Positions 1 to 64,000 of a stretch of DNA of 64,000 bases are shown here, piece by piece. The stretch spans positions 63,612,001 to 63,676,000 of the forward strand of contig OX597822.1 of assembly GCA_951406725.2 (NCBI GenBank), read 5' to 3'. Below the pieces are notes generated by a model. It had not been told where the DNA came from. It saw only the letters and a program-made list of their open reading frames with translations, and did no database searches. This DNA is from Octopus vulgaris (lineage: Eukaryota). How positions within the stretch are numbered: position 1 is the first letter of the stretch; every line of letters starts with the position of its first letter. The position numbers and the translations under genes are program-made.

Positions 1-254
1 AGTTGTGCAACACCAGTATCTACCATAACTATGATTTCACTTGGCTTGATGGGTTTTCTTCTCAAGCACAGCATATTGCCAAACATCTTGGTCATTTGCC
101 AATGCCTCTGTGAGGCCCAATGCTTGAAAGGTGCCTTTTATGTGCCACCAGCATGGGTGCTAGTTATGCAACACCGGCATCAGCCACCTGAAAGGTGTCT
201 TTTGCATGCCAGTTATGTGACACTGACATATAGGATGGGCTTCTTTCAGTTTCT

Positions 255-668
255 TATTTCTTTACTACCCACAAGGAGCTAAACACAGAAGGGACAAACA
301 AGGACAGGCAAAGGGATTGTCATTTACATCGACCCCAGTGCATAACTGGTACTTAATTTATTGACCTCAAAAGGATGAAAGGCAAAGTCGACCTCGGCGG
401 AATTTGAACTCAGAACGTAGCAGCAGACAAAATACCAATTTCTTTACTACCCACAAGGGGCTAAACACAGAGAGGACAAACAAGGACAGACAAACGTATT
501 AAGTCGATTATATCGACCCCAGTGCATAACTGGTACTTATTTAATCGACCCCGAAAGGATGAAAGGCAAAGTCGACCTCGGCGGAATTCGAACTCAGAAC
601 GTAGCAGTAGACAAAATACTGTTAAGCATTTCGCCCGGTGTGCTAAAGTTTCTGCCAGCTTTCCGCCT
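255..668 (-). mobile_element. SINE family B dimer inserted into a family A copy
   Basis: Two tandem units; ctttcagtttct is duplicated at both ends. Confidence 0.85.
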
Positions 669-1819
669 TTCAGTTTCTGTCTACCAAAGCTAGTCACAAG
701 GCTTTGGTAGGCCCAAGGCTGTTGTAGAAGTCACTTGTCCATTGTGTCGCACAGTGGGACTGAAAAAAAACCCACAACCATATCTGCTTCACACAACACA
801 CATATATATAATAGGTTACTGAACACCACTCTTCTTTGGAGTAAATAGACAGCAAAATGGCCATGGTTAGCATAACAACAATGACAACAACATAACTAAT
901 GTTTTTCATTGAAGCCTATACTGTAATGACTAAAGAGAGACCATGTCTAGTGATGTATGCACAACTAATTTTCCCACCAATGGGGAAAAAAAATCTAAGT
1001 GTATTCTAGATAAGTAGTGACTATTATACTGTTCTTCTTTAGAATAAAGTGAAAGTGGAGTGACCATGGTTTAAGTAATAACAATAGATACTTGATTGGT
1101 GTTTCAAGTCTAAACCTGCATCTTAATGATGAAAGAGAGACCATATCTAAGAAATATGTTTGTATGTGTAATGTAATGTATATGTAATGTAATGTGTGGG
1201 TACGTATATGTAATGTGGTGGTGATGGTGGTGGTGTGTGTGTGTTTGTGTATATAGTGTATGTGTGTATGTGGTTAAGAAGTTTGCTTCAGAATCCATGG
1301 TTTGGAGATAGAAAGAATTTTCAGCCATAGTAAGATCTGCCTCAACAAGTTTCATTTGACTATACAAGCATGGTGAGGATGATGATGATGATATATCAAT
1401 TAACTTTTAGCACACTTAAGGTGAATCATGTTGCTGTGTTTTCTCCCCTCTCAATGTGACACAATGCAGCTGCAGCTACAGGGGAGAAAACTCATACAAC
1501 GACATTATTTGATTAAGTATGCTAAAGGTTAGGGATATGAAGGCAAGGAAGGTATCTGATCCATTAGGAGTAAAAGCAGAGAAGCTGGAAATGTCTGATG
1601 GAGTTGGGCTTGGGCTAGTCACTTGAAAAGTCATATGGTGGTGCAAAAAGGTTTCAAACCCATTGATTGGTTTGCAGCATCATTGTCAACTGCTATGAGA
1701 GTGAAGGAAATGTATGAAAGAAAGGAAATTACTGACTCAGGTCAGTCATGAGATAAATAAAGCCTTAGTAAGGAAACAAGGAAAAAAAATATTGATACTA
1801 TCAGTGGAATGGTTGTACT

Positions 1820-2250
1820 TGAAACGCAGAAAAGGTGTAGGTTGAAACTATGAATGCACAAAGTTGTAGAGGAATCACAAGGAGGCTAATAGAGACAGCA
1901 GGCTTAGTATGTGACAGATGCTCAGAAGTAATAAACATTAAAAGTACATTCTAAATAGTTTCTTGAAACTGTGCTGATGGCTCTCAAAGGGTAGTTGATA
2001 GCTTCTGTTACTAAGGCAATCTAATTGGCTATGGAAAATATAGTATCCAAAATAAGAATGGAATAGAAAAAGGTCTGAGTGCATTTACCTATGCTGGTAA
2101 CAGAAAAAAGTTTTTCTCTCAGTGTAGAGAGTAGATTGTATGATGCATATATATGAAGTGTGGTGTTGCATTATAGTGAAATGTAGGTTCTGAATGCAGA
2201 GGATTTGCAAAGGCTAGAAAGAAATGAAACAACACTATTGAAATGTGTGT
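1820..2250 (+). mobile_element. Decayed RTE-clade LINE ORF fragment (RT C-terminal region)
   Basis: Translates with stops as RKGVG...VVDSFCY*GNLI...SRLYDAYI*SVVLHYSEM*VLNAEDLQRLERNE, matching RTE motifs V.SF.YLG and RLY...VR..MLHGSETW. Confidence 0.75.
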
Positions 2251-2452
2251 AGTAATGTTTTGAGCTATCCATTCCCTTTTATTTACTAGATATTACTTTT
2301 TATGAAATTCTGAAGAATCGTGTGTTTGTTATAAAAGAAACCCAACAAAGTATATGAAAATTGATCGAGAGATGCCAGCATGATTACCGTCTTATGAAAG
2401 ATTGATTATAGAAAGATGATGAAATGATTATCATTTAACTCCATTCTTTGAA

Positions 2453-2497
<45 letters not shown>

Positions 2498-2944
2498 TAT
2501 TATTATTTAAAACAATGTGATTTATCTCCATGCAACTTAACTTCATAGGTTTGTTTCAGGAACTTAGCTCATTGGGCTCAGATAGCCATCTGAGCTCAGT
2601 AAGCTAGATTCCTATGAGGAGTCTACCAGGCATTTTGGACTAAATCAAACTGTTTTAAGTAATGATATATGTAACTCCTACTAAATGTATTGAGTGCTTC
2701 TTTTTTTTTTTTTCCCATTCACTTGTGTATGTATATATCACCTTGATCACCTTGACCGACCAGTCCGTCAGGCGTCCATTTGACACCGCTGATCACAGCA
2801 CGCTGTCCACTCTTCTCTGGATCACGCCTTTCTCATCTTCGTGATCCCAATCGTCCTCCTGAAATCGTAACTCCACCGTCTGATAGAAATGGTAAGACAA
2901 CAAAAGAATGAAAGAGACTTCAATATTATGTAAATAGAGGAATT

Positions 2945-3158
2945 TATCTGTAAATGTAATATGTGACAATTATTTGATAGCCATGATAAAACTCCGAGTT
3001 TTGGATGTCAGGGTGGAAATCCATGCGGCCATCTCTTCAGTTATCTGGCCATCGGATGGCTGGATAACTGAAGAGATGGTGGCATGGATTTCTACCCTGA
3101 CATCCAAAATTCGGAGTTTTATCATGGCTACTGAATAATTGTCACATATTACATTTAC

Positions 3159-3163
<5 letters not shown>
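2945..3163. mobile_element. Palindrome (~108-bp arms) with a hammerhead-ribozyme motif in each arm; Penelope-like pLTR derivative
   Basis: Arms tatctgtaaatg...ggccatc / gatggct...catttacagata are reverse complements. The + arm reads GATAA-CTGAAGA-GATG..CATC-C(A)AAA-(T/C)TCGGAG-TT-TTATC. Abuts (TA)n. Confidence 0.75.
3063..3123 (+). ncRNA. Degenerate type-I hammerhead ribozyme motif (mirror copy at 2985-3045, minus strand)
   Basis: Stem I GATAA/TTATC, core CUGAAGA, stem II GAUG/CAUC, GAAA mutated to AAAA (CpG-type change), short stem III, GUU cleavage triplet. Confidence 0.6.
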
Positions 3164-3198
<35 letters not shown>

Positions 3199-3379
3199 CA
3201 TAAGGAACTATACTGACTAAAAATAAGTTGTGATAGTTATAGTTCAATATTTGATTGTGTATTTTTAATTATTGACACTTAATTTCATAAACTGTGAAAT
3301 TATTATCTGAACTTCATCTCTTTCATTGTGTCAAAAAGACCCAAAAACCCTCAAACTATATTGGACAGGAAAGTTTTTG

Positions 3380-3740
3380 AATTGGTTACAATGTTAAAAC
3401 TGTATGAGCTTAAGCTTACGGATGGAGTTGGGGGCGGAATTTGATCTACTGTCATTGTTCTATCATAGGAAAAGAGGAAATATGATATATTACCATAAAA
3501 CAGCAATTGTCAACCTCATTATGGAAAACAAACTTAGAATTCCATCAATCATCTGTGAGAGGTCATTCACATAAGTTATTCAAGAAGTGATTCAGAAAGC
3601 TAATAAAGCAACTGACTTTTTTTTTCTATTTTTCATTTGCTTTTAAGTAGGGTAGGTGCAAACAGCTAAACCGCATTACCAATTTAGGATGTCAAAGCTG
3701 GAAACTACCAACTCAATAAAGAATAGACTTGACTGGTATA
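3380..3740 (+). mobile_element. Decayed CR1-clade LINE 3' end
   Basis: DLLSLFYHRKRGNMIYYHK...VRGHSHKLFK...ALP...TTNSIKNRLD matches the CR1 C-terminal motifs RR.RGDMI, RGH..KL and WN.LP...FK.RLD. Confidence 0.7.
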
Positions 3741-5085
3741 TAAATATTAAGAGAACAGTAAATTTAAAATGTCATTCTGATTTTATTTGCTGCTGAAAGA
3801 AAGAAAAAAAGAAAAAGAAAAAAAATGGAAATTGAATGATAATGCTATTTAGCCCTAGGTCAACTGCAATCTAATAAAACCTGTGATCAAAAGCATTCCT
3901 CACTGTCTTTTATTTTTTTTTTTTATTAAAAACAAAATTTTTTAGACATGATCTATCTAGGTGTGGATATTCATTTTGCAACCACGTGCTTTCAGGTTCA
4001 GTTCCACTGTATGACACCTTGTGCTGTGAGTGAATTTCGTTGATGGAAACTGTAAGGAAGCCCACTGTGTGTACCTTTATGTTATGTTTGTCCCTCATCA
4101 CCACTCTAGAACTGGTGTTGGTTTCTTTGTGGCCTCTTAACTTAGCAGTTTTTGAGAAAACTTTATATTTACAAAGTTATTTCATGTTAAAGTTGTCGTA
4201 TTTCAGTAATTTCAACCAATCAACGACATGTATTCAACAGAATAAATTTACTGCTGTTGTTTGTCAACAACAACTTCTGGTGGTGTAACTAAACACTATA
4301 ACCTAAAGGGGTCCATAGATAAGAGACAATGGTTGAGAATCTCCTTCTCTCATTGGCTCCTATAAGACAATGCTTTACTGCAAGGTAGAGATTTTGCCAT
4401 TGTTGATTAACTCCTTATAATTTAAACTCAACAGGCTATATAGCATACAGTGTGGAATAACAGATAGTGATTTCTTGCTGCGGCACAAATTCGCATCTGA
4501 TTGGAAAATAATGGAGCACAAATGAGCTAAATGAAAAGTTAAGTGCAAGAGAATTTGGATGTATCATGTCTTAGATGGAGTGGTGTCTTCCATTTTGATA
4601 GTTGCTTTCACTACATTTCAGCTGTGTACATTCCAGCCTTATTCAGACATCTTGCATTGCCTGGGATCGAACTCAGAATTTCTAGGTGCCAGCACTGCAT
4701 TAACCAGTTCCTTTATCCACTGTGGTATATCTGTAGGTAGTACAGTCACCTAGAAGTCGCCAGTTCAATCTCAGACCAGGAACTAAGGTGAATCGCAAGA
4801 CATTTGAAGAAAGCCGGAACACACACAGCCAAAACATAATGAAAGCAACAACAAAGATGAGCACACCACTTTGACAATTACATAATATAAAATTCTTCAT
4901 TTCAAAAATATAGGATTGAATTAGAGATAGCGTGCAAGAGAGAACGATTTGCTAATAGGCAATGAACGGCAAAGTTGACCTTGGAAGAATTTGAACTCAG
5001 AATGTAAAGCTGGAAGAGATTCTGTGAAGCATTTTGTCTGATGTGTCCATGATTCTGCCAGCTTGCCATCTTGATAATATACAAT

Positions 5086-5460
5086 ATTCTTTTATTCTTC
5101 TATTTGTTTCAGTCATTTGACTGTGGCCATGCTGGAGCACTGCCTTTAGTCGAACAAATTGTCCCCAGGACTTATTCTTTGTAAGCCTAGTACTTATTCG
5201 ATCGTTCACTTTTGCCGAACCACTTAGTGATGGGGACATAAACACACTAGCATCGGTTGTCAAGCGATTTTGGGGGAAGAAGCACACACACATATACAAC
5301 AGGCTTCTTTCAGTTTCCATCTACCTAATCTACTCACAAGGCTTTGGTTGGTCTGAAGCTATAGTAGAAGACACTTGCCCAAGGTGTTATGCAGTGGGAC
5401 TGAACCCAAAACCATGTGGTTGTTAAGCAAGCCACTTACCACACAGCCTCTCCTACACCT
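5086..5460 (-). mobile_element. SINE family A
   Basis: Reverse-complement match to 41611-42020. Confidence 0.85.
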
Positions 5461-7756
5461 AGCTATTTACCGCATAGCCACACAAAATCTCCTTTTAAGT
5501 TGATATTTCTAACAGGGCTTCTAGCAATAATTATTTCAAAATCTTTTTTGCCACATGGGCAGCTTGGGGAAGGTGGGTACAAGTCAATTATATCGACTCT
5601 AGTGTTCAACTGGTACTTATTTTATCGATCCCGAAAGGATGAAAGGCAAAGTTGACCTTGGTGGAATTTAAACTCAGGACGTAGCAATGGATGAAATACC
5701 TCTAACCCTTTTGTCTGGCGTGCTAATGATTCTGCCAGCTTGCTGCCTTAGTTTTTTTAGCAATAATAAAAGTATTTTTGATGAAAGCAGAGAAAAGCAT
5801 TTCTCAGATATTTCAGTTTTCTATTTAATGTTCCATTGTGTTTTGTTTTTTTTTAATAGAAATTGTATTTCAAACTTATTTCAAACTTGTGTTTCATGTT
5901 TTATTATATTTTTTAAAATGAAACTACAATTTAAAATTTTTTTCCATTTCATTTTTTGTTAGACTTTTTCTTTTACTAGTTTGTAAAGAGAATAGAAAGA
6001 TTAGATTTACTGATAGTTTTTGTCTGCTTTCAAATACTAAAGTTTTAAAAGCACTCTGTCTACAGATAACTGCATAGCACCTTAGGCACGTTTCTTCTAA
6101 TATAACTGAGGATCCACCATAGCTTTGTGGACTTTAGTAGACAGAAGCTTTGTGGAATCCTTTGGAAGGTGTGTTCCTTATCCTTGGGTGGTAGACCTAA
6201 TACGTCATGAGGGTTTAACACCAGTGATCACCTTTGAGTGGATCTGAGTAATGGAACAGCTTGCTCATGAAATTAATATGTAAGAGGCTGAGCACTCAAC
6301 AGACATGTGTACCCTTAACATAGTTCTTAATGAGATTCAGCATGACACAGAATGTGACAAGGCTGGCTCTTTGAAATACAGGTACAACTCATTTTTGTCA
6401 GCAGAGTGGACTGGCAATATAAAATAAAATGTCTTGCTCAAGGAAACAACACTGCTGGGGACTGAACTCATGACCTTATAACCATGAGCCAAATGCTCTA
6501 ACCATTAAGCCACATGCCCTCACATTATTAAAGATATCAATGTAATAGAATCATTAGAATGTTGGAGAGAATGCCAAGCAGGTACTTGTTCTGGCTCTCT
6601 GCACTCTGAGTTCAAAAGTTCAAATCCTGTAGAGATGGGCTTTACCTTTCATCCTTTATGGGTTGATAAATACATTTCCAGTCAGTTCAGTAGTAAGAAC
6701 CTTCCTTCTATCTATCTGTCTGTCTGTCTCTTTATCTATATATATCTCTCTCTTTCTCTCTTGAGGAAATTGGTTGTGGTGAGACTGCCATGTTTAAATG
6801 CCCAAGACATATCATATATCAACATGGTGCCTCTCGACTCCATCAGAAGTGGAGGCTCAATGCAAAGTGGATATTATTAGCAACACTCCTGTGCTGCTGG
6901 AAAGCTGAGTTCTTGCATATTCGCTTGTGTCACATTTTTGGCATATATTTCTTCTCCTTCATCCCTTCCTTCAACTATGGTTAAGTAACACTAGGTAAAA
7001 ATATAAATATTTAAAAAAAAATATGAATATGAAGACTTTATGAGTGAGAGGTGTAAAATATCTCAACCAGCCACTTAAATTACTTTAGTAGGGATTAACT
7101 AACACACACACACACACACCTCTAAGTCTCTTTTCCCCCCTCAACATACCAACATAGTTTGCCTCTTTTGTTGTCCTGATTTTTTTTCCCACTTCTGATA
7201 ATTTATCTCATGGAGACATATTCTATTCATTAGTTTTGAGTCAGTGTTTGTCAGTATTGTGTATGTGTGAATAAGTGCATGTTAGTGTTGTTTTATAAAG
7301 TAGTCGCAGGGGAGGAGTAGGCTCAAGTGTTTTGTAGTCTCTCCTACACTGGTGAGATGAATGGGGCTGATGCTTAATCTAAACAGTTCAGATGATGTTT
7401 TGTGTATTTGTTTAATCCTAGATTGAGCAAACCTATGATCAAAGACTGTTGTTGTTTAATCTTAGCTCAACTCTGATTCAGCAGTCCTGTGATCAAAAGT
7501 TGTTGCTGAAGTTTAAATCCCAGCTCAACTCTGATGGATAAAACCTGTGATAAAACGTTGGTGTTACTGTTGAACCCCAGCTCAATTCCATTGAGTAGGC
7601 TAATGATCAAAATTTGATTTTGTTGATGTTTAACTTGAGCTCTCAACTCTGACTAAGAAAACCTATGATGAAAGGTATTCCAGCTGTGACCATCACAACT
7701 TTCCTTAGCATATATGTTAAGGACTACACCAATTAATTTATCCTTTCCTTATTTAA

Positions 7757-7973
7757 CCCTTTCGTTACTGTATTTATTTTGAGATGCTCTGTGTTTCTCT
7801 CAATTATTTTAAATATAACAAAGAATTTAGTAAAATAACTTAGTTATTCAGCTAGTGTTAGGAACATAAATTGTGACTAAGGTTTGGTGGAAGATTTTAA
7901 TTCAAAACTTATGAAAATAAGACATTTGTACTCAGAGCCAGGGCTGGTTTCAGCTGCATTGGTAACGAAAGGG
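7757..7973. mobile_element. piggyBac-type MITE
   Basis: TTAA on both sides (7753-7756, 7974-7977); perfect 12-bp TIR ccctttcgttac/gtaacgaaaggg. Confidence 0.85.
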
Positions 7974-9122
7974 TTAAGAAGTTAGGGTATTATTTAAGTG
8001 AGAATTAGTGACTATTTCTAGCAGGTTGAGTAACCGTGTAGAGGCTCCCTACATGACTCTTATTGGTCATGATAGTATTGTTTATTTGTGTTTAAGTGTG
8101 TGTGTGTTAGTGTTTGCTTACAATACGTATTGTTTTATATTCACTGTATATTTATTTATTCATGATGGTGAAACATTAGTGTTTGTCTATCCTAGTATTA
8201 ATATTATTTTGTTTAAAGTGTTTACAATGATTCCTTTATATTTAACACCCACCTTCCTACAAGTAGTTTACAGTAGATTGTCAGAAATTTAAGAATGTCA
8301 AGTGTCTTCTCTTTCTCTCTCTCTCTGTCCCATGATTTTTTTTTTTCCTCTTAAATATTTTTAATGTGAGTGAGTGTTGTTATGTGTTATAGTTTTCAGG
8401 TCGTATAATAAGCATTCAGTACTTCTTAAGTGCTGATGCGTAGGTGTTTATATTTGTAGTGAATGTGAAATTTATAGGGTTCTCATTAATTGTGTTTAAT
8501 TTTTCAGTAGAATGTACAAAGGAAAGTAGGAAGTTTGAAATGATACGAATGTTTTCTTGGTTTTGAGGTGTACAAGTAAGCCATTTGATATGAGGTAATG
8601 TTTAAGGTGTGGTTCCACATGTTTTGACTCCTGTGTGTGTGTCTCATCTTATTTAGTTTGTTTCAGTTATTGGGCTGTGGGCCTTTCTGGGGCACAGCCT
8701 TGTAGGGTTTAGTCAAACAAGTCAACCGATAGTTTTTAAATCTAGTACTTATTCTATGTCACTCTCTTTTGCCAGACTGCTAAGTTATACAGACGTAAAC
8801 AAACCAGCACTAGTTGTCAAGTGATAGTGGTGGGGGACAAACACAATACACATGCATGCATGCGCGTGCATGCACACACACACACACATGCACACACGTA
8901 AGAGAGAGAGAGAGAGAGAGAGTTCCTTAGTCTTCATTTTCCAGATTCACTCAGAAAGCATTGATTAGCCTGGTGCTATACTTGATGACACTTGCTCGAG
9001 GTGCCATGCTGTGGAATTGAACTTGAAGCCATGTGGTTACAAAGTGATCTTCTTAATTACACATCTATACCTGCACTGATATCTATCTGTCTGTTCATCT
9101 ATCTATCTATCTATCTATTTAC

Positions 9123-9180
<58 letters not shown>

Positions 9181-9183
<3 letters not shown>

Positions 9184-9706
9184 AACTTCTTCAAGTACCA
9201 CTTGAAAAGGAAAGTGAGAGTAGAGAGGCAAGTTTTGTCTAGCGAATGTTTTAAAAAAAGATGGGTGAATGTAGCAAGAATGGCACGTATGAATGACGAA
9301 GCCACCTTGAGCATAGTCCTATGAACCCAGAAATCGAAAACAGAGAGTTGCTTATTTGCAAAAAAAAAAAAAAAAAAAAGAAATATAAAATGTGACTTCA
9401 TTGACCGAGGTTACCGTGGTCTTTTCCGTAGGCTTTTCTTTCCACGGGTAAACCTCACCTGTCCTCCCCTTTACACTTCATATTGACATTTCTGTGATAA
9501 CGATCCCTATTGATCAATTTTTTTTTTCCTCCCCCCCTTTTTTTTACCCCCCCCCTTTTTTTGTCCTCTTTCTCTCCTTTTACGATCCCTTTTGATCGAA
9601 ACTCCCCCCTTCCTTTTTTTTTTTTTTTTTCTAACCCTTCAAAAGAAAAGCTCTACCTTGTAATTTGTTCTATCTGTGTGCAGCCCTGTGTGGCTAATAA
9701 AGAAAC
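9181..9706 (+). mobile_element. 5'-truncated non-LTR retrotransposon (Tx1/L1-like ORF2 C-terminus plus 3' UTR) embedded in (ATCT)n/(GTCT)n
   Basis: FFKYHLKRKVRVERQVLSSECFKKRWVNVARMARMNDEATLSIVL* ends at 9324; the UTR ends ...ccctgtgtggctAATAAAgaaac; the same UTR end recurs twice at 42.6-42.96 kb. Clade assignment is by motif resemblance. Confidence 0.65.
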
Positions 9707-9709
9707 ATA

Positions 9710-9810
<101 letters not shown>

Positions 9811-9865
9811 CTAACTATGCATCCATTTATATCTATCTATCTATCTATCTCCATCCACTTATCTA

Positions 9866-9897
<32 letters not shown>

Positions 9898-10521
9898 TCT
9901 ATCTCCATCCACCTATCTGTCTATCCCCATCTTTCTATCTATCCATCCATCCATCCATCCATCCATTCATCAATCAATCAATCAATCTGTATGTATGCGT
10001 TTGTGTGTAAGATGTCACCAGAATATGCTGTCATGTTTATGTATTACACATAGAGGTGGGTGCAGTTGAGCTGTGTAAAAAAAAAATCAGTGCTGATGCA
10101 CTTTTTGATGGTGATGCTAAGAAGTGTTGTTGCTGTTTTGCTCTTTAACTCCAGGTCAGGCCTTCACCCCAACCTCCTAGTAAAGCAAACATATGATCAA
10201 AGAGCATTCCAGTCATCACCATCCCATCTTTTGCTCTGACATAGTCATACTTTTTAAACTGTATTATTCAGTGTATGCTGCTTCCTATTTTGAATTTTTA
10301 AGATGGTTGGGTGTGGCTTTGAAAGAGATTTGGTGGCTCTTTCAAACAGACCACATGACTATTTCCTTGTTGGCGTTGCTCACTTTCAGGAGTGGAGGGC
10401 AGGCTGTGGTTGTTGTTGTTGTTGTTGAGTGGTGGTTTAGTAACCTCAATTTTCATTATTGATGACATGGGTCACAATATGTTGAATCAATATGATTAGT
10501 CAACTATGTAGTAGAAGCAAT

Positions 10522-10757
10522 AAGGCAGCAAGCTGGCAGAAATGTTAGCATGCCGGGTGAAATGCTTAGCGGTATTTCGTCTGCCGTTACGTTCTGAGTT
10601 CAAATTCTGCCACAGTCAACTTTGCCTTTCATCCTTTCGGGGTCGATAAATTAAGTACCAGTTGCACACTGGGGTTGATGTAATTGACTTAATCCCTTTG
10701 TCTGTCCTTGTTTATCCTCTCTATGTTTAGCCACTTGTGGTCAATAAAGAAATAAGA
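10522..10757 (+). mobile_element. SINE family B monomer
   Basis: Full match; TSD agaagcaat. Confidence 0.9.
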
Positions 10758-10849
10758 AGCAATTATTTCTCTTACTGAATGCCATAAAATGAGAGTTAAG
10801 CACTGGGCCTTAAAAAAAGAACACACACTCCTGTTGTTTGTGCTAAGGT

Positions 10850-11120
10850 CTTTCTTTAACACAGTATTGACCAGACCATCACATGTCTTGATTGCGCCAT
10901 TCTTTTCCATCTTGATCCAGATTGCTCAACTAAATCATCTTTCCATTGTCATGAAGGCCTTCCAAGGGCATTTTCCAGTTTCTTAGATACCACTTGGAAA
11001 CTGCATGCATCCGTCTGTTGTCTGTGAACCTTGCAACATGTCCAATTCATTAGAACTTGTGTTTTTGGTTCTCTGCTCCATTCTAAAATTATTTCGAATG
11101 TGCTCTCTTAATGATATACC
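10850..11120 (-). mobile_element. Decayed RTE LINE 3' fragment
   Basis: Minus strand: GISLREHIRN...GHVARFTDNRRMHAVSKWYLRNWK...RMAQSR, matching RTE WAGHVAR..D.RW motifs. Confidence 0.7.
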
Positions 11121-11128
11121 TGTCTTAA

Positions 11129-11638
11129 CCCATTTGCATTTAAACCAGCCATTTCCAGCCAAAATATTCTACCTGTTTTATGTTTAAAGTGGCTGGATCT
11201 GGCCTCTCACACCTATTCTAAAATGTGGTTCTGAAATAAACAATCAATTGTCAAAATCCTGAAGCTCTGAAATGATGCATGATTAATTCAAAGCAATATG
11301 AATAAATAAGTATTTAAAAAGCATCCAGTCCAGTCTATCCGTCCACACTGTAAAGTGGTTGGCATTTGGAAGGGCATCCAGCTGTTAAAACCATGCCAAA
11401 ACCAGCTGTGCTGGTGCTAGGTAAAAAGCACTCAACCCACTCTGTGGAATGGTTGGTGCTAGGAAGGGCATCCAGCTATGAAAAATTCTATGCCAAAACA
11501 GACACAGAAGTGTAGTGCAAGCTTCTGCCTGGCCAGTTCCTGTCAAACTGTCCAACCCATGCCAGCATAGAAAGAGGATGTCAGTTGATGGTGACGATGG
11601 TGATACATTTGACAGAATAATCTGAATTTGCTAAAGGG
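11129..11638. mobile_element. piggyBac-type MITE (second family) with a nested RTE-related SINE (~11313-11604)
   Basis: ttaa|cccatttgcatt ... tgctaaaggg|ttaa; internal sequence is shared with 44842-45594. Confidence 0.7.
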
Positions 11639-11894
11639 TTAATAAAGTATGCAAATTATATGGGTGCAGGCATGGCTATGTGGTTAAGAATTCTACTTTG
11701 CAACCATGAAGTCCTGATTTCATTTTCATTGTGTGACATCTTAGGTAATTTAAAAAAAAATTTCTCTTGCTTTGAGCCAATCTTGTGAGTGAAATTTGAA
11801 GGCAGAAACTATGCAGATGCTCATCATATACACATATCCACATCATAGGTATGTGTGTGTGTATGCTTTTCTGTGTGTCTGTCTCTACTTCTTT

Positions 11895-12295
11895 CTATAC
11901 TCTTTTACTTGTTTCAGTCATTTGACTGCAGCCATACTGGAGCACTGCCTTTAGTTGAGCAAATCGATCCAAGGACTTATTCTTTGTAAGTCTAGTACTT
12001 ATTCTATCGGTCTCTTTTGCCAAACCGCTAAGTTACAGAGACGTAAACACACCAGCATCGGTTGTCAAGCGATGTTGGGGGGACAGACACACAAACACAC
12101 ACACAGATGTATATATATACTTATACATATATACGACGGGCTTCTTTCAGTTTCCGTCTACCAAATCCACTCACGAGGCTTTGGTCGGCCCGAGGCTATA
12201 GTAGAAGACACTTGGCCAAGATGCCACGCAGTGGGACTGAACCCAGAACAATGTGGCTGGTAAGCAAGCTACTTACCACACAGCCACTCCTGACA
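11895..12295 (-). mobile_element. SINE family A
   Basis: Full-length reverse-complement match. Confidence 0.9.
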
Positions 12296-12499
12296 CTGTG
12301 CCAATGAGCAATAAGAACAATAACACTAGCAACAAACACAACCACAATCACAACAACAAACAACAAATAGGAGAGAAAGAGAGAGAGAGAGAGGGAGGGA
12401 GAGAGAGAGAGAGATGAAAGAACCTGTGTCACTCTCACACCACTCATATCTAAACGGACACTTCAACATCACTTCCACAACCATATTTTACAACAGTGG

Positions 12500-12820
12500 T
12501 CCCTCCTCGTCTTCCTCCTCCTCCTCTTCCTCCTTTTCTTCTTCCTCATCTTCCTCCTCCTTCTCTTCCTCGTCTTCCTCCTCATTCTCTTCCTCGTCTT
12601 CTTCCTCCTCGTCATCCTCCTCCTCCTCATTTCCCCTTACTCCTTTTCGTCCTCCTCTACTTCCTCTTCCTCCTCTCATCCTCCTTTTCATCCTCCTCAG
12701 CCTTTCCTCTTCCTCCTTTTCACCCCTCCCCCTCCACATCCTCCCTTCCACCTCCTCTACCCCTCCTCTTCCCCCTCCTCCTCTTCCGCATCCTCCCCTT
12801 CCTCCTCCTTCTCCTCCTCG
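12500..12820. repeat. (TCC/TCT)-rich low-complexity tract
   Basis: Direct reading. Confidence 0.85.
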
Positions 12821-12950
12821 TCAGTCACTACTACTGCCACCACCACCGTTGTTGTCATCCTCATCATAATCAGTAATAATAATAATAATAATTGCAATAT
12901 TGATGGTAATAATAATAATAACAATTCTTTTTTTTTATATTTTATTGCAG

Positions 12951-13052
12951 GTAAGCTGGAAATTTTATGAACGATTTTTTTTCTTTTTAAATTCATCACA
13001 ACTATGCCCCCCACCCAACTCTGCAGGATCTATATAACCATGGGCACTACAG
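12951..13052 (+). other. Candidate plus-strand exon: 5' UTR plus start (ATG at 13040, M-G-T-T-phase 1), or a recursive-splice exon
   Basis: T-rich tract then ttttattgcag|gtaagc at 12950/12951; accATGG Kozak-like context; cag|gtatgt donor at 13052/13053; stops in all three frames upstream of the ATG. Confidence 0.4.
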
Positions 13053-15877
13053 GTATGTAACTTGTTATTGGTAATCTCTGAAGTAGTGCATGTGAGCTAT
13101 TCATCATTATCATCATCATCATCATCATTTAACATCCGTTTTTCCATGCTGGCATGGGTTGGACGGTTTGACAAAGGCTGGCAAGCCGAGGGGGCTGTAA
13201 GTAGAAGACATTTGCCCAAGGTGCCACGCAGTGGGACTGAACTTGGAACCACACAGCCATGAAAGGAATGCCATCTACAAATTGTTGTTGTCTTCATTAT
13301 TGTTGTCACCACCATCTTTGTTATTAGCATCATCATTGTCACCAAAAAAATTGCCAAAAAAATTCCCTGAATCATTTGATCTGCTTGGAAGAGCAGGCAA
13401 ATCACACCGTACCATCTTAAAAATAGGGACACTTTGGAAATTGTATTTCTGAAAGAAAGGCAGGCTGGTCACAGCTGGTATGACTTTGAATGTAGGTTTG
13501 CTTGATCAGGGCTGACCAGGAGCTATGATTGAGCAGCTCTATGTTCAAAGGTGTTCAAGCTATCTATGACCATCTCATCCTTTTTCAGGCATAGTGTATC
13601 TTAGACTACATCTTCCATTGTGTCCTCCCCCGTTTAAGATTGTAGGTTACAAACTGAGGAAGATTTGGCTACTATTTTTAGCATGTTGTTCACCTGCACG
13701 GAAGAATTCATAAGAATGTACAGAAAATCTTGTTAATATGGTTGGGTTAACATTTTTTTTTGTTCTCCATTTTCAACTCTATTATGCATTTTATTAGTGA
13801 CTTTCCTTTGTTGATCACTCGCTCACTCAAACCATGGTTCAGTCACCCTCAAGTTATCTTCAACACTCTTCATTTCAGTTACACTCATTGAGAAGAACCT
13901 AACTAGAAAGGTTGTAATGTACTTGCTTTCCACTAAGAGTAGAAGTAAAGTGCAACAGCTCTTACTGGGAAATTAAACAAGGTCACAAAGAAACTTATCT
14001 TGCTTTACTGCACACTAGCAACACATATATAATGTTTTTATTGTTCTCTTCGGCAGCAATGTATAATTTATTGCACAAAACTGCACCGTCTGAGTCAATA
14101 TGCAGCAATGCAATTCCTTGGAATGCTATTTGTAATGCAACAGTAAACTGCAGATAGCTGGGAAACTGCAGAATATCCAGTTAATGCATTATTTTAACAG
14201 CCACTGCTGCATTCTTGTTGTCTAGCTTTCAGAATTCCAGTTGATTTAATGATAACTATTGTACCCAGGTGGGGGTTGTTAATGTTGTACTGTGAAGACA
14301 AGATCCTGGCAAGCTTTGTCAGCAACTCGGATTTCATTCTTGGCTAAAGCAACTTCATTTCACTTGTATTGCTATTACTTTGGAGCTGGGATGGAAGAGT
14401 TCTTAGCCCTCATTGCGCTGAGTAACTTTTTACTGGTGATCTAACATGCTAATTATATGCAAATCTCTTCTAGCAACCTCTTTCTATTGGGCAGTAAAAA
14501 CAAATGTGTGTAATATGTCATATGAAATATGGAGAATTTTGGCAAGTGCCCTACTGCTGAAAATGAGTCTCAAGTGTACATGCATGGAACTGAGTATACT
14601 CGGTTCCTACTCAGTAAAGTATAAGCTGGGAATTCTTTAAGTTGTGGGGTTTGAACTGCAAATTCTTAAGAATCTGCATTAGGTTCGTCTGTGCTGAGAA
14701 AAATAAGGAATCTTTAGTTTTACAAATTTATAGGTTTGCAATGTTTTTGTTGCAAATCTATGAATTGACTGTTTTGCTCATATGGCTTAAACCATTTCTT
14801 TTTAGTGCAGGTCTATGGGGACTTTTTCAGTAGGCTGTTTCAATTTTTATTCATCATCATCATCATCATCAATATGTTTTCCATGCTGGCATGTGTTGGG
14901 CAGTTTGACAGGTGTCTGCTAGCCAGAGGAAGGCATCAGACTCCAGTGTCAGCTTTGACATGGTTTCAATGACTGGATCCTTTTCTAATACCAACAGAGT
15001 CTTTTGGGTACAGCACTAGTGAAGTTACCTTGTAAATTGCAAGACAAAACCCCACAACTTAGGGATGTGGTGTGTAGTATTTAGGGAGGCAGTTTTATGT
15101 CAGGTATTGAGAGGTTAAAGCATGATGGAGCACGGGAACAGGTGTCTGATTATGGTTAACATCTTCACTCATGAACAACAAGTGTTCCTCATCCCTGTAT
15201 TAATTGCAAACATGAGCATCGCAACATGCATTTCTTTGCTTTTGTTTACTTTCCCTTCAGAGAAATAGTCCTAATGTCACTTGACTTGTTGAATATAACA
15301 ATCAATTTTCTTTCAAAAACCTCCTTACCATATATGAAATTGGGAGCACATGTTTGAAGCCTTAGGACAGCATGTCCTAATATATAAAAGCAAAAGGATC
15401 CACGCTTACATATGTTAATCGAAGCTCCACTCCATAGATTTTCCCGAGTTTAAAATAATTTACCTTTTATTGTTTTTACTTATAGCTAAGTAAATTATGT
15501 AGTCTATTGTTGATGGTGTTTGGCTCCCAATCATAAGATCGTAGGGTTTCATTCCTGGGCTGAGCAATGCATTGTGCTCTTGAGTAAGACACTTCATTTG
15601 ATGTTGCTACCGGCTACTCAGTTGAAAACGAGAACCAGCTGAGTGCTGATGTTGACCTCTCTCGCTCCAGCTGTCACAGCTTCATTGTTCCACTAGATCA
15701 AAGATGGGAGGACAGTGAGTGTCTGTCTGCTTGAAATTACATAAACACTTAAAAACGGTTAGCAAAAGCATGGTGTTTCTTTATTATTTATTTGATTTAG
15801 TTATTGGACTGTGGCTTTGCTGGGGCATTACCTTGAAGGCTTTAGTCACAGAAATTGACCCCACTACTTATTTTTAA

Positions 15878-16220
15878 TCATCATCATCATCATCATCATC
15901 ATCGTTTAACGTCCGTTTTCCGTGCTAGCACAGGTTGGACGGTTCGACCGGGGTCTGGGAAGCCAGCAGGCTGCACCAGGCTCCAGTTTGATCTGGCAGT
16001 GTTTCTACAGCTGGATGCCCTTCCTAACGCCAACCACTCTGTGAGTGTAGTGGGTGCTTTTTATGTGCCAGAGGAGGCTGGCAGCAGCCACAATTGGTTA
16101 GTGCTTTTTTACGTGCCACCTGCATGGAAGCCAGTCAAGGCGGCGCTTGCATCGGCCACGTTTGGATGGTGCTTTTTACGTACCACTGGCACAGGTATCA
16201 CAACTACAATTTCCATTTGG
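15878..16220 (-). mobile_element. RTE-related short retroposon, family D (other copies ~1-230, 11313-11604, 35195-35412, 39170-39500, 41283-41550, 44880-45400)
   Basis: Sense strand carries ttggcgttaggaagggcatccagc (RTE 5'-like motif) and ends catggaaaacggacgttaaac(gat)n. Confidence 0.75.
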
Positions 16221-16953
16221 TATTTATTTAATCTTTTAAAAATCTGGTACTTGTTCTATAAGTCATATTTGCCAAACTGCTGAAAAGCAAGGGAACTACT
16301 GGAACAAAATAGAACATTCTCTAATATGGGGTGATATTCCAGCAAGTTGATAGGTTAATATTCAGGTCATGTTGCCAAACCTACATGTGATGTGATTCTT
16401 GTTACTAAAGCTGTAAGGTTTTGATTCTAGGCCTTGCTACAGGTGCCTCCATTTTATCCACACTCACCAGCTTGAGTTTCAGCTCTGCCAACTGGGAAGT
16501 AACTGAATCTAAGAAGTTCAAATATTGTATCCGTTTACAAAATAAAATTTAGTGGTTTTATTATTTTTTTCTTTTTTTGTGGGTGATAGTGGTGGAGATA
16601 GTGAAATTTTTACTTTTTTTACCAAGTAGTATGAAATGCATGTTAGTGTATCTGAGGTGTGTGTATGTATTAGGCAAGCTACAAGTAATGCAACAAACAA
16701 AATTAATTAAAAAAAAAGACAGGCATGACTGTGTAGTTAAGAAGCTTGCTTAGCAGCCACATAGTTTTAGGTTCAATCCCACTGTGTGGCACCTTGGGGC
16801 AAGAGTCTTTTATAATAACACTGAGCCAACCAATGCCTTGTGAGTGGATTTAGTTGACAGAAACTGCATACAAGCCCATTTGTGTGTGTATGTGTTTGTG
16901 TGTGTACATACATACATGCAATCATGCATGCATGAACACACGCATGCATGCAT

Positions 16954-16988
<35 letters not shown>

Positions 16989-18339
16989 TACATAGCATAC
17001 ATACATACATACATACATACATACATGTAAAGTAAGGTAAGGTAAAGACCCCCTTCGGTCATGAATAACCATGGGATTGCACCTAGAAAGTTACTCTCTG
17101 GGGCACAAATCTGGTCAAGATTGTTTATGGAAGACCAGCAGTCGCCCATGCATGCCAGCCTACACTTTCCACTCCACTAATGTTATCCAAGGGAAAGGCA
17201 AAGGCTGATTCAGCTTGGCACCAGTAATGCCGCAACTCATCTCTAAGGCTGAGTAAACTGGAGTAACATGAAATAAAGTGACTTGCTCAAGAACACAACA
17301 CAGTTTGGTCTGGGAAATCGAACTCACTACCTCGTTATTGTGAGCCTGACACTCTAAACACTGAGCCCATGTGCCTTCACACATAGTGTGTGTCTTTGTA
17401 TTTGTCTCCTCCTACATCCTGCCTAATGACTGGTATTGATTTGTCAATGTCTGTGTAACTTAATGATTTGGCAATAGAGATTGATAGAGTAAGTAATAGA
17501 TTTAAAATCAAGTTGATTTGTTTGGTTGAACTCTTTAAGGCATTGCCTCAACCATTGACTAGAACTAGCCAAAGATAAAAGACATACAAACCAACAATAC
17601 TCGAAAGAAAGGTTCATTTGCAACCTGGATACCTGAATTCTTGCCTGTTTATTTGTAGTGTTTATTTTATTAAGGAGATAAAGACGACAATTCTATTAAA
17701 TTAATCATATCTATTGTGTTTCTGTAAACAGAAATTGTCAGCCTTGATAAGTAAAAGGTTTTGCTGAGAACTGGAACACCTTAGCATAATAAAAGAAAGA
17801 GAAAAAAAAAAAAGAAAGAATAAATTGACAAAGATCATTATAAATCTGTCTGTCTGCCTATCTATCTGCCTGCTAGCCTGTCTGCCTCTCTGCCACTCAC
17901 TCTCTGTCTGTCTGTTTATATAATTAGAAGTGCATTTGGCATTTAATATTACTTGCCAGGGGTGGTGGGATCCATTGAAATTCTGTGTCATATGTATTCT
18001 CTTACTTTTATTTGATGTTTAAATCTATATACCTCCATAGCATCACTTCATTATGTTAAAGATTTTTATGTTAATAACACCAGACAATGGATTGAGGTGA
18101 TTGAAAAGTTAGGATTTAGATAACTTGTAGTGTTAATAACAATATAACAAATTCTGGACTCCTTGAGCTTCAAATGGATCTGTAAGTTTATTCATTGTAC
18201 AGCTTGGCTAATGACTAAGATTAGTTGTTTCTTTCAAATCTGTCAATGATACCCTTTGACCTTGCAGTATATATATTGACTAAATAATGTGGTCTGACTG
18301 TTAGGATCATGTATTCCCTATGGAAGTCCCTCTGGTTCT

Positions 18340-19070
18340 CTACCTCCTGGAAGACAAAATTCTGCATCTACAATGCATTGGTCCTCTCTATTCTCTTCTA
18401 TGGAGTAGAAATGTGGCTCCTCTCGAAAACCCAGTCATAGAGGAATGACAGCTTTGATAGCAAAACCCTGAGAACCAATGAAAATATCAGATGATACCAT
18501 CATGTTTCCAACAAAGAACTGCATGCAAGGATACATCAGCTTGCTGCTACCCACCTCATAGCTATCCATCATATGTGGCCGTTCAAGAACTTGGACCTGG
18601 AGATCTCCATTTCCAATGACTTTGAGGGCCACCTCCCAGTGGTGTCAACGAAGAGCCCTCGACTACAACAAGACAATCAAAGTTTTTTTTCTTCCAAGAT
18701 CTGGGGTCTCCCGCCCCTAAGCCCTAGACTATCACCTAATCACCCTTACCTGTCTTGTTGCTTAACAACAACATCACATGTGCTGGTACAGACATGTCCT
18801 CCATCTCCCACTAGATCATCCTACCAGGGATTTACTCTCATTCAACACAGTAACTGCAGGTTGGTAGAGGCCTTGTGGCAGACTCTGCACCAGATGGCTG
18901 AACATGGTTGGGGAAAATCTGCAGTGGCTCAACATTACTCTGGAGGATGCAGAGCGGCTGGCACTGGACTGCCAGCCATAGAGAGCCCTGGTGGACCTGG
19001 TCAGCTCTATGCATGATGATGTCTCTGGGACCATTAACTTGGAACAACCCAAGCCACATGAAGCAAGAGC
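18340..19070 (+). mobile_element. Decayed RTE LINE 3' fragment
   Basis: KTKFCIYNALVLSILFYGVEMW...HVSNKEL...CWYRHVLHLPLDHPTR...GW*RPCGRLCTRWLNMVGENLQWLNITLEDAERLALDCQP*RALV. Confidence 0.8.
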
Positions 19071-19146
19071 ATGAAGCCAAAAAGCCAAATAATGTTGAAA
19101 CAAGCTCTACAGATTTAAGAATGGTACTGAAGATACATTTGTGATA

Positions 19147-19663
19147 ACTGTAGAACTCTTGTAGAACTCGAGTATAATCCGCATTTTTTCCCCAAAATTT
19201 AAAGGTCAAAATCCCTAGTGCACACTATATACGAAGTTAAAAATGAAAAATATTTTCTAAGCAATGTCTGAGTTTCTATTTGCTGTCCAGACGCATTTTG
19301 TGATGTCGGGCGCAAAAATACCTTAAGCTAAGCCTGAAAGCAATGCAGTCATAAAAGAATCATCCATAACTTGCAGTAAGCAACATTTATTAGAATAAAA
19401 GTATTCAAAACACAGAATAATATGTAAAAAAAACAATTTGCAAACATATTTACATTTCCATATAACAGTTAAGAACATCACCATTATTGTATTACGCATG
19501 TGCGGAAGTGTTTGTTCGACTAGGTGCTGCTGGCTTATTACACACGACTCAAGTTAGAGAAGGGGTGCATATTATACACAAGGTTTAGATTTTTCAGAGG
19601 TACAGCCCCTAAAAATCCCCTGTGTATTATACTCAAGGGCGGACTATACTCATGGATTTACGG
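19147..19663. mobile_element. Tc1/mariner-superfamily (Tc2/pogo-like) MITE
   Basis: Imperfect TIRs ctcgagtataatccgc ... gcggactatactcatggatttacgg|ta; the left end is degraded with a small duplication. Confidence 0.6.
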
Positions 19664-20166
19664 TAAATAAAATTCCCACTTTTTGCCCTGGGGAACATTT
19701 TCGCCCTTTGCTCTAGCACAAAAGTTCACGGATGTGTAAAGAGATGATATAAAGTAAGTATATTACGTGTAGCACAAAAAATTTGCAGAAGTGTGGAAAG
19801 ATAATGAAAGATAAGGAAATAGAATACCTTCCCTGTTGTCTTAATCTTTGCTGTCCCAGGAAGGTAAAAGTGCTTACCTTGTAAGAAGTGATATTATTTT
19901 TTTTTTAAATGAAGTCATGAAAGAACAGATGTGTTTTGAAATGAGACTAAAATAAATAGTGGATAATAGATTGCTAGTTAGATAACATGATATAGCATTC
20001 AATGTAATGGAAGTGTGTTGAATCATTGTGGAATTGTGCAAAAAGAAAAATATGCAAGCCATTGGTACACATCCTCCTCCTCCTCCTCATCTCATTGTTT
20101 TCCTCCTCATCATTGTCTTCATTATCATCCTCCTCCTTCTCTCCATCATCATAATCATTGTTGTCG

Positions 20167-20351
20167 TCTGTGGCCATGCTGGAGCACCGCTTTTAGTTGA
20201 GCAAGTCGATGCCAGGACTTATTCTTTCTAAGTGTAGTACTTATTCTATCGGTCTCTTTTTGCCAAACCGCTAAGTTACGGGGACGTAAACACACCAGCA
20301 TCGACTGTCAAGCGATGTTGGGGGGATAAACACAGACACACAAACATTTAT

Positions 20352-20382
<31 letters not shown>

Positions 20383-20550
20383 CATATACATGACGGGCTT
20401 CTTTCAGTTTCCGTCTGCCAAATCCGCTCACAAAGCTTTGGTCGGCCTGAAGCTATAGTAGAAGACACTTGCCCAAGGTGTCATGCAGTGGGAATGAACC
20501 CAGAACCATGTGGTTCATAAGCAAGCTACTTACCACATAGCCACTTCTAC
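20167..20550 (-). mobile_element. SINE family A
   Basis: Near full-length reverse-complement match. Confidence 0.85.
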
Positions 20551-20940
20551 ATTATGTCTTTGATATTGGTGCTTATTGGTACTTCTATGAGCTTTGTTGA
20601 AGTTAATTATTGTTCTGTAGTTTGGGTGCTTTTTATTTTATCAAGGCAATTATTATTGCAAATTCTTTTTTTCTCATTACATACCATAGAGCTATTGTTG
20701 TCCTGGAATGAAGTCATAATGTTTTAATTGGTATGTAAGAATGCAAACATAACATGTACACCTCTTCATATGCATACATTTTCCCATACTCTCATGTAGT
20801 TTTATGCACACATACACACTCAGTTGATACATATGCTATCCCCACTGTGAGAGTGTATATGTACATATATACAAACTATCATATAGATATACACATCCTC
20901 TCACACATGAATATACATTCCCAAATATATATATATATAT

Positions 20941-21154
20941 ACTCTTTTACTTGTTTCAGTCATTTGAATGTGGATATGCTGGAGCACCGCCTTTAGTCTA
21001 GCAAATGGACCCCTGGACTTATTCTTTATAGGCCTAGTTCTTATTCTATCAGTCTCTTTTGCCGAACCGCTAAGTTATGGTGATGTAAACACACCACCAT
21101 CGGTTGTCAAGTGATGTTGAGGGGACAAACACAGACACACAAACATATACACAC

Positions 21155-21227
<73 letters not shown>

Positions 21228-21397
21228 TATATATGACGGGCTTCTTTCAGTTTCTGTCTACCAAATCTGCTAACAAGGCTTTGGTCGGCCTGAGGCTATA
21301 GTAGAAGACACTTGCCCAAGGTGCCACGCAGTGGGACTGAACCTGGAACCATGTGGTTGGTAAGCAAGCTACTTACCACACAGTCACTCCTATGCCT
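20941..21397 (-). mobile_element. SINE family A
   Basis: Full-length reverse-complement match with expanded (TA)n. Confidence 0.9.
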
Positions 21398-22006
21398 ATA
21401 TATATATATATATAGACTCTACCACAGATGGGTATATAGTCAACCACATATACATAAATATTCTCCCACCCATGCATGCTTACATACATATTTTCCCCAC
21501 ACATGCTTATATAATCTCCCATACATGCATATACACTCTGCCATACATATTATACTCTCCTCACCACACGCACACACAACCCTCCCCTCTCACACAACCC
21601 CCTCACTCCGCCACCACATGTATGCTCATGTGCACACACACACATACATGTACTACCCCAAACATAAGCATATTCTTCTCTCCGTTATGTTAATCTAAGA
21701 TATATAACTATGTACTGATTTATAACCCCGTTTCCACTGTATTTACTGTTCAAAGGATTCCCACATGCATTCAAGATTTCAACTGTTATTACATACACTA
21801 AGATACTTTCATTACTTTTGAATAACTGTTTGAAAGACATATACGTATGCATATATATGTTTGAAGGAAAATTGCGGTGACCTCCAAACAAAAACTAAAC
21901 CACATATTTCTTGCCGGTTGAGCACATATGCTAACTATTATATTATGGTGTCGCTGCAAATTTTACATTCAAATTCAATCTTTTGTTTGATTCCTCTTTT
22001 TTTTTT

Positions 22007-22394
22007 TACTCTTTTACTTGTTTCAGTCATTTGACTGTGGCCATGCTGGAGCACCGCCTTTTAGTCGAGCAAATCGACCCCAGGACTTATTCTTTGTAAG
22101 CCTAGTACTTATTCTGTTGGTTTCTTTTGCTGAACCACTAAGTTACGGGGACATAAACACACCAGCATCAGTTGTCAAGGGATGTTGGGGGAACAAACAC
22201 AAACACACAAACATATATATATACATATATACGACAGGCTTCTTTCAGTTTCCATCTACCAAATCCACTCACAAGGCTTTGGTCGGCCCGAGGCTATAGT
22301 AGAAGACACTTGCCCAAGGTGCCACACAGTGGACTGAACCCAGAACCATGTGGTTGGTAAGCAAGCTACTTACCACACAGCCACTCCTGCACCT
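22007..22394 (-). mobile_element. SINE family A
   Basis: Full-length reverse-complement match. Confidence 0.9.
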
Positions 22395-23410
22395 TATATA
22401 CAAATTATAAAAAATAATTTTAAAGAATATTCAGTACAGTACTGTTTTTACTTGATGGATTTTCAAGAATTGCAGGGGATTTTGGAACGTAACACTTGCA
22501 ATAGTCGAGGGATTACTGTAACATTATTCACTCAAATCTGAGTCTCTATGAATCACTACTCAGAGTTTCTTACTCTTGATTCACAGATAACTGGCACTGG
22601 GTTTTCCTCATAGTTTTCCTCATTGTGGCCCTGTGGTTCTGGTCAGGTAATATTGAAAAAGAACTTAGCAAATGGCAGCAAGGCAAATGCAGTTTACTTA
22701 CATGATCTCTTGATTGTGTGGGGGGAAAGAAAAGAAAAAAGAGGATTTAGAATCCTATCAAAATTATTAAAATTTTCTAAAGATTTCTATAGATTTCAGC
22801 AGGACTGTATTAGGTGGTGCATTTTTATGTAAAATTATTGTTTCTGATGCTATTTTAAACTTAATTATGGAGTCATGAATGATGAATGATGAATTAAATT
22901 TTCAGGGTGGTGCTAAAATTGTAGTAATTGCTGTTTTTGTTGAGGAATTTTATTCATGTGGTATTTTTGTTGATGGATTCTTTCGTTCATCCGTGAGTTC
23001 GTGCTTTGTTGCCTAAATATATCTATATCAATGCATATACATAGGCACAGGTGTAGCTCTGTGGTAAGAAGTTTACTCTCTAACCACACGGTTCCAGGTT
23101 CAGTCCAACTGCGTGTTTATTGCTATAGCCTTGGGCTGACCAAAGCCTTGTGAGTGAATTTGGTATACAGAAACTGAAAGAAAAGCGGCGACTTGACAGA
23201 AACGTTAGCACGCCGGGCAAAATGTTTAGCGGTATTTTGTCTGCTGTTACGTTCTGAGTTCAAATTCCACCGCAGTCGACTTTGCCTTTCATCCTTTTGG
23301 GAACAATTTAAAGGGAATAATTAATGAATTTTTCCCTTATGAGGTTTTTCATGCTAACTACTTGATAATTTCTTATAAAGATTTTATTCTATTTTTAAAT
23401 GGTATATCTA

Positions 23411-23443
<33 letters not shown>

Positions 23444-24502
23444 GATGGGCTTCTTTCAGTTTCCGCCTACCAAATCCACTCACAAGGCTGTGGTCAGCCT
23501 GAGGCTATAGTAGAAAACACTTGCCCAAGGTGCCATGCAGTGGGACTGAACCCAGAACCATGTGGTTGGTAAGCAAGCTACTTATCACACAGCCACGCCT
23601 GCACATATTCAACTAGTCTATTCAACTTCATTGCTGTCTCAAGTCTTAGAACTCATGCACTCAGTTAACTGGTTTCCATGGCTTATAAGTGACTGAAACC
23701 AAAAAATTCCTGCTGAATTGGATGCCAGTCCATTGCAGGGTCATTCATTTACAGCTGAGTGGACTGGAACAGTGTGAAAAGAAGTGTTTTGCTCAAGAAC
23801 ACAAACGTAGCAGGAATTGAACCCACGATTATGCAACGATGAGTGCAACCCTCTAACCACTAGACCACATCTTCATAGTCTCATTACCAACAACCCTCAT
23901 ATAGCTGTCTCTGTCTGCCAGCCTGTCTGTCTGTATGTCTCTCTCTCTCCCTCTCTCCCATTACTCTTTCCTCTGTTGTTCCGACCACTATCTCTTTTAT
24001 CACTCATCTACCTTGCTTTTATCCAATCTCCTTACTAACACTCATTATTACCCTCTGTCTGCTTGCCTGCCTGTCTGTCTCTGCCTCCCCTCTCTCCATC
24101 TGCTTGTTATTATCACTGTAGTTCTCTTCTTATATTCTTTTTTCTGTCACTCTCTCCTTCACTGCAGGGGGTGGGGGAGGGTTCTCTTCCCATCCTGTTG
24201 TGGTAGGAAAGAAAGGAACAAACAACTGGAGACTATGAAGAGAGAAGGGAACTCTCTTTAGTTTTGGTTGGGTAGAGAAAGGGGCAGAACAACTTCTTTG
24301 GTGCTAGTGAATATAGGGAGACTGCATAGAGAGAATTCTTTAGTCTTGCTAGAAAGAAGACAAACTACTTTTGTGCTGGTGCCTTGACAAAAATGTACGC
24401 ATTACACTATGTAAAGCATAAGAGTACCCAACTGCAGAAATCATGCCAAAAATGTAACATCTGAGTGGGAGGAGATCCTTGGTGTATCTAGGAAGGCAAT
24501 AA

Positions 24503-24687
24503 CTCTTTTGCTTGTTTCAGTCATTTGACTGTGGCCATGCTGGAGCACCGCCTTTTAGTCGAGCAAATCGACCCCAGGACTTATTCTTTGTAAGCCTAGT
24601 ACTACTTATTCTATCGGTCTCTTTTGTTGCGGGGATGTAAACGCACCAGCATCGGTTGTCAAGCGATGTTGGGGAGACAGACACACA

Positions 24688-24723
<36 letters not shown>

Positions 24724-24905
24724 CATATATATACATATATATGATGGACTTCTTTCAGTTTCCGTATACCAAATCCACTCACAAGGCTTTGGTCGGCCAG
24801 AGGCTATAGCAGAAGACACTTGCCCAAGGTACCACACTGTGGTACTGACCCGGAGCCATGTGGTTCGTAAGCAAGCTACTTACCACACAGCCCCTCCTAC
24901 GCCTA
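24503..24905 (-). mobile_element. SINE family A
   Basis: Full-length reverse-complement match. Confidence 0.9.
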
Positions 24906-26104
24906 TAACTGTGAATAAACACTAACTCAAACTTTGATAATCTGTCAAACCCATGCCAAAGTCATATAGTAATATAGAGGCAGTTTTATAGATGAAAATA
25001 AAATTATTTATAAAACAATAAATCCTCTTGTTTTACTGGTAGAAAAATGATTTTTTTTTTGTTCATTTAAGTAATTTCATGAAGAAAATGATATTTTTAT
25101 TACTCTTTTGCTTGGTATCTATGATATTGTCAATTTATTTCCAAATGATTGCTTTTAAAGATTTGAAAATGTTAAATGTTTTTGTTTTTTTTTTGTTCTT
25201 TTTAATCATTTAAAAGATTCAACATGATTGAAATTTTGATGTTTTAATTTGATTGGAAAAGTGTGAATGTTTTAAGATAAAAAGGAGAAAATCATCATCA
25301 TCATCATCATGTCTTACAATATTTGTTTTTTGTTTAGAAAATGTCATTTCACTACAATCGTCTTTTACGTTGTTCTATGACCCAAGCTAAATCTGTCTTA
25401 TACTCCTGATGACTTTTCGATCAAAATATTTACTGAGAAATGACTATGGCATATGTTATCTTCTTTAAAAGCATTCTGTAATTCCGTTGTTTCTTTTGTG
25501 CATTATACAAAATGTTTTAAGAACTCCCAAATACCTTATCCCTTCCTGGCTTATTATTCTAAACCAACACAAAACATTTATTTCTGTCGCAGTACTATAA
25601 AGCTTTGTCATAATAGCTGACAGAAAAATCTTGTCTTCCTTTCATCCATAAACTTCAGTTCATTGCAATGAAGGTCGGCATTTTGAAATTCTGAGATTAC
25701 GTACTATTTCTATCTAGACTATTTCTGATGCTTGTTTATCCCATCTGTTGGGAAAAGATATTAGATAAAGCAAAGCAAGAACCATTTCTTATATATTACT
25801 CTTTTGGATTATATTCTTTCATCCATTTAGTGGAAATATTCTAGTGGTTTTAGAATCTTGGGAGTTTCTGAAAGCAAATGTGTCACCTTTATTGACTTTT
25901 CCTTTTAATTCATTAATAACCAAGTAAAGGTTGATGAGCATGTGTCTTGGGGATGGGATTGAGGATTGAAAGGTTACGGAATGAAGCTGTGTTGCTAGGC
26001 GAGAGACTTCTTAACTTCTCCTCGGGATGAAGCTGACTATAACGAAAGTACGATTTCATCTATCCTCTTTGATTTTCTATCTGCTTATGTTTGTTTGTGC
26101 GTAT

Positions 26105-26164
<60 letters not shown>

Positions 26165-26186
26165 TTTCATTTGTTGTATAAAGCAG

Positions 26187-26235
26187 TTGAAAGCAATCAG
26201 CCAGCACCTGAGGATGTCATTTTGGAACAAGAATG
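26187..26235 (+). CDS. Candidate plus-strand exon (V)ESNQPAPEDVILEQE(W); an alternative donor at 26274 gives LKAISQHLRMSFWNKNGMVAEANIPVIYN in another frame
   Basis: Tandem aag/cag acceptor after a (TG)n tract; donors atg|gtatgg and atg|gtatgc; unique sequence. Phase is compatible with the 13040-13052 piece. Frame is uncertain. Confidence 0.3.
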
Positions 26236-27086
26236 GTATGGTAGCAGAGGCAAATATTCCGGTTATTTATAATGGTATGCATATTTAAACTGTTGCTAAA
26301 TGAAGCAGTGGTCTTTGGCTGCTAATTCTAAATAGCAGAACAAAAATACTAATATATCTCATTATAATAGACTAGTTTGTTAAAAATAACAATGCTCTAA
26401 GTGCCTTCAACCATTATCAGGTGGTGAGCTGGCAGAATCGTTAGCACGCTAGGCAAGGTGCTTAGCGGCTTTTTATCTGTCTCTGTGTTCTGAGTTCCAA
26501 TTCTACTGAGGTTGACTTTGCCTTTCATTTATTCGGGGTCGATAAAATAAATACCAGTTAAGCACTGGGGTTAATTCAATTGACTTGCCCCACAGACACA
26601 TACACACAAAATTGCTAGCCTCGTACCAAAATTGAAACCATTATCCACTTGTTGTGCAAGTAATTTTGCCATTGGCCCCTGTATATTTATCTCAGCCTTC
26701 TTGTAAATGATCCAGGTTTTATTACGTATGGGTGTAAATAGGCAGAGCTTTTAGTTCCCAATCAAAATTTGGTTGAGGTATGGCCACTAGAACTTACCCA
26801 GGTCTAGTGGCTATACTTTATAGCCAGCTATAAACAGACTGGTTTAGTGAAACCTTTTAGTGACTCCCACCTCTTGCAGTTAAAACAATAAGAAAATAAC
26901 AGAGAAATAGATTAAAGTACTTGGTTTGTGAAGGAAAGATTTGCTGGCACTGTGTAGTGTAAGTAAGTGGCAACACAGTCACCTAGCAACATAGTTCACA
27001 TTCCAGTTGAGCCTGTTTCTCTTTTCTATCTCAAACTTGCTTATGATGTAAAATATTACTTCATGTTGCAAGTTTTAGCATCATGT

Positions 27087-27150
<64 letters not shown>

Positions 27151-27193
27151 TTATTTTTACTTGTTTCAGTCATTTGACTGTGGCCATGCTGGA

Positions 27194-27414
27194 GTACCAC
27201 CTTAAAAGGTTTTAGTCGAAGAAATTGACCCCCAGGTCGTGTTATTTGTAAGCCTAGTACTTATTGAATTTGGTCTCTTTTGCCGAACCGCTAAGTTACA
27301 GAGACATAAACACACCAGCATTGGTTGTGAAATGATGGCAGGGGGACAAACACATAGACACACATAAATATGTACATATATACACACACATATATACACA
27401 TACATATATATACC

Positions 27415-27446
<32 letters not shown>

Positions 27447-27475
27447 TACCTATATATATATGTATTATATATGTT

Positions 27476-27513
<38 letters not shown>

Positions 27514-27797
27514 CACATGTATATATATCATCATCATAATCATGTATATATATCATTATCATCATCATCATGTGGCATGTACCACCTTAAAGGGTTTTAG
27601 TCGAAGAAATTGACCCCCAGGTCATATTCTTTGTAAGCCTAGTACTTATTGTATTGGTCTCTTTTGCCGAACCACTAAGTTACAGAGACATGAATACACC
27701 AGCATTGGTTGTGAAATGATGGCAGGGGGACAAACACATAGACACAGATAAATATGTACATATATACACACACATATATACACATACATATATATAC

Positions 27798-27834
<37 letters not shown>

Positions 27835-28080
27835 TTCCTATATATATATGTATTATATATGTTTGTATATATATATATATGTGTATATATATCTATATAT
27901 ATGTATATACATGTATGTATATATATATACATACACATGTATCATCAGCATACATCATCATGTATATATATCATTATCATCATCATGTGGCATGTACCAC
28001 CTTAAAGGGTTTTAGTCGAAGAAATTGACCCTCAGGTCGTATTCTTTGTAAGTCTAGTATTTATCGTATTGATCTCTTTT
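27194..28080 (+). repeat. Tandem triplication of a SINE-A tail plus microsatellite unit (~385-415 bp)
   Basis: gtaccaccttaaa.ggttttagtcgaagaaattgaccc starts at 27194, 27578 and 27994. Confidence 0.85.
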
Positions 28081-28168
28081 TCTTCTCCCTCTTACCTCTT
28101 GTATGCAACATACATCAACACGTCTCTGTTCAAGCATCTCTACAACCTCTCTAGACCTACCTTTCAGT

Positions 28169-28202
<34 letters not shown>

Positions 28203-29207
28203 ATGGACTTCTTTCAGTTTCTGTCTACGAAATCCACTCACAAGGCTTTGGTTAGACTGAGGCTGTAGTAGAACACACTTGCCCAAGGTGCTGTGCAGTG
28301 GGACTGAACCCAGAATCATGTGTTTGAGAAGCAAGCTTCTTACCACACAGCCATTCTTGTGTCTGTGTGTGTATGTGTGTGTGTATATTTTACCTTTTAC
28401 TTGTTTCAGTCATTAGACTGTGGCCATACTGGGGCACTACCTTGAAGAATTCTAGTTGAATGAATCAAGCCCAATACTTTTTTTTTTAAAGCGTGGTACT
28501 TATTCTATCGGTCTCTTTATATTCTTTTATTCTCTTACTTGTTTCAGTCATTTGAATGCGGCCATGCTGGAGCACCACCATAAAGGGTTTTTTACTTGAA
28601 GAAATCGACCCCATGTCTTATTCTTTTGTTAAGCCTGTACTTATTCTATCGGTCTTCTTTGCTGAACTGCTAAGTTACAGGGATGTAGACACACCAACAT
28701 TGGTTGTCACGCGATAGTGGTGGTAGTGCATGTGGTGGGGGTGGGACAAACACAAAGACAAAGATAGACATAAATACACACACACACACACATACACACA
28801 TATGAAGGGCTTCTTTCAGTTTCCGTCTACCAAATCCACTCCCAAGGCTTTGGTCAGCCTGAGGCTATAGTTGAATACACCAGCCCAAGGTGCCATGCAG
28901 TGGGACTGAACCCAGAACCATGTGGTTGAGAAGCAATCTTCTTACCATACAGCCACATATACGTAATATGTACAGGTGTGGCTGTGTGGTTAAGAAGTTT
29001 ACTTCCCAACCATGTTTTTTTTTTTAGTTCAGTGTAGCACCTTGGGCAAGTGTCTTCTACTGGTCAGCATTCTGAAGCAGCTGTGTCTCAAATATCTACA
29101 CTCTACTACATTCCATGTCAACTGTCAGTGTCCACTGTGATTGTCCAGCTTTCATACTCTTCAGGAAAGATCATATTTATATACATTATGTTATATTTAT
29201 ATCTATA

Positions 29208-29694
29208 ACTCTTTACTCTTTTACTTGTTTCAGTCATTTGACTGCGGCCATGCTGGAGCACCGCCTTTAGTCGAGAAAATCGACCCCAGGACTTATTCTT
29301 TGTAAGCCTAGTACTTACTCTATCGGTCTCTTTTGCTGAACCACTAAGTTACAGGGACGTAGCCAAACCGCTAAGTTACAGGGACGTAGCCAAACCGCTA
29401 AGTTACAGGGACGTAGCCAAACCGCTAAGTTACAGGGACGTAAACACACCAGCATCAGTTGTCAAGCAATGTTGGGGGGACAAACATATACACACACATA
29501 CATATTTATATATATATATATACATATATACGACGGGCTTCTTTCAGTTTCCGTCTACCAAATCCACTCACAAGGCTTTGGTCAGCCCAAGGCTATAGTA
29601 GAAGACACTTGTCCAAGGTTCCACGCAATGGGAACTGAACCCAGAACCATGTGGTTGGTAAGCAAGCTACTTACCACACAGCCACTCCTGTGCC
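29208..29694 (-). mobile_element. SINE family A with an internal 27-bp tandem amplification
   Basis: Full-length match; aaccgctaagttacagggacgtagcca repeated ~3.8 times at 29339-29442. Confidence 0.9.
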
Positions 29695-31035
29695 TATAAT
29701 ATCGATTTCTTTTAATTATTCATAGGATTATATGATTCAATGATCACACAGATGTCAATGATATTTTCTGAAACTTGAAGGAAAGAAAGTTTGATTCAAC
29801 ACCAAATGAATATAAATTCTGAATAGTACAGCACTAAACAATACAAATTTTAGTATCCATACTGTATTTAAACCTCATTTTGTCTTATCAGCTTTGATAT
29901 AGTCATGGTCACTAGCTCTTTAGCTACATTCTATATAATATACAGACATTCGATATTTCATATTTGCCGGTATAAAATTGACTGTTAAAACTGACATTAA
30001 TTACATACAAGACCATAACAGCTAATAAAAGTCAATTAATGTTGTACCAGAAAAGCATTTAACCTTCCTATAAAATAATTCTGATACTAAATTTACTAAT
30101 GATTGTTGGAGGTAGTTGCAAGTAGGTTGTTGATGTATAGATGATAGAGGGTAGGTCAGAGAAGGAGAGAGAGAGAGAGAGAGAGAATTCAGTACATGCT
30201 GAAATTGTGTGGTATGACAGGAAGTTTTCGATGTAAAAGAGACAAGAGATGGATTTAGCCCATAAGCAGGAAGCTTAACCAGGAGATGCACGTATCAGAT
30301 ATGACACAAATGTTTTGCGTATGTTAATTGAAACAACATTGTTGTCACCAAAACCCTCAAGGATGAAGACCCAGTGAGAAATCACACAAGAAGAGGGCAG
30401 ATCTCTAGTAGATCTGAATTTACAGAAGCCATATTTGTGGATAGCGAGGAAGGAGAGAGCCTTTAGGTGTTAAAAATAGGTGATCGGTAACAATAGTTTT
30501 CATTATCTTTGATTTACTGGAGGTCAGAAGTCAGATGGGTTATCCTTTATTTATTTATTTTTTTTTTAGATAATGGGGCATACTGTAGTATGTTTACAAA
30601 GATCAGGATAGATTAGATCCCTGGAGAAAGACAGAGAGGGGATGAGAGAGGAGTGTGGTTAAGAGAGTCATTGAATAGTTTGGTGAAGATAGAAGTTAGG
30701 TCTGGAATGCACTGTCTGGGGGCAATGCAAAGGACATTGTCAGGGATGATGGTTTCGCTGTTTTGAACTGATCAGAAGCATTTTCACATTTGAGGTTCTA
30801 TGTGTCCATGATGACATGGTGAAGAAAGTTTGGGGATAGTTCGGCTGAGTGTATGCAGTGTGCATTTGATTGTAAAATGGGTAGTAAATGTTTGAAAAGT
30901 GGTAGATTAAAGGCTTCTGAAAAGTTGAAGATAATTTTGGCAAGTGATCAAGATGAATGGCTGCTATTTGAGAGATGGAAGAACTTGCAGGCTGTGTAAA
31001 GCATGATAGTATATTTGGCATTATTTCAGATGGAA

Positions 31036-31256
31036 AAGGTGGGGAGCTGGCAGAATTATTAGCACACTGGGTGAAATGCTATGTGGTATTTCGTCTGCTA
31101 TTACATTCTGAGTTCAAATTCCACCGCAGTCAGCTTTGCCTTTCATCCTTTCGGGGTCAATTAAATAAGTACCAGTTGATGTAATTGACTCAATCCCTTT
31201 GTCTGTCCTTACTTGTCCCTTCTATGTTTAGTCCCCAGTGGGCAATAAAGAAATAA
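31036..31256 (+). mobile_element. SINE family B monomer
   Basis: 14-bp TSD attatttcagatgg (31020-31033, 31256-31269). Confidence 0.9.
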
Positions 31257-31399
31257 TTATTTCAGATGGGAGTCTTGCAGGAATTGCAATGGTGGGTAAA
31301 AGCCAGCCAGTAGTTAAATGTATATGACTTGTTTCTTTTGCAGAAACTATTAGAGTTCAGACTAGTTAATAATATTGTTAACTCTACTATATTTGTTAT

Positions 31400-31563
31400 A
31401 GGTGAGGGAGTGGCTGTAAGGTAAGTAGCTTGCTTACCAACCACATGGTTCTGAGTTCATTCCCACTGCGTGGCACCTTGGGCAAGTGTCTTCTACTATA
31501 GCCTTGGGCCGACCAAAGCCTTGTGAGTGGATTTGGTAGACGGAAACTGAAAGAAGCTCATTG

Positions 31564-31598
<35 letters not shown>

Positions 31599-31806
31599 AT
31601 GTTTGTGTGTCTGTGTTTGTTCTTCCTCAACATCGCTTGACAACCGATGATGGTGTGTTTAGGTCCCTGTAACTTAGCAGTTCGGCAAAAGAGACCGATA
31701 GAATAAGTACTAGGCTTACAAAGAATAAGTCCTGGGATCGATTTACTTGACTAAAAGGCAGTGCTCCAGCACGGTCACAGTCAAATGACTGAAACAAGCA
31801 AAAGAG
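31400..31806 (+). mobile_element. SINE family A (nested in the old LINE)
   Basis: Direct full-length match to 41611-42020. Confidence 0.9.
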
Positions 31807-32140
31807 GCCTTGAAGTGCCAGATGGTCAGGAGGGTGGGGTGAGGGGAGATTGCTGTGTATTGTTTGAATGTGTAGTGGATAGTCAAGATTAGGTAATGAT
31901 TAGAAAATCCAAGAGGTGCAGAGATGATGATGGCTTGGCAGAAGCTGGGATTAGGGAAGTCTTTGTGTCTGTCACATGGAGGGGGATAGAGCTTATTGTT
32001 GAAGAGAGTTTTATCCATCCATCCAGTCAGCCATCTAACCATCCATCCAATCAGCCAGCCAGCCAGCCCATTATTCCTGGGGTTGTTGTTGGGGTAGAGT
32101 TCTTAGGCACTTCCTCTGTAGGTTTTGATTAAAAGCAATT

Positions 32141-32554
32141 ATTCTTTTATTCTTTTTTACTTGTTTCAGTCATTTGACTGCATCCATGCTGGAGCACCAC
32201 CTTTAGTTGAATCAAATCGACCCCAGGACTTATTCTTTGTAAGCCTGGTACTAATTCTATCAGTTTCTTTTGCCGAACCGCTAAGTTACAGGGACCTAAA
32301 CACACCAGCATCAGTTGTCAAGCAATGTGGGGGAGACAAACACAGACACACAAACATATGCACACCAATACATATGTATATACATATATACGACGAGCTT
32401 CTTTCAGTTTCCGTCTACCAAATCTACTCACAAGGCTTTGAACGGCTCGAGGCTATAGTAGAAGACACTTGCCCAAGGTGCCATGCAGTGGGACTGAACC
32501 CAGAACCATGTGGTTGGTAAGGAAGCTACTTACCACACAGCCACTCCTATGCCT
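32141..32554 (-). mobile_element. SINE family A (nested in the old LINE)
   Basis: Full-length reverse-complement match. Confidence 0.9.
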
Positions 32555-32725
32555 ATTATCACTACACTTTCTGGCTGGATTCTCAAGCATGACTAGCTGA
32601 GACTATAGACAAATCATCCAACCATCTTGTTCTTGGTCTACCTCATTGGTTTCCTGCTAATTGACTTGGCTTGAAGCTGGTAGCATCAGTGCAGGATGAG
32701 TAAAGTAATCCACACTCGTCTACAT

Positions 32726-33030
32726 CAGTGCTACTCAAAGTGGTGGCCCGCGAACCGGTGCCTGTCCACAAGCCATCAGCTGCCAGTACGCAGTGAGTTT
32801 GCAGAAAAGAAAGAAACATTATAAAAAGCTTATAAAATGTTTATGTAATATTGTATTATTTGTTTACAAAATAAATATTAGATTAAAAAAAAATTGTCAA
32901 CTTTTATTATATTCATCATATATATTGTTTTCGGTATAAATTAATACGACCAAGAAATTTTACCTTTCCCTGGCACATTGGAAAAAAAAAATCTAGTGGT
33001 ACGCCATATCAGATAGTTTGAGAAGCATTG
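32726..33030. mobile_element. hAT (Charlie-like) MITE
   Basis: TIR cagtgctactcaaa / tttgagaagcattg; 8-bp TSD gtctacat (32718-32725) / gtctacgt (33031-33038). Confidence 0.85.
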
Positions 33031-33292
33031 GTCTACGTTACAGGCATCAATGACAACTTCAGAAATGGATGAAATGAGCTAGATGTTCTTGGTTCAAGAT
33101 GAGAGGTGGTTGAACAGCTGTTGGTGGCTGGAGGAGGTTGGAAAGCAGTAAGAGTAGCAAATTTAAGGGAGACTTTGATCCAGAGTAGTCCTTATTGTTG
33201 ATATTCAAGCGAGAGAAGTGGGAAGAGTAGAGTCTACATATTTTCCATATACAGTTAGCACCTATGTATGTATGTATGTATGTATGTATGTA

Positions 33293-33402
33293 GAGGAGTA
33301 GGGGCCGAAACCGGCGTGGTTCCTCCTGATGATGTCTTGAGCTAACTGGATCCTATAAAGGAGCTGTTGTGGTAGCAGACCACGAAACACAGTTGTAATT
33401 CC
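33293..33402 (+). mobile_element. Short insert in (TATG)n with hammerhead-like words; probable Penelope pLTR remnant
   Basis: ggccGAAAccggcgtggtt, CTGATGA at 33326-33332 and cGAAAc at ~33384; flanked on both sides by (tatg)n. Confidence 0.4.
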
Positions 33403-33508
33403 TGTATGTATGTATGTATGTATGTATGGATGGATGGATGGATGGAATGATGGATGGATGGATGTGTGTGTATCTATCTCTTTCTCCTTCTCTCTCTCCC
33501 CCTCTCTT

Positions 33509-33541
<33 letters not shown>

Positions 33542-33788
33542 CTTTACATATATGTATGTATGGATGTATCTATCTTTCTGTGTGTATGTATGTGAGTTCA
33601 GGTATTTATGTGTGTATCTATGTGTGTGTATATGTATGTATGTATCTAGCCATCCATCTGTGTGTGTATGTGTGTGTGTATGTGTGTGTATGCATGTATG
33701 TCTGTCTGGCTGTTTATATGTATGTTTGTATGAATATGTGTATGTGAGCATGTATGTATGTATGTTTATGTATTTATGTGACGTGTCA

Positions 33789-33870
<82 letters not shown>

Positions 33871-34033
33871 AAATTAAAGTATTAACTGAAACCTACTTCT
33901 TTGAAATGTCAGAAAAAATTTGATAAGGTATTCTGATTATGAAATTACTAAATATCAGCTCAACATTTGCTACTAGGTCTCTCTTCTTTGTATGTTTCTG
34001 GAACAGTTGGTTAACGGTGGTGGTGGTGGCAGC

Positions 34034-34077
<44 letters not shown>

Positions 34078-34379
34078 AGACAATACACAGAATTAACCTT
34101 CCACCTTGATGCGAAGTGACCAAACAATTCAATCTTGGAGGATAAACACTTCGTGCTATTTGATTTATCAGACAATTTCAGAAAATATTGATTTCCTTTT
34201 GATTAAACATCAGGCCATATATACATATATATATATATATATAGACACACACACTCGCACATATATATAAATATATATATATACATAAATGTTTTTGTTA
34301 CATTATGGTAAAAACGCTTTTACATTAAACTGAAGGATTACTCGATGCATTTTGTAGAGTACAGATTTATTAATTTACC

Positions 34380-34517
34380 ATTCTTTAACAAGCGTAGTAT
34401 TGACAGTGACTTCAAAGTTTCTGACAGCTAAGCCATCATCAAATATTCCACAATCTGAGGATGGCTTAAATGGCCAAAACTTCAATATCGCTGTCTATAC
34501 TATTCATGTTCAAGAAT
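34380..34517. mobile_element. Older degenerate palindrome with hammerhead-like motifs
   Basis: Arms are imperfect reverse complements. + arm: CTGAGGA-TGGC..GCC-AAAAC-TTCAAT-ATC. - arm: TTGATGA-TGGC..GTCA-GAAAC-TTTGAA-GTC. Lies between TA-rich microsatellites. Confidence 0.55.
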
Positions 34518-34533
34518 AATATATATATGTATA

Positions 34534-34597
<64 letters not shown>

Positions 34598-35105
34598 ATT
34601 CAATATAAAATAGTGTACATTTAAACACAAAGAGAAATTACTTATTACAGGTAATTTCTACACGCTAGGAAGGAGACAGTCAAAACAACTGAAGACCACA
34701 AAATAAATTTAAGCAATTTCAAAGGGAATGAAAAATAAAAACTTTTACCTTGTTTTTTACGGTTATACCTATAGGTTTTGGATTTTTTTAGTAACTAAAA
34801 TAATTTAATTTACCAGGCAAATCCTCTTCAGTAACCGAGCCATCCAAGACTAACCTATAATTATGAGACCGATCATTATCATCACCATCATCATTTAACG
34901 TCCATTTTCCATACTGGCATGGATTGGATGGTTTGACAGGAGCTGGTTTGGCAGAAGACTGCACAGTCTTCTCTGTCTGTTTTAACTCTGATTAAATTAA
35001 TTCCTCCTACATGGCTGGTCGTACTTATACTATTAATCCCTAGAAAAACAAAAGGCAAAATTTACCTTAACTAGATTTGAAACCAGAACTGAAGGAAACA
35101 TAATT

Positions 35106-35783
35106 AAACGAGCACTCAGAGATCATAAACCTCCACCAAGGCAACACCAACGTCCTCCTCAACGATTAGACGGAGATGATTTTTGAAATGAGAATCATCA
35201 TCATCATCATCGTTTAACGTCCGTTTTCCATGCTAGCATGGGTTGGACGGTTCAACTGGGGTCTGGGAAGCCAGGAGGCTTGCGCCAAGCCCAGTCTTAT
35301 CTAGCAGTGTTTCTACGGCTGGATGCCTTTCCTAACACCAACCACTCCAAGAGTGTAGTGGGTGCTTTTTACGTGCCACCTGCACAGGTGCCAGATGAGG
35401 CTGGCAAACGGCCACAAAAAGAAAATGACTCTCCTCAGACACAAGAGAATTATTGTAATGTGTCCAAAGAAAAAATGAAAAACATCTACAATGATATCTT
35501 AGCTAAGATAGGGAAAACCAAATGCTAAATAAACTCAACTGCTCTCACAAATGAGAAAACTAAAAAAGAACCCGACCATTCTCAAAAATTAAGTCAAAAA
35601 AGAAACGGAAAAATAATCCAGAATCCTTGTCCAGTACCTGATTGATCCCAAAATCACGAGGTCAAACGTCCTTGAAAGTTTCATCCGAATCCATCAAGCG
35701 GTTCTTGAGATATCTTTTCCACAGACAAATGAACAAATGTGCCTGAAAACAGTACCTCCACCTTTACTAAGGCAGAGGTAATA
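35106..35783 (+). mobile_element. Helentron-associated (HINE-like) non-autonomous element with a nested SINE (~35195-35412)
   Basis: Sub-terminal acctccaccaagg near the left end; 3' hairpin tacctccacctt-tact-aaggcagaggta; aagtttcat..aatccatca..ttcttgagatat..acagacaaa body typical of these elements. Confidence 0.55.
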
Positions 35784-36269
35784 AATAGCTCCATGCATTT
35801 TGATGAGCACTTTAATGATTTCTGCTACTCATTCCTCCTATTCCCTATTGGCTTTCGTTTCTTTTTAAGGATATTGTATACTGTGTTGCAGTTATGATAG
35901 AGTTTGGAGCTTCAATCCTCCTTCTATATAACTCTCTCACCATTAAAAATATATATATATATATATAAATTAATAAATTTTTAGTATATTTTTTTCCCAA
36001 TTATAAAGGAAAATAGCAGGACTGACATTCCACAGTTGTCCATACTGATGATAAGGTCACATAGCTATGACACTTTGTTATAAACCTTGGTGAAAATTTT
36101 TAATATCCCCATCTCCACTGCCCTAAAAGCAAAACAACAACAACAACAAAAACCCTATCTTACTTCCATAACCATTAACTACAAACAACTGAGTCAGATA
36201 ATGTAATGTGAAATTAAAATATAAGGATATATGAAAAGAGAAGAATGGTTTAGCTGCTATTAAGAGAGA

Positions 36270-37085
36270 TATGTATGTGTGTATGTATGTATGTATGTAT
36301 GCATGTGTGTGTATGTAGGCATGTGAGTGTATGTATGCATGTGAGTGTATGTATGCATGTGAGTGTATGTATGTATGCATGTGTGTATATGTGTGTGTGT
36401 GTACATGTATATGTGTGTATGTATATGTATGCATACATGCATGTGTGTATGTGCTTATATGCATGTATGTAATGTATGTATGTATGTATGTATGTATGTA
36501 TGTATGTATGTATGTGATGTATGTATGTATGTATGTATGTATGTATGTATGTATGTATGTATGTATGTATGTATGTGATGTATGTATGTATGTATGTATG
36601 TATGTATGTATGTATGTATGTATGTGATGTATGTATGTATGTATGTATGTGATGTATGTATGTATGTATGTATGTATGTATGTGATGTATGTATGTATGT
36701 ATGTATGTATGTATGTATGTATGTATGTATGTATGTATGTATGTATGTATGTATGTGATGTATGTATGTATGTATGTATGTATGTATGTATGTATGTATG
36801 TATGTATGTGATGTATGTATGTATGTATGTATGTGATGTATGTATGTATGTATGTATGTATGTATGTATGTATGTGATGTATGTATGTATGTATGTATGT
36901 ATGTGATGTATGTATGTATGTATGTATGTATGTATGTATGTATGTGATGTATGTATGTATGTATGTATGTGATGTATGTATGTATGTGATGTATGTATGT
37001 ATGTATGTATGTGATGTATGTATGTATGTATGTATGTATGTATGTATGTATGTGTGTATGTATGTATGTATGTATGTGTATGTGC
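36270..37085. repeat. ~800-bp (TATG)n microsatellite with periodic gtga interruptions
   Basis: Direct reading. Confidence 0.95.
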
Positions 37086-37384
37086 ATTTGTGTGTGTCTG
37101 TGTGTCTTGTATACAAGTGGTTGGGACATAGTTATGTTTCTAGTAGCTCTCTATTTGACTAACAGACACTTAAGAGAACATGGTAATGTTTATTCTTAAA
37201 CAGAGAGAGGGAGAGAGAGAGAGAGAGAGAGAGAGAAGAAAGAAAGAAGAACCAAAGTCGTTGTAGTGGTGGTGGTGGTGGTGGTGGTGGTGGTTGTGAT
37301 GGTGGTTGTTAAATGAATGCATAAGGAAAACATTTTTGATGAATTGTACAACTTTTCCTCTTCTTGAACATCATCATCGTAATC

Positions 37385-37920
37385 ATCATCACAGTTGTTG
37401 CCACCACAACCACCACCACCACCACTACAACCGACACCACCACCACCACTCATTACTACACCAACACTACCACTACTCACCACTACACCAACACTACCGC
37501 TGTCACCACCACCACCACTATCACTGCTATCGTTGATGCCACCACCAACCTCACTACTGCCACCACACTACTGCCATTACCATCGCTGATGTCATCACTA
37601 CTACAATCACCACCACCACACCCACACCACCACCACCACCACCCACACCACCACCACCACTATCACCACCACTGTTGGTGCCACCACCATGGCAACCACA
37701 ACTGCCACTCACCACCACTGCTGCAACCACCACTACAACCATCACCATCACCACCACTGCTGTTGCAGTTGCTACCATCACCACCACCACTACTCACCAC
37801 CACTACTGCCACCAGTACTGCTTCTGCTATCACCATTGCTGCCACCACCACCACCACCACCACCACCATCACCACCACCACCACCACAACCACCACCATC
37901 ATTACTTCACTGCCACCACT
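37385..37920. repeat. Degenerate (CAC)n trinucleotide tract
   Basis: Direct reading. Confidence 0.9.
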
Positions 37921-38520
37921 TTAAACCATTGTTACCAGGACCACTCCAACCAGCTGAGTTCTATCCATCTCCACTCTGTTCCCACCCCATTCCCACCCCT
38001 TTTTATCATCGTTACCATTGCAAATCTGCAACCAGCCATCATCTCTTAACAATGTAGCTGTGATAAAACACCTCAGGGGATTGTTCTGCATACTAATTAC
38101 AAATATGGTTGGGTCTCACTTATGTAATGTATAGTGAGTTAAAAATATTCAAGAAGCTGAGATTATCCATGCAATCAGAAGACAAAAACTCCCCATTAGG
38201 AGTCTTTAATAACTGATAAACAACAAGATAATTTCAATAAAATAACAATCGAAATTTATTTGAAAATATAGAAAATGCAATATTAAGAAGGGATCTGTCT
38301 ATTTAAAAGCCAACTGGGGAGGTAACAGGTTTGTTTCAGTCTTATTGGACCTTCTCAGTGAAGACTATTTTACTCGGTTGGCAAAGTTTAAAAAGTAATC
38401 ACTACATATCCATGGTGCTGCTCCAGCATGACTGCAGCGAATAAAAGAATATATATAAATTTATTCTCTCTCTATCTGTGTGTATATACATACATAAATA
38501 CACACACACACACACACACA

Positions 38521-38705
38521 ATTGCAGAGTGGCAGGTGTTTATAAGCCATTTAAGAAACATACAAAAACCGTTAGATTCACTTCAGCATTTAAATTTAAT
38601 TTGCCAAAATATTTTCGGCGCTTTGAGGTCGCCACCTGTTCACTGACAAAATTCCGTGCTGCATCTGTTTCTTAAATGGCTTATAAACACCTTCCAAGCT
38701 GCAAT
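38521..38705. mobile_element. Element bounded by ~40-bp inverted repeats (fold-back or Penelope-like remnant)
   Basis: attgcag..aggtgtttataagccatttaagaaaca ... tgtttcttaaatggcttataaacacct..ctgcaat, including a 27-bp perfect core; adjacent to (CA)n and (TA)n. Confidence 0.6.
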
Positions 38706-39018
38706 CGTTTTCATTCCAGCACACAATCTCAGATCAGGTCACTTGCTTTGCAAGTACATCTCCGTAATATATATGTATATATATATATATATTGTTTGTC
38801 TTTTACTTGTTTCAGTAATTTTTTTACTGTGGCCATGCTTCGGCACTACCTTGAAAAGTTTTATTCAAACAAATCAACCCAGGACTTATTTTTTAAAAGC
38901 CTGGTAGTTATTTTATCGTTTGCTTTTGCTGAAGTGCTAAGTTACAAAGATGCAAACACACCAACACCAGTTGTTGAATGGTGGTGAGGGAGACAAACAT
39001 AGACATAAAGACAAACAC

Positions 39019-39061
<43 letters not shown>

Positions 39062-39120
39062 GATATACACCTGCTTGTTGTTCCTACACCTGTCTTTTTC
39101 TTTTGTTTTCTGTAAATTCG

Positions 39121-39175
<55 letters not shown>

Positions 39176-41610
39176 CATCGTTTAATGTCTGCTTTCCATG
39201 CTGGCATGGGTTTGACGGTTTGACTGAGGACTGGCAAGCCAGAAGGCTGCACCAGGCTCCAATCCGATCTGACAATGTTTCTACAGCCTGATGTCCTTCA
39301 TAACGCCAACCACTCCTTGAGTGTAGCAGGTGCTTTTTACGTGCCATTGGCACAGGAGCCAGTCATGCAGCACTGACACTCGAATGGCAGTTTTTATGTG
39401 CCACTGGCATGGAACCAGTCAGTCAGCACTGGCATTGACCTTGCTTGAATGGTACTTTTTACATGCCACCGGTACAGGAGCCAGTCAGGCGGCACGTGGT
39501 ATTTAATTATTTAATTAGATTGTACTTCCATCACCTTATACTCTTTTTTCTTTGTGAAACATTTTGAACATAAGCCCTTCTTGTATAACAGAACATCTTT
39601 TCTGTTCCTCTTCTCTGCAACCCTATGTCACACCCCAACCCTCAGAGACCTACGTCATCTTCCCATCGCTTTGCCCAACCCTATGTGTACTGTGTAGTCA
39701 CATGACAATATGAAATGAAAGGCATTATATATATATATATATATACACACACACAGTGGGCTTCTTTCAGTTTTTGGCTACCAGATTCCCTCACATGGCC
39801 TTGGTCAGCCTGAGGCTATAGTAGGAGACACTAATCCAAGATGTCACGCAGTGGGACTGAACCTGAGACCATGTGGTTGAGAAGCAATCTCCTTACCACA
39901 CAGCCGCACCTTAGTTTAAGAAGCTCCCTTTGTAACTATATGATTTTAGGTTCAGTCCCACTGCATGGCACTTTGGGCAAGTGTCTTCTACTAAAGCCTT
40001 GGGTCGACCAAAGCCTTGTGAGTGGATTTGGTAGACAGAATCCGAAAAAAGCTCATTGAATGTGTGTGTGTGTGTGTGGGGGGGGGGGTGTTTGTTCCCC
40101 ACCACTTGACAACCGATGCTGGTGTGATTATGTTCTTGTTACTTAGTGGGTTAGCAAAAGCGACCAATAGAATAAGTACTAGGCTTACAAAGAATAAGTC
40201 CTGGGGTCGATTTCTTTCACTAAAACCCTTTAGCATGGCCACAGTCAAATGACTGAAACAAGTAAAAGAATAAAAGAATAATTAATTTACAGTTGTAGTT
40301 TGTCAGAATTGTCTTTAATTTCAGTGCAAACGATTTCCATCTGTAAAATTATCTGCTTGGCATATATTATTTATTCTGTATCCCATTTATTATATATCAT
40401 TAAGTATCTTTTTCATATATTTCATCATTTCTGTTCCTTTTCTATGAAAGCAGCCATCAAAGAATTTGGGATGAATTTCTTGGAATCGCTTCAACATTTC
40501 TAGAAAATATAAGGAATATTTTTTTTAAAATGGCGATTCTTACTTTTGTAAGTTCATCCTAATTTGGCAATTTGGTTGCAAAAAGAAAAAAAAAAGAATT
40601 TCACATCAAAAGCAAATATATACCTCAGAAATAAGTGAAATATTTTTTCGTTTTTATTTGCTTCAGTCATTAGAATGTGGTCATGCTGAAGCACTGCTTT
40701 GCAGGGTTTTAGTGGAACAGATTACCCCTGTACTTACGTTTTTTTTTAAAGTTCAGTTCTTACTCTATCAGTGTTTTTATTTTTACTGAACTGCTGAGAT
40801 ACAGGGATGTAAACAAACCAACACTGCTTATCAAGTAGTTGGTGGGAACAAACACAAAGACAAACACACACACACACACACACACGTGTAACACGAACTT
40901 CTTTCAGTTTCTGTTTACCAATCGAGTTGCTACACTGCTCAAGTTGGCACACTGTGGGACTGAACCTAAAACCATGTGGTTGGGAAGCAAACATCTTACT
41001 GCACAGCCATACCTGTACCTTTGATTCATTTTTATTATTCTATTAGCTGAGAATAACAAGAGTTACTCAGGAGCATAAAGTTTTGTGATAAGAAGCATGC
41101 TTCCCTACCATGTGATTCCAGGTTCAGTCCTACTGCGTGGCACCTTGGGCAAGTGTCTTCTACCATAGCCTCAGGCTGACCAAAGCCTTGTGAGTGGATC
41201 TGATAGATAGAAACTGAAAAGAAGCCCATCACACACACACATACACACACACACACACGCGCACACACACACACATACACACATCATCATCATCATTTAA
41301 CATCTGTTGTCCATGCTGGAAGGCTGCACCAGACTCCAATCTGATTTGGCATGGTTTTCTATGGCTGGATGCCTTTCCTAATGCCAACCACTGTGAGAGG
41401 ATAATGGGTGCTTTTACACGCCACCGGTACAGGTGCTGTTTATGTGACCCTGGGGTGCTTTTATGTGCCACTGGAACAGGTGCCAATTTGTGTGACACCG
41501 GTATCTGCTACAACTACGATTTTGCTCGGCTTGCTGGGTCTTCTTCTCATGCAAAAAAAAATTTTAATATTTTGCGGATTGTAAGAAGTATAAAAAATTT
41601 ATTGCACATA

Positions 41611-41787
41611 GGCGCAGGAGTGGCTGTGTGGTAAATAGCATGCTTACCAATCACATGATTCCGGGTTCATTCCCACTGCGTGGCACCTTGGGCAAGTGTC
41701 TTCTACTATAGCCTCGGGTTGACCAAAGCTTTGTGAGTGGATTTGGTAGACGGAAACTGAAAGAAGCCTGTCGTATATATGTATAAG

Positions 41788-41827
<40 letters not shown>

Positions 41828-42020
41828 TTTATGTGTTTGTCCCCCCAACATCGCTTGACAACCGATGCTGGTGTGTTTACGTCCCCGTAACTTAGCAGTT
41901 CGGCAAAAGAGACCAATAGAATAAGTACTAGGCTTACAAAGAATAAGTCCTGGGGTCGATTTGCTCGACTAAAGGTGGTGCTCCAGCATGGCCACAGTCA
42001 AATGACTGAAACAAGTAAAG
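41611..42020 (+). mobile_element. tRNA-derived CORE-type SINE, family A (reference full-length copy)
   Basis: A-box-like tggctgtgtgg, B-box-like ggttca.tcc, CORE-like caccttgggcaagtgtc, internal (TA)/(TG) microsatellite, tail tgactgaaacaagtaaa. More than 20 copies or fragments in the window. Confidence 0.9.
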
Positions 42021-42497
42021 GAAAAAAACGAAACAAATATAATTTTTATAGCGATGCACATTAAGGTGGTGCTCCAGCATGGCTGTAGTCAAATGACTGA
42101 TACAAATAAAAGAATAAAAGATTAAAAGAATAGCAAAATCCCAAGGGTCATATGGACCCAAGTTGAGAACCTCAGATCTATACGAACATTAGCAAAGGAA
42201 ATGAAGTGGGCACTTCATTTTATTGCATCATTCTACAATTGTTTCATTGATACTTTAACACAAGTTTATTGCTGAAATATTATTATGTAATATATGAATT
42301 AATACATTGGATCAGTGTTATTCCAACAATATTGGAAAATATCGACTATTAAGTTCTATATATAAATCAATTTGCTCTCTGTCTGTCTATCTATTTACCT
42401 ATCTAACTACCTACATATCTATCTATCTATCTGTCTATCTATTTACCTATCTAACTACCTACTTATCTATCTATCTATCTGTCTGTCTGACTGTCTC

Positions 42498-42530
<33 letters not shown>

Positions 42531-42565
42531 TTGCCTGTCTGTCTGTCTGTCTATCTGTCTATCTA

Positions 42566-42955
42566 CTTTTTCTTTTTTCTTTCCTTTTTACGATCCCTTT
42601 TGATCGAAAATCTACCCCACTTTTTTTTCTTCCCAAAAAGAAAAGCTCTACTTTGTAATTTGTCCCATCTGTGTGCAACCCTGTGTGGCTAATAAAGATA
42701 CATATCTATCTATCTATCTATCTTTCCTCTTCCCCCTTTTTTCCTCTTTTTTCATTTTTCTTTTCTTTTGTTCCTTTTCCCTTTTTTCTTTTTTTTCTTT
42801 TCCTTTTTTTCTTTTTTTGTGTTCTTTTTTCCCTTTTACGATCCCTTTTGATCGGAAACCTACACCACCTTTTTTTTTTTTTCTCCCCCAAAAGAAAAGC
42901 TCTACCTTGTAACTTGTCCCATCTGTGTGCAGCCCTGTGTGGCCAATAAAGAAAC
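42566..42955 (+). mobile_element. Two tandem 3'-UTR fragments of the same Tx1-like LINE, each followed by (ATCT)n
   Basis: cgatcccttttgatcg...aaaagaaaagctctac.ttgtaa.ttgtcccatctgtgtgca.ccctgtgtggc.aataaaga ends at ~42700 and ~42955. Confidence 0.75.
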
Positions 42956-43083
42956 TTATCTATCTATCTGTCTGTCCATCCATCCACCTACCTACCTACT
43001 TACCTACCTACCTACCTACCTATCTGTCTATTTATCTATCTATCTATCCACTCACATGTACAAACATGTTCAAACACACACAC

Positions 43084-43128
<45 letters not shown>

Positions 43129-44166
43129 CACACACACACATTATGTCTTAAATGTTTATGCTTAATACCCATCCACTAGTGCAGTGGCTCAGATTTAACA
43201 TATGGCTATGTGTTAACACTGAACTATGACTAAGCAAAAAGCATTATGACTGACAATAGAGCCATTATAAGACTTTTTATTTCCCAGGATAATTTATTAT
43301 TCTTATTTCCCTGGTCCATTTGAGTCATCCTGATGACTACCAATGGCCTTCTGAGAAAACAGAGGAGTACCAGAGTCAGAGGCTTGTTGTAATTATTAAT
43401 GGTGATAACTGTGTGTTGACATAGGTGCACTGGCCTCTCATTCAAGCAGAAGTCGTGTACTTTGACCTCAGCACTTTAGTAGAAAAAAAAAAAAAAAACC
43501 TGCGTTTGTGTGTGTGTCTGTGTGGAGGGAAGGAATAAATAGATATGTTTAAAAAATAAAAAAAAAAAAGGTAGCATGAAAAATTGCACATTGAGAAATA
43601 GGGGAAGGACAAGAGATGATGGTGACGATGGTGAAGGAGGAGGAGGAGGAGGAACTGGACTTAATATCTCCTACCTCCACCACTGCAGTGTATTATTATC
43701 TTTTTTTGTTATATCTGATATCTCAATTTTAGCATCTCTGTTGACTGGAAATGAATCTCTTTGTCTGCCTCCCCCTCCTCCTCTTCCACTTCCTCCTCCT
43801 CCTCTTCCCCTTCCTCCTCTTCCTCCCACCTCCTCCTCTTGCTCCTCCCATCCCTCGCCTCCTCTTGTTCCCCCCTCCTCGTCATTGTTGTTGTGTATGT
43901 GTCTTCATGTTTGTGTTTGCCTTCTTGACTCACTGCTTGACAACCAATGCTGGTTTGTTTGTGTCCCGCTAGCATGCCAATTTCACAAGAGACCTATAGA
44001 GTAAGTACCAGAATTTGCAAGTGGTAAGTAGCTTGCTTATCAACCACATGGTTCTGGGTTCAGTCCCACTGCATGGCACCTTGGGCAAGTGTCTTCTACT
44101 ATAGCCTTGGGCCAACAAAAGCCTTGTGAGTGGATTTAGTAGATGGAAACTGAAAGAAGCCCGTCG

Positions 44167-44207
<41 letters not shown>

Positions 44208-44841
44208 CTGTGGTTGTCCCCCCCAACATCGCTTGACAACTGATGCTGGTATGGTTACGTTCCAGTAACTTAGCGGTTTAGCAAAAGAGACTGATAGAAT
44301 AAGTACTAGGCTTACAAAGAATAAGTCCTAAAGGTGGTGCTCCAGCATGGCTGCTGTCAAATGACTGAAACAAGTAAAAGAGTAAAGGAGAGTAAAGAGT
44401 AAGTACTGGAGTTGATTTGTTTGCCTCCAACCGTCGAAGGCAGTGCCCCAGCATGGCCACAGTCTAATGATTGAAATAAAGAAAAAATAACAGTTAAAAA
44501 GTCCTTCCTTTTCTCAGGATGGTGGGGTGTAATTTGAGGGAAATTTGACTGCTATTTCTCGTAAGATGAGTGATCATATAGATTGCTTTGTTGAATGTTT
44601 GTGTTTTGGTTCCCTCATTGGATTGTGATACAAGGTGTGCTGAACTTTGGTCTGTCAAAGGATTTCAATAAAACAGGATGTACTGGTAAAGGTAGATCAG
44701 GAAATAACAAACTTGAAACCAGGCAACAAAGGCTAAATACTTGAAGACTTTTCCATAGGAACAGGAACACTTCTTAATAACACGATAAACCAACATTGTA
44801 TGTAAATGTAATAAACAAGTTTTCCTCTTATGCAAGTTTAA

Positions 44842-45594
44842 TCTTTTAGCCTTTAGACCAGTTATATCCGGCTTCTTCATCACCATCATCATCATTTAAT
44901 GTCCGTTGTCCATGCTGGTATGGATTGGATGGCTTGACCAGAGCTGGCAAGCTGCACCACACTCGTCTGTTGTGGCATGGTTTCTATGGCTGGATGCCCT
45001 TCCTACAGGATTTTTTTTTCTCGCCCTTTTCAAGCCTAGCCAGGCTCATGGGCCCGGTTTCCTGGTTTATGTAGCGTATGTGATCCCCCTAGCTGGACGG
45101 AACACCAGTCCATTGCAGTGTTGCTCAAGAAACAGGAAGAGAGAGTGAGAGAAAGTTGTGGCGAAAGAGTACAACAGAGGTCACCACCACCCCCTGCCAG
45201 AGCCTCATGGAGCTTTTAGGTGTTTCCGCTCAATAAACACACACAACGCCCGGTCTGGAAATCGAAACCGGGATCCTCCGACTGCGAGTCCACAGCCCTA
45301 ACCACTGGGCCATTGCGCCTCCAGTCTACAGAACATGCTGGGTGCATTTACGTGGCACTGCACAGGTGTTTCTACATGGCACTGCACAGACGTTTTTATC
45401 TGACTTGAATATTCTAACTGCTTTATGTTCAGACTAGCCAGATCTGGCCTCTCACACCTACTCTACAATGCCATTCTAAAGATAGACAATCATATCATTG
45501 AAATCTCGGAGCTTTGAGATAATGCATGGTTAATTCAAAACAATGTGAAATAAATAGGTATTACATTTGACAAAGTAATCTGAATGCTAAAGTG
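44842..45594. mobile_element. piggyBac-type MITE (second family) with two nested SINEs
   Basis: ttaa|tcttttagc ... aatgctaaagtg|ttaa; shares gatctggcctctcacaccta and tacatttgaca..taatctgaat with the 11.1-kb copy. Confidence 0.65.
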
Positions 45595-46919
45595 TTAATG
45601 CTAAATCTTCCATTAAAAAAACAACAAAAAGCAAATAATTGTTCAGTCTACTGTAACATTACAATTATGCACTTTGGATAAAAATTTTAGGTTTTTCTAG
45701 GAATTTTTTTTTAATTAAAAAATTCTTTTTTTTTTTTTATCACAAATCATTAAAATTCCTAAATTTATTGAATTTTTTTGTTAGATTATGAAACTGCTTT
45801 ATTTGAATCTAAAAAAAAAAATTAGTTCAGTTAGTGCCTTCCTTTTAATTGTTATCTTCTACTTGTTTCATTCATTTGTCTGCAGCCATGGTAAGGGCCC
45901 TGCCTTGAAGGGTTTTAGTGGAACAAATTGATCTTGGTGTTTCATTTTCCAAGTCTGATACTTATACTGTCAGTTACTTTTGGGAAAGCACTAAGACATA
46001 GGAATGTAGACAAGGCCAATACTAACAGTCATATGATGGGTGAGTGATTGGTTGTGTTCTCAGAATTTGAAGCAATACATTTTATTAAACCTACAGGGGT
46101 AGAGTGTTCTTATTCCATTGTCCAAACCAAGAAAATATTATTGAATATAACACACACATAAAGAAGGCTGGAGCATACAATGGCCAAAATATGGTTGCTA
46201 TAACAACCAAGATGAGGAAACTAGTCTGAGTATAATAGCATAAAATACACACAGACTTCTTGGATTGCATCTAGAGAAGGGCCACTTAGGTTCTTTGTAT
46301 AAAATCATTCACAGACATACTCCAGCTTCTGTGATGAGTATGCTGTCTCTTGTCTCTTTTTTACCATTACCAAATAGGTTTCTGATTCTAAGAGCTAGCT
46401 GGTCTTAAATCCTTTCTGATTAGGCCTTCTTGACTATCTTATCTCTCATTTGCTCTTCTAGTGTATAATTTCCCAGGCCGGGCACTAACTACAACCTCCA
46501 GTTTCCCCCACTAAACATTGGGTCTCTGAAATTTCTTCTATGCTTTCGATTTTTCTGCAGCTGTGGACTTGCAATAGAAATGATAATGAAAATTCCTCGT
46601 CTCAAAAAAATTCAGACAAACTTTTAAAATTAGCTTAATTTGACTTTAGGAATAACATCTCTGACTTGTGAATTACATGGCAACCTCACTAGTGCTGGTG
46701 TCACAAAAGAAAAAGCAAGAAAAAAAATGCTGCTGTTACCCTCTGTAAACTGATTGTCATTAGGAAGGGCTTCCATCTGTAGAAACCATGCTTGATGCAG
46801 TCTGCCAACTCCTCATCATCATCACCATCATTTAACTTCTGTTTATCATACAAGCATGGGTTGGACAGTTTGACAGAAGCTAGCTAAGCTTTGTTATCGG
46901 TTTGACAGAAGCTAGCCAA

Positions 46920-47208
46920 AGGCGGTGAGCTGGCAGAAACATTAGCACGCCAGGCAAAATGTTTTGTGGTATTTTGTCCACCGTTGCGTTCTGAGTTCAT
47001 ATTCTGTTGAGGTTGACTTTGCCTTTCATCCTTTCGGGGTCAATAAATTAAGTACCAGTTACGCACTGGGGTTGATGTAATCGACTTAATCCATTTGTCT
47101 GTCCGTGTTTGTTCCCTCTACGTTTAGCCCCTTGCGGGCAATAAAGAAATAAGAAACGTTAGCACGCCGGGCAAAATGCTTTGTGGTATTTCGTCCGCCG
47201 CTGCATTC
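46920..47208 (+). mobile_element. SINE family B followed by a second partial head
   Basis: Tail aaagaaataag runs into aaacgttagcacgccgg at ~47155. Confidence 0.85.
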
Positions 47209-47959
47209 TCCTTTGCCGAACTGCTAAGTTACGGGGATGTAAACACACCAGCATTGATTGTCAAGCAATGTTGGGGACAAACACAGACACACACACACAT
47301 ATATATATATATACACATATATACGATGGGCTTCTTTCAGTTTCCGTCTACCAAATCCACTCACAAGGCTTTGGTCGGCCCGAGGCTATAGTAGAAGACA
47401 CTTGCCCAAGGTTCCATGCAGTGGGATTGAACCTGGAACCATGTGGTTGGTAAGCAAGCTACTTACCACACAGCCACCCCTACACTTATTTTGCTGATAG
47501 TTTTGTAAAGAATATGCAATAGTATTTTACATTCTTTATTCTTTTACGTGTTTCAGTCATCTGACTGGGGCCATGCTGGAGCACCACCTTAAAGTGTTTT
47601 TTAGTCAAGCAGATTGACGCCTGGACTTCTTTTCTTCCTAAGCCTAGTACTTATGCTATCGGTCTCTTTTGCTGAACCGCTAATGTTACAGGGATGTAAA
47701 CACACCAACACCAGTTGTCAAGTGGTGATGAGAGGACAAACACAGACACACACACACACATATATACATATGACGATCTTCTTTCAGTTTCTGTCCACCA
47801 AATCCACCCACAAGGCTTTGGTCGGCCTGAGGCTGTAGTAGAAGACAATTGCCCAAGGTTCCATGCAATGGGACTGAACCTGGAACAGTGCCTGCACTTA
47901 CATGCATAGTTTTAATTTTTTTAGTTTTTTTCCCCGTTTTTGGCTCTCTTCATTTGAGT

Positions 47960-48396
47960 TAATTAAAGAAAATATTCAATAGATTTTATTTCAATTAGCT
48001 TAACCCACCACCGTCACCACCACCACCACCGACAAAGTAATTTTTGTTTTATAGGCTTCGTTTAAGGTGAAGAGAACATTGAAATAACATCTAGAACAAG
48101 AGAAGTCAGTGAATAAATTGAAGGAAACAGAAGATTTTGAGAGCAAAATAATAATAATAATAATAATAAAAGAAAAAAACAAAAACAAACTATAAACCTA
48201 AATGAAGGCTGAAAGGGAGCAAGATGTGTGTATAGTATGTGTGCATGCGTGTGTGTGTGCGTGTGTGTGTGTGCGTGCGTGCATGTTAAAGGGAGTGAGC
48301 CTGAGAGGAAAGAGGAGGAGGAAGAGGAGTGAGGGTGAAGCATGAAGAACCAAGGAGGATTGACAGAAGAAAGAATGAAGGAATGTGTGCGTGTGT

Positions 48397-48442
<46 letters not shown>

Positions 48443-48884
48443 GGGTGAGGGCTGAAGGGGAACAAAGAACCCAAGAGGGATGTTGAATCAAAAGAACAAA
48501 GAATAATGGAATGTGGAGAGACAAGAAAGTGCGATGGTGGTGGTGGTTGTGGTGGTGGTGGTAGTGGTGGTGGTGAAGCACGAAATCGTCTGTCTGTCCC
48601 TCTGTCTGCCTGTGTCTCTGTCTGTCTGTCCGTCTGTCCGTCTCTCCTGCATCAGTTGACAGTTGTCATCAATCCCACACAGTATGAATGAATCAATACG
48701 GTTTACAAATGGAAGCCTTGTTTCCTTTTTGGGGTTTTCTGTTAGTGTTGTTAGTCTAGTTTCATCACTTCGCGTACACGATGTTGATGTTGATGTTGAC
48801 GTTGCTGCTGCTGTCGTTATTATTGTTGTTGTTGTTGTTGTTGTCGTCGTCGTCGTCGTTGTTGTTGTTGTTGTTATTTTACGA
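47960..48884 (-). other. Putative 3' UTR of the minus-strand gene
   Basis: SINE-free, simple-repeat-rich, CpG-retaining stretch after the stop codon. Minus-strand AATAAA at 47990-47985. Confidence 0.3.
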
Positions 48885-48910
48885 CTAAGAGACCAGAAAA
48901 TAAGGGTAAT
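48885..48910 (-). CDS. Candidate terminal coding exon segment: (D)YPYFLVS*
   Basis: Minus strand reads ttctttaacttccgctttctattag|ATTACCCTTATTTTCTGGTCTCTTAG. Branch-like ttaac plus pyrimidine tract; TAG at 48887-48885 when entered in phase 1. Confidence 0.45.
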
Positions 48911-49044
48911 CTAATAGAAAGCGGAAGTTAAAGAATGGGAAGTATTATAATAATAAAAAAAAAGGGCTCTTCCATGTTACCCTTCTTTTTTTTATTCTCA
49001 TTCTTTCTTCCTTTCTGTTTTTCTCTCTCTGCCACTATATTGCT

Positions 49045-49552
49045 CTATTTCTCTTTCTTTCCCTCTCCCTTTCTCTCTCTCTTTTCTCTCCCTTTCTCTC
49101 TCTTTCTTTTCCTCTCCCTTTCTCTCTCTTTCTCTCTTTCTTTTCCTCTCCCTTTCTCTCTTTCTTTTCCTCTGCCTTTCTCTCTCTTTCTTTTCCTCTC
49201 CCTTTCTCTCTCTTTCTTTTCCTCTCCCTTTCTCTCTCTTTCTTTTCCTCTCCCTTTCTCTCTCTTTCTTTTCCTCTCCCTTTCTCTCTCTTTCTTTTCC
49301 TCTGCCTTTCTCTCTCTTTCTTTTCCTCCCTTTCTCTCTCTTTCTTTTCCTCTCCCTTTCTCTCTCTTTCTTTTCCTCTCCTTTTCTCTCTCTTTCTTTC
49401 CCTCTCCCTTTCTCTCTCTTTCTTTCCCTCTCCCTTTCTCTCTCTTTCTTTTCCTCTCCCGTTCTCTCTCTTTTCCTCTCCCTTTCTCTCTCTTTCTTTT
49501 CCTCTCCTTTTCTCTCTCTTTCTTTCCCTCTCCCTTTCTCTCTCTCCTTTTC
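49045..49552. repeat. Polypyrimidine minisatellite, ~26-bp unit ctctccctttctctctctttcttttc
   Basis: About 500 bp almost free of purines on the + strand; period 26 (e.g. 49195 to 49221). Confidence 0.9.
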
Positions 49553-49912
49553 TAACTTTCATTTTTGTTTCTTTTCCCATCGTTTTGTATAGATACAGCT
49601 TTTCTTTTTTTTTTCTTGGTTTTTAAAATTTCCAACTGATAAAAATTAAATGTTTTCACAAAAACGAACATTTGGCTGAGAGTAAATTAAAAAAAAATAA
49701 AGGATATTTAAATATGAATTAAAATTCAGTGCGTATAATTTAAGTGAAGAAATTTTGAGTCGTTAGTCAATACCATTTACCATCAAAGAATGCATAGCAA
49801 AGTCGGCTTTGGCAGAATTTGAACTCCGAATGTAAAGCTGCAAGAAATACCACTGAGCATTTCGTCCAATGCACTGATTCTACCAGCTTGCCATCTTAAT
49901 AATAATAATTAT

Positions 49913-50232
49913 AAAATACAAAGATCTGGAAATAGAGATAACACGAATGTGGAGCCTAAAAAACTGAAACAATTCCTATTATAGTAGGTACATTAGGTAT
50001 GATCAAAAAACGTTCAGATAAATACATAACTAAAACACCAGGACATTACAAGTATATATTACAGAAAATAACACTACTAGGTACCGAACACATCCTACGT
50101 AAAACACTTTCAATACAGTGAAAGTAAGAGCACCACAACAAACCACATCACATGCCTGAGGCACACAGAGCTGCGCTCGGTAGTGCAGTGAAAGCACATG
50201 ATAAAAATATGACAACTGTATAATAATAATAA
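49913..50232 (+). mobile_element. R4/Dong-clade LINE 3' end (RLE C-terminus plus UTR) in (TAA)n
   Basis: KYKDLEIEITRMWSLK/TETIPIIVGTLGMIKK...QKITLLGTEHILRKTLSIQ*; flanked on both sides by (taa)n, the known Dong target. Confidence 0.85.
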
Positions 50233-51042
50233 AAAAATAAATGTTCCTTCTTGAGCCATGCCAGGCTCATAAGGGCCGGTGTCCCGGTTTCAGTGGAGTA
50301 GAAATTCTCCATCTGGACAGGATGCCGGTCCATCACAGGATTACTCATTTTTGTCAGCTGAGTGAACTGGAGTAATGTGAAATGAAGTGTCTTGCTTAAG
50401 AACATAACGCGTAGCCTGGTCCAAGAATCGAAACCACAACCTTTCCTTTCTGTTATAAGCACAAGGCCTAAAATTTTGGAGGAGGGGGCCAGTCGATTTG
50501 ATCGGCTCCAGTGTTCAACTGGTACTTAATTTATCAACCCCAAAAGGATGCAAGGCAAAGTCAACCTCGACGGAATTTGAACTTAGAATGGAATGACAGA
50601 CGAAATATCGCTTAAGCATTTCGCCTAGCGTGCTAATGATTCTGCCAGCTCACCATGTTAATAATAATGATAATAATAATAATAATGATGATGATGATAA
50701 TAATGAAATTATAATAATGATGATGATGATAATAATGAAATTATAAGAATGATGATGATGATAATGAAATTATAAGAATGATGATGATGATGATGATAAT
50801 AATGAAATTATAAGAATAATAATGATGATGAATTCAAATTTTGGCACAAGGCCAGCAATTTCAAGGTTGAGGGTAAATTGATTCCGTTGACCCCTGTCCT
50901 CAACTGGTATTTATTTTATCAACCCTGAAAGGATGAATGGCAGAGTCAGCCTCAGTGGAATTAGAACTCAGAACATACAGACAGACAAAATGCCGCTCAG
51001 CATTTCACCCCACATGCTAACAAATAATAATAATAATAAATT

Positions 51043-51381
51043 GAGACCCCCTTCGGTCATGACTGACCGTGGGATTGCACCTAGAAAGTTACCCTCCCAG
51101 GCACAAATCCGGGCAAGGTTGTTTTATGGAAGGCCAGCAGTCGCCCATGCATACCAGCCTCCCTTCTCCACACCACTGATGTTATCCAAGGGAAAGGCAA
51201 AGGGGCCGATACAGCTTGGCACCAGTGACGTCGCAACTCATTTCTACAGCTGAGTTAACAGGAGCAACGTGAAATAAAGTGTCTTGCTCAAGAACACGAC
51301 ACGCAGCCCAGCCTGGGAATCGAACTCACAACCTCACGATCGTAAGCTCGATGCTCTAACCACTAAGCCATGCACCTTCAC
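51043..51381 (-). mobile_element. Family C-related SINE with a structured 3' module (second copy at 17042-17383)
   Basis: tRNA-like head at the 51381 end; shared tail gacccccttcggtcatga..gggattgcacctagaaagttac in both copies. Confidence 0.8.
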
Positions 51382-51383
51382 CG

Positions 51384-51422
<39 letters not shown>

Positions 51423-51846
51423 GAAACAGTTTAAATAATCAGTATTTGTTTTGTTTTTTTTCTCTTTTCACAAAAATCTTTCTCAGTTTTAAAAGCCCCT
51501 TCCTCCTCTTTTTCTTCTTTTACCAATTTCTAATTGCAAAATGTTTCCCCCTTTGCTCAGTTTGGGTTTGAAATTTCAAACTTAAATAAATAAATAAATA
51601 AATAAAGAAAGAAAGAAAGAAAGAAAAATAAAAAAAAAAGGTGAAAGTAAAAGTGTCCCTTTTTTCTCTCTTCAGCAATTGCCTTGATTTGAAGCATTTC
51701 TCAGAAAGACTAAGAGGAATCATATGGCTATAACTATGACTGACTGGCAATTTTTAGCTAGACAGTTAAGAAGTCTTGTGTCTGAGAATAAGATGTTACG
51801 CTGCTGTTGATGAGCAGATTAAAACATATCAGGTCGGCAGCAGCAG

Positions 51847-51878
<32 letters not shown>

Positions 51879-51960
51879 CAGATCTGAAGAATGTACAGTA
51901 GTTGTACATAAAAGGATGTCTCAAAAATTTGCAGCAGTTACTGCATATTGCATGTAAGCA

Positions 51961-52110
51961 CTGCGTAAAACACTTTCAATACAGTGAAATTAAGCGCACC
52001 ACAACAAACCGCAGATCGTGCCCAAGGTGCACAGAGCTGCCCTTGGTAGTGCAGTGAAAGCACTTGATAAAAATAAGACTACTGTATAATAATAATAATA
52101 ATAATAATAA
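51961..52110 (+). mobile_element. Second R4/Dong 3' end fragment
   Basis: LRKTLSIQ* plus the same UTR as 50095-50232, ending in (taa)n. Confidence 0.8.
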
Positions 52111-52707
52111 AATAAATGTTCCTTCTTGAGCCATGCCAGGCTCATAAGGACCGGTTTCCCGGTTTCAGTGGCGTAGAAATTCCCCACCTGGATGGGACGC
52201 TGGTCCGTCGCAGGATCACTCATTTTTGCCAGTTAAGTGGACTGAAGTAACGTGAAATGAAGTGTCTTGCTTAAGAACATAATGCGTAGCCCGATCCAAT
52301 CCAGGAATCGAAACCACAACCTTACGATCATGAGTTCAACACCCTAACCACTAAGCGACGCACCCCCATATGAACTACATTGTTGTAACAGATTTGTGGA
52401 ATGGATTGAGAGGTACAATGGGCATGAAATTAAGGTACTAGGCAAGAGAAACAATGGTCATAAGTTCAAACCTCACTTCAGCCAGGTTATGCCCCTCAGC
52501 AAAGGTACACAACTCTGCTTGCTCCAGTTTACCTGACTGACGCAACACTGGTTCTAAAAGGGAACATAGTTAAACATTTTAACTGGCATGGCTTGTTACT
52601 GGAACTTATTAGTGACACCATGAAATTCCAGTCCCACTGCATACTGTTTAATTACAAGGAAATGTAATTTTTTTTTGCATTTTTACAATATTTTATAATT
52701 AAACCTT

Positions 52708-53117
52708 AAGGAGTGGCTGTGTGGTAAGTAGCTTGCTTACCAACCACATGGTCCTGAGTTCAGTTCCACTGCGTGGCACCTTGGGCAACTGTCTTCTACT
52801 ATAGCCTCGGGTCAACTAAAGCCTTGTGAGTGAATTTAGTTTACGGAAACTGAAAAAAGTCTGTTGTATATATGTGTGTGTGTATGTGTGTGTGTGCGTG
52901 AGTGTGTGTGAGCGTGCATGTGTGTGTTTGTCCCCCCACCATTGCTTGACAACTGATGCTGGTGTGTTTACGTCCCTGTAACATTAGCAGTTCAGCAAAA
53001 GAGACCAATAGAATAAGTATTAGGCTTACAAAGAATAAGTGCTGGGGTCAGTTTGCTCGACTAAAGGCGGTGCTCCAGCATGGTCGCAGTCAAAATGACC
53101 GAAACAAGTAAAAGAAT
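52708..53117 (+). mobile_element. SINE family A
   Basis: Direct near full-length match. Confidence 0.9.
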
Positions 53118-53924
53118 GTAAAACCTAATGATAATTTTGAAACCACATCAAATACTTTCTACGCTACACAATGAGCCAAGAATGGATCTACTACATGGTT
53201 ACTTGACCAGCTAGAAATAGCAGTCAAATCTCTTTTGAATTATGTTCCCACCTCTTACGAAAGAGAAAGAAACAATAGATAAGGGAGTCTTAGTTAATAA
53301 TTAAAAGGCATGATGGTCATAGCTGGAATGCTTTTCATCATTAAGGCTGGGATGACCTGAGCTTCAGCAACAACTGTTACATTCCATGTGTAATTTCATT
53401 ATAATGCTTTGCACTTTTGTAAACCTTTAAACATCTGTTGGACCTATACAAACTCTAGTGAATACCATACTTAGGCTCAGCTCACAAAATCTGGGGCAGA
53501 ACAGCTGCTACATGATCAAAAATTCTAGACCATTTCCAAAAAAGGGCCTCTGGCTGATTGTTATATCTTCACTTTCTGCCACAGTGCAAGCCCTAGCACG
53601 CTGATGCTCTGTGTCACCACCCCACAACATATGTTCTCTTGTATTAATATTCTTTCTTTTCTTTTATTCTTTTACTTGTTTCAGTCTTTTGACTGCGGCC
53701 ATGCTGGAGCACCACCTTTAGTCGAATCAAATCGATCCCAAGACTTATTCTTTGTAAGCCTAATGCTTATTCTATTGGTCTCTTTTGCCGAACTGCTAAG
53801 TTACGGGGGCGTAAACATACCAGCATCAGTTGTCAAGCAATGTTGGGGGAAACAGAACACAAATACACAACATATACACACACATACATATATATATATA
53901 TATGTATATACATATATATATATA

Positions 53925-54417
53925 TATATTAATCAAAATAAAAACATGATGCCAATGATTCAGCGGCACATATGATTCGGGCCTTCATTAGACAGTTTTA
54001 TAACAATGCAAAATGTGTGTCTATGGCCTTCTTCAGCCACGTACAATTACTACTTCAAGGACATGTATTACATTATAAGTTTTACGTTGGGGATGCAAAT
54101 CCTCATAGTCGCGTACGACAGAGTGGGGCACCAACACAAAAATGAAGCGTCCATCCCGTCTTTCACATCGAAAGAGTGAAAGACGGGATGGACACTTCGC
54201 TTTTGAGTTGGTGCCCCACTCTGTCGTACGCGACTATGAGGATTTGCATCCCCAACGTAAAACTTATAATGTAATACATGTCCTTGAAGTAGTAATTGTA
54301 CGCAGCTGAAGAAGGCCATAGACACACATTATGCATTGTTATAAAACCGTCTAATAAAGGCCAGAAACATATGTACCGCTGAATCCTTGGCATCATGTTT
54401 TTATTTTGATTAATATA
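53925..54417. mobile_element. Long near-perfect palindrome (~240-bp arms, GAAA-capped loop) with hammerhead motifs; Penelope-like inverted pLTR inserted in the (TA)n of a SINE
   Basis: 53925-54166 is the reverse complement of 54176-54417 with scattered mismatches; loop atcgaaaga; flanked by (TA)n tracts inside the SINE at 53655-54678. Confidence 0.85.
54302..54379 (+). ncRNA. Minimal type-I hammerhead ribozyme motif (mirror copy at 53963-54040, minus strand)
   Basis: GCAG-CTGAAGA-AGGCCATAGAC...GTCTAATAAAGGCC-A-GAAA-C-ATAT-G-TA-CCGC. The two-arm consensus for stem I is GCGG/CCGC; palindromic stem III CATATG is typical of Penelope hammerheads. Confidence 0.65.
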
Positions 54418-55265
54418 CTCTATCACCTACACCACTAAATGGTATATACAGGTGCTTACAATTATCAAGTATTCACCCTGAATTTTTATATATATATATA
54501 TACACACATATATACGACGGGCTTCTTTCAGTTTCCATCTATCAAATCCACTCACAAGGCTTTGGTCAGCCCAAGGCTATAGTAGAAGGCACTTGCCCAA
54601 GATGCCACGCAGTGGGACTGAACCCAGAACCATGTGGTTGATAAGCAAGTTTGTTACCACACAGCCACTCCTGTGCCTGATATGATAATAATTCCTTCAC
54701 TTCAGATCTAACAATCTCTGTACTGTCCTTCCATTTCCACTCCACCACCTCTTCTACTCATCTCTGCTGCCTGTTAATTCCTTGAATTTGTGTCGGATTC
54801 TCACTCTGCTATCTGAGATCATATCTCATCAAGGTCAAGTTTGCCTTTCATCCCTCCGGGATCTAGAAACAAGTCCTTCTCTCAAAATTTTTGTGTCTAT
54901 AGTAGAAAGAATTTTTGTTATTGTTGTAATTAGAAAAATTTGATATGAGCAGTGAAAGTCTTTAACCAGTCCTGTCTGTCTAACTTTTGTTGTCTTTCTC
55001 TTTGCATCACCATAATTCCGTTTCACATTTTATCATGGTCACTCCTACATTTCAGTTCTGTAATGCTTCTTGATATCATCTTCCTTCCTCTCTCATTCAT
55101 TCTTCTCTGCACCTTTTTTTCTCTTTCCTCTTCCTTTGCGGGGTGTTCCTGTTAGGTCTTCCTCTCTGCAGCATCCTTGAACCAGGGTGAAAGATAAAAT
55201 CTTTCTCTGTTTCTTGGCTGTTTTTATCTTTTCTTCTTCGGCACACTCCCTCCATCACACCTTAC

Positions 55266-55272
55266 CTCCTAT
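55266..55272 (-). CDS. Candidate 7-nt microexon (ATAGGAG; I-G-phase 1) of the same gene
   Basis: Minus strand reads ttattttcttcag|ATAGGAG|gtaagg, with a near-consensus acceptor and donor 7 nt apart. Phase joins the 62944-63000 exon to the 48910 exon. Confidence 0.45.
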
Positions 55273-55909
55273 CTGAAGAAAATAACCCCCACCCCACACC
55301 CAAACAATCAAAAAATATAACAGCTGTTCTTAGATGATCATGATAATGGTAACGCTGCTGCTGTTGTTCCTGATGATGATGATGATGATGATTTAACTGC
55401 ATCACTTATCTCAAAATTTATTTTGAGAAAAAATTAACTTTAGTCATGAACCAGCAGGAAGGAGTCACAGTGATTGCATGGTTCCTTTATTAGATCAAGT
55501 TTGTATTTTTCTCAGTCTCACCATAGGTTGGGCGGGTGTACAGTATAATACATTACTGCATCTCTTGTTTTATATCAGCCCAGCCCAGTGGCGTAGCTAG
55601 GGTGTGTGTTGCCATGGGTACCCGTTGAATTTGTTACCCCACCCCCAACTTGTGGGCACTAGTCTCTACAGACTTATACACCAGCCCCAAAAAGCGTTGC
55701 CCCCACAAAAGAATTTCTCAGTGTGGATTGCCCCCTGCTCCTTATTTACCCCACTGCTCCAACATCATCATAGATTCTTCATCAGGGACATTCTCAGATT
55801 GGACTTTACCATTTCTTTCAATGTGTTCCTTGCACTGGATCTACCATTAAAACTTTCCTCTGTCGGAGCAACCTGTGGCCCCACGGGACCTTCCGAAACA
55901 AGTAAAAGT

Positions 55910-55911
55910 TG

Positions 55912-55950
<39 letters not shown>

Positions 55951-55991
55951 ATGTGTATATCTGTGTGTATATATATATATGTATGTATATA

Positions 55992-56090
<99 letters not shown>

Positions 56091-56288
56091 GTATGTATAT
56101 ATATGTATATGTATGTATATATATGTATATGTATATATATATGTATATGTATGTATATATATGTATATGTATGTATATATATATATGTATGTATATATAT
56201 ATATGTATGTATATATATGTATATGTATGTATATATATATGTATGTATGTATATATATATGTATGTATATATATATATGTATGCATGT

Positions 56289-56319
<31 letters not shown>

Positions 56320-56471
56320 CATGTATATATACATGTATGTATGTATATATGTATGTATATGTATGTATATATGTATGTATATGTATGTATATATGTATGT
56401 ATATGTATGTATATATGTATGCATGTATATATACATGTATGTATGTATATATGTATGTGTATATATATATA

Positions 56472-56502
<31 letters not shown>

Positions 56503-56550
56503 ATGTATATGTGTATATATATATATATGTATGTATGTGTGTATATGTTT
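55910..56550. repeat. (TA)n/(TATG)n compound microsatellite (expanded SINE-A middle)
   Basis: Direct reading; continues into a SINE-A 3' half at 56555-56785. Confidence 0.9.
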
Positions 56551-57068
56551 ATGCGTGGCTTTGTGTCCGTGTTCGTACATTCCTTCACCATCGCTTGACA
56601 ACCGATATGGGTGAGTTTACGTCGCCATACACAAGCGGTTCGGCAAAAAGAGGCCAATAGTATAAGTACCAGGTTTACAAAGAATAAGCCCCGGGGGTCG
56701 ATTTCTTCAACTAAAAAGAACCCTTTAAGGCAGTGCTCCAGCATGGCTGTAGTTAGATGACCGAAACAAGTAAAAGGAAAAAAAGAATATACATCAGCAC
56801 AGACATGGTTGTATGGTTAAGGAATTAGCTTTGTAGTCATGTGGTCTTAGGTTCATTCCCGTTGTAGGACATCTCAAGCAAATGTTTTCTCTAAGTAGTA
56901 TTTTTATGCATAGCCGCGTTTTTTTTTAACGTGTAAAAAAAGGTAAAGGTCAGCAACAGGAAAATACTGCCAGAAATAAGTATCCACCCAACCTATGCCG
57001 ACATAAAAAAAATGACGTAAAACAAATTAATGTAAGAGCGAACGAATTCATATTGGTGCAAATATTTC

Positions 57069-57475
57069 GGATCTTTTCGGTTTGGACGGCAGTTTTTTCT
57101 AGCGGTGTCATATGAAATTGTCACCCATAATTATGACCCTAGAATCGATCTATTGCATTTCAATCTCTTTTAGGGTTAGGGGTGGGGGAAGGGTATCTTT
57201 TTTTCTTCACAAATGTAAATAAACCCAATCTGTTTCTTAAACGAAGGACATATTCATACGGCACAGAATGTTTTTTACATCAATAGACGGCAGTGATTGG
57301 TTGAAATTGCAGAAATTGAAGAAAAAAAACAAATATCTTACAAACCATAGAATTTTCTCAATAAAGCCAAGGGAAAAAGATGTTTTATAAACACATTCTA
57401 CCAGTAAACGAAGTTTAAAATTTTTTAGTTACCTAGAAAATATTTTAAAAACTGCCGTTCAAACCGAAAAGAGCC
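57069..57475. mobile_element. Young MITE with 28-bp TIRs and 8-bp TSD (Merlin-like)
   Basis: TIR ggatcttttcggtttggacggcagtttt versus ggctcttttcggtttgaacggcagtttt (2 mismatches); perfect TSD aatatttc on both sides; GG termini. Confidence 0.85.
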
Positions 57476-57683
57476 AATATTTCTTCTGTACACACCGGTT
57501 AATATAAATGACACAAGGCCATTTTTTAATAATCTGCCCGTAGTTGTTTCCTCAGAAAATAATGAGTGGCTTTCGCATTCTTATACAAGCTGAAACTGCA
57601 TCTTATCCTACCTGTATTGCACTAAGTTTGCAACGGTTCTTTCTAAAGCGGTTTACTAATATATTCGTGGCGTTCAACGATTG

Positions 57684-57900
57684 CGGAGGCGCGTGGCCTA
57701 GCGTTGAGGACTGTTGGACACATGATCGTAAGATTGTGGTTTCGATTCCTGGACCGGGCGACGCATTGTGTTCTTGAGCAAAACACTTCATTTCACGTTG
57801 CTCCAGTCCACTCAGCTGGCGAAAATGAGTAATCCTGCGATGGACCGGCGTCCCGTCCAGCTGGAGAATTTATACGCCACTGAAACCGGAAAACATGACT
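57684..57900 (+). mobile_element. tRNA-derived SINE, family C (CORE-like plus cctgcgatggac..gtcccgtccag domain)
   Basis: A/B boxes tggcctagcg / gtttcgattcc; tgtgttcttgagcaaaacactt. Related copies at 6253-6523, 23700-23875, 45010-45322, 50240-50443 and 52115-52368, all on the minus strand. Confidence 0.8.
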
Positions 57901-58379
57901 CTTGAAGGTAACTTTCTACCTTTTCTAGACGTTCACGATTCTCTTTTTATTATTTACCCATTTTAAGAGACTTACAATTTCTACTCTAGGCACAAGGCCA
58001 GAAATTTTTGGGAAGGGGGGGGCAGTCGATTAGATCGACCCCAGTACGCAACTGGTACTTAATTTATCAACCCCGAAAGGATGAAAGGCAGTCAGCCCCG
58101 GCGGAATTTGAACTCAGAACGTAATAATTCTCTCGTTACTAACACTTTCTTTATTCCTTCTTGTGACCGTTGGCTACATCGTTGCTATATAAATGATTGG
58201 GGCAACGGGTAACTAACTTGTTTTTGTATACCTTTGAATAACTAAACCAAGGATTTATTTCTATAGACAGTAGTCGATGGATTTTAATCACAACCAAGCA
58301 ATAGCCTGACACCTTACACTGAAGTGTTGAGCTACCTCACATAGTTTTATGATGTTCGGTATTTAGGAGGAATGCGTTT

Positions 58380-58850
58380 TTAAAATCCGCTATGAAGTCC
58401 ACTCAGTGCAATATGGAAAGACTGCACCCTCAGTTGAAGCGTCTGACTAAAACTTCTAAAACCCCTGGTCTGGTTGGTTATTAGCGTTGTATAGGCGCAA
58501 AATGTGATCGAGGGTGTTCGAGATGTGCTACAGGTGAGACCTGCGGACAGTTTGGGTAGCCCGTGGAACGAACGATGGAGACGGGATCGGATTGAAAGCT
58601 GGTGATGATGGTTAAATGGCAAAAACTGCATTAGCTACGTTCTCAGAGCCTAGAAGCGCTGTTGCTTGCATCCTCAAGTGCTCGGTGGATGGAAAATGAG
58701 TTCGCGGGAGACGAAGATGAAGATGGAGCGATGACATCAAGAAATGGACAAAGGGGATTCTGGCAGGATGTACGGCTGCAACACGAGATCCCAGCTTTTG
58801 ACGAGGAGTGGTGGTTGATCTGAGGCCCCTGGCTCTCACGCATGAAGATG
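58380..58850 (+). mobile_element. Decayed RTE/BovB-like LINE 3' fragment
   Basis: LSAIWKD...LKLLKPLVW...RVFEMCYR...DGK*VRGRRR*RWSDDIKKWT...AATRDPSF*RGVV. Confidence 0.75.
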
Positions 58851-59840
58851 GGAATATTCATTCATGTTTTTAGTATTTGTATACTTTCAATATTTGCACT
58901 CTATAACTGCGGTCTCAGACTAAGGCCGACAGCCATAAAGATTGATAGCTAACAAACTGGAATAAGTTATTTTGCCGTAAGGGAGAAGGTAAGTAACGTT
59001 TTAAACAGAATCTTCTCTGCCCGATATGTTGGACGTCTCTTCTTCCCTACAGCAAAATAATTAATTCATTCTAGTTGGTAATTAAATTTTTTTTTGCACT
59101 TAGTATTTGCTACTGTAGTCCATCACAGGTTTCATCGAGTACCAACTGTTTTACTGTTATAAAAACTGCTGTTTGTTTAAACCCAGCATACTCAATCTTA
59201 TTTCTTTGCCACTGCTTTCAAATCATGAGGAAGACACGAGTCAGGAGATTTTCTCGGATTCTACTGTTTTACTGTCATAAAGATATATTTGTTTAAACTA
59301 AGCATACTCAGTCTTATAATAAAAGACACGAGCCAAAACATTCTCTGTATGGTAATTCGACCTGCTAGAAATAGCAACTGGGTTTCCTTCAGATTACACC
59401 CAGTGGATATGTATGAACTCCTTGATATTACTATTACTATTAATCGCTATTACGAGTGAATTTTCTGTATAGTAATTCGACCTTTCAAAAATAACTGCTG
59501 AGTACCTTTTGGATTTATATCCAAAGCATATAATATTCTTTTGGTTGGTGGGGCTCTTTGATCACAATTATGGTTGATAACACAATTACATCATGCACGC
59601 ATGTCCGTATGGTTAAGAGGTTCGGTTCGTAACCATGAAGTTTTGTATTCAATACTAACATGCAGCACCGTGGTCACGCTGCCTCTCTTACGGCAAAATA
59701 ATTTATTTCAGTTTGTTCTATCAATCTTGAGCAAGTGTTTTTTATTACCTTCAGGCCCAAGCAATGCCCTGTGAGTGAATTTGTTTGACGAAAATTGTGC
59801 GGAAAATCGTCGTATTTGCATGTAATATACGTATATCTTA

Positions 59841-60232
59841 AGGTGGCGAGCTGGCAGAAACGTTAGCAAGCCGGGCGAAATGCTTAGCGGTATTTCGTCC
59901 GTCGCTGCGTTCTGAGTTCAAATTCCGCCGAGGTCGACTTTACCTTTCATCCTTTCGGGGTCGATAAATTAAGTGCCAGTTACGCACTGGGGTCGATGTA
60001 ATCGACTTAATCCGTTTGTCTGACCTCGCTGTGTTTAGCCCCTTGTGGGTAGTAAAGAAATAGGTATTTCGTCTGCCGTTACGTTCTGTGTTCAAATTCC
60101 GCCGAGGTCGACTTTGCCTTTCATCCTTTCGGGGTTAATAATTAAGTACGAGTTGCATACTGGGTCGATCTAATCGACTGGCTCCCCCTTCCCACAAAAT
60201 TTCGGGCCTTGTGCCTAGAATAGAAAAGAATA
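59841..60232 (+). mobile_element. SINE family B dimer with a variant second tail
   Basis: Same internal junction at ~60062; TSD acgtatatcttaa on both sides. Confidence 0.9.
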
Positions 60233-60577
60233 AACGTATATCTTAAAGTAGGTTTTGGCCATTAATGACCTAGGCCATGCTTAACGTAATATCATCGTAT
60301 TATGTTATCTCTTCTGTATTTAATCTTTCAAATTCTTACTCTGAAGAAAGAGCTGGTTTCTAACAAAGATACAAAGCTTTATCTTAGGGGTGTAGGTAAC
60401 GAAAACAAGGTCACATTTTAAACCGGAGAAAAGCCTTGCATAGTTTTACTCTTCCGCTTTAAGATTGTATTAGTAATGAACGAATCAGTTGGTTGATTTT
60501 CTTTTTCTGAAAATCCAAGCTTATCCAGACTGACAGTTAAGCATTTACTTACAAAACCAAGTGCTCCAGTTTTTATT

Positions 60578-60620
<43 letters not shown>

Positions 60621-60924
60621 ATGCACGCATGCCTGTGTGTGTGTGCATGCACGCATGCCTGTGTGCGCGTGGGTATTTATCTCACAGCTTGGTATCCAGT
60701 GTAGATTTGCTACATTCCCATCACTTAGCAATTCGACAAAAGAGGAACAGGCTGAGCAAGTACCAGGCTTAAATGGAGTACTGAAATTTATTTAATCGGC
60801 TAGAAATTCGTATCCAGGCCGTGCTCCAGCATGATCGCCATCCAGTGACATACAAACAAAAGAATAAGGATATTTCCTTAATACCACTGGTACTTTAAAT
60901 GTCGATGTTGTTGATTAATAGAAA

Positions 60925-61523
60925 CGGCAAGATGGCAAAAGCGTTAGCACGCCGGGCGAAATACTTTAGCGGTATTTCGTCCGCCGCTGCGTTGAGTTCA
61001 AATTCCGCCGAGGTCGACTTTGCCTTTCATCTTTTCGGGGTCGATTAAATAAGTACCAGTTACGCACTGGGATCGATATGATCGACTTAATCCGTTTGTC
61101 TGTCCTTGTTTGTCCTCTCTGTGTATAGCCCCTTGTGGGTAGTAAAGAAATAGGTATTTCGTCTGCCGCTACGTTCTGAGTTCAAATTCCGCCGAGGTTG
61201 ACTTTGCCTTTCATCCTTTCGGGGTCGATAAATTAAGTACCAGTTATGCACTGGGGTCGATATAATCAACTTAATCCGTGTGTCTGTCCTTGTTTGTCCC
61301 CTCTGTGTTTACCCCCTTGTGGGTAGTAAAGAAATAGGTATTTCGTCTGCCGTTACGCTCTGAGTTCAAATTCCGCCGAGGTCGACTTTGCCTTTCATCC
61401 TTCCGGCGTCGATTAAATAAGTACCAGTTACGCACTAGTGTCGATCTAATCGACTTAATCCGTTTGTCTGTCCTTGTTTGTTCCCTCTATGTTTAGCCCC
61501 TTGTAACCAACAAAGAAATAAGA
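60925..61523 (+). mobile_element. Nin/Deu-domain SINE, family B, head-to-tail trimer
   Basis: B-box-like gagttcaaattcc; Nin-like gcctttcatcctttcggggtcgataaattaagtaccag; units restart at ggtatttcg at 60971, 61153 and 61337. Confidence 0.9.
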
Positions 61524-62943
61524 AACCCAGAAGTTGATAAATAAAACAAATCCAGAGTAATTTTACTTCGAGAATAGCTACGAAATGTCCCTTTCTCAAC
61601 TTGATTTCTGCCACGCCAGGAAATTTGCTCCCTAATTAGTCTAGGAAGGAGCCAGCTTGCTTTGCTCCAGCTCAGTCAGGCAAATAGTTTTTTTTTTTTT
61701 AAATTCAATCCCTGATAGCTGTGTCATATTGATGGCGGGTTTATATGTAGAAGTAGAGAAATATGTCAGCGAGACTAAACTAATGATTTACTCCACTAGG
61801 TCATCCAGCTAAATTTTTTTTCTTTTCTTTTTGTGTTTTCTCTTAAAACATTAATTTATTTTTTGCTGTTTCATTCTCTTCTTGCTTTCTCTGTGTTCTC
61901 TTCCCTCTCCAGAAACTTTTTAATTGAAAATTTGTTTCTCGCTGTCGTAATAAACCTGTCATTATTTCTTTCTATATTGTCGCTATTATTCAGACCTACG
62001 TAAAGCGACGAGCTTGGCTAAATCGTTAGCATGCCAAACAAAAATGCCCAGTGGCATTTCTTCCGGTTCTTTTCGTTCTGAGTTCAAATTCCTCCGAGGT
62101 CCACTTTGCCTTGCACCTGTTCGGGGTCGATAAAATATGTATCCTTTCTACTCTTGGCACAAAGTCCGAAATTTTTGGAGAGTGGGGAGGCAGTCAATTG
62201 GATCTGGTACTTAATTTATCGACCCCGAAAGGATGAAAGGCAAAGTCGACCTCGGCGGGATTTGAACTCAGAACGTAGCGGCAGATGAAATACGGCTACG
62301 CATTTCGCCCAGCGTACTAACTTTTCTTATTTCTTTACTGCCTACAGGGGGCGGAAACACACCAGCATTGGTTGTCAAGCGATGTTGGGGGGACAACCAC
62401 AAACATACACATATATACACGGCGGGCTTCTTTCAGTTTCCATCTACCAAATCCACTCACAAGGCTTTGGTCGGTCCGAGGCTATAGTAGAAGACACTTG
62501 CCCAAGGTGCCACGCAGTGGGACTGAACCTGGTTTGTAAGCAAGCTGTGGATCTTGTTAAATTTCTTCCCTCGGCATACAAAACTACAAAAATAATCTAG
62601 TTTAAATTTGAAATACTTGTAGTGGTCACAAGAAATCTAAGAAGATCCCAAATGTGTTCGTCCCCACTTTTTTTAAAGATAGTGGTAATGTGATTTGAGG
62701 GAGATGTGGTATTATATCTAGCAAATCAAGTGAGCGTGTAGAGGGAGACAATGGTGGCTCTCATATAATGTCGATATGGAAACCAACAGCCGTTTAAATT
62801 CTGTCACCATAACACCAGAAGTATATTCGTTTCATGCTTTGGATCTTCCTAATAAAGGGAAGCCTGGTTGCCTTTGACATGTTCCATTTTACTACTACAT
62901 TTTCCCCGATAATTAAATACAAACGCTATCTTCCAACGCCCAC

Positions 62944-63000
62944 CTCCTCCTGCTTCCAAAATCGGTCCCATGCCGCCGGGAACCCTCTCTTCCCCTCAGC
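62944..63000 (-). CDS. Candidate internal coding exon (57 nt, phase 0-0) of an unidentified minus-strand gene: AEGKRGFPAAWDRFWKQEE
   Basis: Minus strand reads tcttcttttattcacccacctccag|GCTGAG...GAGGAG|gtgggc. Strong polypyrimidine tract, GC/CpG-rich unique sequence, open protein-like frame. Protein family not recognised. Confidence 0.6.
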
Positions 63001-63719
63001 CTGGAGGTGGGTGAATAAAAGAAGATTCGCAGTCCACAAATCAACTTGCTATTTGCTTCAAGAAAGAAGAAACTTCGGTGAAAAAGAAAAAAAGAAAGAA
63101 AAACAGTTCATTTGTGAAAGATGATTAAAAAAAAAATTTTGTATGTCTGTCTTCCATATGAACACGATTGGTACATTCTTCTCATATTGTATGGTATTCT
63201 TCGAATTTTATCACTGAAACTCCATTCGCTGAGTTAGCTGGGTAACACTACTTCCTCGTTTAGCAATCGTTTTTATTTTGTCATACTCCAGTAATAACAA
63301 AAATAAATAACGATTCCGATTGTATGTTTAAACTTTCTGTTCGCTGAAAAGCGTAATGTGACCTGGAGGAAGTGAAGGAAAAATAGCCAACATAAACGAA
63401 AACTTAAGAGAAGTAGCGGGGAGAGGAGGGAAAGAGAGACTGAGAGAGAAAGTGGAGGCGGGGGCAGAATCTAGTGAAATTATGTGGCACCAACGAATTT
63501 ACAGAGAGGAACTTCCTACGTGGTCGCTCGACCAGACAGAAATAGCTACAAAACCTCCCTCAAATAACTCTATTGTCTTAAAAATCACCAATTCTTTCTT
63601 TTCACCAATAGGCGTATTGTGACCTAGAGGAATTGCAAAAAATAAAAGCTTACACAGAGAAAACTTAGAGAGAGTGCGGGAGATAATGAGCGAAATTCTG
63701 AGGCATCAACGAATTTAAA

Positions 63720-63945
63720 GAGAGGGAAGGGTATTTGCGTAGTCGTTCGGCATGCTAGAAATAGCTACCAAATCTCTCACAAAGCACACCGTATTGTCTT
63801 TAAAAAAAATAAATATAGTATACATAGAATGATGTAGTCCTAGACATATTGTTTCTGATAACAATCCGTCGTTGTCACAACTGGAAAATTTTTGATCATA
63901 GGGTCTGCTCTGCTCAACTAGGGCCTGACCGCTGGATTAAACAAA
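63720..63945 (+). mobile_element. Unclassified interspersed repeat, family E (also ~7400-8050, 10145-10360, 13370-13700, 53195-53375, 59345-59400, 63505-63580)
   Basis: Recurring tgctagaaatagc..ccaaatct..c.caaa.cacacc ... ctggaa...tttgatcatagg.ctgct...ggctaaacaac. Confidence 0.7.
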
Positions 63946-64000
63946 TTCCAGTCTTTTATGATGTGGCGGTATTTCAGCGGATCTTTTTCCTTTTGATGGA

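What the first reader, a model, noticed from the sequence alone, without database searches (positions are those of the whole stretch)
53925..54417. ~490-bp hairpin with a hammerhead ribozyme in each arm, parked in a SINE's (TA)n
Seen: ~240-bp arms, a loop that can fold as tc-GAAA-ga, and a type-I hammerhead layout (CUGAAGA, stem II ggcc..tagac/gtcta..ggcc, GAAA-C-AUAU-G-UA). The arms read gcag and gtgg at stem I, which are reciprocal CpG decays of GCGG that pairs with the downstream CCGC. The + arm keeps its core; the - arm has GAAU and UG changes. Established: Penelope-like elements carry minimal, dimer-acting hammerheads in pLTRs and leave inverted pLTR pairs. Inference: this is either a tail-to-tail pLTR remnant or a non-autonomous palindromic, ribozyme-bearing element. 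Any transcript through it would form long dsRNA that masks the ribozyme and could be an ADAR or Dicer substrate.
Basis: partly seen in the sequence, partly recalled or inferred. Interest (0 to 1): 0.8.

Follow-up and report, generated by a model that had tools for sequence, protein, structure and literature searches.

The report
Head-to-head Penelope retroelement stub
This 490-base hairpin with a hammerhead-ribozyme motif in each arm is real, but it is most likely an ordinary, decaying footprint of a Penelope-like jumping gene (two copies of its end joined head to head in a TA repeat), a layout already described and present twice more in the same 64-kb window.

Summary
The inverted repeat is real: 242-nt arms, 229 of 242 matching, 9-nt loop. 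Each arm carries an outward-pointing minimal type I hammerhead motif. Contigs from three organism codes show a high-copy family, strongly enriched at the 3' end, that runs on beyond the hairpin centre. Other copies have different inversion junctions, so the centre is a truncation point, not a fixed end. Two more palindromes of the same build, from unrelated families, lie in this window (3 of 3 found, 0 in 6 shuffles). Head-to-head arms, a one-sided tail, a (TA)n target and minimal hammerheads on opposite strands are the published footprint of Penelope-like elements. Both local ribozymes are damaged and cannot dimerise in cis. The parent RT/GIY-YIG gene could not be reached. Two weak leads remain: junctions cluster near 54165-54175, and one RNA-like run shows A>G changes inside the hammerhead. 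Verdict: new member of a known kind; low interest.

The parts
53650..53890 (-). 3' half of the host SINE copy (the target, not part of the insertion)
   Evidence: 33 other BLAST hits in the window; aligns to the intact + strand copy at 52709-53120
53884..53929 (.). (TA)n target tract at the left junction
   Evidence: period 2, 23 copies
53925..54166 (-). Left arm: tailless copy of the element's 3' end (pLTR-sized), reading outward on the - strand; its outer few bases merge with (TA)n
   Evidence: other family copies also end at the matching 54404-54417 before TA-rich flanks (table 7)
53963..54040 (-). Decayed minimal type I hammerhead (GAAA to GAAU, cleavage triplet GUA to GUG)
54167..54175 (.). 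Head-to-head junction: a few bases of family run-on sequence plus 1-2 extra bases; a 5' truncation point
   Evidence: table 7 (loose ends behind 54166 in X2 and X6), tables 5 and 5c
54176..54417 (+). Right arm: second copy of the same 3' end
54302..54379 (+). Minimal type I hammerhead motif: stem I 3 of 4 pairs, CUGAAGA, extra A, stem II, GAAA, palindromic CAUAUG helix III, GUA site at 54373-54375; C before GAAA changed to A
   Evidence: family majority letters, table 3
54418..54487 (+).
   Evidence: absent from the intact SINE; second depth peak at 54458-70 in X2, X5 and X6; contigs bridging arm and tail: X2 record 15, X6 records 30-32, X12 records 5-6
54483..54514 (.). (TA)n/(CA)n tract at the right junction
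54515..54680 (-). 5' half of the host SINE copy
   Evidence: 30 other BLAST hits in the window

Best explanation
The hairpin is two copies of the hammerhead-bearing end of a high-copy repeat family, joined head to head inside a SINE's TA tract with a tail on one side only, and it is most likely a single dead insertion of a Penelope-like retrotransposon (PLE). Shown: the geometry, the one-sided tail, the TA target, the family's 3' enrichment, its run-on beyond the centre and the varied junctions of other copies. Inferred from published PLE biochemistry: the element's GIY-YIG endonuclease would nick both strands of the AT-rich target. Reverse transcription would start at two internal sites of the RNA, one giving the tailed arm and one the tailless arm. 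Both cDNAs would stop near the 5' edge of the pseudo-LTR (about 54165-54176) and be joined there with a few extra bases. Fold-back self-priming at the short TCGA palindrome is the main alternative for the second arm; I put it at about 40% against about 60% for two primed cDNAs. Both arms likely came from one source copy and have since decayed independently, leaving both ribozymes predicted inactive or impaired. In the parent element the hammerhead would work as a dimer through the palindromic CAUAUG helix III, or with protein help, to process tandem transcripts (untested).
For: (1) Geometry and tail. (2) Multi-copy family: 20 of 24 listed runs, from 4 organism codes, hold 0.15-0.43 of the sampled words; 1303, 34, 332 and 977 contigs were laid in X2, X12, X5 and X6. 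(3) Summed contig depth rises about 130-fold (X2), 40-fold (X5) and 20-fold (X6) from 54185-97 (adding the mirrored left-arm bin) to the hammerhead bin 54367-79; the tool warns this is no copy number. (4) The family runs on past the centre (loose ends behind 54166: 6 contigs of median 50 nt in X2, 7 of median 20 nt in X6). (5) Five other inversion junctions have partner sides at about 54206, 54291, 54334, 54337 and 54375 (tables 5, 5c; one further row, 54128/54223, dropped as an artefact of my reference holding part of the left arm; the 54334 and 54337 junctions may be one insertion). (6) Both arms share six letters that are minority in X2 (54236, 54260, 54263, 54268, 54300, 54346), while at 54206, 54304 and 54363 only the right arm departs from the majority. 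(7) 3 of 3 fold-back palindromes found in the window share this build, against 0 in 6 shuffles. (8) Literature: inverted 5'-truncated copy, one-sided tail and (TA)n bias (PMC8557442); head-to-head junctions and pLTRs of 181-218 bp (PMC3846280); dual minimal hammerheads 100-700 bp apart on opposite strands, an extra nucleotide after A9 and a palindromic helix III (PMC4209133); both strands cut and extended, with two RT start sites bounding the tail (PMC11167929).
Against: No RT or GIY-YIG coding sequence was linked to this family: no genome is held, Pfam found none in 145 of 257 window segments tested, and collection scans gave no true relative. The run-on upstream reads by hand like an ORF end with its stop codon at 54177-54179, but this rests on 30-nt loose-end consensus lines. 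The tail is about 70 nt, longer than the 30-40 nt reported. No target-site duplication can be read in (TA)n. Rfam has no hammerhead hit. One side of all 5 other junctions lies within about 54165-54175, so the boundary is preferred rather than random. Depth is from contigs and can be skewed by assembly and by the reference's own divergence.
Confidence: 0.75

Rival explanations
1. The family is an ORF-less, non-autonomous PLE derivative (a solo-pLTR or retrozyme-like unit of about 310 nt) copied in trans by a PLE enzyme. The palindrome is still an insertion by-product.
For: One side of all 5 other junctions, and of this one, sits at about 54165-54176, as if the RNA template began there. No ORF was found. 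A 2026 preprint argues that animal retrozymes derive from pLTRs (10.64898/2026.07.22.740005, part 1 of 5 read).
Against: Some copies run on at least 50 nt upstream of the boundary. No 'goes back' joint from tail to head, as tandem units would give, is listed (table 5). The hammerhead is of the minimal PLE type, not the canonical retrozyme type.
Confidence: 0.12
2. A discrete palindromic element with a fixed centre that moves as a whole hairpin.
For: The arms are equal in length and near-perfect, and the centre lies at the preferred boundary. Only 32 of 2659 contig pieces and 24 of 208 loose ends were shown, so identical centres could be hidden.
Against: The insertion is asymmetric. No listed contig spans this loop, and listed pieces start at 54174-54175 or leave at 54166 into a different run-on. 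Other junctions differ. Most family depth sits in the outer 120 nt. The arms have decayed independently.
Confidence: 0.06
3. A single PLE end inserted first, and the mirror arm arose later by DNA fold-back or template switching during replication or repair.
For: The arms share all subfamily letters. A 96-nt stretch without mismatch (54207-54302) is longer than expected (P 0.016), which suggests DNA-level copying between arms at some time.
Against: Three unrelated families in 64 kb show the same build, with one end in (TA)n and one tailed. The tailless end matches a family-wide end point. Generic repair would not produce this.
Confidence: 0.07

Closest known systems
Insertion footprint of endonuclease-bearing Penelope-like elements (Penelope/Poseidon, Neptune, Nematis, Hydra): inverted 5'-truncated pLTR, one-sided tail (Arkhipova et al. 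2013, PMC3846280; Craig et al. 2021, PMC8557442)
   Same: Head-to-head join, pLTR-sized arms, tail at one end only, (TA)n target hiding any duplication, hammerhead motif within the repeat, strong 5' truncation.
   Different: No ORF in this copy and none linked in my searches; tail about 70 nt rather than 30-40; clade not assigned.
Minimal type I hammerheads of metazoan PLEs (Cervera and de la Pena 2014, PMC4209133)
   Same: CUGANGA and GAAA core, extra nucleotide after A9, 4-bp stem I, long stem II, small palindromic helix III; pairs on opposite strands 100-700 bp apart were reported in Schistosoma mansoni.
   Different: Stem II has an unusually long insert (51 nt between the two core boxes). 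Its base is either G10.1-C11.1 with a bulged C or an A.C mismatch. Both local copies are mutated, and activity was not tested.
Poseidon of Anolis carolinensis, PAc (Frangieh et al. 2024, PMC11167929)
   Same: AT-rich target, both strands cut and extended, two internal RT start sites that bound the tail; this accounts for one tailed and one tailless arm.
   Different: That paper (parts 1-2 of 4 read) does not show how inverted pairs are joined. In PAc the ORF starts inside the hammerhead; no such frame is evident here.
Animal non-LTR retrozymes (PMC7229834; preprint 10.64898/2026.07.22.740005)
   Same: Short, non-coding, type I hammerhead, PLE-related.
   Different: Retrozymes are direct tandem repeats with canonical hammerheads; this is an inverted pair with a minimal one.
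Naiad PLEs of octopuses (Naiad_Ovul, Naiad_Obim; PMC8557442 supplement)
   Same: (TA)n target, PLE-type insertion structure.
   Different: Naiads lack canonical hammerheads. The Naiad_Ovul sequence and the 3' part of Naiad_Obim (compared by eye) do not resemble this arm, and motif searches of the supplement gave only two short hits in unrelated sequence.

Membership tests
EN+ Penelope-like element | Single ORF with telomerase-like RT and GIY-YIG endonuclease | not testable with these tools
   No genome held; no Pfam RT or GIY-YIG hit in 145 of 257 window segments; collection scans gave no true relative
EN+ Penelope-like element | Pseudo-LTR carrying a type I hammerhead motif | tested here: met
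   family majority restores stem I GCGG and the C before GAAA
EN+ Penelope-like element | Inverted 5'-truncated copy joined head to head | tested here: met
   (run-on past the centre; five other junctions)
EN+ Penelope-like element | Tail present at one end only | tested here: met
   about 70 nt here against 30-40 nt in PMC8557442
EN+ Penelope-like element | 5' truncation with 3'-biased abundance | tested here: met
   table 2 (contig depth, a rough proxy only)
EN+ Penelope-like element | AT-rich or (TA)n target | tested here: met
EN+ Penelope-like element | Target-site duplication | tested here: inconclusive
   Both ends merge into (TA)n
Minimal type I hammerhead ribozyme | CUGANGA, GAAA and NUH core | tested here: met
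   + arm and family majority meet it; - arm does not (GAAU, GUG)
Minimal type I hammerhead ribozyme | Stem I and stem II closing pair G10.1-C11.1 | tested here: inconclusive
   Family: 4-bp stem I and C at 54363, giving either G-C with a bulge or an A.C mismatch. + arm: 3 of 4 stem I pairs and A at 54363
Minimal type I hammerhead ribozyme | Palindromic helix III allowing a dimer | tested here: met
   CAUAUG; the 8-mer self-duplex is -7.0 kcal/mol
Minimal type I hammerhead ribozyme | Self-cleavage | not testable with these tools
   No assay; one X6 junction starts at 54375, at the predicted cut site, a single case
Rfam hammerhead families | Covariance-model match | tested here: not met
   the same library also missed the phage hammerhead-like motifs in L006 and L007 at gathering score
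Non-LTR retrozyme | Direct tandem repeats of a 150-450 bp unit | tested here: not met
   Inverted pair; no tail-to-head joint listed (table 5); no tandem array here
Non-LTR retrozyme | Circular RNA intermediate | not testable with these tools
   Only contigs were available
Discrete palindromic element or MITE | Fixed symmetric ends and the same centre across copies | tested here: not met
   One-sided tail; varied junctions; run-on past the centre (tables were cut short)
Naiad PLE | Lack of a canonical hammerhead; similarity to known octopus Naiads | tested here: not met

The most novel reading that the evidence does not exclude
Head-to-head PLE stubs make long double-stranded RNA that ADAR edits inside the hammerhead. 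Editing the A at the base of stem II would turn an A.C mismatch into an I.C pair, so the host's editing machinery could tune a transposon ribozyme. The hint: in the RNA-like run X12, A>G at 54310 and 54313 reaches 33.6 of 144.7 depth in 5 contigs, against 0.03% or less in X2, X5 and X6, and 4 of 5 X12-private changes are A>G (binomial P 0.02, but the overall A>G share is not significant, Fisher P 0.20). A rare expressed variant locus explains it equally well.
Probability: 0.05. Interest if true: 0.65.

Novelty: new member of a known kind. Interest (0 to 1): 0.2.

Why it matters
As a feature it matters little: it is a routine, decaying retrotransposon footprint. It is useful in three small ways. 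It shows that repeat- or RNA-annotation tools can mistake PLE stubs for hairpin elements, and Rfam misses their ribozymes. The density (three such palindromes and one solo motif in 64 kb) suggests that PLE stubs may be a large source of potential double-stranded RNA in this genome, which matters if the host is a cephalopod with heavy A-to-I editing (host group recalled from the SINE, not shown by a call). The preferred junction boundary and the two end points give a natural data set for deciding between twin priming and self-priming, an open question in the PLE cycle.

Tried and rejected
Whole genome: not held. Rfam: no hammerhead hit; the miRNA hits are generic hairpin or microsatellite matches far below gathering score. 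Other copies of the arm or tail in the window: none. Metagenome scan: one hit, L001, a chance match inside a bacterial coding region. Viral and prokaryote scans with a 23-nt window motif: 0 and 0. Degenerate hammerhead scans: 15 viral loci, none similar to the element by BLAST. Pfam on 145 of 257 stop-to-stop segments: no RT or GIY-YIG; 4 segments had weak hits, all below curated cut-offs. No RNA holder is listed as such; X12 is only guessed to be RNA, and its contigs carry family-majority letters, so expression of this locus was not shown. Monomer folding z-scores are near zero (0.30 and -0.17) and give no support. The left-arm output was mis-indexed and ignored (redone). The palindrome scan had a masking bug and was replaced. 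The uniform-null P of 4e-6 for junction clustering is not relied on, because assemblers likely keep rare junction contigs mainly beside low-depth sequence. The GAAA tetraloop as a functional feature was rejected because it is private to this junction. A paper on dimer-cleaving PLE hammerheads, asked for by a recalled id, is not held. A paper search for the SINE motif gave 0, so the cephalopod attribution is recalled. Searches for prior reports: octopus + Penelope + hammerhead, 4 listed, none describing this family; hammerhead + ADAR editing + retrotransposon, 1 unrelated; Penelope-like + twin priming, 1 unrelated. Earlier-findings look-ups by sequence and by genome gave nothing relevant.

Full report
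Observation. Each arm holds a type I hammerhead layout that reads outward. A descriptor written after seeing the motif finds it once in the window and 0.013 times per shuffled window (150 shuffles). Rfam does not detect it. The same library also missed two phage hammerhead-like motifs with a similar stem II base that I fetched, so the blank says little.

Aligning the split SINE to an intact copy shows that the inserted DNA is the palindrome plus about 70 nt on the right, 54418-54487, followed by (TA)n. The left arm ends directly in (TA)n. The insertion therefore has the form (TA)n, arm pointing left, junction, arm pointing right, tail, (TA)n. Because the ribozymes point outward, the join is head-to-head in the terms of Arkhipova et al. 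2013 (PMC3846280; passages, outline and Discussion read), not tail-to-tail.

The family. No genome is held, so I used public runs. Twenty of 24 listed runs, from four organism codes, hold 0.15-0.43 of the element's sampled words. I laid contigs of four of them on 54120-54495: 1303 (X2), 34 (X12), 332 (X5) and 977 (X6) contigs fit. Summed depth climbs about 130-, 40- and 20-fold in X2, X5 and X6 from the inner end of the arm (adding the mirrored left-arm bin) to the hammerhead. It dips at 54419-31 and peaks again in the tail. The tool warns that this depth is no copy number, but the shape is the same in three runs and fits 5' truncation. Contigs bridge arm and tail in X2, X6 and X12, while others leave at 54404-54417 into TA-rich flanks. 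The family thus has two 3' end points, about 40 and about 110 nt past the predicted cut site, and this insertion uses one of each.

The centre is not fixed. Behind 54166, 6 contigs in X2 and 7 in X6 continue into a shared sequence that is not the window's loop, so the element extends further 5' in other copies. Read by hand, this run-on looks like the last codons of an ORF whose stop falls at 54177-54179; the two runs differ there at third positions, but this is weak. Tables 5 and 5c list five other inversion junctions after I drop one row (54128/54223) caused by my reference holding part of the left arm. Their partner sides start at about 54206 (X5 and X6), 54291 (X2), 54334 (X6), 54337 (X12) and 54375 (X6); the two near 54335 may be one insertion. 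A loose end in X12 joins reversed tail sequence to 54313. One side of all five listed junctions lies at about 54165-54175, which looks like the 5' edge of the pseudo-LTR or of the template RNA. Assembly bias could inflate this, and only 32 of 2659 pieces and 24 of 208 loose ends were shown. A symmetric palindrome would then arise whenever both arms reach that edge.

History of this copy. Both arms share six letters that are minority in X2 (family majority 55-97%), so they likely came from one source copy. At 54206, 54304 and 54363 only the right arm departs from the majority. At five other mismatched sites the right arm is not listed as a minority letter (6 rows not shown), so the left arm probably changed. 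The arms have therefore drifted independently, about 2.7% each. A 96-nt stretch with no mismatch (P 0.016) may be a conversion patch. The + arm has lost both; the - arm has GAAU and a GUG triplet, which breaks the NUH rule (established knowledge). The two motifs are on opposite strands, so one transcript carries only one, and it would be locked in a duplex of about -408 or -438 kcal/mol.

It is a common footprint here. A scan for fold-back palindromes outside microsatellites found three in the window and none in 6 shuffles: 2947-3161 (107-nt arms, 98 matching), 34380-34517 (65-nt arms, 48 matching) and this one. The three are unrelated in sequence. All have a CUGANGA-type core pointing outward (in both arms for two of them, in one arm with a decayed partner for the third), one end at (TA)n and the other running into an extension. 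A solo hammerhead-like motif lies at about 34760-34836 on the - strand.

Comparison with what is known. Craig et al. 2021 (PMC8557442; passages, supplement searches and part 24 of 59 of the supplement) describe strong 5' truncation, an inverted 5'-truncated copy, a 30-40 bp tail often at one end only, and (TA)n bias. Cervera and de la Pena 2014 (PMC4209133; parts 1-2 of 4) describe minimal hammerheads with an extra nucleotide after A9 and a palindromic helix III, low activity as dimers, and pairs 100-700 bp apart on opposite strands. Frangieh et al. 2024 (PMC11167929; parts 1-2 of 4) show cutting and extension of both strands at AT-rich DNA, two internal RT start sites that bound the tail, and a hammerhead that needs protein and is dispensable for insertion in vitro. 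Retrozymes are direct tandems with canonical motifs (PMC7229834, passages; preprint 10.64898/2026.07.22.740005, part 1 of 5). An octopus repeat annotation gives Penelope-like elements 6.83% of that genome in 190 families (PMC13282606; passages and supplement search); its library sequences were not in the supplement held, so this family may already be catalogued there. PMC6962438 (passages) reports 235 hammerhead hits in a squid genome. That the host is a cephalopod is my recall from the SINE and comes from no call. The element works like a PLE insertion on every feature I could test; the defining ORF could not be tested.

Mechanism. Shown: geometry, tail, target, family profile, varied junctions, decay. 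Inferred: nicking of both strands at (TA)n, two cDNAs started at the two end points, both stopping near the pLTR edge and joined with a few extra bases. Fold-back self-priming, as Arkhipova et al. proposed, is the alternative. Untested: cleavage by the family ribozyme, and transcription of this locus.

Residual leads. In X12, guessed to be RNA, A>G appears at 54310 and 54313 (33.6 of 144.7 depth, 5 contigs) and at 54259 and 54294, nearly absent from the other three runs. Four of five X12-private changes are A>G (P 0.02), but the overall A>G share is not different (14 of 35 against 25 of 91, P 0.20), and no matched DNA exists. One junction begins at the predicted cut site. Earlier AI notes from other genomes reach the same by-product reading; they are leads, not support.

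Verdict. Real, a new member of a known kind, interest 0.2.

Noticed in passing
window 2947-3161 (extension to the left; (TA)n 3161-3197): Second head-to-head palindrome, 107-nt arms, 1-nt loop, unrelated family. Each arm has an outward hammerhead-like motif (5-bp stem I, CUGAAGA, near-palindromic helix III) with the G of GAAA read as A in both arms; the centre is 13 nt upstream of the core.
   Followed up: partly
window 34288-34524: Third, older head-to-head palindrome (65-nt arms, 48 matching) with decayed hammerhead cores; the right end is in (TA)n and the left end carries a ~90-nt extension before (TA)n.
   Followed up: partly
window 34760-34836, - strand: Solo minimal hammerhead-like motif: 5-bp stem I, CUGAAGA, 6-bp stem II, palindromic 8-nt helix III, with AAAA in place of GAAA.
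   Followed up: partly
L006 and L007, 5001-5025, - strand: Two viral contigs hold type I hammerhead-like motifs with an extra A after the core, a 3-bp stem II followed by C, a long stem III and a 5-6 bp stem I. Rfam misses them at gathering score. They are a precedent for the A/C arrangement at the base of stem II.
   Followed up: partly
window 54259, 54294, 54310, 54313 (run X12): A>G changes nearly private to the RNA-like run; possible A-to-I editing inside the hammerhead, or a rare expressed variant.
   Followed up: partly
window 54375 (run X6 junction): One inversion junction in another copy begins at the predicted hammerhead cut site (tables 5 and 5c); a single case.
   Followed up: no
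window 54433-54452: With the family-majority letter at 54439 the tail reads like a branch-point motif 13 nt before an AG; PLEs can carry introns in the pLTR. Weak: short spacing, no pyrimidine tract, and the branch A varies.
   Followed up: no
window 54207-54302 and its mirror: 96 nt without a mismatch between arms (P 0.016); possible gene-conversion patch.
   Followed up: partly
window 256-619, 60971-61504, 27194-28080: Tandem arrays of SINE-like units (periods 184, 184 and 384).
   Followed up: no
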